From positions 1 through 50,305 of the forward strand of contig CAXUUL010000037.1 of assembly GCA_964255285.1 (NCBI GenBank): a DNA stretch of 50,305 bases, given 5' to 3'. The first letter of the stretch is position 1, and every line of letters starts with the position of its first letter. This DNA comes from Ionaspis alba (taxonomy: Eukaryota). Below are positions 1 through 50,305 of this stretch, piece after piece. Position numbers and translations under genes: made by a program. Under the pieces are notes generated by a model. The model did not search any database and had not been told where the DNA came from. It saw only the letters and a list, made by a program, of their open reading frames with translations.

Positions 1-137
1 TCCGTGGAGGGCATTGTGGGGTGGGAGATTGTCGTATTGGGGGTCGAGGTTTTGGGCCGTTTGGCAAGAGGCGAGGCGTTGGGTGTGGGCGCGGAGTGCT
101 GAGGTAATTGAGGTGGTGTTTGTGGGCGGGTGGTCAT
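1..137 (-). CDS. 5' fragment of a gene running off the window start; probably dUTPase (N-terminal extension only)
   Basis: ATG at 137 in good context (caacaATG) gives MTTRPQTPPQLPQHSAPTPNASPLAKRPKTSTPNTTISHPTMPST..., open to the window edge. The SPLAKRPKT NLS-like motif resembles filamentous-fungal dUTPase N-termini and the promoter has an MCB cluster. The catalytic domain is not in the window. Confidence 0.5.
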   Translation of the reverse strand, partial: MTTRPQTPPQLPQHSAPTPNASPLAKRPKTSTPNTTISHPTMPST

Positions 138-172
138 TGTTGAGGTGGAGGATCGGAGAGGGGGGCAAAGAG

Positions 173-204
173 ACGCGAAGGAAGAGGGACGCGATTTTAC
201 GCGT
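173..204. promoter_or_regulatory. Cluster of MluI cell-cycle box (MCB)-like elements
   Basis: ACGCGA 173-178, ACGCGA 189-194 and ACGCGT 199-204, just upstream of the minus-strand ATG at 137. Confidence 0.6.
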
Positions 205-1263
205 TAAAAGGGCGTGGTTATTTGGAGAAGCGAAGTAATTGTCCTTACAATCACTACTGACATGCCGAATAGTCTAGATTTTGGGCACGACTACATTCTA
301 TAAACGAGTCATAGTCTCTACAGTGTTACATTTTATGGTACATTTCAAAAAACAAGTTCCAGAAGAACCTGATTATCGCGGTGGCTTGCGAGACCAAGCT
401 GACTGTTACGACAGCCTGCTTCGTCTAAGTAGTAGAGATCATTAAAGACGAGCCCAGATGGAACCCTTTCTCAAAACTTAGCACCAATATCGGACGACTA
501 TTCTCTAATATGGTATAGTACTAGGGAGAAGATCGACAGGCCCTGCCACAAAGCTGAAACATGGCGAAGGATTGATCCCGCCGTCGTCGACCAATTACAT
601 TTTTATATTGATATTTAGTGCTCAAATTCGACAGCGTGACGAACGCCAACAAAATGAGAGTGGCCGCATTTTTTCTAAAGGTTGACATGAAAGGAAATGC
701 GAGCTAGGCTACGAATATTAGGAGGAATATGGCGGTCACCCTCCGCGACCCGTATAGCACAGCCAGATCCGAGATAGTAGACCAGTGAATTACAGATTAG
801 CCACAGAACAAACCCATGGAAAGTAGTAGAAATTCGGCCCTGAGAGTAGCATGTAGGAAAGCGTTCATCCGCCATGATCCTCACCAGCGAGCTGAGAAGA
901 TCCTCGAGCTGCCAGTGCTCGTTCTCATACAACCGAAGGACGCGTTCGAGGTTTTTGATTAACTACGTTACAACTGGCCGAGGTGTGTTAAAGAAGAAGC
1001 GGCTGCATTTGCATGTCGCTGTCGAAAGTTCCAATGATGGAGTGAATGAATTGGTGAGGAAAGAAGTCGTTGATAAAAGACGCGGGGGCAGAGGTTTGTT
1101 CGCTGAACAGAAACCAAATATATCAGCTGGGGGTGGACTTCGTTGGGTTCGAGAGGGCTTTTCACCTAAAGTTAGTACCTAAACTTAGCGGGCGTGCCCC
1201 CTAAAAAGCTTTCCGGGTCACGGTTTTTTCCTGCCCCTAGCTACTGCAGCTAAGACTGTACTG

Positions 1264-1295
1264 AACGGTGAACCGAGGGACCTCGGTGCACCGTT
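1264..1295. promoter_or_regulatory. Near-perfect palindrome with inverted CCGAGG/CCTCGG (FarA/FarB-type) sites
   Basis: aacggtgaaCCGAGG-ga-CCTCGGtgcaccgtt (14/15 arm match), ~90 nt upstream of a PTS1-bearing gene; a further CCGAGG at 978-983. Confidence 0.55.
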
Positions 1296-1383
1296 GCCTT
1301 CCCCGCGTCAAATTGAACGCCCAGCTTCGAGATCATTGTAAATACCTCTATCGTTCCCAATCCCACCATCAAATGCTGCAACA

Positions 1384-2678
1384 ATGGCGGGAGAAATCAG
1401 ACAGCCCATAGACCTCGAGTCTCTATCACGGTTCATAGAGAAACATGTCCCCGAAATAAAGCTTCCCCTAAGTATCAAGCAGGTAACCCCCTCACAGCTG
1501 CTGGTATATGAAGACAGCTTGCTAATCTCCTGAGAAGTTCGGTTTCGGACAGTCCAATCCCACTTATCAGCTCACTGCCTCCAACGACACCAAATATGTT
1601 ATGCGCAAAAAGCCGCCGGGCAAGTTGCTTTCAAGGACAGCACACCGAGTCGACCGCGAGTACCGCATCATTCATAATCTAGAGAAGACGGATGTGCCTG
1701 TGCCGAAGGCGTACGCGTTATGTGAGGATGAGAAGGTCATTGGGACGCCATTTTATCTCATGGAGTTCTTGGATGGAAGAATTTTCGAGGACGCCTCATT
1801 TCCTGGTGTGACGCCGAGGGAGAGAACAGCAATGTATGTCGACATCGTTCCAGTCCTTGAATGGGGACACAGCTGAGAGCTAGCAGGTGGCATGATGCTA
1901 TCCGAACCCTAGGAAAGCTACATAGAATAGATCCAGCATCTGTCAACCTGGCGAAATTCGGCGTATCGTCTGGGTTCTACAATCGACAAATCAAAACCCT
2001 CGGTACGATCGCCGAATCGCAAGCGCAAGCCGTCGACATCGAGTCGAAGGAGGTAGTGGGTAAGATACCACACTGGGACGACCTAGTTGCTTTCTTCCGT
2101 GATCCAAAGACCCAGCCAAGGGACCGAGCAACATTGATCCACGGCGACTACAAGATAGACAATCTGGTATATCACAAGACAGAACCAAGAGTCATAGGCA
2201 TACTCGAGTACGTGCCACTTGCCGTCGTCTGTTATTTACTAAGTGACCAGGAGCTGACACCATGGCCAGTTGGGAAATGTCAACAATTGGCCACCCCCTT
2301 TCCGACCTCTCCAACCTCCTAACGCCTTACACCTTCGCGATGACTCCATCTCCTGAAACCTCTCCGCTGCGCCACAGAACCAACCCCGCATTCTATCCTT
2401 CTACACAGACATCAGGCCTACCCTCTCGAGCCGAATGTATGGCCTGGTATGCAGAGACGGCTGGCTGGGATCCTAGAGCCGAGAGTGCTTGGGGAGATGC
2501 TTTTGGGACTTTCCGAAACAGCGTCATCATGCAAGGTATTGCTGCAAGATATGCCGTCAGGCAGGCAAGTAGTACAAAGGCAAAGGAACATGGGAGGGAG
2601 ATGGGGCCGTTTGGTGAGTTCGCATGGGGTTTGGTGAGGGCCTGTAATAATGGAGGAGTGCTTAGCTCGAAGTTGTGA
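1384..2678 (+). CDS. Aminoglycoside-phosphotransferase-like kinase (ACAD10/ACAD11 N-terminal kinase family), peroxisomal
   Basis: Exons ~1384-1482, 1538-1833, 1887-2207, 2270-2678. Motifs [36 protein letters not shown] and GHPLSDL; C-terminus ends SKL (PTS1). Confidence 0.9.
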
Positions 2679-3421
2679 GCATCTGGAGCCGAAACCTGCG
2701 ACTGGAGGTGATGTCGAGTATGTGCTTAGACTCTACTACCTAGCTCTCCTATAGCATAGATCTTAGCGCTAAAATGAACTTTCGGAAAGCTCGACCTCAT
2801 ATGTGCTTGGCTCGCTGCGCACGTGACGTTCCTTTTGTCGTTGAAGGATGGATTCTTGGCAATGACGACCCACTAGCGTATTTTTCTAGTATTTAGCCGT
2901 CTCAGGGGGATTAGCCTCTCCTAATCAACCGATTTCTACCATAGTGATTTCACCCTTCTTCATCGTGGTCGTTATCCTAAAAACGACACGGTAAACACTT
3001 TCGGTCTTTGGGGGGAGTGCTCGGCGATGATGGTGTACTGCAGTTGGGAGATCATAATCGTGAATGTGCATGTACTTTCCGTTTCTCCCCTACCCGTATC
3101 CTTCAGCCTATGGGTGATGTTACCGCCGTGCGCCATATGCATGCATGCACCCTGAAAACTCATCACACCGGAGGAGGCAATTGCGCAGCAGCTGGCGGTA
3201 ATGCCGCAATTTGTACGCTGTGTGACTCTGACAGAGCTTCCTTTGGATGGATATCTTTGCATATGGTCCAATCGTTTGGTATTTAGTAATAATCTTGATC
3301 GTTCATATACACTTGTCGTCTGCTTTGAAGAGATATATGCTCTTGTCCAGTCCCTTACCTCTCTTCTTAGGTTTTAATGTCTTTTGTGCGAGCCTCTCCT
3401 CATTATACTGTTTAGCCTATA

Positions 3422-6400
3422 ATGACGCTTGCTTTCAATGTCTCTAACCTGGGACCCTTGTCTCAAATTGGCTTTGACTACAAAGATGTTGGCACAGCAG
3501 TCTACCTTGCCACAGGTGCCTATGGCTGGTTCAAGTCTCGAGAGCGAACACTCTCTTTGGAACAAACCCTAGCTGCCAGTGGTGTGTCCCTTGCTATTGT
3601 ATCCACCTTCAATTCTTCTCGGTACACAAAGTATAGGCAAGACCATGGCTGCACTTGCGGCGTTGCTCGTACTTTGCAGAATACTATAACTCGAATCAAA
3701 TTACCAAAGGCTTCAACAGCGTTGGAGGGGCATGCTGGCATGATGTGCTTGAGAGCTTTGACGTTAGCCTTACTCTGTTTTGTTGATCAGAGCCAAATCC
3801 CTGCCATCCTAAAAGACATCCTACCACGCCGCCTATTTCATTACGATCAGGAAGGAGAGGAGTTTGTGATTGAAGGGCCCTCTCTAGCAGCACTTATTCG
3901 ATATGTGCAAGCAATCAACACCGAAGAGTCTATAGATGACCTACGGACGAAGTTGCTGAACCGGGTAGACAGCCAGATCCAAAGAGTCACCAACGCTACA
4001 ATGGATGATATTTTGATCTCGCAGCAGACCGAGATAGGGCATATCGTCGGCCTCGTTGACTGGCTGCTGACTCCCGCGGCAAAACGGGATATCAGCATCT
4101 ACCGGACTCGAAGTTTGAGGGTTTGGTGTCTGGCTCTAGTCTTATCTGAATTGGGATTTGAATTGGAGGCCGACCGTACAGCGGTCACGGAACCTTTGAG
4201 CTTATCTAAGCTAGAACGAGAATCAGAGTACTATAATCACGAGGCACGAGTTGTCTTAGTTCTGGCTTCTGGTTGGTCCACAGATCAAGCTCGCAAACTC
4301 TCGCACGCGATTCACGATAGATTCCATCAACGTGTCCACATCCCTCCTCGAATCATCACAGTACGGGCGTTTCCTGCTATTGCTTATGCGGACAATGTTA
4401 TGGATCAAAGCTTTCGTGGATTTCCTGCAGACGCCACGGACCTCGAGCGAGCCTTTGTTGGTACTTTCGTATTTGTTCGGCATAAGCTTTCTTGCGAGAG
4501 CTCTGTTCGCACAGCTGCTGGCCTGGAAAGCGCAAAGGACATCGACAAGTCATTGTACGGTGCTCTTCTAGAAGAACCTGGAGCAGCCCAAGAGAGGGAT
4601 GTTCTGCGGGCACTTAAAAGGTTCTTCAGACATTCCTGTCGGCTAAACGATCAGGACATACCCAGACTTCAGAGCTTTGTCGGACCACTACTGACACCAC
4701 TGATTTGCGAGTTTCTTGTGCCTTGGCATAATCGGCGTGGAGAGAGCACAGAGCTTTTCGAGGGCGACTCCCGGATTATGATGGACCACATTCTATTTTC
4801 GTCCATTATAGCAGTATTCTCCTTATTCATTAATACTGATACAGACATGACAGATAAATCGGGATTAGACATGGAATTTATATATACTGGACCAATTTGG
4901 CGGACAAGAGGCGGTGGGTCCATTTTAAACAAATGGTTTGCACAGACCATGTCATTTCTTATCTCATTGGAAGCCGACTATTCTTCTTCACAATTAAGAG
5001 ACTATAGGTGGAATATGCTGGTCCAAAAGGTAACTGCAAGCTCTTCCAACTCTGCTGTCCCTGCACGCAGCCTTCGACTTCCCAGGATCTGACCTGAGCC
5101 CTTAGGTGGTGCTAGGAACAGACTCAGATGACTTGATAGGTCACTGGGGTACGTCAAGATATGGACTCTCAGTGGTCAACGAATTTGTCCTTCGTCCAAC
5201 CACACAAAGCTCATCCGGCTATGTCTTCTACGTTTCGCGAGGCCAGCTACTGGACATACCACTGAAGAATGGCTGCTTAAAGTCGGGATGTTCTGTTTAC
5301 CACACTCTGCCACTATCCCAATGTCCAGCAATCTCAACTGAAAATGAGCTTCTAGGTGTCATACAGGGGATGCCAACTATTGATATATCTTCATTGCGCC
5401 TGGATCTCGAGCCATGCTGGGACGATGATCCGGAAACCTGCTGTTACATTCTTCGTGCAAGCGGTGTGCCTAGACTTCAGCTTTCAATACATTCACTATC
5501 CCGTGAAAGGAACGAGAATACCTTAGATGGAAGGGTCATCAGAGTCAAATGCTCCGGAGACCGGGCTTCCTGTCCTGGGCCTGCAAGTACAACTCAAATG
5601 ATACTGCATCATGAATCGTACGATCGATGTCGGTATCTTCCACTTGATAAGATGATAGCACAAGGATGTTGTAGAACTGAGGTTACAGACGTGTCGTCGA
5701 AGAAATCTGCTCGACAACAGCCCAACTGCTGGATTGTCCGGACCTACGATAGTGATATTATGCTAATGATTGCTTTGGCTTGTGAGGTAGCTCAGACGTA
5801 TTCCAACTACGAAGTCACAAGAATTGTTACAGATTGTCTTGGAACAGTCTTGATGGCACAAAGGACGAAACCAATACGCCCTTTGATGATAATTCTACAC
5901 CAAGAAAGGCACAAACGTTTTATGGAACCTCAAAGATTGGGTTACAACCAGCGTGATGACCTATTGATGACCGCGGCTACTATAATTTCTGAAGAGCACA
6001 ATCACAGGGAAGTCTATGGGGCCCCGTCAGCAGCTCAACACCAAGTCGAGATGGAGATCTGCAGACTCATGCAACCACTTGACCCCGACGACTCTGATGA
6101 GTACTGCCGCACGGTCATTCGACAGCTCTCATACTATCGACCCTGCAAAGGCGCTAACAAAGGCTGGCACTACTTTGTCCTACGATCTTTAGATATACCA
6201 AGTCTAATAGACACCAATGATGGTACCGAAGAGAACCGTAAACGTTTACGTGATAGTACAGACCTCTTGATCAGACAATGGCAGCGGAAGAACTTATCTA
6301 GGGTTGAGCTTGCTGAAATACGCAAAATCGTCCACGAGATAGATCAAGCAGTTAAGAAAATTCGGGAACCAGAAGCGCAAGTCTCGGACTTCGAGGACGA

Positions 6401-6497
6401 AATGGAACAATTAGGAGTGCTTCTTAGCGGTGATGGTTTCAACACGGTTGAGGAACTACGCCAAGCGATGGAGGCTCAACGTTTGACCAATGCTTGA
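3422..6497 (+). CDS. Uncharacterised ~999-aa fungal protein (two exons)
   Basis: ORFs 3422-5092 and 5106-6497 join in frame through a GT-AG intron 5030-5105 (GTAACT...CTGAC...CTTAG), giving 536+463 codons. No recognisable domain; the C-terminus looks coiled-coil. Confidence 0.75.
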
Positions 6498-7156
6498 ACT
6501 GGTGATGGAGATAGCGGGGGTAAGGGCCAAGATGAGAAGTCTTCGAAGCTAAGCTCGAGGCGTAATTTCTTCCTGTAATGGCATAGGTTATGAAATCTTG
6601 TGCAAGTAGTGGTTGCCATGTTGGGGGGATTGATATCCGGGTCGACATCCAGCACGTCAGAACGCGAAGGCGGTAACAGGAGGGCAGTGTGATGGTTTTG
6701 GGGAAGTTCCTGCAATAGATTTGGGGTGGACCACGTTGAAAAGGGTTGTATGTGAAACATAGGGGCTGTACTAAATGCAAGGTGATTGGAGTAGCTCCTA
6801 GAACTCTATAGAGAATTAGCGGCGTCATCTGACCGTACTGAAGTAATGCTATGTTGGAATGAAGTTAGGCATCATGAAAAAATTAGAGTGTTGTTGCTTT
6901 TTTGCTTCTTCAGGTAGATCAGGGTTAAAAAAGATTAATCTTGTGCCGAAAGGTGCGCAGCGGGGTAGGTATTTGGGTAGCTTACCTTCGTTAATCTATT
7001 GGTCTAAGATGGTTCCAGAGTTTTTCGAATCACAGGATGAAGAGATCGTCTGCACATGCTCGATTTTGCTCTATTGCTCGTGATTCACTTTGGAGTGCAA
7101 TACAAGTGCACATTCCAGGATTACAAATATGTTTGCCTAGATTTGTAACAAGTAAT

Positions 7157-8282
7157 CTATCCGAACAAGTCACCGAAACCTGTGAAGACATGTCAGTATG
7201 TGTAGCGGACGACTGGCCTTGACTTGGACTACTACTGACCTTCCTCGCCGCTCTCTGAGCCCGACTCTTCCTCCTTAGGCTTTTCCTCTTCCTTTTCAGC
7301 AGGCTTGTCCTCCGTAGCTGCTGCTGCCGGGGCCGATGAAGCATATGCGTCAGGGTTGGCGATTCTGTCCTTGAGCTCCTCAATTGCCGGCCAACTGTAG
7401 TCAGTTTCAATTGCAACAGATAGAATCTTCTTGTATCCATTGACAAGGCTGTGCACGATAGAGGGTAGCGTCGGGTAATTCGCAGCGAGAGAGATGGTGG
7501 CAATGGTCTTGATGGCGGAACTCAGTGCGTCGAACAGCTGCTTCTCCTCAATGTCCAACACATCTGGGCTGAAAGTCTGACCTTGATCGTAGACCTGAGC
7601 GATTCCCATACCGTACGTGAAGGGAGAGATATTCAGCATGTTGAGGAGGGTGGCCTCGGAAGCTCCCACTTTGGAACCGGCCTCGACGAGCTTCAAGTCT
7701 GTTGTGATTTCAATGGTTCCACGAGCAATCTTTGTCGGAACGCCCAAAGCCTGGAAGAACGAGGTTTTGCCAGGTTCCATTCCAGTGTTTCCTGCGGGTA
7801 CAAAGACATCGAGAGGAGCAACGGCACCGGCTCTAGCTGGTGCAGCGACCTTCTCGGCAAGGATGACATCGCGGGTCTTGTTGAGGTCCGCATTTGTGAA
7901 GATGAAACCAACGTTGCCTGAAGTTGTCAGATCTTGCTCCGTTGAGATCGGCAACAGCTGACAGGATACCTTTCACGTGAGGAAGAAGACGCTCATACTC
8001 GGGAAAGTCGGCAATAAATCCCTTGATGGCGCGACGAACCTGAGCGGCGTAAGAGATGTTTCCAATCCCAGCAGTAGCCAGTCCGAACGTTGATAATTGA
8101 TTACATACCATAGTATTCTTCCCCATCAGCACTACACCTTCTCCTCTTAGACTCTTCCTGATCTTGTGCATCTGCTGAGAGCTGACATTGTCGACCGTCA
8201 CAATGAATATCGACTTGTACTCTTCCAGCAAAGCCTTGAGCTTGTCGAAGTAGACCGCCTTATTCGCAGTCTTGCCCCCCAT
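7157..8282 (-). CDS. RPP0: 60S acidic ribosomal protein P0 (uL10)
   Basis: [52 protein letters not shown] and an Ala/Glu-rich tail; a terminal 23-nt exon (7157-7179) gives EEGFGDLFG*. Confidence 0.97.
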
Positions 8283-8594
8283 GGCTTCTTGATGAAGACA
8301 GGATATTTAAGGGTCAAGAAGTAGTTCAGTAGATGATTTTGCGGCGGAATGAAGCTGCTGTGTCGGTGGATGCTAGCTCTGATCGCCCACACGAAATTAG
8401 GAAAGTTGTGCGTCTAGCTCGCTTGATAGGGCTGGATGCCAAGATACGTCGGCTCCAAGAAACGGTTTCGCCAAGAAATGCTACATCATTTTCACTTCAT
8501 CGCTGTGTAAAGAGAAGAACCAAGTATTATTCTGTTCAAATCATCCAAAACTCTTGTAACGCGCAGATCTTGCTTTTCTGTCTTTCTTTGTGGA

Positions 8595-10359
8595 ATGCTA
8601 CCTCCCTACCAGTGTCTGCTTTTCTGCTCGAAGCATCACGACCGGCAGAACGGCATTGTACTTGGTGCATCTGCCTCATCGATTTATTCTTTCAGTGCTT
8701 CTAATGGCTCTTTCTTGTCCGAATGGTCTGCCGTGACACCAGAGCGGCCCAGAAAAGTATCTCAGTCTGAAGTCTCGTCAAAGGGTACAGGAGAAGGCAA
8801 TGATGGCGAACATCGACAGAAGCGTCGAAAGCTCTCTACTCCCGGAGATTATTCTGACAGTACATCGGCAGAAATAATTTTAGACAATGATGGTCTAGAA
8901 CGGCGGGAATCTGGGGCACTTAAAGACCCAAAGCTGTCCATCCTTAAGCTTGCTGGAACTTCCGACGGAGAGTATGTAATTGCGGTCACTGGAGAGGACA
9001 AATGTATTCGTGTCCTCAAATTGCTGGAAGAAGGGGAATTACAGACTCTCAGTGAGCGGTGAGAGCTGCAGGGTTTCACCTGTATCAAAATTTCACTGAT
9101 ATGGTAGCAGACACATGCCGAAAAGACCTTGTTCCGTAGCGTTAACCCCAGATCAATCTACCATTCTATGCGCCGACAAATTTGGAGACGTGTATGCATT
9201 ACCTCTTCTCGAGTCAAGAACATCTAGCCCAACCTCCGGACTTGGCGAATCTGATGCCTTAATTGATCCTAAAGCTGAGGCAAAGACGAAAGCTTTTATA
9301 CCATCTGCAAGCGCGCTCACTGTGCACACACAGCGAAACCAGAGGGCACTCAAGAATCAGCAGAATACTGTTAAAATGGTCGCAGAAAAGAAGTTCTTGG
9401 ACTTCGACTATCAGCTCCTCCTCGGTCATGTTTCCTTACTAACAGACTTGGTCTATGTTACGCTTAGGCCTGATCAGGGTGCAAGCACGAGTACTCGAAG
9501 CTATATCCTAACTTCAGATCGTGATGAGCACATCCGTATATCTCGAGGTCTCCCACAGGCCCATGTTATCGAGGGATATTGCTTAGAACATAATGAGTTT
9601 GTGAGCAAGCTATGCGTGCCCTTGTTCGACCCGGAGATGCTCATATCTGGAGGAGGAGACGACTATATCCTTGTATGGGACTGGGTAAACAGACGAGTCA
9701 AACAAAAAATCGATATTAAGCACATGGTAAGCGCGTGTGGAGCGGAGAGAGTTGCGAAGGCTACTTTCAATGACCTACCAGATGCGTGGTCTGACACAAG
9801 GTCAAATGAATCTCTGGGCAGCGTTCACCTTGCTGTTTCGGGAATCTGGGCAATGGAGACAGAATCCGTCTCTCTCCATGGTACAAAGGGGCAGATAATA
9901 GTAGCATGCGAGGGGTAAGTATTGGGCCACCGACACTAGCATTGAAACATGGACTGATTTTGTCCTAGTGTTCCAGCACTACTCGTGTACTCTGCAACCC
10001 CGAAGGGAGAGCTGATATATCACGACACTCTGACAACGGAAGGCAATGTGCTTGACCTCACTATTCTCCAGGATCGGTCTACGATTATATACTCTATGGA
10101 TAATGTCCATCTACCTGGGTCAAAAACAATGGTTTCGAGGCACAGCGTAAGCAGAAATGCAGTGGGCTCATTCATCTACTCCAGTGTGTCTCAAGCCTGG
10201 AGCCACCGGGGCAGTAAGTATGACATTGCTCCTACCATCAATGCGTGGTCTTCAAAGCATAGAAATAGTTCAGGGGGTACAGTGGGAGATGAGCATCAAC
10301 TGAGCAAATTACTTTATAGTATTGAGAACCTAAGGAAGAGGGGCCAAGACGACATATAG
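8595..10359 (+). CDS. TRM82: tRNA (guanine-N7)-methyltransferase non-catalytic WD40 subunit
   Basis: Exons 8595-9058, 9111-9914, 9969-10359. Motifs TGEDKCIRV, MPKRP, ADKFGDVY, LLGHVSLLTD, DRDEHIRISR and C-terminal IENLRKR. Confidence 0.92.
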
Positions 10360-10526
10360 CTTTTATTTTCTATATATTTCTCGTCCGTGCTATCAGATAC
10401 TCTAGGTTAGAATCATGATCAGTAGAACACACCACCGACTGGCTCGACCTAAGCGAGACGTAGATTTCAAGTTGATGACGCTTTGGTTCATGAATGTCAA
10501 CTGCACACCTATCAGGCAAGCCAGCC

Positions 10527-11867
10527 ATGACAGATAATACACCACCGACAACGAATGATCTTCTACTCAGAACAGCGAGGGGTGCGCCGCAGTCCCTTAG
10601 AAGTTTCAACAACAGACTTCATCCATAACCTTCGGCTCACTGGCTGAAACCGTGTGCAGGCGAGAAAGTGGACTATGGGAGACCGCCCATATGGGTGATG
10701 CGCCAAGGTAATCAGGGCGACAATGTCGATATGGCTTGCTAAGTGTCCTACTAGCTGGACGATACTTGCCCGAATACCATGAAGTCAAAGGTAGCCTCGA
10801 TTTCTTCGAGTGCTGTCGCAACCCCGAAGTCGCCTCTACCTTAACTCTGCAACCCGTCAAGCGCTATGAAGGTCTCATAGATGCCGCGATCATATTTTCC
10901 GATATTCTAGTTATTCCGCAAGCCATGGGTATGAAGGTTGAAATGGTGGACAAAAAAGGGCCTCACTTCCCAGATCCCCTCCGATCACCTGAGGATGAAC
11001 AGTACAAAAAACTCGTCAAGAAGAAGGTTGATGTCGTCAAGGAGCTTAACTATGTTTACAAGGCGATCGTAATGACAAAGGAGAAGCTACGACAGAGGGT
11101 CCCACTTTTTGGATTCTGTGGAGCACCCTGGACTCTACTCTGCTATATGGTTGAGGGCGGCGGGACCAAATTGTTCAAAGAAGTCAAGACATGGATATAC
11201 AAGTATCCAAAGCAGAGCAAGGCGTTACTACAGATCATTACAGATTTGTGTGTGGAATATCTTGCGCATCAGGTCAAGGCTGGCGCGGACATAGTTCAAG
11301 TTTTCGACTCTTGGGCAGGAGAGCTTTCCCCGGATTCATTCGATCAGTTCTCTCTTCCCTATCTGAGACAGATTGCGGAAAAGCTCCCGAAACGATTAGA
11401 AGAGCTCAAGCTAGATCGTGTACCAATGGTCGTCTTCGCCAAGGGTGCATGGTATGCATTGGACAAGCTGTGCGCCTTGAAATATGATGTCGTTGGTCTA
11501 GACTGGCTTCATGACCCGGCAGAGGCTACTCGGATAGCAAGAGGACGAGTCGTTCTACAGGGAAATGCCGACCCAGGAATTTTGTACGGTGATCGAAAGG
11601 CCATCAGGAGGGCTGTGAGACGTATGGTAAGGGGCTTCAGAGCAGAAGGACGACAGAAATGGATCTCGAATCTAGGGCATGGTATGCTCACCATCTCGTG
11701 TCTAGTGCATCAAGCTCTGACCCCATCTAGGCATTACCCCTTTCGTCAAGCCTGATGATCTCAAATACTACTTCGAGGAAATTCATCGCATTGGGGGATC
11801 GCAACAAGTTGAAGAGGATAGTGATGAAGACAGTGAGGATTGTGAGGAGAATATTACGACAGGATGA
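10527..11867 (+). CDS. HEM12: Uroporphyrinogen decarboxylase
   Basis: [10 protein letters not shown] / RPPIWVMRQ / [39 protein letters not shown] and NLGHGITP across 4 exons; acidic tail ends TGA at 11867. Confidence 0.96.
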
Positions 11868-11966
11868 AAGTGTTACTAATTCAAATCCTCCGACATCAAC
11901 AATAGACTTCGAAGGCACAAGCATTGGCGTTGGCTCGGGCATTGCAAAAGAAAAACCATACGTCTC

Positions 11967-12532
11967 TTACTCTCCGATGTCCTCATTCCTGTTTGTTGTC
12001 AGTAGCTAGTAGCGCTCCGTGCATCATCTCACACCATCTCGTACCATATATCTCGCTTCTCCCTAATGAACTTCTGCATCAACGCCTTACATTCTCCATC
12101 TTGTAGCACAACGACCTCGATCCCTTTTTGCTTCAAGTATGCTTCCCCGCCAACAAAATTCTCATTCTCGCCAATGACTACACGAGCAACCTTGTATAGC
12201 ACACAAGCTCCAGTGCACATTTCACACGGGGAAAGAGTTGTATACATGGTAGCTCCCCTGTATGAGGATGCTGGAAGTCGACCGGTGTTCTCAAGGGCCG
12301 AGATTTCGCCCTGAACCGTTCAAGGGCATTAGATACAAGAAACCGGGCTCCACCAGATCATTGAGCCTACGTGAAGAGTTGCGCTGCCATTTTGAACCCG
12401 CATGTTGTGTCCTCGACCTAGGATCTTGCCATCCCTGGAAACTAGACAAGCGCCGATAGGCACACCACCCTCTGCAGCCCCTCTCTCGGCCTCTTCCAGA
12501 GCTGCGCGAAAGCCTTGGTCCTTGCTCGTCAT
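11967..12532 (-). CDS. FCY1: Cytosine deaminase
   Basis: EGGVPIGA, GHNMRVQ, zinc motif H(G)E...SPCEMC and terminal WNEDIGE* across 3 exons. Confidence 0.95.
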
Positions 12533-12839
12533 TGCTGATTGACAGGTTGATTAACACCCGTGAGGTCACCAGCTGTCGAACTACGCAAATTCGACCTATC
12601 CTTGCGGCTCTGATAGGGCTTAGGAGGGGTTTCTAGTGAACCCAAGATTCGTCATTCCGGCCAGCATTAAAACCAAATTTAGCACATCCAGATCTTGGAA
12701 ACAAAGTTCACAATACATGTAATTATTTGTCCTTAGAATGTGTGAGTATTTCGGTGGCAACTTGAGATGGCATAATCTCAATAAGTCTCGTAATACTGCT
12801 GATTGCTCAATTCGATTCTACTCTATAGCAAGAAACCCA

Positions 12840-12881
12840 GAGACCGGCAGAAAACCGTAGAATCTGTTGGAATCTACGGTT
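12840..12881 (+). promoter_or_regulatory. Putative step-type heat-shock element upstream of YDJ1
   Basis: GAA at 12850, 12860 and 12870 (10-bp periodicity; GAG at 12840), overlapping an inverted repeat aaccgtagaatc...gaatctacggtt. Confidence 0.45.
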
Positions 12882-13267
12882 CCTACCGAATAGGGCTAGG
12901 TCTTGCTGCCTCACTAGACCAGGGTGGTGGATTTTGTCCTCGCGGCGGAGAACACATTCACTCTATCAGCTCAACAAACTATTCGGAGCAACACAAACGT
13001 TCATACTCTCCTTCCTCCGTGCATCGAATCGATATCGTTCAGAAACGCTGATTTATAAACGTCCATTTCTTCGCCTCTACTCATTTGCGCGCATCGCAAA
13101 GTCCGAGGTCAGTGAGCAATTAGGCAAAAATGACCGACAAGCAATCCATGCTAAATTTTCCTCAGACACGAAAACGGTCTGAGACTTCAGATTCGCTTTC
13201 GTCCGAGCTTGCCCGTCTCACACTTATTCCGGAACATTTAGAGAACAAGCATTAATCTCAAGTCACG

Positions 13268-14855
13268 ATGGTGAAGGAGACGAGATTCTACGAACTTCTT
13301 GAGGTAGGATTTGTGCTTTAACGATTTAGAGTACTTTTAGTGGGACGTAAGCTCATAGTTTCATCCTAGGTTTCGGTTGACGCATCAGACGCTCAATTAA
13401 AATCCGCATACAAGAAGGGAGCACTCCGACATCACCCTGGTAAGAGCTCTATCAAGATATGACAATCCTTCTAGGCTAAACTCTTGCGATCAGACAAGAA
13501 TCGAGATAACCCAACCGCCGCTGAAAAATTCAAGGACATTTCTAAAGCCTACGAAGTACTTTCCGACCCCCAAAAGCGAGCTGTCTATGATCAATATGGC
13601 GAAGCAGGTCTATCTGAACAAGGTGGCGCTGCGGGCGGCATGAACGCAGAAGACTTGTTCTCTCAGTTCTTCGGAGGAGGCGGACTCGGTAGCATGTTCG
13701 GTGGAGGCATGCGTGATGCCGGACCCAAAAAGGCCAGGACCATTCACCATGTCCACAAAGTCTCGCTGGAGGACATCTACAACGGTAAGACTTCGAAACT
13801 TGCACTCCAGAAGTCGGTCATTTGTCCTGATTGTGATGGACGTGGTGGCAAGCATGGAGCTGTGAAAACCTGTGCTGGTTGTGGTGGAGCTGGAATGAAG
13901 ACAATGATGCGACAAATGGGCCCGATGATTCAGCGTTTTCAGACAGTCTGCCCAGATTGCCAGGGAGAAGGTGAAATTATCCGCGAGAGAGACCGGTGCC
14001 GAAGATGCAAAGGGAAGAAGACGGTTGTCGAGCGCAAGGTCTTACATGTCCCCGTCGACAGGGGTGTTCCCAATGGATACAAGATCGACTTCCGCGGTGA
14101 AGGAGACCAAATGCCAGGTGTGCAGCCGGGAGATGTTCAATTCGAAATTGAGCAGAAGCCTCATCCACGATTCCGACGCCAAGGCGACGACCTCATCTAC
14201 AAGGCAAAGATTCACCTCTACACCGCGCTAGCGGGTGGGCAAATACATATCCAGCACTTGGACCGGATTGAAAGAGACGGGATGCTTGTCTCTCGTACAT
14301 TGGTTGTGAATGTTCAAGGTGGAGAAGTCATCCAGCCTGGTAAGAACTGGCAATCACTGTGCTGTAGTGCCAATTCTAACAGAAGCAGGTCAGCTGAAGA
14401 TGATCAGAGGAGCTGGTATGCCCTCTATGAGACACCACGATCCTGGCAATATGTATATCCAATTTGAAATTGAATATCCCCAAGGCCCGCTGATATTCAA
14501 CGCCGAAGAGCGAAAGCAGCTGAGGAAGATGTTGAATGTTCCCGAGGACGAGGAAAAGGTTCAGTTGAGACTTCGTAGGGCCATCGAGGACGCTAGGGCC
14601 AATAAAAAAAGTGCCGATAGCATGGATGTGGATTTTAAAATCGACACCACAACGAATAAGATTATCGATAATGGTCAAGGTGACGAAATCGATGCATTTG
14701 CGTCTCCTGTCCCTAAGGACGACGTCGTGGAAAAAATCGGTCTCGAAGACGTTGATCCTAAGGGCCAGCGAGGGACCAACGGGGTGACCATGGAAGACGA
14801 GGAGGACGAGGGCATGCCAGCAGGGGCCGAGAGGATGCAGTGTGCTTCACAGTAG
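13268..14855 (+). CDS. YDJ1: Type I Hsp40/DnaJ co-chaperone (Ydj1/Mas5)
   Basis: MVKETRFY, J-domain HPD split by an intron, G/F region, four CxxCxGxG-type repeats and C-terminal CaaX CASQ; probable 5'UTR intron 13108-13165. Confidence 0.96.
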
Positions 14856-15278
14856 AGAAGAGCTATGCTTGCAAACATCACGACGATACACATCTACCTG
14901 GCGCCAAGAGCATTGCCCGTCAGATGAGCTATGGTGAACTATTAGACTTTCCTGTTCTCACACTTGCTTAAGTCGTTTGTTGTGGAACTGGCGGCCTAGG
15001 AATTTTTTGGAGGTGTGATTCGGTCTCACCTTTATCACGTTGCTTAGAAGTCGTGGGCAAATGTCATCTCAGGTTCGTTGAGACGGCGTTCCCTTTCACA
15101 GGCACTGAGAGCGGAGGAATATGTTGTCCTCCTGTTTTTGCTAGTCTGTCGCAGAGAATAGCTACGGCTTAGTCGTGCATGGTGTTCATGGTCATTAGAT
15201 CGGCGCATTAGTAGCTTAGATAGCCGGTCAATAGTTTTTGTAGTGGATAATGAAATTCTCGACTAGGTATGTAATTTC

Positions 15279-15348
15279 ACGCGTGGTTACGGAAATATGA
15301 CATTTCAGTGGGCAGCGGGGCTAGATCGCGTCAACTCCTCCGTCGCGT
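15279..15348. promoter_or_regulatory. MCB-like elements upstream of MSH1
   Basis: ACGCGT 15279-15284; TCGCGT 15326-15331 and 15343-15348. Confidence 0.5.
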
Positions 15349-15365
15349 AACCAGTGCTCACAAGC

Positions 15366-18300
15366 ATGCAATCGACGTCCCTCCGAACAAAACACCTGAG
15401 ATGCATTAGAAACACAGGAGCTTTCGGTCCCATATTCTGTCCTCATTCGCACACACTTCTGTTCGTCCAATGCCATGGTTATCGTCTGTCACAGCTTCAC
15501 ACCATATCAGTATGTCAGAAACGAGGAGTAAAAACGAAAGCCACGGCGATGCTCAAGGACCTGCCGCAAGGGGTCCTCAGTGGAGGCATACCACCCGAAA
15601 TAGAGGAAGATAGAAGTCCGACATACCCTACAGTGGTACAGCAGGCTAGAAACAATATGCGCAGGTTTGGAAATTGTGTGGTATTGACCAGGGTTGGAGG
15701 CTTCTACGAGGTCTGTTGATTCAGGAGATTTGGCTTCAGAAGGAGTTGACGGATGGTCTAGCTGTACTTCGAGCATGCCGACGAGTTCGGTCCGCTGCTC
15801 AACCTCAAAGTTGCTCAGAAAAAGACTACTGCGGGTCCAGTCTCAATGGTGAGTGGCTCGTTGCATTTTGAGCTATGTATGTAACCTGGCTAATGCTCAA
15901 CGCAGGCTGGATTTCCCTTCTTTCAGCTAGACAGATTTCTCAAAACCCTTGTGCAAGATCTTGGGAAGTACGTCGCCATCAGCGAGGAGTTCCCTAATAA
16001 TGCGTCGGGAAAGGTCAAATCAGGAGGACTACTCTTCGACCGTAAGGTGACAAGGATTGTTACACCAGGAACTTTGGTTGACGAGAAGTTCATCGACCCT
16101 TATGAGAATAACTTTCTACTCGCGATACATCCTCTTGGATCACGACAAAGTTTACATTTAGAGGAGGGACCTGGGGGAATGGAAGTACAGGAGCAAGCTT
16201 TGCTCGCGTTGCCTACAGCACGAGAAATCGGACTTGCCTGGCTGGATCTATCTACTGGGGAGTTTTTCACCCAAACGACCACAATGGGAGCTTTGCCTTC
16301 AGAAGTGCTTCGTATTGGTGCGCGAGAGTTACTCATATCCAACTCGACTGAGGAAAGTTTGAAAAAAACCATTTTGGACCTGCTCGATCATGAGCGGCAT
16401 CGTATTGCTATGCAGCCAGTTCGCTCAGATGGCAACACCATGTCCCAATGGGCGTCGATGATGGAATCACCTGTACCCATCTTGGACCAAGCCCGCTTCT
16501 CAGAGGAAGAGATCATGGCTGGCAGTATGCTATTGCACTATGTGAAGGACAGACTTCTCGGATCGGGAATCAAATTGCAGCCACCGACCAGGAGACAAGG
16601 GAGTGAAAGCATGGGGATCGACAGAAATAGTATGAAAGGTCTAGAGATCCTTGAGACGTCGAGAGATGCAATTACAGGTGGAAAAGGAAGCCTGCTACAT
16701 GCCATCCGCCGAACTGTGACTAGAAGTGGAGCCAGACTACTGCGAGACCGTATATGTATGTCTACTCCTTCCTCCTTCCTTCTACCTCGCCATCGGTTAA
16801 GATCTTGGTTCCGGCGTCCGCTCTGCTCTTAAGTCATTATTGATACTTCGGACAGCATCACCCTCCACATCTCTCACAATTATCAAGCAGAGGCTTGACC
16901 GTGTTGAATGGTTTCTAGAACGTGGCTACTTGAGAGACGATATCGTGGGTCTGCTGAAACGTACCTTCGATTCGCAACGTCTCGTCCAGAAATTCTCCCT
17001 TGGTCGAGGCGATGCTGATGACCTCATAAGTCTGCTTCGTACCATTGCCTTAACCCAAGTCACCTCGGATCTGTTGCGAGAAGCAATCAATAAAGAGAAA
17101 GAAGAACAAGCCGCAATACCAAATAGTGGGAAGTCTATGGATTTGCTATTACAAAACTTCTCCTTGGACGGTCCCAATGCACTGTCTCATCGAATAGCCG
17201 AGGCAATTGATGAAGACGGCCTTATGACAAGTCATCGTATTGAACAGCTACAGAGTTCATCCATGGTGTCCATGGCTCAAGAAATCCTTAACAATCAAGG
17301 CAGTACCGAAGATCTGGAAGCAATGTCCCGAGTGGTTCGTTCGCGGGCTACTAGCAAAACCGCGAAGGAGAATAGTGAGGAAGAACAAGACGTATGGATA
17401 ATGCGCAAGAACGCGAGCACCGCATTAGAAAGACTTCACAATGATCTACAACAGCTACTGCAGGAGAAGGCGATTTTGACCTCAGATCTTCGAGAGCAAA
17501 CGATGGCTCCAAGTATGACACTGCGATGGACACCAGGTCTTGGACACATTTGTCATATTCGAGGCGTGAGAGACGTACGAGTGTCTGCAGAGCATCTCGT
17601 CTCGGCTCGAAATGTTGCATCATCCAAATCGACGCGCTCATTCTACTTGCCAGAGTGGTCCAAACTAGGAGGCAAAATTGACCAAGTAAAGCTACAGATA
17701 CGTGGAGAAGAGCAACGAGTTTTCCAGGAGCTCCGGGAACAGGTCGTCGCCAATCTCATCGGCCTACGACGCAATGCTACAGTCCTGGACGAGCTGGATA
17801 TTGCATGCTCTTCGGCAGTCCTGGCGGAAGAGCAGGGTCTTGTGAGACCTATTCTCAACAGCGGAACGAGCCACAAGATTATCGGTGGAAGACATCCCAC
17901 TGTCAAACTAGGCCTTGAAGAACAAGGCAGAGCGTTCGTCAGCAACGATTGCTTTGTAGGAGAAGAACAACGCATATGGCTCATCACGGGGCCCAATATG
18001 GCAGGGAAGAGTACCTTCTTGAGGCAAAACGCTCTGATTTCGATCCTAGCTCAAGTCGGTTGTTTTGTCCCTGCTGCGCACGCCGAAATCGGCATCGTCG
18101 ATCACATCTATAGCAGGATTGGATCAGCAGACAATCTCTTCCAAGACCAGTCGACCTTTATGGTCGAAATGCTTGAGACAGCCGCAATCTTGAAACAAGC
18201 CACCCCTCGCTCTTTCGTTATCATGGATGAGGTTGGCCGAGGGACAACTCCCGAGGATGGTGTGGCGGTTGGCTATGCTTGTCTCCACCATCTCTATCAT

Positions 18301-18638
18301 ACCAACCGCTGCAGGACTCTCTTCGCGACTCACTTCCATGCACTGGCGGACATGACGAGCGAATGGGAGCAGCTCGGCTGCTACTGTACCGATGTGGTCG
18401 AGAGTGAATCTGGATCTTTCACTTACGTACATCAACTTAGGCGAGGTGTCAACAGGCAGTCGCATGCTCTGAAAGTTGCTAGGCTTGCAGGTAGGGACAT
18501 GAAGGGCGATCGAGATTCTTGAAGCTTGCTTACATTTAATTAGGAATGCCTGAAAGTGCAATCGACATTGCTCGTCAGGTTGTGCTATCTTCTTTCCAGC
18601 CGGCCGACAGAAAACACGAAAGTTCGGATCAACTCTGA
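15366..18638 (+). CDS. MSH1: Mitochondrial MutS homolog 1
   Basis: Basic presequence-like N-terminus, LTRVGGFYELY, MAGFP, RIVTPGT, Walker A ITGPNMAGKSTFLRQ, STFMVEM, MDEVGRGT and FATHFH; last exon ends TGA at 18638. Confidence 0.93.
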
Positions 18639-18973
18639 GCGTGCAGTTCATCTATGTCAATAGACACAAGACGATTGTTATTCGAGTGGAATGGGAGTTC
18701 AGTGGTTCCGGCGTCTTCTTCGAGCTGAGATGTACGCATAGATATGATTTTCTCCTTAGCTTGGTAAATGAATGACCCGTAGCTGTCTCGTAAAGGCGTA
18801 GGGAACGTGGGAGTGATAAGCATTTAGGGCGCGATTTTGTACAAGGTCCTAGGACGAAGATCATAGAAAATGTACACTATGACTTTAGATCATACAGATG
18901 GCTATACCCACTTTCCGGACCCAACCTAATGGCCCAAAAATGAACCCTCCTCTATCATCTCCACTTATCAGCT

Positions 18974-21743
18974 CTATCCCGTCTCCGCCCCAGAAACCCT
19001 TGCAACCAACTCCTCCTCCTCCCTCCTCCTCTCCACATTCGCAACGGCACTCTGCAGCGCACTCGTCAAATCCATATGAAACAATGGCCTATTCAACCCA
19101 TGCACAACCGCCACCCTAGACGTCTGCAACTTATACGCCTTCGCACCATCCAGATCGCCATCGAATCCACTCTTCGTACTCGCCCAATCCTTGCTGATCG
19201 TCTCCGCGTCCCTCTCCCCTCCCACGCTCTTCGTGCGCGAAGCCTCCAGATCTTCCGTCCGCCTCCTCTTCAGACTAAGCTCCATCTCGCGGTTCTCCGC
19301 CGCTGCAGCCGCAGACTCATCACCGCCGATTTCTGCGACGCTGAAGATCGGCTTCCAGCGCTGGTATGGCGCTGTGGTTGATGGGTCGGGGGATGGGTAG
19401 CCGAAGCCGGCTGAGGCGAGAGCACGCTTGGTCCAGCGGTTGGTGATGCACGCGAGATGCCAGTCGACGCGGGCGGGCGCGGCGTAACGGTCGAGTTGGT
19501 TGCGCACGTCCAGAAGGTGCTGGATGCTGGTTATGTCGACGTTGTTTACGGAGGAGAAATCGAGGATGACGGCTTTTAGTGTGGGGCGGTGGGATACGTC
19601 GGCGGCGAGTTTGCCGCGGCGGGGACCTGGGTCGTTCCAAGGGCGGTCCTGTTGAAGGTGGTTAGTTGTAGAGTTGTGGAGTTCTTGGTGGGTGGGGAAA
19701 TCTGGGATGAGCTTACGCCTAGTTTGGGGTAGGAGTCTGGATTTGTGCGGCGCGTTTCTTTAAAGATGGTTGCGACCATGTAGTCGAGGTAGTGGTTTGC
19801 ATTTGGGTAATTGAAGCCTTCCGAGAAGCGATAGATGAAGATTCCCGGATAAGGTGACTCCACGTCGATTTGGGGATTGGAGCCGTCGTTGTGCTCGATA
19901 GGGAGGAAAATATTTCGGGCTGAGTTGTCGGGATCGTTGGCAAATCTGGTGCTGTCTTTTCCTGCTAAGGGATCTTTGCTCTCCATGATGTGGTCTCCAA
20001 TGACAGAGTGGACTTTGACTTTCCCTAGGAAGCGACCTTGTGCTTTAACAACCCGGAAGAGAAGGACAGCGATCGAGATACAGATGGTGGTGTAGATGCC
20101 GTTTTCGATGCTGGAGAAGATGGTGACAATCACACCGGCGAAGAAGATGATGACCTCCAGAGGTGAAATCCGCCAGAATTGGTAAACAGTATTAGGAGGG
20201 GTGATGAGATCTCCCACTGCGTGAATGATAACACCTGCTAGGGAGGAGCTCGGGATATAGAAAAACACAGCGGGTAGAGCATATATCGCTAGGAGGACGA
20301 CAACGGCTGTGATAGCACCTGCGAACGGTGTTCTGACACCGGCTTTCGACTTGATTGCCGTTCTTGAGAACGAGCCCGTAGCTGGATAGCCACCAAGGAA
20401 AGGTCCGATCAAATTTGTGACTCCGATAGCAACAAGCTCCTGGGATGGATCAATAGTATAATTGTTGACTCGACCAAAGGACTTAGCAATCGCAATGTGC
20501 TCGATAAGCAGCACAATGACAGAGGCTGGAAGCTCGCTGGCGAAAGTGCTGATGATCTTGGAATTGATGACCGGTACGCCTGCATTCTGAAATCCTGTTT
20601 GACAGGTCAGCCAGCTTTCCGCCGAACATTGCGGACGAAGATTTACCTCTTGGGACAGTGCCAAGAATCTTAAAATGAGCTTGACTACTCGACTTTATGG
20701 TTCTGTTCACCAACCAGCTGATCATTGTGTACAACAAAATGACGAACACAGTCCGGAGCGTCGAAAGATAAAAGAACAACTTCTTGCGGGACGGAAGCCG
20801 CCGAGCACCGAAGTTGCAGGCGCTGCGGATGAGATAAAGCATGGCCAACGCTGTCAATCCCATGGCAGCATCCAACTGGGTTTTGCCTAGGTTCTTCAGG
20901 ATATTGATGATGACTAGGTAGGTGGCGTCTCTTGTGGAGAACCCAGTGATACCCATCATTGTCGGTACTTGGCCAGCCGCAATGTTGATGGCAGAACCCG
21001 TCATAAAAGCAGAGATGGCAGCGAGTGAAATGAAATCAACGATCCATCCGCATCGAGCGAGACCAATAGCGCAGATGATTGCGCCAGCAATTATAGCGAG
21101 TGCTGACGCTATAACATGACCTTCCAGTTCTGGATTCGTCTTTTGAGCGAGAATAACCACGTTCCCAGTGACGGTGGACATGACGGCTACCGGCTGTGGG
21201 ACGTCAGCTATCCTTTCAACGAAGCGGACTCTCAGTGAATGCTCACCCCAATGGTAATGTCCTTCGAGGTAGCAAAGAACCAGTAGATCAAGACTCCGAC
21301 GAAAGAAGAGTATAACCCAAATTGCGGTGGGAGCTGGGCAAGCGCGGCATAAGCCATTCCTTGAGGAACAACAACAGCTCCAACAGTAACACCTAACATT
21401 CTCAGTGTCTGATGTACGGGTGTAGTGTAGCCGCCCCAAGCAGCTTGGACATACCTGCAATGATATCACCAAGCAACCATTGGAGATTGTAGCGACCAAT
21501 CCAATGAACGAAGGGAAAGAGGCTGTACAAATATCGCAGCATTCCTTTGCCAGTAGGAACAAACTCCATGAGCCATTCCGCCGACGTGGGTTCTTGCTCC
21601 ACGTAGGTATCCGCACTCGAAACGGAAAAGACGGACTCGCCTCGGGACAAACCTTCGTTGCCGGTGGGGTCACGGTAATGCAGCTTGATGCCCAGGAACT
21701 TGGCCAAGCCGTGGCCTACCTTGGTGGAGGTCGTGGTTGCCAT
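18974..21743 (-). CDS. High-affinity sulfate permease (SulP/SLC26 with STAS domain)
   Basis: GDIIAG/VTVGAVVVPQGMAYA, TSKDITIGPVAV, GYPATGSFSRTAI and STAS-region IYRFSEGFNYPNA; multi-exon; homologous to yeast SUL1/2, Neurospora cys-14 and Aspergillus sB. Confidence 0.95.
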
Positions 21744-22759
21744 GAGAGGCAATTGGCGGCGCACGTGATGCCGCTTGAATGAGCTGTATGCTTATTTTCT
21801 GTACGGATCGCAAGAGTTAGTTCGAAAGGAATGGGCAATCCAAGATTCTATCTCAGATCTTTGACGGATAGATACGCGAGCTTCCTCTTTCCGTCGGAGC
21901 AGGTCAGGTGAAGAAGCTATAAAAAGTAGGTAATCCGTCGATGGGATTGGAAACCCCCGGTATTTATAGCAAATGCGAGCCCCACGTGTGCCGTCAAATG
22001 ATCTTGCAGAAAGGGGGGAAAGGTACAGCTTGCAAGAGACAGGCTTGCCAGGGCTTGGAGCAATTTATATATGCAGCAGTATGCACGACCTGTCCCGACA
22101 ACCACAACAACCACCCAAAAGCAATAGGAAACCCGAGCGAGGCGGCTTGGTGCAACCTACTCCTTCCAGCAAAGTCTCGCACGTCGGGCTATAGGCCGGC
22201 GTATCGAAACCCAGAGATTGCTGCAGTGTGGGGGAGCCTGAATGCGAGAGAAGTGCAAGCAGTTGCCAGCATCGAATGATCGGGGAGAGGAGTCGTAGTA
22301 CTTGGACGGGAAGTGTGACAGTCTCGAACAAAAAGGAAGACGATCCCGTTCGAGCAATATCAAACTCCAAGCCATGTTGAAGATGGCCGGTACTAGGCCT
22401 TGCTACAAGTGGATTCCTGATCGAAGTCGTGCTTGATCCTCTCGCTGACGTGAGCCGCGGTGGAATGGCGTGCTCAGCGACTAGAACAAAAGGGAGCAGG
22501 CCGGGCTCGTCCCGAGGGAGCAGAAAACAAAGGGGTGGGAGGGATGCTAGGGATGGTAGTTGCCAACGACCGGGAATGGTGCAAGGTTCTTCGTACATAT
22601 ATGCAGTCTTCGTTTCTGGTAGCTCATCCCGTCTGGTCATGGTCCTGGGGCAACAATAATAAGCAGCCACCGTCATTGCGGTTGTTTTTTGTTTCTTGTT
22701 GCAAGAGTGGCAGTCGTCAGCGTAGTGAAACTGCAAAAACTCGAGTCCTAAACCAAGGA

Positions 22760-22855
22760 CGTACTCAAAATCAGATCTGATTTCTTAAGGCGTACTCAAA
22801 ATCAACTCAAAACACCCGAGTTACTCAAGTAATTGTTTTGGGTTGAGTAGTTTTG
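22760..22855. repeat. Short cluster of direct and inverted repeats
   Basis: CGTACTCAAAATCA twice, ACTCAAAA three times, perfect 16-bp palindrome AAATCAGATCTGATTT (22768-22783), and inverted pair caactcaaaaca/tgttttgggttg. Confidence 0.6.
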
Positions 22856-23120
22856 TCGCTCCACTGGCAGTGGTGGCAGTCGTGGGTAATAGCGCGGGTG
22901 GGTGGCCCGTTCGAGCGTGGGCGTGGGGTGCAGCGGCGGCAATGCGTCGAGATCGCTAGGCGGGGAGGGTGACAATGCCCCTAGCAAGTGTCCCGACCGT
23001 CTTTCGATCCCTACCGTTTGGTAATTGTCTTTCTCCGCCCTCCCTCTCCTGCAGCCACCAGTGACTCCCCACAATGACACTTTCTCGGGGCTGGGGAATA
23101 ATAGCAATCACAAATTAGAT

Positions 23121-23220
23121 NNNNNNNNNNNNNNNNNNNNNNNNNNNNNNNNNNNNNNNNNNNNNNNNNNNNNNNNNNNNNNNNNNNNNNNNNNNNNNNN
23201 NNNNNNNNNNNNNNNNNNNN
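23121..23220. other. Assembly gap (100 N)
   Basis: Run of exactly 100 n; true size unknown. Confidence 0.99.
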
Positions 23221-23639
23221 TTGGTGTCCCGAGTGATGTCCAACTAGAATCGGCCATGGCGGCTTGTACCAGCTGTGATCTCTCTTGAATCATCGGCAGA
23301 TCTACAGTGACGAGGCTTTTCCATAGCACTGAGCGGATGTTCCAGGTGTCTTGACTGTCTCTGAACATTTCTGATATACATTCGCAAAATTCTCAAAAAA
23401 GCACACCTCTAATATACTCGGAACTGCACAAGCCCTATGGTATCCGTGGTATCTCAAACGTAGTCCGTACAACAATGCCTTTCCTCCCTCTTTCAACGCC
23501 GCTCGTACCAGTATCACTCCTTTCCCTTCCCTCTTCCGTTCTCTAGTCGATAATCATTGCATCCCACCCAAGATCTACCAATTCATCTCAAGCCTTTCAA
23601 GAATGCACCCAAGAACAACTTCCTTCCATCCACTCCTGC

Positions 23640-26600
23640 TCATTGCAAAAGGTTCCGCAACGATGGACTCGCACTCGCACCATTCGTAATCGCCGCCTCG
23701 TTTCCAGTCCAACCACCATTTCTCGCCCCACCCTCACCAGGTATCTCGGGTCTATCCTCCGGTCCTCGAAGTCGTGGACTTACTCCCGGGCTACCATGGA
23801 TACCGTGATAGCGTTGGCGTGGCGATGAACGTGAATGATGTGGTATAAGGAACGGATTTTCTGCCGCCCGCGGTGGACCGGCCGGTGCATGTGCGACGCG
23901 GTAGTGGACCGGTGGCGACCGAGTTCCATTGGATACTGGACGGACATATTGTGGGCCGTTATGGTGTTGAGGGTGGTGGTGTCCGAGGTAGCCCTGATGA
24001 TCCATGGGGCGAGGCGCTTCCCGCGACAATTGATAAGGAGGTGGAGCTCCATTCACGTGGCCGTTCATCTGGTGCTGGGGTGGTGGTGGTGGCGGTGGCG
24101 GTGGTGGAATGGCGCGCGGCGGCTCGTGGCTTTCGTAGCCGTTCGTGTAGAAACGTGTTGGAGGTGTGGTGTAGGCCGCTGGTCCCATATGTGTCATGTG
24201 TGCTGGTGGCGAATGACTGATGCCGTTAGTTATGTTTCGTGGACTATGGAATTCAGATCCATGCTGATGCGGCCAAGGCTCTGCATGAGCTTGATGAGGA
24301 GCATGCACTCTTGACCACGAGTCAGGCAGAGAGGCGGGCCTCTCGATAGCTTGATCCTCGTGCGGAGGGAGCTGGACCTGTTCTGGTGGTGGACTCGGTG
24401 CTTTCGGTGGCGTTGCAGGTTCCCTCAATTTCTTGAGATAGCATTTGTGACAAGTATACTCCACCGCATCATTCCCTTCGTCGGGATCCGGTGGGGTTTT
24501 TCCAGTTGATCTGGCCGCGGGTGGCAAACTGCCACCTTTGCGGGACAGCTCCCCAATAGGGTAGATTTCGTCGGTTGACGAGTAGCCGTTGACTGTCTCT
24601 CCCACTTCTGGTAGGCTGCTCGGACGGGCGTTAAGCTCACCGCTAACGTTAGCGTGACCATCGTGATACCCGTTGATGTCTGGCGTGTGCCGCTGGCGAG
24701 GCTTCTGTAAGAGATCTATTTCGCCTTTTATGACCGGTCCAGAGCTCCGATTCGCCTTCACCGATTTGTGCCACTTTGGACTTGACTCATTGCCGCAAGA
24801 AGAGCATTCCTTGATTGTAGGCTCGAACACAGTCGAATCATTGAGGTAAAGTATTCGATCGCCGTCTTCGTCTACCTCTTCGGACTGGACAGTCGCTGCA
24901 ACCGGAGAGGCCCTCGTGCTTCGTATCGCGGCCGCTGAACCCACCATACCACCACTGGTTCCGTTCGAGACGGAGCCACGATGACCGGTGCTCGGCTGGG
25001 CATTTTGAGTCACTGCTCTCGTAGACGAATTGATGATAGCGGCTTTGCGGACTGTTCCGGTCAAGGAGAGATCGGCCTGTTTGAAATTGCGCACAAACAA
25101 TTGTAATGCGTTCATGTTGGTATCTTCGATCATCTCATTCATCTGATGGACGATTGACTTGACCGCATGATCCTTGCAGAAGACGACAGCTTCTACATTA
25201 CCCGCCTCGCTTCCCAGTGAGACAGTATTGACCACATCTCGACGCGAGCTCTTCACGGGAGTTACGTCGAAGCCCATGGAGTAACCATATTGTTGTGCAC
25301 AGGTGACATGGAATGTAGCAGGACATTTGTGGCAGGTCACACAGACCCCGACGGTCGTCTTACAGAGCTTGCATATCTGTTTGTGCTTCGAGGAGGGTAT
25401 GGATCCCAAACCCTCAGAAGGTTCCAGGTACATGGCATTACCGAACTTTATCCAAGGTGACCAGACTGCACAGACGACGTGTACCCAATTATTGCCAGCT
25501 GTCCGTTTGAGCGGCTCACGGGGAAGGCTGGGTCGTCCTAGCTCATCTTGCTTGCGCATGTACTGTAGTGTCGCCTCGGTGACCAATTCTTTCTCAAGGC
25601 GCTCTTTTTCCCGTTCTCGGTCACTCTTCTTCTTGTGGGAAGTTCTCGGAGGCTCCATGAGCTCGCATTCGGTTGAACGTTGAGGGCATAGTACACATTC
25701 GTAAGAGGTTGATAGTTGATTTGTAGAATCGTTCGAACACATGTCACAGGTCCATTTGCTTGCTGATCGACCTTCTGCAATACCGTAGCAATTCCGATGA
25801 ACCGTTAACCTGCAGTGGCGGCAGCAAAAATGCTCGTCTCCGAGAGGCTCCATCTGATTACACACGGCGCAAGGTAACGTCCTGATCTTGGGTTGTTCTG
25901 GTATCAGAGGCGGCTCAGGGGGTTTCTCCACGACCTTCTTCTTGGGAGGTTCAATCGGTGGATTCAACGCTTGTTGCTGAACATCCTTCTCGTGTCCTGT
26001 CTTTAACTTCTTCCGAGCGGCTTCTTGCTCAGGCGTTATCGTAAGCGACAAAGTCACATCGATACCAACGGACGCAGCTGCGGCCACAGCGGTGGTGCTC
26101 ATCCCGACCGAGCTTGCCTCGTTGGCGTTGACAAGTTCGATGAGAAGCTCCTCGTCCATCTTTCGTTTCCATGCTCGACCACCGGCTTGAGCAACCTTCT
26201 TTGCAACCTCGTCAATGTTCTCCCATTGAATTGCATATTTTCGCCAAAGTCCTGCACATCTTTGGCAAAGCGCTACCATGAGTCGTGCAGCCTTCTCCCT
26301 GCTACCCTTCACTGTAGGCTCAGCAGGAACAGTTGTACCTGGAGCTGTGCCGGGCGCTCGTCGCCAGTACCGGGAATGTCTTGTAGAGCAGAATTTACAC
26401 TCAAATCCACGCTTGCGCGAAGCGGCTTTGTCATTATCGAAGGCGGAATCGTCGAAGTCATCCGCAACATCATCAACCAGGGTAGAATCTAACTGCTTTG
26501 CCTGCTTTTTACTTTTTCGGCCATCGAAGTTCCCCCATATCTGCTTTCCTCTATCTGTCTTCTTCCACATGTAGTAGAAGCGAACGATATCACCATGCTT

Positions 26601-29109
26601 TTGAGACTTCCCAACGTGTCTAGACACCTCATGAAGATTAGTGCCGTATTTTGCCACACCTTCTTCGAATCTCTTCAACTCTTCTTTATTGAGCTTGGGT
26701 TCCTTCAAGTCCTTCCGAAGATCGATCATCTTGAGTTGATTTAGAGCGGAGTCGGTGGAGAAGTCGTTCGAGTACAAGAGCTCCAATGCCTTGTCTAGAA
26801 AGTTAGTCGAGTATTCTGGTAGTCCGAGCGATGGGGCAAGCTTCCTGGCATTGTCCATGTATTCATCGACAATCCGTTCTCGATCTGTAGATTGTGACGT
26901 GGTGGAAGGACTGCCGTCGTCCCCTCTTGTAGATGCTTCTCCAACTTCTGGTAACCGGAAGCAAGTCTTCGCGGTATTTGCAGGATCTGTATTCGAATGG
27001 TCGTCGCCACGACATACAAAACCAGGAGGTGCGTCGATCACCCATTTCGGCCTTTTCTCCCGTGCAAGCTTGTCCGCTTCGAGTGCCGCAATGGTTTCTT
27101 TGGAGAGTTTAGCGTCCTTCTTGTGACTGCTACCCTTGACGTATTTCTTCTTGATTTCTGCAGGCTTCACGAGCTCCAAAGGTCGACCATGCCAGACAAT
27201 AATGTTCGCTTGATGACGCGGTCCAAGCCGGGAACTTGCACGAGGATATATTCGATCATCATAGTCTAGAGCATCTTCGACTTTGCAATGTATACCAAGA
27301 TATCGATATGGCCAGAGTCTTGCTTGTGCGAGCTGTTCTGCGGTGGCAGGTCGAGGACCGTTGTCGTCAGTCGGGTCTTCCGGGCTACTGCCGCTTGTAG
27401 GGTTGGAGAGTTGGCCATGCTCGTCCTCCTCCTCATCCAAGAACTCCTCATCATCGCCTTCCAACGCTCGTTCTCCGACTAGAGGAGTATTCCGTGCCTC
27501 TAATTTCCGCTCCTGCTTCCGACTGCACGGGCCACAAGACCAGGCGAAACCACGCGCAGGTTTTTTAAGCAGCGGCGGTCGTACGCAATTCATGTGATAT
27601 GTCTTCTTGCACATGGCACAATCGACAGAGTCATTGCTGCGTTTTCTTAGCATATTACGATAAGATAGTCTGGTGGGAGGTACCAACCTTGCACAGTATC
27701 CAGAACACCGCTTGCAGGACTTAACTGCACTTGTAAGCTCCTTTCCCCGGCCAATCTCAACAATTAGATATTTCCAATGCGCATCAAGCACGGTTTTGAC
27801 TCGTTCAGGAACATTGATAACATCTTCCACCGGGATCACGTCGTAGTAACGGTGTATATAACGATCGTAAATCTGTGAGTAATAGAAACAGTCCTTGAGC
27901 TTGCGATAATCCTCTAGGGATTCGATGCGACTTCTGTGCTGAACCTTGCACTTCCCTCGCAAAGAAGTGAGTGGACAGGTGTCGGAATGCATCGAACCAT
28001 AGACTTGACGAGTGTCGTTAACTTTACGGCCAATATCTCGAGGGCGATAGACCCAATTAATGCGCAATGACTCGATCGGTAGATTGTGGTCGTTCCCGGC
28101 ATGTAAGAACTCCATGATACGAGCAAGGTAATAAGGCTCTCCAGGAGGTTCGCAAACAAGATAGACATGATCTAGAGACAATCAGCAAAACAGGGAGCCG
28201 AGAGAAGTCTGCAGTGCAGTGAAACGACGGTCCCAACATACCGTTCACTTCTAGTCTGGTCCCGTCATCCGCTACGAGCAAGCCATCCTTCAAGAACCCT
28301 TGCGATGACTCGAAAGTCAGCATGTTGGTTTCTCGAGATACCACGTTGGAAGCATTAGGTAGACCAGTTCTTCGCGTTGACGTGGTTGATGATCGACGTT
28401 GTGGCGTGACAGAAGAGGAAGAAGACTGGTTCCCCGGGGCTTTCCTCTTCTTCGACTGAGACGTTGAAGTTTCCGAGTTTACAGAAAATGTAGACATTCC
28501 GGGGATGTAGTCTTTTGATGATATACCGGATCCTTGGACTCCTGCTCTTCCAGTCGACGACCCATTTATTCCAGCTGTCAGCGATCGACGCCCTCCATTA
28601 GTTGATCGTCTTTCGTTCTCGGGAGGTGTGGTGGAAAATGTGGTGACTGGGTCAGTGGAAGCCTTCTTCGCGGATGTCCATTCATAGTCCATATCCAACT
28701 CCCGATCCTCAGCATAGTTCGGCCGATTGTTCACGTTCCGATTCCGTGATCTTGTACCATAGGGAGAAGGTCCCACGGCCTCATTCAAATGTGGAGTCGG
28801 CATAGCAGTTGTGGACGACGAAGATGATGACATTGCTGTCATGGGTTGTGATTCTGCAACAGCGATTATCGTCGCGGCAGGATTTGTTGAAGGGCCTGCA
28901 CCATCGTTCGAGGCTGCTGGTTTGGGTCCCGCAGCAGGCGGCATCCTCTTGGGAGCTACCTCGACAGTCGGTTTGTCATGTTGAATCGTAGATTCTGTTG
29001 GTTGGTTCGATTGCTCGAAGTCTGGTTCATTGATTCTCGAGGAAGATCTACTGGCATCCAGCGGATGACCCGCCGCTTCCATGCCGTCCGATGACATGGA
29101 ATCTTCCAT
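23640..29109 (-). CDS. SNT2: Chromatin-associated E3 ligase/PHD protein Snt2 (BAH, PHD, ELM2, SANT, PHD)
   Basis: DHVYLVCEPPGEPYYLARIMEF (BAH), PHD fingers, RIYPRASSRLGPRHQA (ELM2), SANT FEEGVAKYG...YYMWKKT. Introns 28172-28241 and 27637-27687; first in-frame ATG at 29109. Confidence 0.93.
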
Positions 29110-30152
29110 GGATTGACCGGAGGATGACCGGTCCCCGCTAGGCAGCCGGTGCTCGTGAAGCGCCAAATATCATAGATAGCATCCTACATCAAACAAGATT
29201 ACGAGCCAGACGGTTCAATCGATGTGCTCAGTCGTAGAATTGGTGGTCAGTAATGGGCCAGTTGTGGGTAGAGAGTGGTGGGCTTTCCGCGATGGGGAGC
29301 GGAGCATGAAACTCGATATCAAGAGGAATGTAGTAGACGAGAGGACCAAAATTCGTCGAGCAAGTAATATCGAATCTGCACTGGAAAGGAGGGTAGCAGT
29401 AAGTGGTCCGAGGAAAAGGAAGGTGGTGAGAGCCAGCTATGTAGCTCGCGTGCAGAGGACGGTGACGGAGAGAAAAAGGAAGAAGAACGATGCCATGAGG
29501 CGGAGGGCCTTGTACAGGACCGGGGATGCTTTTCGCGCCTCTACCGCTCAGAGGCTTGCTATTTGCGGCGCCTGCCAACGAACCGTGCTTACATACATAG
29601 TCCTGATCTACGTATCTCGAATTATGATGCGCTGTGTTTTTAGTTAAATTCACTGTTCACAGAACAGATATGAATGGGCTATATCCTATAAGCAAAGGGA
29701 TATCTTCTACTGTGGATCTGTGACATTTACGATGCTTGATAGCGGCTTGCTCGATGCGTTAATCTGGTACAGTCCACCCCTGCCTGGAACCTTTTTGGCC
29801 AGAACATATCAGCAAAAGAAGCACATCTGCCTTTGCAATCGCCACTGGGAACCTTTCCCAGAGCATTCCGTTTCAATATGACCATCCGATTGGCGCCTCT
29901 ACATCATCTTGTGTAATTTCCAATTGGGCCTGACCATGGTAGTCAATGATAGAGGAAGTGGGGATTTGCTCGCTGACGATTGTGCCTTACATAGCATGCG
30001 AGAGTGCATGGTTTGTGTCTAGTGTCTTGGCACGCCTGATAGTTCTTCCGTCCTTTGTCCCTCTTGTTTACTAGACTGCACTCCTTCTCGAGGCATTTCC
30101 TTCGCGCGGGATCGATCGGTGCAGCTTTTGCTCGAAGATCTGCGCGACAAGT

Positions 30153-33100
30153 ATGGCGTCCAATCGATTCCGTACTACAATCGATAATATGAAGACTCAA
30201 ACTTACAGTATCCACTCCACACTTGGTGTAAAGCGCGTGCATGATGCAAACAGCCTGGAAAACGGAGCTGATACTGATGCTCATGCCAGATCCCGTGCAT
30301 TGGGCGAGGTTTCTGGAAACCTGCAAAATGGATTCAAGCGCCCTCGCCTAGATGATGCTAGATCTGAGAGCCGTCTAAAGGCCAGCGAGGTCAGAACTGT
30401 CGGAGTTACTCTGCAGGACGGGTCATCCGAATATACTCAGCGCAAGACGATGGCTTCCACGCCAAATTCTTCTCAAAATCCTCTTCTTTCTCTAAAGCAT
30501 TCTCGTTATGGCTTACCACTGGCTTTGGTAGAAAATTTTGCCTCTCTCGGCATCAACAGCATTTATCCGTGGCAGTCTTCCTGTTTGCTTGGTCGTGGAC
30601 TACTCACAGGTGAAAAGAATCTTGTGTATACCGCACCAACAGGAGGTGGGAAGTCTCTTGTAGCAGATGTTCTGATGCTCAAACGAGCAATTGAACATAA
30701 GAAAGCTATACTAGTACTTCCATATGTTGCTCTTGTGCAGGAAAAGCTGAAATGGCTTCGACAAGCCGTAGAGGGTGTCGAGAAGGCCATCCCTTTCTCG
30801 GGCCAACATCAGTATTCGGTACATTCAAGGTTTCGCACCACGAACGATCATCGTCCGATAAGAGTTGTTGGATATTTTGGCGGCAGCAAAGCTCGAACAG
30901 AGTGGGCTGATATGGATATCGCAGTTTGCACAATTGAAAAGGCGAGAAACCGTTCCAGCTAGTTTCAGTTCAATATCTGATCGAAAATAGGCCAATACTA
31001 TAATCAATACAGCCATCGAAGAGGGCGATATTCACGAGCTTGGTATCCTTGTCCTCGATGAGTTACACATGATCGACGATGGCCATCGTGGCTACATCAT
31101 GGAGCTTATGGCAACAAAATTGCTTAGTATGGGCGAGGGGTTGCAAGTGGTTGGCATGAGCGCCACATTCTCGGTAGATTTAGGGACGTCAATGTCTAGC
31201 ACAACTTTTGCTAACGCCTCTTTCCAGAATATTGAGATCCTAGCAAAATGGCTCGATGCAAAGTACTATGAGTCGAAATATAGGCCGATTCCGGTCCAAG
31301 AGTTCCTGGTCTGCGATAACTCTGCCTACTCTATCTCGACTTCTGGCGGGTTGTTTCGAGCGACGAGCCAGCTCACTTCCACCCAGCTTACTTCGACTGT
31401 TCCCCCACAGCGAACCATCGAGCCTTCGGAGTACATAGAGTTGCAACGGCCTGTGCTCAACTCGGTCGTGGCTCTCGCAGTGGAGACGTTCAGAGCCGGG
31501 TATGGAGCTCTAGTCTTTTGCAGCAGTCGAGCGGGCTGTCAAGCAACGGCTTCTTTAATCTGTGAAGCAATGCCGACGCGACAAGAGGTCGATCAGAACA
31601 CGCTGAGTCGACGTATAGAAGTTCTTACAAGCTTAAGAAGCATCGGAGCTCTAGATGAAGTTCTGTCCAAAACCATTGTCCAAGGAGTTGCATTCCACCG
31701 TGAGTCTTCTGATCTCTACATGTGCGCCTGTTTCATACTCAGTTCAGAGACATTAGATGCTGGTTTGACGACCGAGGAAAGAAATATAATCGCAGATGCG
31801 TACGACCAAGGAATAGTAAAAATCATCGTCGCCACCTGTAGTCTTGCCGCTGGAATCAACCTGCCAGCGAGGAGGGTCATCCTCCAAGGCGCAAGAATGG
31901 GACGAGATCTGATCGGACCAGCCATGCTGTGAGATATCTTCTCCAGCCCGTGTTCTGGTGGGCTTCGACTGACCTATCTAGCCGACAAATGAGAGGTAGA
32001 GCCGGTCGGAAAGGCAAGGACGAGCTTGGAGAGAGCTTTGTTTGTTGCCAGAAAGAGGACCTTGATACGGTTCTAGAACTGCTGGTGGCGGACCTACCAC
32101 ACATAGGTAGTTGTTTGGCACCGGAGAAACGTGGAATCAAGAGGTAGACACATTACGATCTGAACATCATAGTGCATGCTGACTTGTATAGAGCATTACT
32201 GGAGGTCATTGCAGTCCGTCTTGCCACACATAGGGACGCTGTTGAGGACTACGTTCGGCGAACACTATTATACCACACATTGGACTCAAAAGACTTGAAT
32301 GATATGGTCGAGACAACGATTGATGATCTCGAAGGAACAAAGCTCATCACTGTGGACTGTGACGGGGCCTACGAGGCCACGCTCTTAGGCCAAGCAATAG
32401 TGACATCTTCTTTGGATCCAGCAGACGGCCTCTTTGTTCATTCAGAATTAGAACGAGCGCTTCGAGCATTTGTCATGGATGGAGAGATGCATATCTTCTA
32501 TATGTTTACACCGGTCCACCAAACGGGACTCGGAGACGTGAACTGGCCCATTTTCCGGAAAGAAGTAGACCGTCTGGATGAAAGTGGACTTCGAGTGCTA
32601 CAGTTCTGTGGTATCAGCCCTGGTTTTGTGAATCGAATGTATGTACGGACTTTCTCCTATAACAACCGAAGCTTATCGTGTCCAGGGCAAATAGTGCGCA
32701 GGTCTTACCAGGGGACACGCCACAAGAGATTGAGAAAGCTCGCAGATATCGGCGATTCTATGCCGCGTTTCAATTACGTGATCTGTGCAACGAAATCCCA
32801 ATCCACGCCGTCGCTCGCAAATATGATATGCCACGAGGATATGTACAAACACTTTCACAGACCTGTGAGGGCTTCGCGGCAGGCATGATCAAGTTCTGTG
32901 AGCGTATGGGTTGGGGCATGTTGCACAGCGTCCTAGAACACATGAGGGACAGACTGAAAGCTGGAGCAAAGGCGGATCTCCTAGATCTTGCCAAAATCCC
33001 TTTTGTGAAGAGCCGGACAGCTCGCATCTTTTGGGAGAATGGCATGAAAAGCCTCCGAGCAGTTGCTCAGGCGGAGCCAAAAGACCTGGTGCCCATCTTA

Positions 33101-33250
33101 CTGCAGGCTCAGCCGAAAAAGTGGAAGATGAACGGGGATGAGGAAGCCAAGTATCAGCAGAAGCTGATGATGAGAGCTGAGATTATCGTCTCTACGGCGA
33201 ATCGGATATGGGAACGGCAGCAGCTTGTAGACGTAGAATCTGATATTTGA
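30153..33250 (+). CDS. Ski2-like DNA helicase of the HELQ/POLQ-helicase family (no polymerase domain)
   Basis: YTAPTGGGKSLVA, TIEK/AN, DELHM, GMSAT, YRPIP, VAFHHAGL, SLAAGINLPARRV, QMRGRAGRKG and C-terminal HhH IPFVKSRTAR; 6 introns, the first GC-AG. Confidence 0.9.
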
Positions 33251-33747
33251 GGAGTGAAGTTTGCGAGATTGACATCTCCAAGACATAATGATACACTGTG
33301 GCTCTCTTCAGCTACTCGTGTACTTACATGCTCATAAGGCTAGCCTTACCTTCCACCTCCTCTACACCCCCAACTGCATTTGGAACTACGATAGCCTCCA
33401 TGATGAGTTGTGTTCAACCAGTCCTACCAGTGTTTCCCCTGTATTCCTCGATCTCTATACATCTAGAGCAGTCTAGCTGCAGTCGGTGAGGACTCCCTCC
33501 AGTCGTATATGATGTTCGTGGCCTTGTGCGTTACAGAGAGGTCTTCCCCAGTAGCAACTGCTACCTTCTGCTAAGGGTCCAATGTCCCTTTACCAATCAC
33601 TTGCGGCAACCGCCCCCTTCTGCGGCGCGAAAAGGTCATGACTGCCGTTTGGGATGAGCGTAAGGGTAGCGCAAGATTCCCATCGTTCTGACTTCCCACT
33701 TCAACATCAAATGTTGAAGAGCCTTCCCTATTCTCATTATCCACTAG

Positions 33748-35662
33748 CAACTATCCTTTGCGAGGTTTTGCCACCTAAGTCTTTCCTTTCTTGCTATCAC
33801 TGCCTTCGCTATTTCGGGCGTTGGCAAGCATTCTGGGTGCTGCGAAAGAGCGCTCGAGGCAAAGGCTTATGAGCAGACGGGGACGCCCCCAGAAGACTAC
33901 AGTTGTGGACAAAAGTACGAGGATGGTCTAAAGGCTGCGCCTCCTTTGTGGGTTTCATCGGGATGGTACTCTGAGAACTGTCCAGCGTGGACGCCTGCTA
34001 CACTCGACGATACATCCAATTGGTCCGGAACTCTGACCCAATATATCCTTCTGTTAATACTCTTCACCATAAACATGCCTAGACAGTATGTGACCCCCGA
34101 GCTTGGCCTTGTGCTGGACCTTGAAATTGGTACATGGGCAAACGTGGCCGCCGTGCTTCCCTGTTCAGGGAATCCAGACTGGTGTCCAATACGGGCGGCT
34201 GTAGAGCTCCTGGTCCTCGTGGGGTCTTTCGTCCGGGCCGTACTTTTGCCCCTACCGGCGGCCGCCTAGATTTCATTGATCATGTGGTCTGGGTGCTTAC
34301 TGTCTTTGCTGGTGCCGGACCAATGCTGTACAGTGGCCCGCAGGAGATCCTGATCGATTGCACAATATTGGGTCTAATCAAGATGACGACTACTGTTGAT
34401 GGCCTTCTGTCATACAGTCTTAGTCGAGAGCATCGGGTTGATCTTATGGTCGTCATGCTTGCCGGAAATCTACGTTGGGCGAAGAATTGTGGCGAAACCT
34501 CCGTGGCGCCTTCCCAGTCTCAAACCAGCCTCAGGAGCCTTTGAATGCAACACAAGCGCGCCTCCTATCAATGCTTGATTCGCAGAGTAGTTTTGGGTAC
34601 GCGGTGGGTGCTGCCACCTTATTCTATCCTGGAAATTTCTCCTATGCGACTTTCGAATTATCACAAAGACCAGGTGATGGAGAGTTTGGGCGTTCCCTAA
34701 CTCTCGGTACATGGTGGATGGTAATTATTCTGGTTGTGGGAGCGAGCGGGTGCCATCTTGCAAACAACAATCCAACCGCCAGCTCCGCGATCATCGGCAT
34801 AAAAGCGGAGAATCCTAGATCATGGCCTCGGGGCGTGCTCCTCCCAGCGCGAACTGCCTATGCATTGCCATTGCAGCCGGTCACTCTCTGGAGTAGAGGG
34901 TCTTGCAAAAAAGCCAGGCTGAAGCATAGCATTGCAATTTGTGGCATAGGAGATGTTATGGACCTCCACCAGATACAAAAGCTATGTCAATGGCGGGCGG
35001 GCGCCCTCGCCGTCTTCCTGCTTGCATAACCCAACGTGTCTTCTATGATTGTAGCTTTCGAGCACTATGGTCTGAACTGTGTCTTTGCGAGCATTTTGAG
35101 CTACTTTGTACTGCAACTCGGTCATATCCTTATCACTGCATGCCGGGACTCACAATTCTTAGGCTCTTGGACCGAGTGGTGGGGTCACCCCGAACGCCAG
35201 TGGTACAAGTATTTTTTTACTGGATTTGTTGTTCTCTTAGTTATTTCTTGTCTTACGAGCTCTATTGCGACGATATTACAGATCACAGGGGTCTTCCGGA
35301 ATTGTTGGTGCTTCTCTGAATCTCGGAATGTTGTGAGAGTGGTATCACTTGCTAGGGACACTCAGACCAGGAGAGATAACAGTAGGAAGTGGGCTCCAAT
35401 TGCATATGCTGCAATTGGATTGACGGGAGTGGTGTGCTATCTAGGATGGCAATTCGTGAAGCAGATTGACGAACTGGCCGTCATGCATCCAGTCCAAGTA
35501 TTTAGCAATACGTGCCTCGATAATCGAAGACGGCTGCGAGCTTCAAGACCTGAGCTCGTACTGCCGCTGGTAGAGCTCGAGCCTCAACCAGAGGTAGGTT
35601 CGGCACCGGCAGGAAATGGTACGTTGCGGAGGAGGTCTCCAGGTGCACGTGTAGAGACATGA
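33748..35662 (+). pseudogene. Disrupted gene for an uncharacterised multi-pass membrane protein
   Basis: Coherent hydrophobic protein spread over three frames: no in-frame ATG before the signal-peptide-like start, frameshifts near ~34240-34270 and ~34470, and in-frame TAA at 35027-35029; no canonical introns explain the breaks. Confidence 0.7.
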
Positions 35663-36263
35663 ATCTCACTTTAATTTACATGCTCAATCTCAATTCCGCA
35701 TACAGCTCAACAGGGACTATTCAGTGCAACCGTGAAAATAATAGAGTCACATGGTACAGACTCTGAGCTGGAAGATCACCAGGGTTGACTGCTCGCTTGA
35801 CCAGTTTTGAGAGACTCTAGTTGGGAATCATGGTTGGTGGACTTGCTGGACACTATTATTCCAGAGTAAGGAGGTCGACTATCTACTGTGTGAAATGTCG
35901 ACGTAGCCATTTCTGACCTGGGAGATCGCCTCGCGACGACAATGGTTGCTTACGAATGGGTGTTGTAATGCAATAATAATGTAGTTGGGTGTCAGGGGTA
36001 TCTAAGCATGCGGGCCGGGAGATCGAGCCTGCTGACAAGAGTCGCATAAGAAGTAGAGTAAGCATTAGTAACCTGGCCCTTGCATAGAGTACCTCGCTTC
36101 GCGGGGTTGGAGGGGCATGAGTGACGTTCAAATAGAATCATAAATTCCCCAATGCCCATAATCCTTTTCTCATCTACATCTTCACCATCTTCAATCAAAG
36201 GTCTCTGCATACTCGACACTGCTTTGGTTGATCTACATCCTACCCTCTACACATCTGGTCGCC

Positions 36264-37095
36264 ATGGCTCCCAAGATCGCTATCATCTACGTTGGTTCCC
36301 TCCCGTCTCTATTTCGCCGAGTCCATGGGACTCCCACCCACACGACTTCCACCATTGGCAATGCTGACAGAGTTGTTCCTAGTACTCCATGTACGGCCAT
36401 ATTGGCAAACTAGCCGAAGCCGAGAAAGCTGGCATCGAGTCTGCTGGCGGAAAGGTCGACTTGTACCAGTAAGTGGCCATGGAAAATCTCCCTTTTCATT
36501 CCGTCTCAAATAACAGCCAACTGACCCCAAGCGTTCACCAGAGTCAAGGAAACCCTTCCCCAAGAAATCCTCACCAAGATGCATGCCCCAGGCCAAAATG
36601 AATCCATCCCATTCATCACCCCTGACAAGCTCAAGGAATACGACGCCTTCCTCCTCGGCATTCCAACCCGGTACGGTAACTTCCCAGCCCAATGGAAAAC
36701 ATTCTGGGATCAGACTGGTCAGCTCTGGGCGCAGGGCAGCCTCATCGGCAAATACGCTGGTGTTTTCATCTCAACGGCCAGCGTAGGTGGTGGACAGGAG
36801 AGCACAGCCATTGCGGCCATGAGCACCCTCGCCCATCACGGGATCAATTACGTGCCATTAGGATACGGCGAAGCTTTTCCCATCCTTGCCAACCTCGAAG
36901 AAGTCCGAGGAGGTAGCCCATGGGGTGCCGGAACTTTCGCAGTCGGTCCCAGCTAGCCATCCATGCATCGAGTACGTGCTGACCGGTGTTCAGGGTGGTG
37001 ACGGAAGCCGAATGCCAACCGACCTGGAGCTCAAGCTTGCCACTTACCAGGGCAAGTCTTTCTACGAGCGTGTCTCGCGTGTCAACTTCTCGTGA
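36264..37095 (+). CDS. Flavodoxin-like NAD(P)H:quinone oxidoreductase (WrbA/Pst2/Ycp4 family), 204 aa
   Basis: Exons 36264-36290, 36383-36468, 36542-36941, 36994-37095. [41 protein letters not shown] and DGSRMPT; ends RVNFS-TGA. Confidence 0.95.
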
Positions 37096-37314
37096 CTAGA
37101 TGGTGGAGCTCCGGCTGGTGAGCAGGATACACGAAAGCCGGCTGAAACTTCACCCACGGCTCCGAGGGTAGGTGCAATAAATGGAGTAACGGATGGGACG
37201 AGAAGTACGGACGCTCCTGCTGCCGGAAAGCCGACAACCCCACTACAAACTTCAGGAGAGGAGCAGAAACCAAGCGGTCCATGTGGGCTGCCCGTGAAGT
37301 GTGTAATCTTATAA
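37093..37314 (+). other. Putative stop-codon readthrough extension ending in a CaaX motif
   Basis: TGA-CTAG followed by 72 sense codons in frame, ending ...GPCGLPVKCVIL-TAA (37312-37314). Confidence 0.8.
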
Positions 37315-37740
37315 TCCTATCTTCTCGCATGGCCAATCTCACGGCATTGGAAATCGGTTAATGCATGCATTGTAACGTTTGAATACACTGATTGTGCCGA
37401 GAGGTCGTGGGATGATTTAGCGTTTTGATGATTTCATTGCTCATTGCTTCTATTACCGTGGTTTGCTTCCCGCCCATCAGCGTAAATACTTCGCCTGTCA
37501 GAAAGCCCGAAACATACCTTTTATATCCTTGCCAAGCTCAAAGTTTCCCTGTCGTCCTCTTGAAAGATGCCGTTCATGACAAACACCCAGTTCATGAATG
37601 GCCCGGCTCCAAATTGCTTCGAGCTTACAACTCCAGGCCCCTAGACTCCCCACAAAAAACCATGCTCCGTCATTCGTGTCCAATTGAAATATAAGTCGCG
37701 CAAGCAATTGTAACGCGTCTGTGACGTGTCCGTATAATCT

Positions 37741-38866
37741 TCAAGCCGTCGTATGCGCGACCAGCTCTGTATAAACAGTATCATTCAGCTTCCCCACGAA
37801 GCTGAGGGCCATCTCCACGACCTTCCGACCTTTCAACGCCGGAAACGATCTCAGTAACTTTCCAGGACTCTTCTCTGCTAGCAAGTCCTCTCGCATCAGA
37901 ATCAACTGCGCCACGATAGCCAATACATTCAGGTGAACCCCGTAGGCGAAGAGAAAGTCCCAAAGCAGCAACACTTCTGGTAGTGGGGGCGTGCAAGCGC
38001 ATAACGTCAGAACGGAAGGAAAGGCGTAGATCGACGCTGACAGATTCGAGGCGTCTAGGTGCGCGGCTAGTTTTGGATCTATGAGCGAGAGCGATTTGTC
38101 GACCAGGGCAAGTCCGGCATGTACACCGCTTAGAGTAGGGGTAATGTAGGCGGGGAGATGTGCTTTCAGAAGTCGGTATGCCATTGCGTAAGCCTCTGTT
38201 TCCGATCTGGCGGCGTAGAGGAGAGGAGCGCCCAATACGTTCATGCCTTGGACGTAAGTCGTCGATGCCATGGCTGATACTGGGGCCATATCGAGCGATG
38301 GAGAGGGTGCCGTGGTCTCGATGAGGGTCCAGGCGAGGGCGTTCAGAAGGCGGATCAGAGAGGCCTCTGACACACGACGTTTGAAAAGCGGATCTGTGGC
38401 GAGTGTACGAAATGTGTCGTTTCGGATCTTGGAATAAGCGGGGGAGGCGCCCCGCCGAATGATTTCGAGGTATTTGTCTGTTGATATTGGCGGGACACCA
38501 AGGAGGATACTCCAGACGTATATACGTTGGGCAGACTGAAGAAGGATGAGCGAGGTTGCAGTCCAGCTGGGTCAAGAGTTGCTTTACCATTCCATCACTG
38601 TCTTGTTCCACGCCATCTAGAACAATAGCTTTGCGGATCCTGTCCATACTCCCCGCGATATCACCTTGAGGGCCGTTGCGGATGAAAATATCGATGTCTG
38701 ACAGGTTTGAGCTTTGATGATGAAGCGGTGGACGGGTAGGCATTGTCTGCTGGGAGGTCAATGCTTGGGTAGATTGGGGTCTTCGAAGTGTTCTCGTCGT
38801 GGTGGCGGCTGTCGATAGTGGAGGAAGATGAGGAGGAGGCCGACGAGTTGGAGATAGAGTGGTCAT
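37741..38866 (-). CDS. BUB2: Mitotic exit/septation GAP with TBC domain (Bub2/Cdc16)
   Basis: Intron 38536-38587. RIYVWSILL, KIRNDTFRTLATD, LIRLLNA, YVQGMNVL, IYAFPSVLTLCACTPPL and LWDFLFAYG. Confidence 0.92.
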
Positions 38867-38983
38867 AATTCGCAAAGAGAATCATAAGATTGGTCAAATT
38901 GAGCCCTCAGATTCCGCAAATCTTTCTACAATGCTGGCGCTTACGACACAAAAACCGAATCTCCTCAGTAGACACCGAAGAAA

Positions 38984-39010
38984 GCGCGTTGAGAGATTAG
39001 CTACACGCGT
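38984..39010. promoter_or_regulatory. MCB-like elements in the BUB2 / HhH-gene divergent promoter
   Basis: GCGCGT near 38984 and ACGCGT 39005-39010. Confidence 0.4.
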
Positions 39011-39295
39011 GGCCGAGCTAATGCACGATTCCACCCGAAATCCGCGCCAAGCATGTTTTGCAGACTGTTGTGAGGTCATAAATGTTTGGAAGGTCGCCTC
39101 GACGACTACAACATTGACTTTCTATACATCTTCAATGATCTTCGTGAATAATATTGATACCAGAGCTCTCAAGTTTACTACAAAGATATTCGTCATGCTT
39201 TCTTGATAAGATCGATTTCATCTTGCCTGACCATAACGCAAATCCGACCAACCACGGGACACAAACCAATTCCTCCAAGACGGTCTCACACAAAC

Positions 39296-40279
39296 ATGGC
39301 AGACAGCGCAAAGAGAGTGAACGGTTCGACCCCAAAGTCTGTCGGCACCTCTTCGACTGTACCCTTAAAACGCAAAGCGAAAGCCCCAACTTCTCCTTCT
39401 AAAGCACCCCGCCGCTCGGCACGCGGTGCGCCACAATCCACCCCCACCTGCCTTCAGGTCCTACAATATCTCCTCTCAACCCCCTCTCTAGACCTCAGCA
39501 GGCCAAAGGACGAGATTGAAGCCCTCGAATCCAGCAAATTCGAAACAAGAACCTATGCCTCCATCTCCTTCAACCCTTTCGAGGAACTCCTTAGTGCCGT
39601 CATCCTCAGCCGTCCCATCAGCCACGCTCTCGGTGTCCGTAGTATCCGCACGTTGTTGAATGCACCGTACGAATTTAATACGCCCAAAGCGCTCAGGGCG
39701 GCTGGAGCGGTGGGACGGAGAAAGGCGCTAGATACGGCAAGGACGCAACATCGACAGAAGACGGCAGACGAGCTGGGAAGGCTAGCTGACGCGATTGTGG
39801 AGACATTAGGGGAGGGAGAGGATGATGTTGGGCTGGAGAGAGTTAGAGAAGAATCTGGCAAGGATGTGCAAAAGGTAAGATCAGGATCCTGGGAAGGGGT
39901 CGAGGCAGACGAGTTGGGCAAGGAGTGCTGACATTCGAAACAGGAGAGGGAGTTGCTGAAGAAGAACATTAAAGGACTGGGCAAGACGGGACTGGATATT
40001 TTCTTCCGGAGAGTGCAGTGGATGTGGGACGAAGCGTACCCATTCGCAGACCAGCGGACTCTGGATGCGCTAGGAAAGTTGGGCTTACCAACAGCCTCGG
40101 AGGATCTGAAAGAGCTGATGATAGAGAACTGGAAAGAGTTGAAGGTGGGCGATATGTCAGCGAAAGATGACGAAGAAAAACGAAGAAAGGTATTCGTGCA
40201 ACTCCTCGAGAGGGCAGTTGGAGGGGATCTCGAGGGAAACATTCATACCATACGAGCAGAAGCGGAAAAAATTCCTTGA
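39296..40279 (+). CDS. Uncharacterised helix-hairpin-helix (endonuclease III/HhH-GPD-like) protein
   Basis: Two exons (intron ~39875-39943). Basic NLS-like N-terminus, PFEELLSAVILSRPIS and HhH-like IKGLGKTGLDIFFRRVQ. Confidence 0.7.
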
Positions 40280-40383
40280 AATTTCTTTCAAAACTTAGGA
40301 CATTGTTGAAATTCTAAATGTTACGAAATTTGACAGTCCTCCTTAGAAACTCCAGTCATGCTCCTAATGTACATCCTTTTTGG

Positions 40384-41850
40384 TCACCGCTGATGCAACT
40401 TTTTAATCCTTGTATGGCCCTCATACACACCCCTATCTATTGCTGCTGCGACAGTCAATGTGCCTCCGATGACAGCACAGACTCCTGTGAGAAAACCAAC
40501 GAACGACTTTGAGCGTTCCTCACGGTTTATTACCTTCATTGGTGAGATATCCTATTACATGTGAGCGGTGTCACCCTTTAGGTCAGAATCCAAACGTACG
40601 TAGGAGAAGAAAACCCCTGGTATTCCGCCTCTCGCGTGGAGACGCTCTTTGTGACCTTCTTGAGCATCCGAGCCACCTCCCAGACTTCGTTTATGGCTCG
40701 TCACAGAGTATTGATGTGTCTCGACACTTCCATCTTCATTCTGACCATGCGATCCAAGGGGTGTCAAGTCGTTTGATGTCTCGATTATTTTGTTGACGAT
40801 ACCTTTCTGATGTCCTAGCGGGAGATAGGAGGTGGACACCACTTTCACGAAGTACATAAAATTGTAAGCTGGGTCACTCGTTGCCTGAGAGGTCTCATCC
40901 AAGGGGTTTAAATGGTGGTTTGTCCATGGTAATGAAGATCGGCGCAGATTCTTCGTGGCTTCCTCCGGCAGCTGCGGTCCGAACCTCAAGTGATGTATGG
41001 TGTGTGAAAAGGTGTGACCACCTTCTATGGGGCTTTCAAAGTAGTTGTTTAAGTCGTGGACATGCATATTGCCATTGCTGAAGCTTCGTCCTGGCGCGAT
41101 GTGAAAGTTCCCGACAACTTTATTAACTCTCAAACCTCCCTCAATACGACATCCTTCGTGCCTTTGGGCATCCAACTTCTCGCTGTAGTGTTCCCTCTCG
41201 CATTGCTCGACCCCCTCCCCACGACCGAATGCCCAAGATAACGATGCGTAGGCTTCTCGTACCTCTTCACAAGTGTTGCAACAGCCTGGTTTCTTAGCGC
41301 TGTCTGGCGCAGTGGCCCCGTAACATCCACCACAGTATGAAGGATCGAGGTGAGTTGCTACCTCAGCGGCAGAGTGTCTAGAACATGTCAATATTCTGGC
41401 TATGTATAGTCGTCGAGCCCTTACAGATCAAGCGCTTTCACATCAATCGCACCTCCGCCATCTCGTACGGGGGCAAGCCTGACCTTACTGACGCCATGCA
41501 TGACGCCAGTCTGCTGTTCTCCCGAAACATCCATAACATCCAAAGACAGGAGCTCGCACGGTATGCGAGGGAAGGAAATGTTCAGATGTATCTCCATTCT
41601 CTCACCTACAGATAGTTCGTCAGCACCAATTGACCATCGAGTATCTGGCGAACATACCTCGTCCCTTGTCCACAATCAATTCCGGATGTACATGAATTCT
41701 TCTGTAGTCTGCCCATTCACCCCATACAAGGTAGAATACAATAAGCAGCGAAGCTATTGTGACAATACCTCCCGATGTTGTTCGTACACGTGCATCTTCG
41801 ACGGTCTTTGTAAAGGCATCAAGGCGAACGAATCTTGATTTGGCTGGCAT
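40384..41850 (-). CDS. ERV46: ER-Golgi COPII vesicle protein Erv46 (ERGIC3 family)
   Basis: LDAFTKT, RTTSGG, YCGGCYGA, CCNTCEEVREAY, GNFHIAPG, GGIPGVFFSY/DISPMKV and the final TM segment; 4 exons. Confidence 0.95.
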
Positions 41851-42509
41851 TGTGTAGCTGTTGAGTTTGGGAAAGCTGTCTGCTCAAGTCCACCAGGACT
41901 AAAGGAGCTGAATCCAGTACTAGAAAGTACCACTGAAAAGGAAATAAGGTCAAAGCAAAATTGGCGACGAAGGAGTGCTGAGGCTAAAAGTACATGAGAG
42001 AGAACGAGTGTGAGCGTCTGCTCCTAGAAAGTGTTGCTTCAGAATTGAAAGGTCGTCATATTTGCAAGAAAGCACCCCAATTCATCAGGACACCGCGGCC
42101 ATTATTGAGATCCACGGGCCGGAGTCGCGGCGCGGACGGGCTAATCCCGAAAGCGCTTAGCTTGGTAGTGACACATCGCGGAACTCTTCTTCCGGTAATT
42201 CTTGCTCTGTAGTCGTTTTTGACTATTCAGCCATCCTCCTTCACATACGTGCCAACGTACCTTTGACTCCCATCGACAGCTTCCCTCTCATGTTGGTGCT
42301 TACGGGAGTCACCTCGTAACGAGTTGACTTCCAGCACTGCTGGCTGTCGACTCAGCTTCCGCAAGCGGTCATAGGCTCAAACTTCTTTGTCTAGAGATCA
42401 CCAAGTGACATCGACACATTCCTGCCTACTACCGACAGCAGAAATTCGGCCTCCCCATTACGACTATTCTTCAAACGACAGCTCAAGACCACCTACTGGC
42501 ATTCATACA

Positions 42510-44813
42510 ATGGCACAACAACATTCGAACCCGCCAAATGGGCCGAGACGAGGGGCTCGAGGCACTCCAAATTTCCGCGGCTCACCTCGCGGCGGTATAC
42601 AGAAGCGTTCCAATGCAAACCTTCGATTCGACAAGGACGGTGATCTGAATATGGAACCTACCGTAGGAAATGGGAGAGGCCGGGGACGTGGTTCCGGAGG
42701 CAGAGGATTCCCTCCAACACAACCCACTGGTGGGCGAAACGTTCTTCCCAGCCGCCAACCCAGAAACAATTTGATTCCAGCAGTGATAGAAAAAGCAATC
42801 TTCGGAGGCTCGGGTTCTGTATCTACCGTGATAAATAATCCTTCGGCCAAGTACACTAAGGCAGGCGCCCTGGGAGAGCCTGTCCGGGGAAAAAGTGGGT
42901 TGGATCAAATTGCTGTTAGTGGATGGAAGCAGAGCAAGGCATCTTCAAATCCGGATGGGGGCGTTAGAGATTTACTGGATTTCCTGGAACGAAAAGCAAG
43001 CCATAACGCACCGCCACATGAGAGAGTCAAGATCAAAAAGGTATGTCTGAAATCACACTCCGCCGGTCACCAACGTTCTAGCAACTTCGCCCTCATTGGT
43101 CCGCTCTCGTTTCAAACCAATCTACCAGAACGACGACCGAGGTTCTCGAATATCATCGCTGTGGCATAAAAGTGGCCAGCAACTTCAAGGTTTATATGCC
43201 TTGCTAACGTTGTTTAGTCACGAATAGAAGGTGACGCTCTGGTCGTCTCCGTGAGACCCGAAGACACAGAAAAAGTCATGCGGCTAGACTCGTTCCAGTT
43301 TGCCGGAGTGCCTCTTGCGATTCAGATGTGGTTAGCAAGACCAGAACCAATCTCAGAGGATGGTGTGCAATTGTTGGACAAGATTACTGCCATGATCGAA
43401 CGACGTTATAATAAGGATCTTAAGTTTCTCGATCTCTCGGCGCTGGGAAACGAAGCAGAGTTTGCTGTTGGCGGGATGTTCGATACCACCGCTAGGCAGA
43501 CTAAGTTCTTTCTGGCCCTCATGAAGGTCTGCGATACCCACTTCGCGACCCCGGAGCAAAAGCGAGAGACTGTCGTCAGTGTCAGCTTAGCGAACAACGC
43601 TCTTCCGAATGTCACTCCCGTCACAATACTTTCTCAGACCTTTCCAGATGTTAAGAATCTAGACTTATCGAACAACAACCTTACGGATCTTCAAGCTCTC
43701 CAAGCATGGCGTTGGAAGTTTCGGTCTCTGGAACACCTCATTCTTGCTGGCAATCCTATTGAAGCCGAAGTTCCATCATATCAAGAGGAGATGACCAAGT
43801 GGTATCCCAAACTCCATACTCTCAATAGCACAAGGGTTCGGTCGGAGGAGGAGATCGCAGCCCCTTCAAAAAGTGTGATTCCAATTCCAATCCTCTCCCC
43901 TAGCTTCCGTGATGAAGCATCTGTTGGCCACAATTTTGTCACAGAATTCTTTTCGACCTACGATAGAGATCGGAATTCTCTAGTGAAGGGGTATTACGAC
44001 TCTGAGTCAACCTTCTCACTAAGTGTGAATGTCTCCGCTCCTCGGTCGCAGGATTCGCAGACAAAGGCTCAAAACTGGGAACAATATATTAAGAAGAGCA
44101 GGAATCTAACCAAGATCACAACACTACCCGCGAGAATGGCTAGGATATACAAAGGGATAGAGAAGATTCGTGATTCATGGCTTACACTACCGACTACTAC
44201 GCATCCCAACATCGTGGCCGAGCCTGAGAAATGGAACATCGAGTGTCATTCAATTCCAGGTCTTCCAGATCCCACTGGCCAGTCACCTTCCGGAGTTGGA
44301 GGCCTCATGGTTATGGTGCATGGCGAGTTTAAGGAATTCGATGTTTCTACAGGCAACACAACCAATCACCGCAGCTTCGATCGGACTTTCGTGCTTGGAC
44401 CTGGAGGAGGAATTGGAGGTGTGCGAGTGCTGAACGATGTTCTCGTCTTGAGAGCATATGGTGGACACGACGCGTGGAAGCCGACTGATGAGGATAACAA
44501 CGTCTCATCAGTCCCCTCAGTCCCACTAAAATCTCTGCTCCCTATCCTCCGTGTTCCGGAAGGTTTTGGTGCAGCTGGACCGGGGAAAACGGCTGAGCAA
44601 GTTCAGCAGGAGCATATGGCGCTGGAGTTGAGCAAGGCAACGGGAATGACGCTGCAATACTCGGGGATGTGCTTGGAACAGAATGCTTGGAATCTGGACG
44701 TGGCGGGTAATGCTTTCCAGCAAGCAAAGGTGTGTGACTGTACCGCCGTCATTACTCGTAGGGTAATGACTGACTTGAAACAGGCAAATCTGCCCGCGGA
44801 GGCGTTCTTCTGA
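42510..44813 (+). CDS. MEX67: mRNA export factor Mex67 (NXF1 orthologue)
   Basis: RGG-rich N-terminus, LLDFLERKA, LRR (VKNLDLSNNNL), NTF2-like domain (HGEF, RSFDRTFVL) and TAP-C/UBA (TGMTLQYSGMCLEQNAW...LPAEAF); introns 43041-43217 and 44730-44783. Confidence 0.95.
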
Positions 44814-45425
44814 GTTCTGCAAGGAAAAGGTCGAAGTAGCAGTACGTGCATACTAGGCGCATTATAGAGATTGTTTGCGCGTTTTGCATATATCTGGGTA
44901 TATTGGATGTTCGGGAGTTTGCTAGGGCAGTCCTCTTTGTTTCCGTTCGGGTGCCCAAAAGGGTCATGGTCTCCGTTGATCGGTAGATTGAGATTGTCGG
45001 CTTAATTAGATCTAATAACCCCACACTTTCGATTTTCACTTCCGCATCCCAATATCTCACTTTGATCTAGGTGATCCATAATACAAATTGCTGTCCAAGT
45101 AGTTCATTGGGGAGTAGGAGTTGCTCGTTTTTGTTGCGCACGGGTCTTTGGTGCTGTGCAGACCAGTAGCAAGGCTGAAGCAGTGTTGATACGATCCCAT
45201 TCTTGCCTTTCGAGTCTACAAAAGCTACTTTCGTCGATACTCCAAGAAATGAACGAAAGGCAAGGACGGCGGCCTCAAGGGGTTCCGTCCTCGCCTTGTC
45301 ACGTCTGACAAATATTTTAAAGATGGAGACGAACACGAACCAACTCGGTGCAGGGTATATCGGTGGAGCTAAAAAAACGTGACCTCAAGATATATGAAGG
45401 GCATGATTCTACCACGCCGTCTCCT

Positions 45426-46808
45426 ATGGTGGCCTTAAACTCCATCATCCATTCGCACCGCAATCCCCAGTCTCTCCTCCACCACCTTACGCCCCATCTC
45501 CCCTTCACTCTTCCCCTAGTCCGGCGCCTCCAATTCCATCACCATTCCCCACACGCTCAAATCCTCTCCACCATCCCGCCATGCAGGCCTACGACCACGC
45601 AAATTTCAACTCTCCCGTTTGCCGCAGCTTATATCGACCGCTCCCGCGCTCCTGAAACCGAATGCTGGATCTTCTCCTCAATCGAGCTACCGTCTACTGC
45701 TTCACTTTCTCCCGTTGATGAAGTTCCTATTGCCGGTGGCCATGAGGAAGTTGAGCTCGCAAAGCAGCAGCTCTTGGTTCTTCTCGCTACCATCCGCGCC
45801 CTTCCTCTCCCACCGTCCTTCCCCAACGCTCAAGATTCAAATCTGCTTCTTGTTGGTGCACTGCATATCCGGGTCTTGGAATTGCTGAAGGGCACACCGA
45901 TCGTGCTGAGTGAAGGAAAGAGGATTATATCTGGTCGCAAAACACTGACGTCAAATCACGATCGCGAGGCTACAACCCTAGGCAATGGGACTGCGGGCAA
46001 AGGTTCTACTCAAGGGCTAGGAATTGGGAGTAACAGGAACGGGGAATCACAACCGGAACAAGCTGAAGCGACTAAGGATGCAGGGACCGAGAGGAGAGCA
46101 TCCGGAGAGTGCATGCATGAGAGTGAAGGAGGAAGAGAGAAGCATACGGGAGGCGTGGTGAGAGGCCATACAGTGCCTTATCGGAAGTATATCTTTGCGC
46201 CATCCGGCACACTGGGAAAAGGTTCTACGAACGATAGCGACCTCGACCTCGACCTCGACGTCGGTGAGACGATCAAGGATAAAGAGCTGAAATTGCCTCC
46301 CGATCTGGAATGGACGATTGTCCACCCGGAGGAGCTCGCACTTGTGATCAGTCGGACCGAAATACCGAGGACGGAAGGGACATTGGGACTATTGCAGAGT
46401 ATGGGTTTGCGGGTGCGAAAGAGGCAGCCTCCGTGTGGGGAGGGCAATGGCGATATAGAAGCTGAGGGGAGCACAGGGAACGGTCAGCTGATTGCGTGGG
46501 CATTCCTTGGTCCTGATGGCTCGCTGACGAGCTTACATGTGGAGGAAGGGTGGAGAGGAAGGGGTCTGGCGAAGAGGGTGGCGGGGAGGTTGTTTGAGCT
46601 TGTCGGCGCGAGTGACTACGTATGGCCGAATGGAGTGGGGAAAGGGTTTTGGGGGGTGGCAAATGGAAAGGAGTGGTGCCATAGCGATGTTGCTGCTGAC
46701 AATAGAGGGAGTATCAGAGTTGCGGAGGGATTGGGAGGTGTGTGGAAATGGAATTGCTTTTGGTGTTGGATCGATTTGAGGAGCATAGAAGGTGGAAAGG
46801 CAGTGTGA
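45426..46808 (+). CDS. GNAT/FR47-like acetyltransferase-domain protein
   Basis: Single exon; SRAPETECWIFSS and C-terminal AWAFLGPDGSLTSLHVEEGWRGRGLAK (acetyl-CoA motif A), HSDVAADN; low-complexity central insert. Confidence 0.85.
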   Translation: MVALNSIIHSHRNPQSLLHHLTPHLPFTLPLVRRLQFHHHSPHAQILSTIPPCRPTTTQISTLPFAAAYIDRSRAPETECWIFSSIELPSTASLSPVDEVPIAGGHEEVELAKQQLLVLLATIRALPLPPSFPNAQDSNLLLVGALHIRVLELLKGTPIVLSEGKRIISGRKTLTSNHDREATTLGNGTAGKGSTQGLGIGSNRNGESQPEQAEATKDAGTERRASGECMHESEGGREKHTGGVVRGHTVPYRKYIFAPSGTLGKGSTNDSDLDLDLDVGETIKDKELKLPPDLEWTIVHPEELALVISRTEIPRTEGTLGLLQSMGLRVRKRQPPCGEGNGDIEAEGSTGNGQLIAWAFLGPDGSLTSLHVEEGWRGRGLAKRVAGRLFELVGASDYVWPNGVGKGFWGVANGKEWCHSDVAADNRGSIRVAEGLGGVWKWNCFWCWIDLRSIEGGKAV

Positions 46809-47194
46809 GACGGGAGGCCGGGAGAAGGACGCAGGGAGTTCGAAGAGTTCATAACGTGAGTTATGACGATGACTACAAAAGCGTGCTTATGCAGAGAGAT
46901 ACATGAATAGATTAGAACACTAAGGTATTCTGATTATCTTGCTACCAAGTATCGCTTGCATGCTAAGGCAGTCCAGACATGCTATGCGCTTTCTGAAACA
47001 CAATCCTCCAACCTAAGATACAAGTATCTAGCATAAAATAACAAATCAGCCCTTGAGACCAGGCATTGGCCGTACCGCATAAGTATTGTCTGCGATCAAG
47101 TCGCCACGTCTTCAAGAAAATGATCACAGATCATTAGACGTGAAGGATTCACTTATTAGAAATTAAGATATTAGCAAACAAGGACATCCAGCCA

Positions 47195-49400
47195 TTAAGT
47201 AGCCATCGATTTTTTTCTTCCGAAGAACATCCTTGATCTCGACTTATCGCGAGATTTCTTTTCCACACTGTTAGTCTTTGTACCTCGTCCGGTTCTCTCA
47301 TGGGTCTCGTCATCGTACTTGGACTTATAGATCCTTTGTCGTTATCAGATACTAGGTCTCGGGGAATCGGAAACACTATACGTACCAGCTATTGCCAACC
47401 ATACTCATACCCTTTGCCTCCGCATCACGGTAGTATCTAGCCGCCTTCTTCAGATCCTTTTTACATCCGACACCCTGGAAATAACAGAAGCCAGCTTCTG
47501 CCATCGCATCTGCGTCTCCCCAATTCGACGCAATCTCGAAGCATCGCAGTGCAAGAACTTTGTCTTGTTCAGTACCCCAACCGTTCATGTGGCTCACTCC
47601 GAGCTCATATACACTTAGGGCAAACTGTGCTCTTCGAGTCTTTCGCTCAATTATGTCTCCCTGCTTGCCCTGATTTGCAGGATCATTGTCGTTTTCAAGC
47701 TCAATGCTCGCACAGTCCATGGCTTTCCTGAGCCATTGGACTCCTTCCTGAGGGCTTTGCCTCATTCCCCATCCGTGTCGGCAGGCCAGTGCATAGAGTA
47801 ACATTGCAGTAGGATTGTTCTGTCTCGCAGCGATCCGGAGATGATAAGTCGATTCCTTTAACGATCCACGCTCATGGCAGTCAATGCCTTTCGTAAGATG
47901 ATCTTCCGGGGTGAGCTCGATGGATGCAGGAACAGGTCTCTTGGATGCCTTGATAGTGCTTCCGGAGTTCATCGAGGTCATGGAGTGACGAAATTGTTCT
48001 TGTGGTGTTGGAATTGGAGGCGGCCTTGCACGCCTAGTTTCAATTTGATCCATGGAACGTCGCGGCGGCGGCGGCTCCACGACGGATATCTCGCTTTCCA
48101 GAGAGCGGGGTGGGGTGGATATGGATACATCTGTGGTTATCAGTTTCGAGACTGCAGGTTTCGTGTCTTCCAGAGACATGTATAAATCCTGGTCGGACGA
48201 AGGAACAGTGCCATCCAGGGGTAACGAATCTCGTTCTAGCATTCTCCCACGAGGTAACGAATACTTCGCGTAAATATAGGACGACGCTTGCGGCATCGGG
48301 TGCTCCTTAGTATCAAAGAACTCTTCGTTATCAACAGATATAGGAGATTGTACAGTTGGTTCAGGCAACTGCTGAGCTTGTCTGTCGGAGGAAGGCTGAC
48401 GAGAAGATGAGTCGATCGAAAGTCGGCTCCCTCTGCTTAGTGGTCTGGAGAAATTGAAGGCAGGACGACTCAACCGATGTCCGTTGATAGAATGATCCGA
48501 GTTCCCCGAAGTTGAACGGCGGTGGTGTGTAGCTAGAGGCGAGAGCGGAGATTGTTGCGTGGAAAACCCGCTGCCTGAAGAGAATTTTCGCCGTGGCTGT
48601 GACACAGATGAACCAGGAGTAGACTCTGATATCTCATCATCTGAGCTATCAGCCGCGACCGATCTGGTACCTGGAGTTTGGTTGGCATAGGGTAGTTTCG
48701 GTGGCCGCAGATCGTAAAGATACTGCCCACGTGGTGACACAGATTCAGCTGATAATCCTCGTTGCGATTCCTTCGCATGATGGTACGAATCGAAGCTGCT
48801 CTGACTCTTGCTGACAAACGATCGTTCGCTCGAGTCCATGCTTTTACGTACCGAAGGCGCAGAGTCGGGTGATTGCGCACGTACAACACCGAAGTAGTCG
48901 CCGGGGGCTCCGGAATGTTGTTCTTGGGGGGTCGAGGGTGTCAGGTCATTGACGAGAGGAGAAGAAGCTGCATACGGAGCCTGTCCATTGGAAAGTGGTG
49001 GGACTCTGCTCATTCTAGGGTAGTATGATTTTGGGCGGAACCTGGGTTCTTCAACTTCCATTCGATTTCCAGGTGGATCGTCAGGTACTGGTCTTGCTTC
49101 ATCGCCGGTGGCGCTACTCTCGGTGTCTGTCGACGTGGAGCGGAAATACCCTGGTCTCGGTTTTGCTAGCGAATTGGCCACGGTGAGCGGCGGAAGTCGA
49201 CTGACACGACGTCCATTGCGCCGGCTATCGTCCAGTTGCTTTGACAGAAGTCGACTCTGTGCTGCGAAGGCATCGAGAGGGGACATGGCAGGAGGTACAT
49301 CGCCCGCGACATGCGTGACCCGTGGAGAAGAGGATGGTCCGTATAGGAACATATTGTCTGGCTTAGAACCAAGATCAATGAATGTAGGTTTCTGAGCCAT
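47195..49400 (-). CDS. Sel1-repeat protein (Dsf2/Nif1-like) with long Ser/Pro-rich N-terminus
   Basis: C-terminal Sel1 repeats LLYALACRHGWG, YELGVSHMNGWG, GVGCKKDLKKAARYYRDAE; GNSW/IYKSKY across the final intron; ends TAA at 47195. Confidence 0.88.
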
Positions 49401-50305
49401 AATGCAGGCTGTAAGACTCTGGAGAAAGGCACTTCAAGACTTTAATCAGGTGTTGTCGAATGCGAAGCATAGGAGGTGTTAAAGTGGTGTAGAGCAGGCG
49501 CAAGACGATTCATGCGAGCGAGTTTCGTGATAGAGATTCGTTTGAGATCTTGCCAGAGGTCGCTTTTCCTGACAAAGCTTGGGGTATGTGATGTATTTCG
49601 AAGAGAGTGGTCGGATGGGGGGTTCACAAGCGCGACTCTGTCGGAGTCGTAAATCGAGCACTTGATGGACGGTGCTGACGGTCTCGTTCGTTGGAGTTGG
49701 AGCGGTGTTGCTGTCAGAGAAGTCGAAAATGCTCGATCCAACCAGTCGGAAGGAAGTTGTAGTCTCGCAGCCTCAGGCTTGAGCCGCACCAGTACTTCCT
49801 GTGGAGCAGAGATCTTAGTGAAGAATATTGAAAGACTATGAGAACTGCAGCGAACGATAGGGAGATGCCAAGGGAGAGGTCGTGGTGAAATTACAGCAAG
49901 TCGCAAGTCCGGTTGATGTGCAATAATAAAATCCGTAGCGATGCTATGACTACTCCATTATTGATTGCGCCGCCAAGGGCCCCCCGGTTCCTCTAAGCCC
50001 CCTGTTGCCGGGCCCTGTCCAATAACGAGGACCCTGCCGTTAGAGTGCTTACTGTAGGCGCTCCGTAGCACAGAATAGCGCATTTACCCCCCATAATGTA
50101 CTGTAGTACCAGTCGGGTTGATTGGGTGGTCCACTGATTAGTGCTAGAGACTCGTAGATAATCGTACATCTTTCACTACTCTCCGGTTTTTCGCAGTCCA
50201 TGTTACGAGAATACCTCAGTACAAACAGATTGCTCTATAACCTCCACAGCTCTGAGCTTCTTGACCATATGTTGGGATTCATCTGTCTTAAAAGAGGACT
50301 CTACG

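Follow-up and report, generated by a model that had tools for sequence, protein, structure and literature searches.

A conserved programmed UGA readthrough is the likely source of an extended form of a flavodoxin-like quinone reductase that is encoded in the window, the whole 50,305-nt stretch of Ionaspis alba DNA (contig CAXUUL010000037.1) that was analysed. The readthrough would add a disordered linker and a lipid anchor, which consists of a CaaX box and an upstream Cys, to the enzyme. One gene probably gives rise to both a free enzyme and a membrane-anchored enzyme, as judged from the sequences of the window and of its relatives.

The gene is located on the forward strand and consists of four exons with 204 codons (612 nt of exon in total). 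Its product is a flavodoxin-like quinone reductase of the Pst2/WrbA type. Exon 1 (36264..36290) starts with ATG at 36264, encodes the peptide MAPKIAIIY, and is followed by the donor GTTGGT from 36291. The same peptide forms the N-terminus of the Letharia protein P0004 and of the transcript-like contigs of relatives. Exon 2 (36383..36468) encodes 29 residues with its last codon split, and lies between the acceptor TAG, which ends at 36382, and the donor GTAAGT from 36469. The boundaries of introns 1 and 2 were set by eye against P0004. Exon 3 (36542..36941) encodes the core of the FMN_red/WrbA domain. Its 3' end was taken from a contig of the sequencing run X1, where intron 3 (36942..36993, 52 nt, GT..AG) has been spliced out and 36941 is joined to 36994. 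Exon 4 extends to the stop (36994..37092), encodes 33 residues, and closes the 204-aa short form.

Exon 3 alone matches Pfam FMN_red PF03358 with 34.8 bits (cutoff 24, E 1.5e-08). It also matches the yeast Pst2 structure 5MP4 with all 133 residues covered (E 6e-48) and WrbA (E about 1e-34; E. coli WrbA, E about 4e-34). Judged by these matches, the gene product is a Pst2/WrbA-type FMN-dependent NAD(P)H:quinone oxidoreductase. The domain is identical in the long and short forms. A VNFA-type ending is found in 20 of 64 annotated short forms of relatives (198-212 aa), which matches the kind of ending observed here. Pst2 and bacterial WrbA share the exon 3 match and the short-form length class of about 200 aa with this product. 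However, they do not have a tail, and passages of PMC7943015 describe them as tetramers.

The stop codon TGA (37093-37095) is preceded by TCG and followed by CTA (37096-37098) and G (37099). The stop and its context (TGA-CTA-GAT-GG, 37093..37103, forward strand) contain the readthrough motif UGA CU(A)(G), which is published in PMC4207609. The consulted part of that paper bears out the description of UGA-CUA(G) in the earlier note as a strong readthrough context. The same motif drives readthrough in U. maydis and human cells, according to passages of PMC4207609 and PMC12233894. Directly after the TGA, 72 stop-free in-frame codons (37096-37311) read LDGGAPAGEQDT...SGPCGLPVKCVIL. The 204-codon CDS ending in TCG-TGA-CTA-G and the 72 open codons behind it, as first reported, are seen in the sequence. 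The first 60 codons of the tail (37096..37275, forward strand) form the linker that would be encoded by readthrough, and their translation exhibits the richness in P, A, T, G, and E that had been described. The C-terminal motif GPCGLPVK-CVIL (37276..37311, forward strand) consists of the upstream Cys and the CaaX box; the second Cys, said to lie six residues before the CaaX Cys, is present in the translated tail. The tail ends with GPCGLPVKCVIL and is followed by TAA (37312..37314, forward strand), the terminator of the extended form.

The window holds no excess of the heptamer TGACTAG, with three copies found and 5.3 expected. Neither of the other two copies is located at the end of an ORF or a gene. 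It is where the motif lies, and the fact that relatives retain it, that goes beyond chance, not the heptamer count. A stimulatory hairpin downstream of the stop was also considered and dropped, as folding of the 100 nt 3' of the stop in the window and 21 loci gave no sign of a stable RNA structure (mean z -0.09, crude shuffle).

The related loci were identified by scanning metagenome contigs with the tail-end motif GPCGLPxKCaaX as the search pattern. A total of 117 loci were identified, of which 108 were informative. The invariance of GPCGLPxKCaaX in the 117 loci is built in because the same motif was used as the search pattern. The loci with the conserved stop, context, and frame, which are counted below, form 59-76 distinct sequence clusters, and the conservation spans about 60-76 distinct lineages of Pezizomycotina. 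Among the 109 loci that reach a stop, 96 exhibit a single stop that bounds the tail ORF upstream, directly behind the last helix of the domain. This stop is TGA in 93 loci, TAG in two, and TAA in one, and CTN comes next in 91 of the 96. TGA-CTN is found in 94 of the 108 informative loci, a count that includes three loci read by eye (L002, L020, and L055). A sense codon at the stop position is found in none of the 108 informative loci. The comparison of orthologs that the earlier note called for therefore favours its reading on both counts, with the stop kept rather than replaced by a sense codon and TGACTA conserved as TGA-CTN (94/108) with CTA in 63 of 91 loci.

The conservation of the context was examined at the nucleotide level in 91 loci. 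Immediately after the stop, 63 loci have CTA, 19 have CTG, eight have CTC, one has CTT, and none has TTR. The Leu codons of the domain served as a control, where CTA accounts for 38 of 502 codons (7.6%) and TTR for 80 of 502. CTA is thus over-used about nine-fold after the stop. At the second codon behind the stop, 71 of 91 loci have NAT and none has NAC, whereas the share of NAT among such codons in the domain is only 22-32%. Position +4 is C and position +5 is T in all 91 loci, +6 is A in 63, and +7 is G in 46 or C in 36. The following positions are A in 78 loci (+8), T in 82 (+9), G in 87 (+10), and G in 69 (+11). Nucleotide-level conservation reaches +11 and takes the form TGA-CTR-SAT-GG. 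By these counts, the stop context is conserved beyond what codon usage predicts.

It is extremely improbable that the tail has no function and reflects a recent nonsense mutation, a sequencing error in a Ycp4-like gene, or a frame in the 3'UTR that is open by chance. One window alone would be compatible with such an origin, and the frame is disrupted in three of the 108 informative loci (L030, L031, and L053). However, the stop, its context, and the frame recur in 94 loci across the 59-76 clusters, with no sense codon among them. The DNA assembly run X2, from which the window itself may derive, also has identical letters at the stop at a depth of about 125.

The constraint on the tail is consistent with translation. 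The dN/dS of the tail is 0.29 in frame 0 (12 pairs, two of which are duplicates), as opposed to 1.15 and 1.21 in the two control frames. The frame-0 value is 0.44 for the proximal half and 0.20 for the distal half. One of the 12 pairs has a tail dN/dS of 1.46 with few changes. Of the 91 tails, only 14 are free of stops in frame +1 and only five in frame +2. In all 11 pairs compared, the tail is better conserved than the 3'UTR. Gaps of 3n length make up 16 of 35 gaps in tails and 15 of 87 in 3'UTRs, which is a noisy test on nucleotide alignments. The tail is 44-106 codons long in relatives. The stop-free in-frame extension and synonymous bias that were to be looked for are hence present as frame-specific purifying selection, and the tail, by its pattern of substitution, evolves as coding sequence. 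A separate downstream gene was rejected, as the tail does not have a conserved in-frame start and begins directly at the stop. The linker is disordered in the modelled structure of a relative, where residues 209-252 have pLDDT below 50 and the linker exhibits no secondary structure. A protein search with the last exon and the tail against longer proteins returned nothing at E <=0.01 because the conserved stretch is too small relative to the database.

The mature mRNA of relatives retains the stop and the tail. Nine of 13 contigs of up to 1.6 kb from relatives have an uninterrupted CDS of 203-204 codons followed by TGA, the tail, and UTRs; these nine are intron-free and transcript-like. No contig is intron-free among the 28 longer than 5 kb or the 15 of 1.6-5 kb. 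The earlier proposal depended on an mRNA that extends beyond the tail, and in relatives the spliced transcript-like contigs do continue through the stop and the tail into the 3'UTR. Three sequencing runs cover part of the stretch. One of them is X1, which is 98% alike and whose label as RNA is a guess. The RNA-like support from the window's own lineage consists of only two 151-nt X1 contigs with a depth of 2-3 that reach 37197: the contig from which intron 3 has been removed, and a second one that is colinear with 37047-37197 and spans the stop.

These transcripts bear on the alternative that the long form is made by splicing, where some transcripts would lose a small intron containing the TGA and those left unspliced would give the 204-aa enzyme. 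We consider this alternative quite unlikely for the window. It does have support in one clade. In L034, L105, L038, L054, and L078, the tail is out of frame with the domain (L105 duplicates L034). Four re-examined loci are bridged by introns of the form GTGCGT...GCTAAT/C...AAG, which are about 65-98 nt long and hold the stop at intron positions 6-8. L017 and L072 share the GTGCGT donor, and L058 and L073 carry this donor plus TGA-CTG. The stop thus lies inside a credible intron in 8-9 loci of one clade, and such an intron in a minority clade indicates that splicing can serve the same end. Public gene models also bridge the stop: the Hyaloscypha model equals L051 minus 42 nt, and the Letharia model does not have a stretch that equals 16 residues. 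In the window, 45 GT..AG pairs of 3n length could bridge the stop, the best of which is 114 nt long, runs from GTGACT at 37092 to 37205, and has a TAAC branch site.

However, no convincing intron across the stop of the window was found among these 45 candidate bridges, and none of the candidate donors resembles the real donors of the gene (GTTGGT, GTAAGT, and GTCGGT). The nine spliced transcript-like contigs of relatives retain the stop and the entire tail, and the X1 contig is colinear across the stop. Such an intron would take out the proximal half of the tail, a part that is under purifying selection in frame 0 (0.44 versus about 1.2). Splicing also leaves the preference for TGA over TAA and TAG (93:3) and the choice of CTA and NAT at synonymous sites unaccounted for. 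Readthrough, the route given in the earlier note, is favoured by conservation in the TGA-CTN loci (94/108), and one clade appears to bypass the stop via splicing.

A-to-I editing of the mRNA, which would change UGA to UGG in some transcripts, is very unlikely. An edited transcript would encode the same extended protein, with Trp in place of the stop. However, editing leaves the conservation of CU(A) and AUGG behind the stop unaccounted for. Fungal A-to-I editing favours U before the edited A, where G is found here, and its known cases come from the sexual stages of a few lineages. The aligned contigs exhibit no letter change at 37093-37095, which is a weak observation as contigs drop rare variants. 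Editing that removes stops is known in Fusarium, as stated in passages of PMC13123824. Insertion of selenocysteine at the UGA was rejected, as fungi do not have the machinery according to part of PMC4207609.

The C-terminus of the window is C-V-I-L followed by a stop, which places Cys at -4, an aliphatic residue at a2, and an allowed residue at X. All 91 loci have I, V, or L at position a2, which the search pattern left free; the terminal CaaX that was to be checked in orthologs is thus found throughout. X is L in 39 of the 91 loci, M in 23, S in 18, and Q in five, and V and A also occur. Under the CaaX rule, the X residue is linked to the prenyltransferase, and X = Leu predicts geranylgeranyl. 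The earlier description of CVIL as typical of GGTase-I substrates fits the X = Leu of the window, but the variation of X among relatives means that no single kind of prenyl group is implied. The upstream Cys, six positions before the CaaX Cys, and Lys at -5 both recur in annotated long forms, and this conserved Cys would be a likely S-acylation site. An ending of the GPCGLPVK-CVIL type is found in 34 of 120 annotated long forms (protein records, with DNA visible for one of the 34), and some annotated long forms may truly be without a stop. Variant ends that were found among annotated proteins independently of the pattern are GPCGLPKCTIS, RFCGLKCVIS, and FPDKCEIQ.

The readthrough might be real and the Cys motif might serve in metal or partner binding or as a degradation signal instead of a lipid anchor, which we regard as unlikely. 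GPCGLPxK is kept more tightly than a plain second lipidation site requires, and the variation of X (L, M, S, Q, V, and A) implies no single prenyltransferase. However, the Cys at -4, the aliphatic a2 in 91 of 91 loci, and the terminal location conform to the CaaX rule. Ycp4 is also described with a CAAX end and palmitoylation, and the family is located at the plasma membrane, in the parts of the yeast literature that are cited below.

The comparison with yeasts is consistent with a lipid anchor. Pst2 is described as the short form and Ycp4 as the longer form in passages of PMC4556627, PMC7943015, and bioRxiv 2023.04.27.538084, which agrees with the contrast drawn earlier between a short Pst2 and a long, lipidated Ycp4. 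Ycp4 is located at the plasma membrane or eisosomes, and the same sources, as far as their passages go, place the flavodoxin-like family at the plasma membrane. Ycp4 of C. albicans has an extension of about 90 aa with CAAX at its end (PMC4556627, in part), and Ycp4 of S. cerevisiae is palmitoylated (PMC7943015 and bioRxiv 2023.04.27.538084, in part). Flavodoxin-like proteins have been proposed to keep membrane ubiquinone reduced and to guard against lipid peroxidation (passages of PMC4556627). By these published descriptions, Ycp4 and the extended form share the enzyme family and a C-terminal extension with CAAX (C. albicans), and they would share a membrane site. However, the yeast tail is part of an ordinary ORF of a separate paralogue, whereas here the tail lies behind a conserved stop in the gene of the short form. 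An uninterrupted ORF of domain plus tail as in Ycp4 is found neither here, where TGA 37093 intervenes, nor in 94 of the 108 related loci. A CaaX extension past the domain of ~200 aa exists here only if the TGA is decoded.

In the proposed mechanism, most ribosomes would end at UGA 37093 and release the 204-aa enzyme. UGA CUA G, the context of this stop, is the leakiest known in eukaryotes and would be extended here to UGA-CUA-GAU-GG, so some ribosomes would be expected to read on. This fraction would insert a near-cognate amino acid and translate 72 further codons, where the occurrence, the rate, and the inserted residue are presumed. The added tail would consist of the disordered linker with GPCGLPVK-CVIL at its end. 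Its CaaX box would presumably be prenylated (geranylgeranyl is predicted for X = Leu), then trimmed and methylated, and the upstream Cys may be S-acylated. With its lipidated tail, the 277-aa isoform would thus be bound to a presumed membrane in a Ycp4-like manner. Long and short subunits might be mixed in one oligomer, and a small number of anchored subunits might then hold such oligomers at the membrane, as the earlier note proposed.

A similar system is found in fungi and animals, where UGA CU(A)(G) readthrough gives cryptic targeting to peroxisomes (Stiebler et al. 2014, PMC4207609; LDHB, PMC4359377; MDH1, PMC5133446; all consulted in part). As judged against passages of these papers, both systems have UGA followed by CUA(G) and an in-frame extension with a terminal sorting signal, a putative one here, and the present enzyme would likewise reach two locations from one mRNA. 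The stop and its context are also conserved across species in both, and splicing gives the same end in some lineages. The use of UGA CUA(G) readthrough in fungi for cryptic PTS1 signals, cited earlier as a precedent, is confirmed by the consulted part of PMC4207609. The two systems differ in the signal, which is PTS1 there and a CaaX box with an upstream Cys here. The present extension is 44-106 codons long in relatives and is mostly linker, its context is conserved to +11 (SAUGG), its hosts are Pezizomycotina, and it is known from sequence alone. Fungal cases of cryptic peroxisomal targeting by alternative splicing were reportedly described by Freitag et al. in 2012. Readthrough that appends a predicted prenylation signal is mentioned in passages on one Drosophila gene (PMC3840789) and on Arabidopsis MT1C (bioRxiv 2021.11.09.467898). 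Those cases are single-species predictor matches, and the passages report neither conservation nor a test of the signal, whereas the present case is conserved across fungal classes.

With moderate confidence, we propose that most Pezizomycotina classes have ancient soluble and lipid-anchored isoforms of this enzyme from one gene via the 11-nt readthrough signal UGA-CUR-SAU-GG. If true, this would be the first deeply conserved recoding control of protein lipidation, and it would set the membrane share of an antioxidant enzyme. The two-form outcome appears to be reached otherwise by the stop-containing intron in a Sordariales-like clade and by the Ycp4 paralogue in yeasts. An N-terminal MCF... 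extension in Basidiomycota is possibly another route to two forms. Most known functional readthrough in fungi and animals appends peroxisomal signals, and a conserved case with a prenylation box would widen recoding to lipid anchoring. The gene family also offers a natural and widely conserved test bed for how UGA CUA G and its neighbours set the readthrough rate. The route of flavodoxin-like proteins to the plasma membrane is stated as unknown in a passage of bioRxiv 2023.04.27.538084, and a readthrough-encoded anchor would be a testable answer for filamentous ascomycetes. The literature search, which covered few subscription journals, found no paper that connects readthrough of stop codons with Ycp4, Pst2, or flavodoxin-like proteins, in line with the earlier statement that no such description was known in this family.

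If this reading holds, public annotations mask the arrangement by ending the protein at 204 aa or by inventing introns across the stop, which would be a systematic error. The gene is annotated with 204 aa in some lichen fungi and with about 240-300 aa and doubtful introns in others. The annotated protein P0106 has W after VNFA and again after the final CAVL, and W at both places indicates that its TGA codons were called under code 4.

The flavodoxin-like gene of the window is on the + strand, starts with the ATG at 36264 and consists of four exons that add up to 612 nt (204 codons): exon 1 (36264-36290), exon 2 (36383-36468), exon 3 (36542-36941) and exon 4 (36994-37092, up to the stop). Introns 1 and 2 were located by visual comparison with the protein P0004 of Letharia lupina. 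Intron 3 (36942-36993, GT..AG, + strand) is removed in the first contig, of 151 nt, from X1, a presumed RNA sequencing run about 98% like the window, and this joint sets the 3' end of exon 3 and the 5' end of exon 4. The 133-residue translation of exon 3 scores 34.8 bits against Pfam FMN_red (cutoff 24) and matches the solved structure of yeast Pst2, 5MP4 (E 6e-48), and also E. coli WrbA. The CDS ends TTC-TCG-TGA-CTA-G with the in-frame TGA at 37093-37095 (+), and the frame stays open for 72 further codons that end in SGPCGLPVKCVIL before the TAA at 37312-37314 (+). Both statements of the earlier note, on the stop and on the open codons behind it, proved exact when the sequence was re-read. 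The TGACTAG heptamer is not in excess in the window (three found against 5.3 expected) and neither of the two other copies is at an ORF end. The case for recoding is built on where the motif sits and on what relatives show at that place.

Among named short forms, those closest to the window have 203-207 aa and share about 78-80% identity with exon 3; they belong to lichen-forming Lecanoromycetes, Mycoblastus, Puttea and Psora among them, and that of Lecanora helva has 195 aa and 76% identity. These Lecanoromycete short forms end in VNFA or similar. The closest named long forms are also from Lecanoromycetes, namely Letharia lupina (277 aa, 79%) and Agyrium rufum (277 aa). A GPCG..CaaX end is present in 34 of the 120 listed homologues of at least 234 aa, and all 34 are Pezizomycotina by database label (Lecanoro-, Leotio-, Eurotio-, Dothideo-, Sordario- and Geoglossomycetes). 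Apparent orthologues thus look to have been filed in the database under two sizes, 204 aa and 240-300 aa. The window tail aligns with the Letharia tail up to the common ending SGPCGLP(V/F)KCVIL, and the Letharia model drops a stretch of 17 codons that the window has; the missing stretch looks like an intron drawn to dodge the stop. The Hyaloscypha finlandica model P0087, the one annotated long form among the 34 that was compared with DNA, equals the translation of the metagenome locus L051 minus VSF-stop-LDGSSASGTK, a gap drawn as a 42-nt "intron" with donor GTCTCA and acceptor AAG. The other 33 may be model artefacts or may have a true intron or a lost stop. Public gene models are inconsistent in that some stop at the TGA (204 aa) and others bridge it.

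Related loci were collected by scanning metagenome contigs with the back-translated ending GPCGLPxKC-x-x-x-stop and following the frame upstream from the motif to the first stop. This gave at least 117 loci, from which variant endings escape and in which the invariance of the motif is built in by the search key; annotated proteins do carry variant endings (GPCGLPKCTIS, RFCGLKCVIS, and FPDKCEIQ in Lasallia). Among the 117 loci listed, 108 are informative, eight run off the contig edge and one (L107) is an unrelated chance match to the motif that was left out. The first upstream stop directly follows the last helix of the domain (QGKxFYExVxKVNFA and variants) in 96 of the 108 listed informative loci. 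In those 96, the stop is TGA in 93, TAG in two and TAA in one, and the next codon is CTA in 63, CTG in 19, CTC in eight, CTT in one and another codon in five. The remaining 13 loci, L107 included, were read by eye: three also have the TGA-CTN arrangement (L002, L020, L055), one has TAA-CTC after the domain (L024), three are frame-disrupted copies (L030, L031, L053) and five have domain and tail in different frames (L034, L105, L038, L054, L078). Among the matches listed, 94 of the 108 informative loci have TGA-CTN behind the domain, and a sense codon occupies the stop position in none of the 108. In exon 3 the window is most similar, at about 73-75% nucleotide identity, to the listed loci L009, L010, L032, L012 and L065, and every one of them has TGA-CTN. 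Clustering of the 91 core loci by tail identity leaves 76 groups at a 98% cutoff and 59 at 70%, so they are many lineages and not one sequence resampled.

An in-frame tail is also found behind TAG-ACC and TAG-ATC (L027, L066) and, in the transcript-like L063, behind TGA-TCG. In these three loci and in L024, readthrough, if it occurs, would need another context. The disrupted L030 and L031 are two inverted copies of the 3' part of the gene on one 4448-nt contig, with frames broken between domain and tail in comparison with the intact, near-identical L051 and L096; an assembly artefact or a pair of duplicated pseudogenes could account for them.

The stop context was analysed in the core set of 91 listed loci, in which CT after the TGA is invariant by definition. 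The third base of the first post-stop codon is A in 63 of the 91, compared with 38 CTA among the 502 Leu codons of the upstream domain ORFs; TTA or TTG makes up 80 of those 502 and none of the 91. Position +7 holds G or C (46 and 36 loci, respectively), followed by A at +8 (78/91), T at +9 (82/91), G at +10 (87/91) and G at +11 (69/91). The second post-stop codon is NAT in 71 of 91 and NAC in none, whereas NAT makes up 22-32% of such codons within the domain; elsewhere in the tail its share is 61-70%, or 50% where the four Tyr codons are concerned. From these loci the consensus reads TGA-CTR-SAT-GG; the window carries its modal form, TGA-CTA-GAT-GG, with the last five letters at 37099-37103. 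To judge from these frequencies, selection is acting on the nucleotides of the stop context. The short element UGA CU(A)(G) is described as sufficient for readthrough in Ustilago maydis and human cells (PMC4207609), and more distant positions are reported to affect readthrough (PMC12233894). The conservation of +8 to +11 may reflect an extended readthrough signal or something else. These four bases create an ATG in frame +1 in 70 of 91 core loci, which starts only brief reading frames of variable length (median 22 codons). The sequence downstream of the stop showed no sign of stable RNA structure.

The tail is stop-free in frame +1 in 14 and in frame +2 in five of the 91 core loci. In 12 disjoint pairs of related loci, with the 12 codons fixed by the search pattern left out, the tail has a mean dN of 0.104 and dS of 0.363 (ratio 0.29), similar to the last 30 domain codons (0.25). 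The ratio is at most 0.41 in 11 of the 12 pairs and reaches 1.46 in the twelfth, which has few changes. One pair duplicates another, and with it dropped the 11 pairs give 0.44 for the stop-proximal half and 0.20 for the distal half of the tail, versus 1.15 and 1.21 for the other two frames of the same nucleotides. In all 11 pairs conservation of the tail exceeds that of the 3'UTR. By these measures the tail is evolving under protein-coding constraint in the same frame as the enzyme. An accident or an error as the origin of the arrangement is scarcely credible. The a2 residue of the CaaX box, a position left free in the search pattern, is I, V or L in all 91 core loci, and the last residue is L in 39, M in 23, S in 18, Q in five and others in a few. 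That the tail is translated but serves some purpose besides lipid anchoring is unlikely. The earlier note had named as checks whether orthologues keep a stop and not a sense codon, a TGACTA context, a stop-free extension with synonymous bias and a terminal CaaX, and on each of these the relatives come out in favour, GPCGLPxKC itself being the search key. Leu is encoded by TTR in 16% of cases within the domain against 53% in the tail (91 loci); the shift in codon use behind the stop (NAT, TTR) fits a rarely translated stretch.

Splicing was examined in the first 80 loci, which have 900-nt flanks, and the count covers contigs that reach 650 nt or more upstream from the stop. The CDS is uninterrupted in none of 28 contigs above 5 kb, none of 15 contigs of 1.6-5 kb and nine of 13 contigs of at most 1.6 kb. 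These nine have a complete CDS of 203-204 codons from MAPK to the TGA, 44-171 nt upstream of it, the tail and then 89-468 nt of 3'UTR, and they look like assembled mRNAs. The stop is kept in all nine (TGA-CTN in eight, TGA-TCG in one). Conversion of UGA into UGG by A-to-I editing is very improbable. The protein P0106, from a JGI contig, has W after VNFA and again after the final CAVL, which, as read from the protein, shows two TGA codons translated under code 4. For the lineage of the window itself the support is thin and comes from X1, whose second contig (151 nt) is colinear with the window over 37047-37197 and spans the stop. There are 45 GT..AG pairs of 3n length in the window that could bridge the stop, the least poor being 37092-37205, and none of their donors resembles GTTGGT, GTAAGT or GTCGGT of the gene itself. 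We consider it quite unlikely that alternative splicing makes the long form in the lineage of the window.

A minority clade does appear to use an intron. The reading frame has to change between domain and tail in L034, L105, L038, L054 and L078; L105 duplicates L034, and in the four re-examined loci the gap is bridged by an intron (donor GTGCGT, AG acceptor) that measures about 65-98 nt. Except in L054, where none is clear, these introns have a GCTAAT/C branch site, and their positions 6-8 hold the stop, either TAA or TGA. The GTGCGT donor is common to L017 and L072 too, and L058 and L073, which have it together with TGA-CTG, look like intermediates between the splicing and readthrough types. 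The domain end AK(A/S)(F/V)GA of this clade matches annotated Sordariales long (P0061, P0101, P0116) and short (P0198) proteins. Because intron-bridged minority loci stand beside the TGA-CTN majority, our reading is that the tail would be reached by readthrough in most lineages and by a stop-containing intron in one. Cryptic peroxisomal signals in fungi are likewise reached by readthrough or splicing, a duality reportedly described by Freitag et al. in 2012 (cited in PMC3840789).

Programmed UGA readthrough probably yields both the short enzyme and a lipid-anchored long form. Termination at UGA 37093 would give the 204-aa enzyme, and a minority of ribosomes would decode the UGA by a near-cognate tRNA; the residues reported at UGA are Trp, Arg, Cys or Ser (PMC4207609). 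Those ribosomes would append a disordered linker ending GPCGLPVK-CVIL. In the AlphaFold model of the readthrough product of a relative, the domain folds alpha/beta, and pLDDT stays below 50 over tail residues 209-252, which lack secondary structure. Under the CaaX rule CVIL predicts geranylgeranylation, so this would be the modification of the tail, with the conserved Cys six positions upstream as a candidate S-acylation site. The long form would be the functional counterpart of yeast Ycp4. The C-terminal extension of C. albicans Ycp4 is described as ending in CAAX (PMC4556627), S. cerevisiae Ycp4 is reported as palmitoylated (PMC7943015, bioRxiv 2023.04.27.538084), and the family is placed at the plasma membrane, where it is thought to keep ubiquinone reduced (PMC4556627). 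The stop is kept in about 100 sequences though one base change removes it, which argues that both forms and their ratio matter.

The enzyme family, the Ycp4 CaaX tail and UGA-CUA readthrough in fungi are already known. Prenylation signals have been predicted in one Drosophila readthrough extension (PMC3840789) and in that of Arabidopsis MT1C (bioRxiv 2021.11.09.467898); in the passages cited, these are predictions without a conservation or signal test. No link of Ycp4, Pst2 or flavodoxin-like proteins to readthrough was found in the full texts covered, which leave out most subscription journals.

The opposite end of the protein is extended in other relatives. A start of the form M(x0-2)CF is present in 64 of the 120 listed long homologues (MCFPSK in 26 and MCFPGK in 13, for example), which are Basidiomycota by label where named and have a T/P/S/A/K-rich N-terminal extension. 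The extension is 32-77 aa in the 28 of these 64 that have a recognisable internal MAPK[IV]A[IV] start, and none of the 64 has a C-terminal CaaX tail. With an alternative start, the extension may supply a lipid anchor on an N-terminal Cys and do the same job at the opposite end.

Follow-up and report, generated by a model that had tools for sequence, protein, structure and literature searches.

Mex67/NXF1 serves as the general receptor for mRNA export. In animals, Li et al. reportedly described in 2006 a constitutive transport element (CTE) within a retained intron of NXF1, and the intron that carries it lies between the LRR and the NTF2-like domains. In PMC4338338, the CTE of vertebrate NXF1 is assigned to retained intron 10. 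Autoregulation through an intron is also described for S. cerevisiae YRA1 (PMC2864733) and for the ribosomal-protein genes RPL22B and RPL30 (PMC4838235 and PMC13630204). Finally, comparative genomics has brought out conserved RNA structures in fungal introns and UTRs that are proposed to be autoregulatory (PMC8216456 and PMC5640933); the text of these two papers contains no mention of 'MEX67', 'NXF1' or 'export'. Our literature search found no published description of the conserved Mex67 intron element that we report here.

The Mex67 gene and its first intron

The stretch of DNA analysed (50,305 nucleotides, hereafter the window) contains a Mex67/NXF1 gene from a Lecanoromycete-like fungus. 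The gene has the LRR_NXF1, NTF2-like and TAP-C/UBA-like domains of this family (Pfam matches NXF_NTF2, 5e-48; TAP_C, 6.9e-13; LRR_NXF1-5, 3e-08; all in exon 2), and its nearest named relatives are annotated as Mex67 or nuclear mRNA export protein. All features of the gene and its introns are given on the + strand. Exon 1 (42510..43040) is an open reading frame starting with ATG, whose 177 codons encode an RGG-rich N-terminus and the start of the RRM. Its product shares 45% identity with Trapelia Mex67 (P0015) over residues 3-185 of the latter. In that protein, RRM_9 covers residues 156-222 and the exon junction falls at residue 185; thus, intron 1 splits the RRM. Exon 2 (43218..44729) encodes the remaining RRM, the LRR, the NTF2-like and the TAP-C parts, as located by the Pfam matches, and displays 58% identity to the Circinaria model and 61% to Trapelia. 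The gene is completed by intron 2 (44730..44783), which is ordinary, and by a last exon (44784-44813), both placed from the sequence; the C-terminus, ANLPAEAFF, resembles the ends of two related proteins (P0003, P0004).

Intron 1 (43041..43217) is a phase 0, GT-AG intron of 177 nt with the signals GTATGT...TGCTAAC...TAG. The branch A of the site TGCTAAC (43202..43208) is nucleotide 43207, which precedes the 3' splice site by 10 nt, and the terminal TAG is at 43215-17. The resulting junction, between KK and S, matches spliced NCBI proteins, and the orthologous site is also intron-bearing in 11 distinct sequences. In an earlier note on this DNA, intron 1 was said to be longer than its neighbours (177 versus 50-100 nt). 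This could be checked in part: intron 2 measures 54 nt, and the site of intron 1 in other fungi holds either an ordinary intron of 50-53 nt, a 113-nt intron, or no intron at all. A regular-expression survey of introns across the window mixed true and false ones and was usable only for six plausible candidates, of 52-73 nt.

Conserved blocks and predicted hairpins in intron 1

Compared with nine loci, exon 2 of the window is 52-60% identical overall, and its third codon positions are saturated, at 30-36% identity. Two blocks of intron 1 reach 85-100% identity, which is conservation beyond the neutral level. Block A (43098..43141) retains 38-40 of its 44 nt in four metagenomic orthologues (L003, L006, L009 and L011), and identity is lower, 31-32 of 44 nt, in L001, L024 and L007. 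Block B (43179..43217), at the 3' end of the intron, retains 33-39 of its 39 nt in seven orthologous sequences. Contigs from other organisms align across the intron. Contig X4 spans 43032-43236 ungapped with 34 differences; among the differences listed between 43080 and 43146, only 43116 and 43125 are affected. Contigs X7, X8 and X10 cover parts of the intron. Missing read cover over the exons is uninformative, because the exons of relatives are too diverged for the 80% threshold.

That the core of the intron might be conserved was suspected in the earlier note from a protein string, 'GPLSF...ERRPR', and the block identities, the contig alignments and the read-through ORFs bear this out. The string itself is real: two unnamed ORFs carry it, and so does one NCBI gene model, P0001 from a Circinaria calcarea MAG. 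In a library of 1.84 billion proteins, 13 of the 16 matches at E <= 0.001 are ORFs composed of Mex67 exon 1 and intron read-through, and a further one is the ORF of the window itself. The remaining two (P0129 and P0134) are long proteins matched over part of the query only, P0129 being a repeat protein. Beyond the contigs compared above, the translated core is present in thirteen clusters (50% identity) of exon 1 plus intron ORFs.

In a phylogenetic tree, the window clusters with Trapelia and Circinaria, and loci with both Block A and Block B cluster with Psora and with Alectoria/Lecanoromycetidae sp. Loci with Block B only cluster with Rasamsonia (SH-aLRT 99) and Rhynchosporium (100); the hairpin at the branch point is also present in these loci, which group with one Eurotiomycete and one Leotiomycete. 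A coding constraint does not account for the conservation, because reading frames differ and frameshifting indels occur in some lineages. Indeed, the frame of Block A differs in L009 and L011, read-through stops after 2 codons in L001 and L024, and 2 nt are missing within the loop in X10, resulting in a frameshift. Moreover, substitutions hit all codon positions.

Pattern searches for the core gave no match, neither with a codon-degenerate pattern in the genome, viral and metagenome contig collections, nor with a DNA pattern of both hairpin arms in the genome and viral contig collections. An nhmmer profile revealed no further copy in the window or the loci, bar one weak match (E 0.007). The weak profile match at 8700-8757 of the window, on the minus strand, was judged to be a chance one.

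Block A is the apical part of hairpin A (43085..43151), an imperfect stack of four helices that appears in both the MFE and the centroid fold of the window. These helices are P1 (43086-89/43147-50), P2 (43091-94/43139-42), P3 (43098-101/43135-38) and P4 (43107-11/43129-33), the last closing a loop at 43112-28. The four pairings, the A/C-rich character of the loop and a fifth, outermost pairing (43065-70/43172-77) had all been read by eye in the earlier note, and each is present at these positions. The outermost helix is unsupported by a permutation test, in which 13 of 120 permutations were as stable (not significant). Complementarity is preserved between the variable flanks of hairpin A, the cognate pairing of 5' and 3' sides giving the most stable total of 120 permutations.

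On covariation and structure, for which the earlier note had proposed a check, the outcome is mixed. The four-helix architecture is also the MFE fold in five lineages (L003, L006, L009, L001 and L007) and the flanks co-vary, but few pairs do so in register: changes on both sides concern only 3 pairs among eight sequences. The group-2 sequences L001, L024 and L007 break P2-P4 in the by-eye register, and RNAalifold favours another register for the inner helix. Differences among relatives fall mainly in predicted loops (43095-97, 43116-25 and 43145-46), and the C>T change at 43092 preserves a G-U pair. In terms of energy, the whole of intron 1 folds no better than chance (MFE -37.2 kcal/mol, z -0.45; 63 of 200 shuffles equally stable), and hairpin A alone has a z-score of -0.59 in the window and of -0.3 to -1.8 across sequences. 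Alifold energies did not discriminate between the forward and reverse strands. When a covariance model of hairpin A (R1) was compared with the introns of L002, L008 and L020, nothing significant was matched; its sole noteworthy match, in the intron region of L019, was weak (10.8 bits, E 0.81).

The earlier note had missed Block B at the branch point, the second and more widely conserved block. In Block B, RNAalifold predicts a helix GCAAC(43179-83)/GTTGT(43209-13) and, within it, the branch-point hairpin (43186..43203). The latter pairs CAAGGT(43186-91) with GCCTTG(43198-203) around a 6-nt loop (CAAGGU/GCCUUG as RNA; core CAAGG...CCTTGCTAAC). Its 3' arm enters the branch site, and CTAAC sits in an internal loop between the two helices. 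Five of the six pairs of the stem are invariant in all 11 aligned introns, and the closing U-G becomes U-A in one of them; the loop varies in both sequence and length. This motif has a single copy in the 50-kb window and a single copy in each of 16 of 35 loci, always at the intron 1 site. Fold z-scores for Block B are -3.19 in the window and -2.33, -1.45 and -1.34 in other sequences. Pairing in Block B is not proven by these data, because its stems never vary, and recognition of the sequence itself would explain them equally well.

Intron retention and the possible role of the element

When intron 1 is read through, translation runs for 42 codons and ends at a TAA (43167..43169), the first in-frame stop, exactly as the earlier note had it. 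Retention leads to a premature stop in 11 of 11 orthologues, within the intron in nine and just past it in two, as is characteristic of unproductive splicing. Intron-bearing RNA is represented by a single contig from one rRNA-depleted library, which may derive from pre-mRNA or from contaminating DNA. This 950-nt contig (metatranscriptome run X7, depth 6) aligns to 43080-43225; on its upstream side it goes on with intron-like sequence, and it reaches into exon 2 by 45 nt.

Altogether, these results suggest that intron 1 carries a conserved cis-acting RNA element setting splicing efficiency, that is, an intron-retention control, and we give this reading an even chance. In such a mechanism, the branch-point hairpin would bury the nucleotides just upstream of CUAAC, and the further helix of Block B would pair the stretch between branch point and 3' splice site. 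This structure may compete with BBP and U2 for recognition of the branch point. A trans-acting factor could read the invariant top of hairpin A and so favour or disfavour splicing; it might be an mRNA export/TREX component, and possibly Mex67-Mtr2 itself. Where splicing failed, the retained intron would bring in a stop mid-RRM and the transcript would be unproductive. It might undergo NMD or nuclear decay, or produce at most a non-functional fragment, and Mex67 output would fall. Regulated splicing, decay of the unspliced RNA and the identity of the factor are what we infer, and binding by Mex67 and a CTE-like nature of the element are pure conjecture.

The hairpins might instead be a constitutive aid, shortening the effective distance between 5' splice site and branch point in a fungal intron of unusual length or presenting the branch point, with neither regulation nor a specific factor. 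Intramolecular pairing is known to help the splicing of long S. cerevisiae introns; here, the hairpin architecture is shared even though the outer stems differ in sequence, and the splice signals GTATGT and TGCTAAC are consensus ones. However, structure alone would leave the near-invariant 44 + 39 nt unexplained against saturated neutral sites, and related fungi cope with a 50-53-nt intron, or with none, at this site. The assembly of an intron-containing RNA contig also speaks against such an aid, which we consider rather unlikely. Another possibility, and a quite improbable one, is that Block A represents a stable small RNA, snoRNA-like or of a new class, which is matured from the intron after splicing and functions elsewhere. 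Intronic locations are common among fungal snoRNAs, a C/D snoRNA is present elsewhere in the window, and a compact conserved hairpin within the intron of a housekeeping gene would fit. Nevertheless, such an RNA would not need a second conserved block overlapping the branch point and the 3' splice site, and the nhmmer search argues against further copies. The earlier note had called for an Rfam comparison to exclude a snoRNA. No match was obtained over 42300-45000 at E <= 10, nor at gathering score at the intron in L001, L002, L003, L006 and L009, and no C/D or H/ACA box arrangement was seen by eye. An intronic snoRNA was therefore rejected, as was a riboswitch-type element such as the fungal TPP riboswitch, for which neither the window region nor the five orthologous loci gave an Rfam match.

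Both stem arms are invariant in sequence and alifold energies do not separate the strands, as would also be the case if the blocks acted as DNA, for example as transcription-factor sites, an internal promoter or an enhancer in the first intron. We hold this to be very improbable: the flanks co-vary in a way that keeps complementarity, changes creating or keeping G-U pairs make sense only for RNA of the + strand (C>T at 43092 and, in L001, the equivalents of 43137 and 43111), and the branch site and 3' splice site are exactly where Block B lies. It is scarcely credible that the mRNA retaining the intron is translated into a functional N-terminal piece of Mex67 whose C-terminal peptide (...GPLSFQANLSERRPR...) is conserved. 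Animal NXF1 offers a precedent, with a short protein made from a retained intron (PMC5170612), and fifteen ORFs share a frame and stop at a nearly equal place. This shared frame is an ascertainment effect, since the set came from a peptide search. In the DNA, other frames (L009, L011), stops after 2 codons (L001, L024) and a frameshifting indel (X10) are found, and the coding reading was rejected on the frame differences and early stops. The peptide also shows radical substitutions (P to L, S or R). Since the peptide loses its conservation where the frame differs, and since the protein would stop within the RRM, the functional short isoform envisaged in the earlier note is unlikely.

Comparison with known intron elements

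Among the systems described above, the NXF1 CTE concerns the same gene family. In both cases the gene for the export receptor has a conserved, structured element in one of its introns, and a truncated protein results when that intron is retained. The positions differ, the intron studied here splitting the RRM whereas the CTE lies in intron 10, between LRR and NTF2-like domains. The Rfam search at E <= 10 returned no family of any kind. The outcome also differs: the CTE promotes export of the unspliced mRNA and its translation into a functional short protein, whereas here the peptide is unconserved and the transcript is likely unproductive. Judged by its position, the Mex67 element falls outside the animal CTE family.

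YRA1 likewise encodes an mRNA-export factor, and its own intron keeps expression down, because splicing is inefficient and the unspliced RNA decays; Mex67 acts in this pathway. It is nonetheless another gene, with modular elements, an Edc3-dependent decay and no sequence similarity, and the branch-point hairpin is a feature of the Mex67 element. The YRA1 intron is also far longer than Mex67 intron 1. In RPL22B and RPL30, a protein binds a conserved stem-loop in the intron and thereby inhibits splicing; the RNA left unspliced is degraded. The regulator there is the gene's own product, and the Mex67 element differs from these in being conserved in sequence as much as in structure. The structures obtained by comparative genomics in fungi are the same kind of object as the element described here. 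The latter has no match among the Rfam 15 families in the window region and in the five orthologous loci.

Mex67-Mtr2 or a TREX partner (Sub2, Yra1) might read the ultraconserved hairpin in the first intron of the receptor gene. Together with the hairpin masking the branch point, which Lecanoromycetes, Eurotiomycetes and Leotiomycetes would share, this hairpin might switch the pre-mRNA between splicing and retention followed by decay. We put forward this convergent fungal feedback tentatively, as unlikely. If true, it would be a counterpart of the NXF1 CTE evolved independently of animals, and Aspergillus-type models would allow direct tests of the homeostasis of mRNA-export capacity. Being small, sharply bounded and mutable, the element is well suited to testing how branch-point masking controls splicing in filamentous fungi, and it is a candidate new RNA family. 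That it has hardly changed among lichen-forming fungi indicates strong selection on the post-transcriptional control of Mex67, and the parallel with animal NXF1 and yeast YRA1 suggests a recurrent design, in which export factors police their own pre-mRNAs.

The Mex67 gene and its first intron

The Mex67/NXF1 export factor is encoded at window 42510-44813 (+). Exon 1 (42510-43040, +; 177 codons) aligns with residues 3-185 of Trapelia coarctata Mex67 (P0015), and exon 2 (43218-44729, +) carries the Pfam domains NXF_NTF2 (5e-48), TAP_C and LRR_NXF1-5. Intron 1 (43041-43217, +) is a canonical fungal intron of 177 nt in phase 0, with a GTATGT start, a TAG end and the branch site TGCTAAC at 43202-08 (+); intron 2 (44730-44783, +) has 54 nt. 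As RRM_9 covers residues 156-222 of P0015, the exon 1/exon 2 junction falls inside the RRM; the same junction, between KK and S, is found in spliced NCBI proteins. Among named sequences, exon 2 is closest to those of lichen-forming Lecanoromycetes (identity: Trapelia 61%, Alectoria 59%, Circinaria 58%, Psora 57%), indicating that the gene comes from a Lecanoromycete-like fungus; exon-2 matches revealed no close sequenced relative of this fungus in the collection searched. A 495-codon frame, open from stop to stop (45321-46808, +), lies directly downstream of Mex67.

An earlier note on this DNA had read 42 codons through a retained intron 1 to a TAA at 43167-69, and translation gives the same result. 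The predicted truncation holds for the orthologues as well: retention leads to a premature stop in 11/11, within the intron in nine and just past it, by frameshift, in two. Judged from sequence, the product would end mid-RRM. A metatranscriptome contig from run X7 (950 nt, depth 6) covers the intron; on the upstream side it goes on into sequence that resembles the intron 5' part, and at the other end it extends into exon 2 by 45 nt. An intron-containing molecule was thus present in one RNA library, made from rRNA-depleted total RNA, with nascent pre-mRNA or DNA carry-over as possible sources of the contig.

Two conserved blocks in orthologous introns

When metagenome contigs were scanned with protein guidance, 35 Mex67 loci emerged; in 16 of them the phase-0 site is likewise occupied by a long intron (10 distinct sequences, 11 with the window). 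Its length is 168 nt in L003, L004, L005 and L006, 172 nt in L009-L013, 192 nt in group 2 (L001, L024, L007), 206 nt in L002, 176 nt in L020 and L021, and 180 nt in L008. Elsewhere the intron at this site is short and ordinary, with 50 nt in L017, 53 nt in L018 and 113 nt in L014, or is absent (L015, L016, L025 and L035).

Between the window and nine loci, exon 2 is 42-58% identical in amino acids and 52-60% in nucleotides, and its third codon positions are 30-36% identical; neutral sites are thus saturated. Against this background two blocks stand out, bearing out the suggestion that the intron core is kept among orthologues. Block A (43098-43141), the apical part of a predicted hairpin, is identical to the window at 38-40/44 positions in L003, L006, L009 and L011 and at 31-32/44 in group 2; Block B (43179-43217), the intron 3' end, is identical at 33-39/39. 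The 5' part (43047-97) and the middle (43142-78) retain 25-31/51 and 10-17/37 positions, respectively. The Block B motif, CAAGG-N(6-9)-CCTTGCTAAC, occurs once in the 50-kb window and once in each of 16/35 loci, every time at the 3' end of Mex67 intron 1; L002, L020/L021 and L008 carry it without a recognisable Block A.

Other similarities were noted. A weak nhmmer match to the Block A 5' arm ('...GGGCCGCTCTGGTGTCA...') at 8700-8757 (-; E 0.007, 12.6 bits) was judged to be chance. The intron region of a Mex67-like metagenomic locus (L019, 436-578) shares 12 identical nt in a row, and segments resembling Block A, with the window's intron; Block B is missing, as apparently is the part for the second half of the RRM, and the locus may be a degenerate or divergent copy. 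A 9-nt direct repeat, AGCAACTTC, starts the hairpin outer stem (43080-88) and Block B (43178-86); the former copy is not kept in L003 or L006.

In a quick maximum-likelihood tree of this single gene, the window clustered with Trapelia and Circinaria, L003 with Alectoria and a Lecanoromycetidae sp., and L006 with Psora, which places Block A in both large subclasses of Lecanoromycetes. L002 clustered with Rasamsonia (SH-aLRT 99; 60% identity), and L008 and L020 with Rhynchosporium (SH-aLRT 100; 54% identity for L008). The branch-point hairpin of Block B appears to extend to Eurotiomycete-like and Leotiomycete-like fungi.

With the intron alone as query, its words were found in nine sequencing runs from six studies, and four runs were aligned to the window. 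Alignment was gapless for a 250-nt X4 contig (43032-43236, 34 differences) and for the X7 RNA contig (43080-43225, 22 differences); an X10 contig (43098-43139) lacks 2 nt at 43124. Run X8 gave several contigs, some of them confined to 43179-43268, with depths reaching about 960. Its contigs of 34 and 36 nt (depth about 950) match Block B identically over 43179-43212 and adjoin three differing exon-2 continuations, which suggests that several fungi in this sample have identical Block B words in common.

Predicted RNA structure

The fold of the single intron sequence is not beyond chance: its MFE was -37.2 kcal/mol against -35.65 +/- 3.45 in dinucleotide shuffles (z = -0.45), 63/200 shuffles folded as well, and the hairpin 43085-43151 (hairpin A, helices P1-P4) folded alone gave z = -0.59. 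In the window's MFE fold, predicted pairing of 43071-84 with 43201-12 would sequester the branch site.

All five complementarities previously read by eye are present where they had been placed. Among the differences listed, variation among relatives falls mostly in the loops of that structure (43095-97, 43116-25, 43145-46); 43092 C>T leaves a G-U pair in place and 43148 G>A loses one outer-stem pair. When the hairpin region was folded separately for the window, L003, L006, L009, L001 and L007, the predicted four-helix stack was identical in architecture in all six, with modest z-scores (-0.3 to -1.8). The outer helices stay complementary despite sequence change (window CCUC/GAGG; L003 UCUC/GAGA; L006 and L009 UAUCU/AGAUA; L001 GUCUCC/GGGGAC). 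The in-register covariation count is weak: imposed on eight sequences, the structure read by eye leaves 85% of cells paired, with three pairs changed on both sides, and P2-P4 are broken in group 2. RNAalifold favours another inner-helix register, CUC/GAG plus GUU/GAC. In a register-free test, duplex energies were computed for every lineage's 5' flank against every lineage's 3' flank, and the cognate pairing was the most stable among all 120 permutations. The outermost helix (43065-70/43172-77) is not supported by permutation (13/120).

In Block B, a CAAGGU/GCCUUG hairpin is predicted both by RNAalifold and by single-sequence folding and is present in 11/11 introns of the alignment; five stem pairs out of six are invariant and the loops vary. 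Both methods also predict a GCAAC/GUUGU helix in Lecanoromycete-type introns, and together the two would place CUAAC, 10 nt from the 3' splice site, within an internal loop. Block B z-scores were -3.19, -2.33, -1.45 and -1.34. Formation of these stems in RNA is plausible but, because they never vary, unproven.

Alternative explanations and known systems

The conservation of the intron core is also visible in translation, where a coding tail of the protein is an unlikely rival reading. Searching protein collections with the translation of exon 1 plus intron recovered P0001, a Circinaria calcarea MAG gene model, and '...SNFALIGPLSFQANISERRPRF...' is present in two unnamed ORFs, P0007 and P0008. 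The intron translation is 67-71% identical, whereas exon 1 reaches only 36% identity to P0001 (BLASTP), or 49-51% when the four ORFs are aligned with MAFFT. A full scan of 1.84 billion representative proteins with the 42-residue intron translation returned 16 at E <= 0.001, including the window's own ORF: 13 were Mex67 exon-1 plus intron read-through ORFs, each from a different 50%-identity cluster, and two were long proteins covering the query only partly (P0129, a repeat protein, and P0134). The frame common to 15 ORFs is an ascertainment effect, because a peptide search found them. Block A is crossed in another frame in L009 and L011 when read from exon 1, L001 and L024 meet a stop two codons on, the 2-nt X10 deletion lies within the loop, three single-base deletions occur in one X8 contig, and substitutions hit all three codon positions; the constraint is thus non-coding. 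The string 'GPLSF...ERRPR', which the earlier note placed in mis-predicted Mex67 proteins of other Pezizomycotina and which does occur in P0001, is a single-frame translation of a non-coding element. The intron is mishandled in two public models: P0001 (NCBI) treats 35 intron codons as coding sequence and joins Mex67 with a histidine-phosphatase gene, and P0002 (JGI), from another fungus, is read through an intron of 165 nt at this position.

The intron could also host a small RNA. The Rfam check proposed to exclude a snoRNA matched no family, either with Rfam 15 over 42300-45000 (E <= 10) or at the intron of five orthologous loci (gathering score). Elsewhere, a box C/D snoRNA matching Afu_298 (Rfam) was found at window 6870-6946 (-; 45.7 bits) and at L009 5116-5189 (-; 42.5 bits), in the latter a few hundred bases past the Mex67 gene. 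A DNA element and a constitutive splicing aid are the other rivals. The best-supported reading is that intron 1 carries a cis-acting RNA element governing its own splicing. The predicted Block B structure would mask the branch point, the invariant top of hairpin A would probably be read by a trans-factor, and retention would yield an unproductive transcript.

No such element is described for Mex67 in the full-text literature covered, which leaves out most subscription journals, and 'MEX67', 'NXF1' and 'export' are absent from the main texts of two fungal structured-RNA surveys (PMC8216456, PMC5640933). By analogy with three systems, the vertebrate NXF1 intron-10 CTE (PMC4338338), yeast YRA1 (PMC2864733) and RPL22 (PMC4838235), Mex67 itself or a TREX partner would be an attractive candidate for feedback control. 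By position the element falls outside the CTE family, and the CTE-like character first proposed would be a likeness by analogy. Altogether, we place the Mex67 intron-1 element among the conserved intronic splicing-control RNAs of RNA-processing genes.
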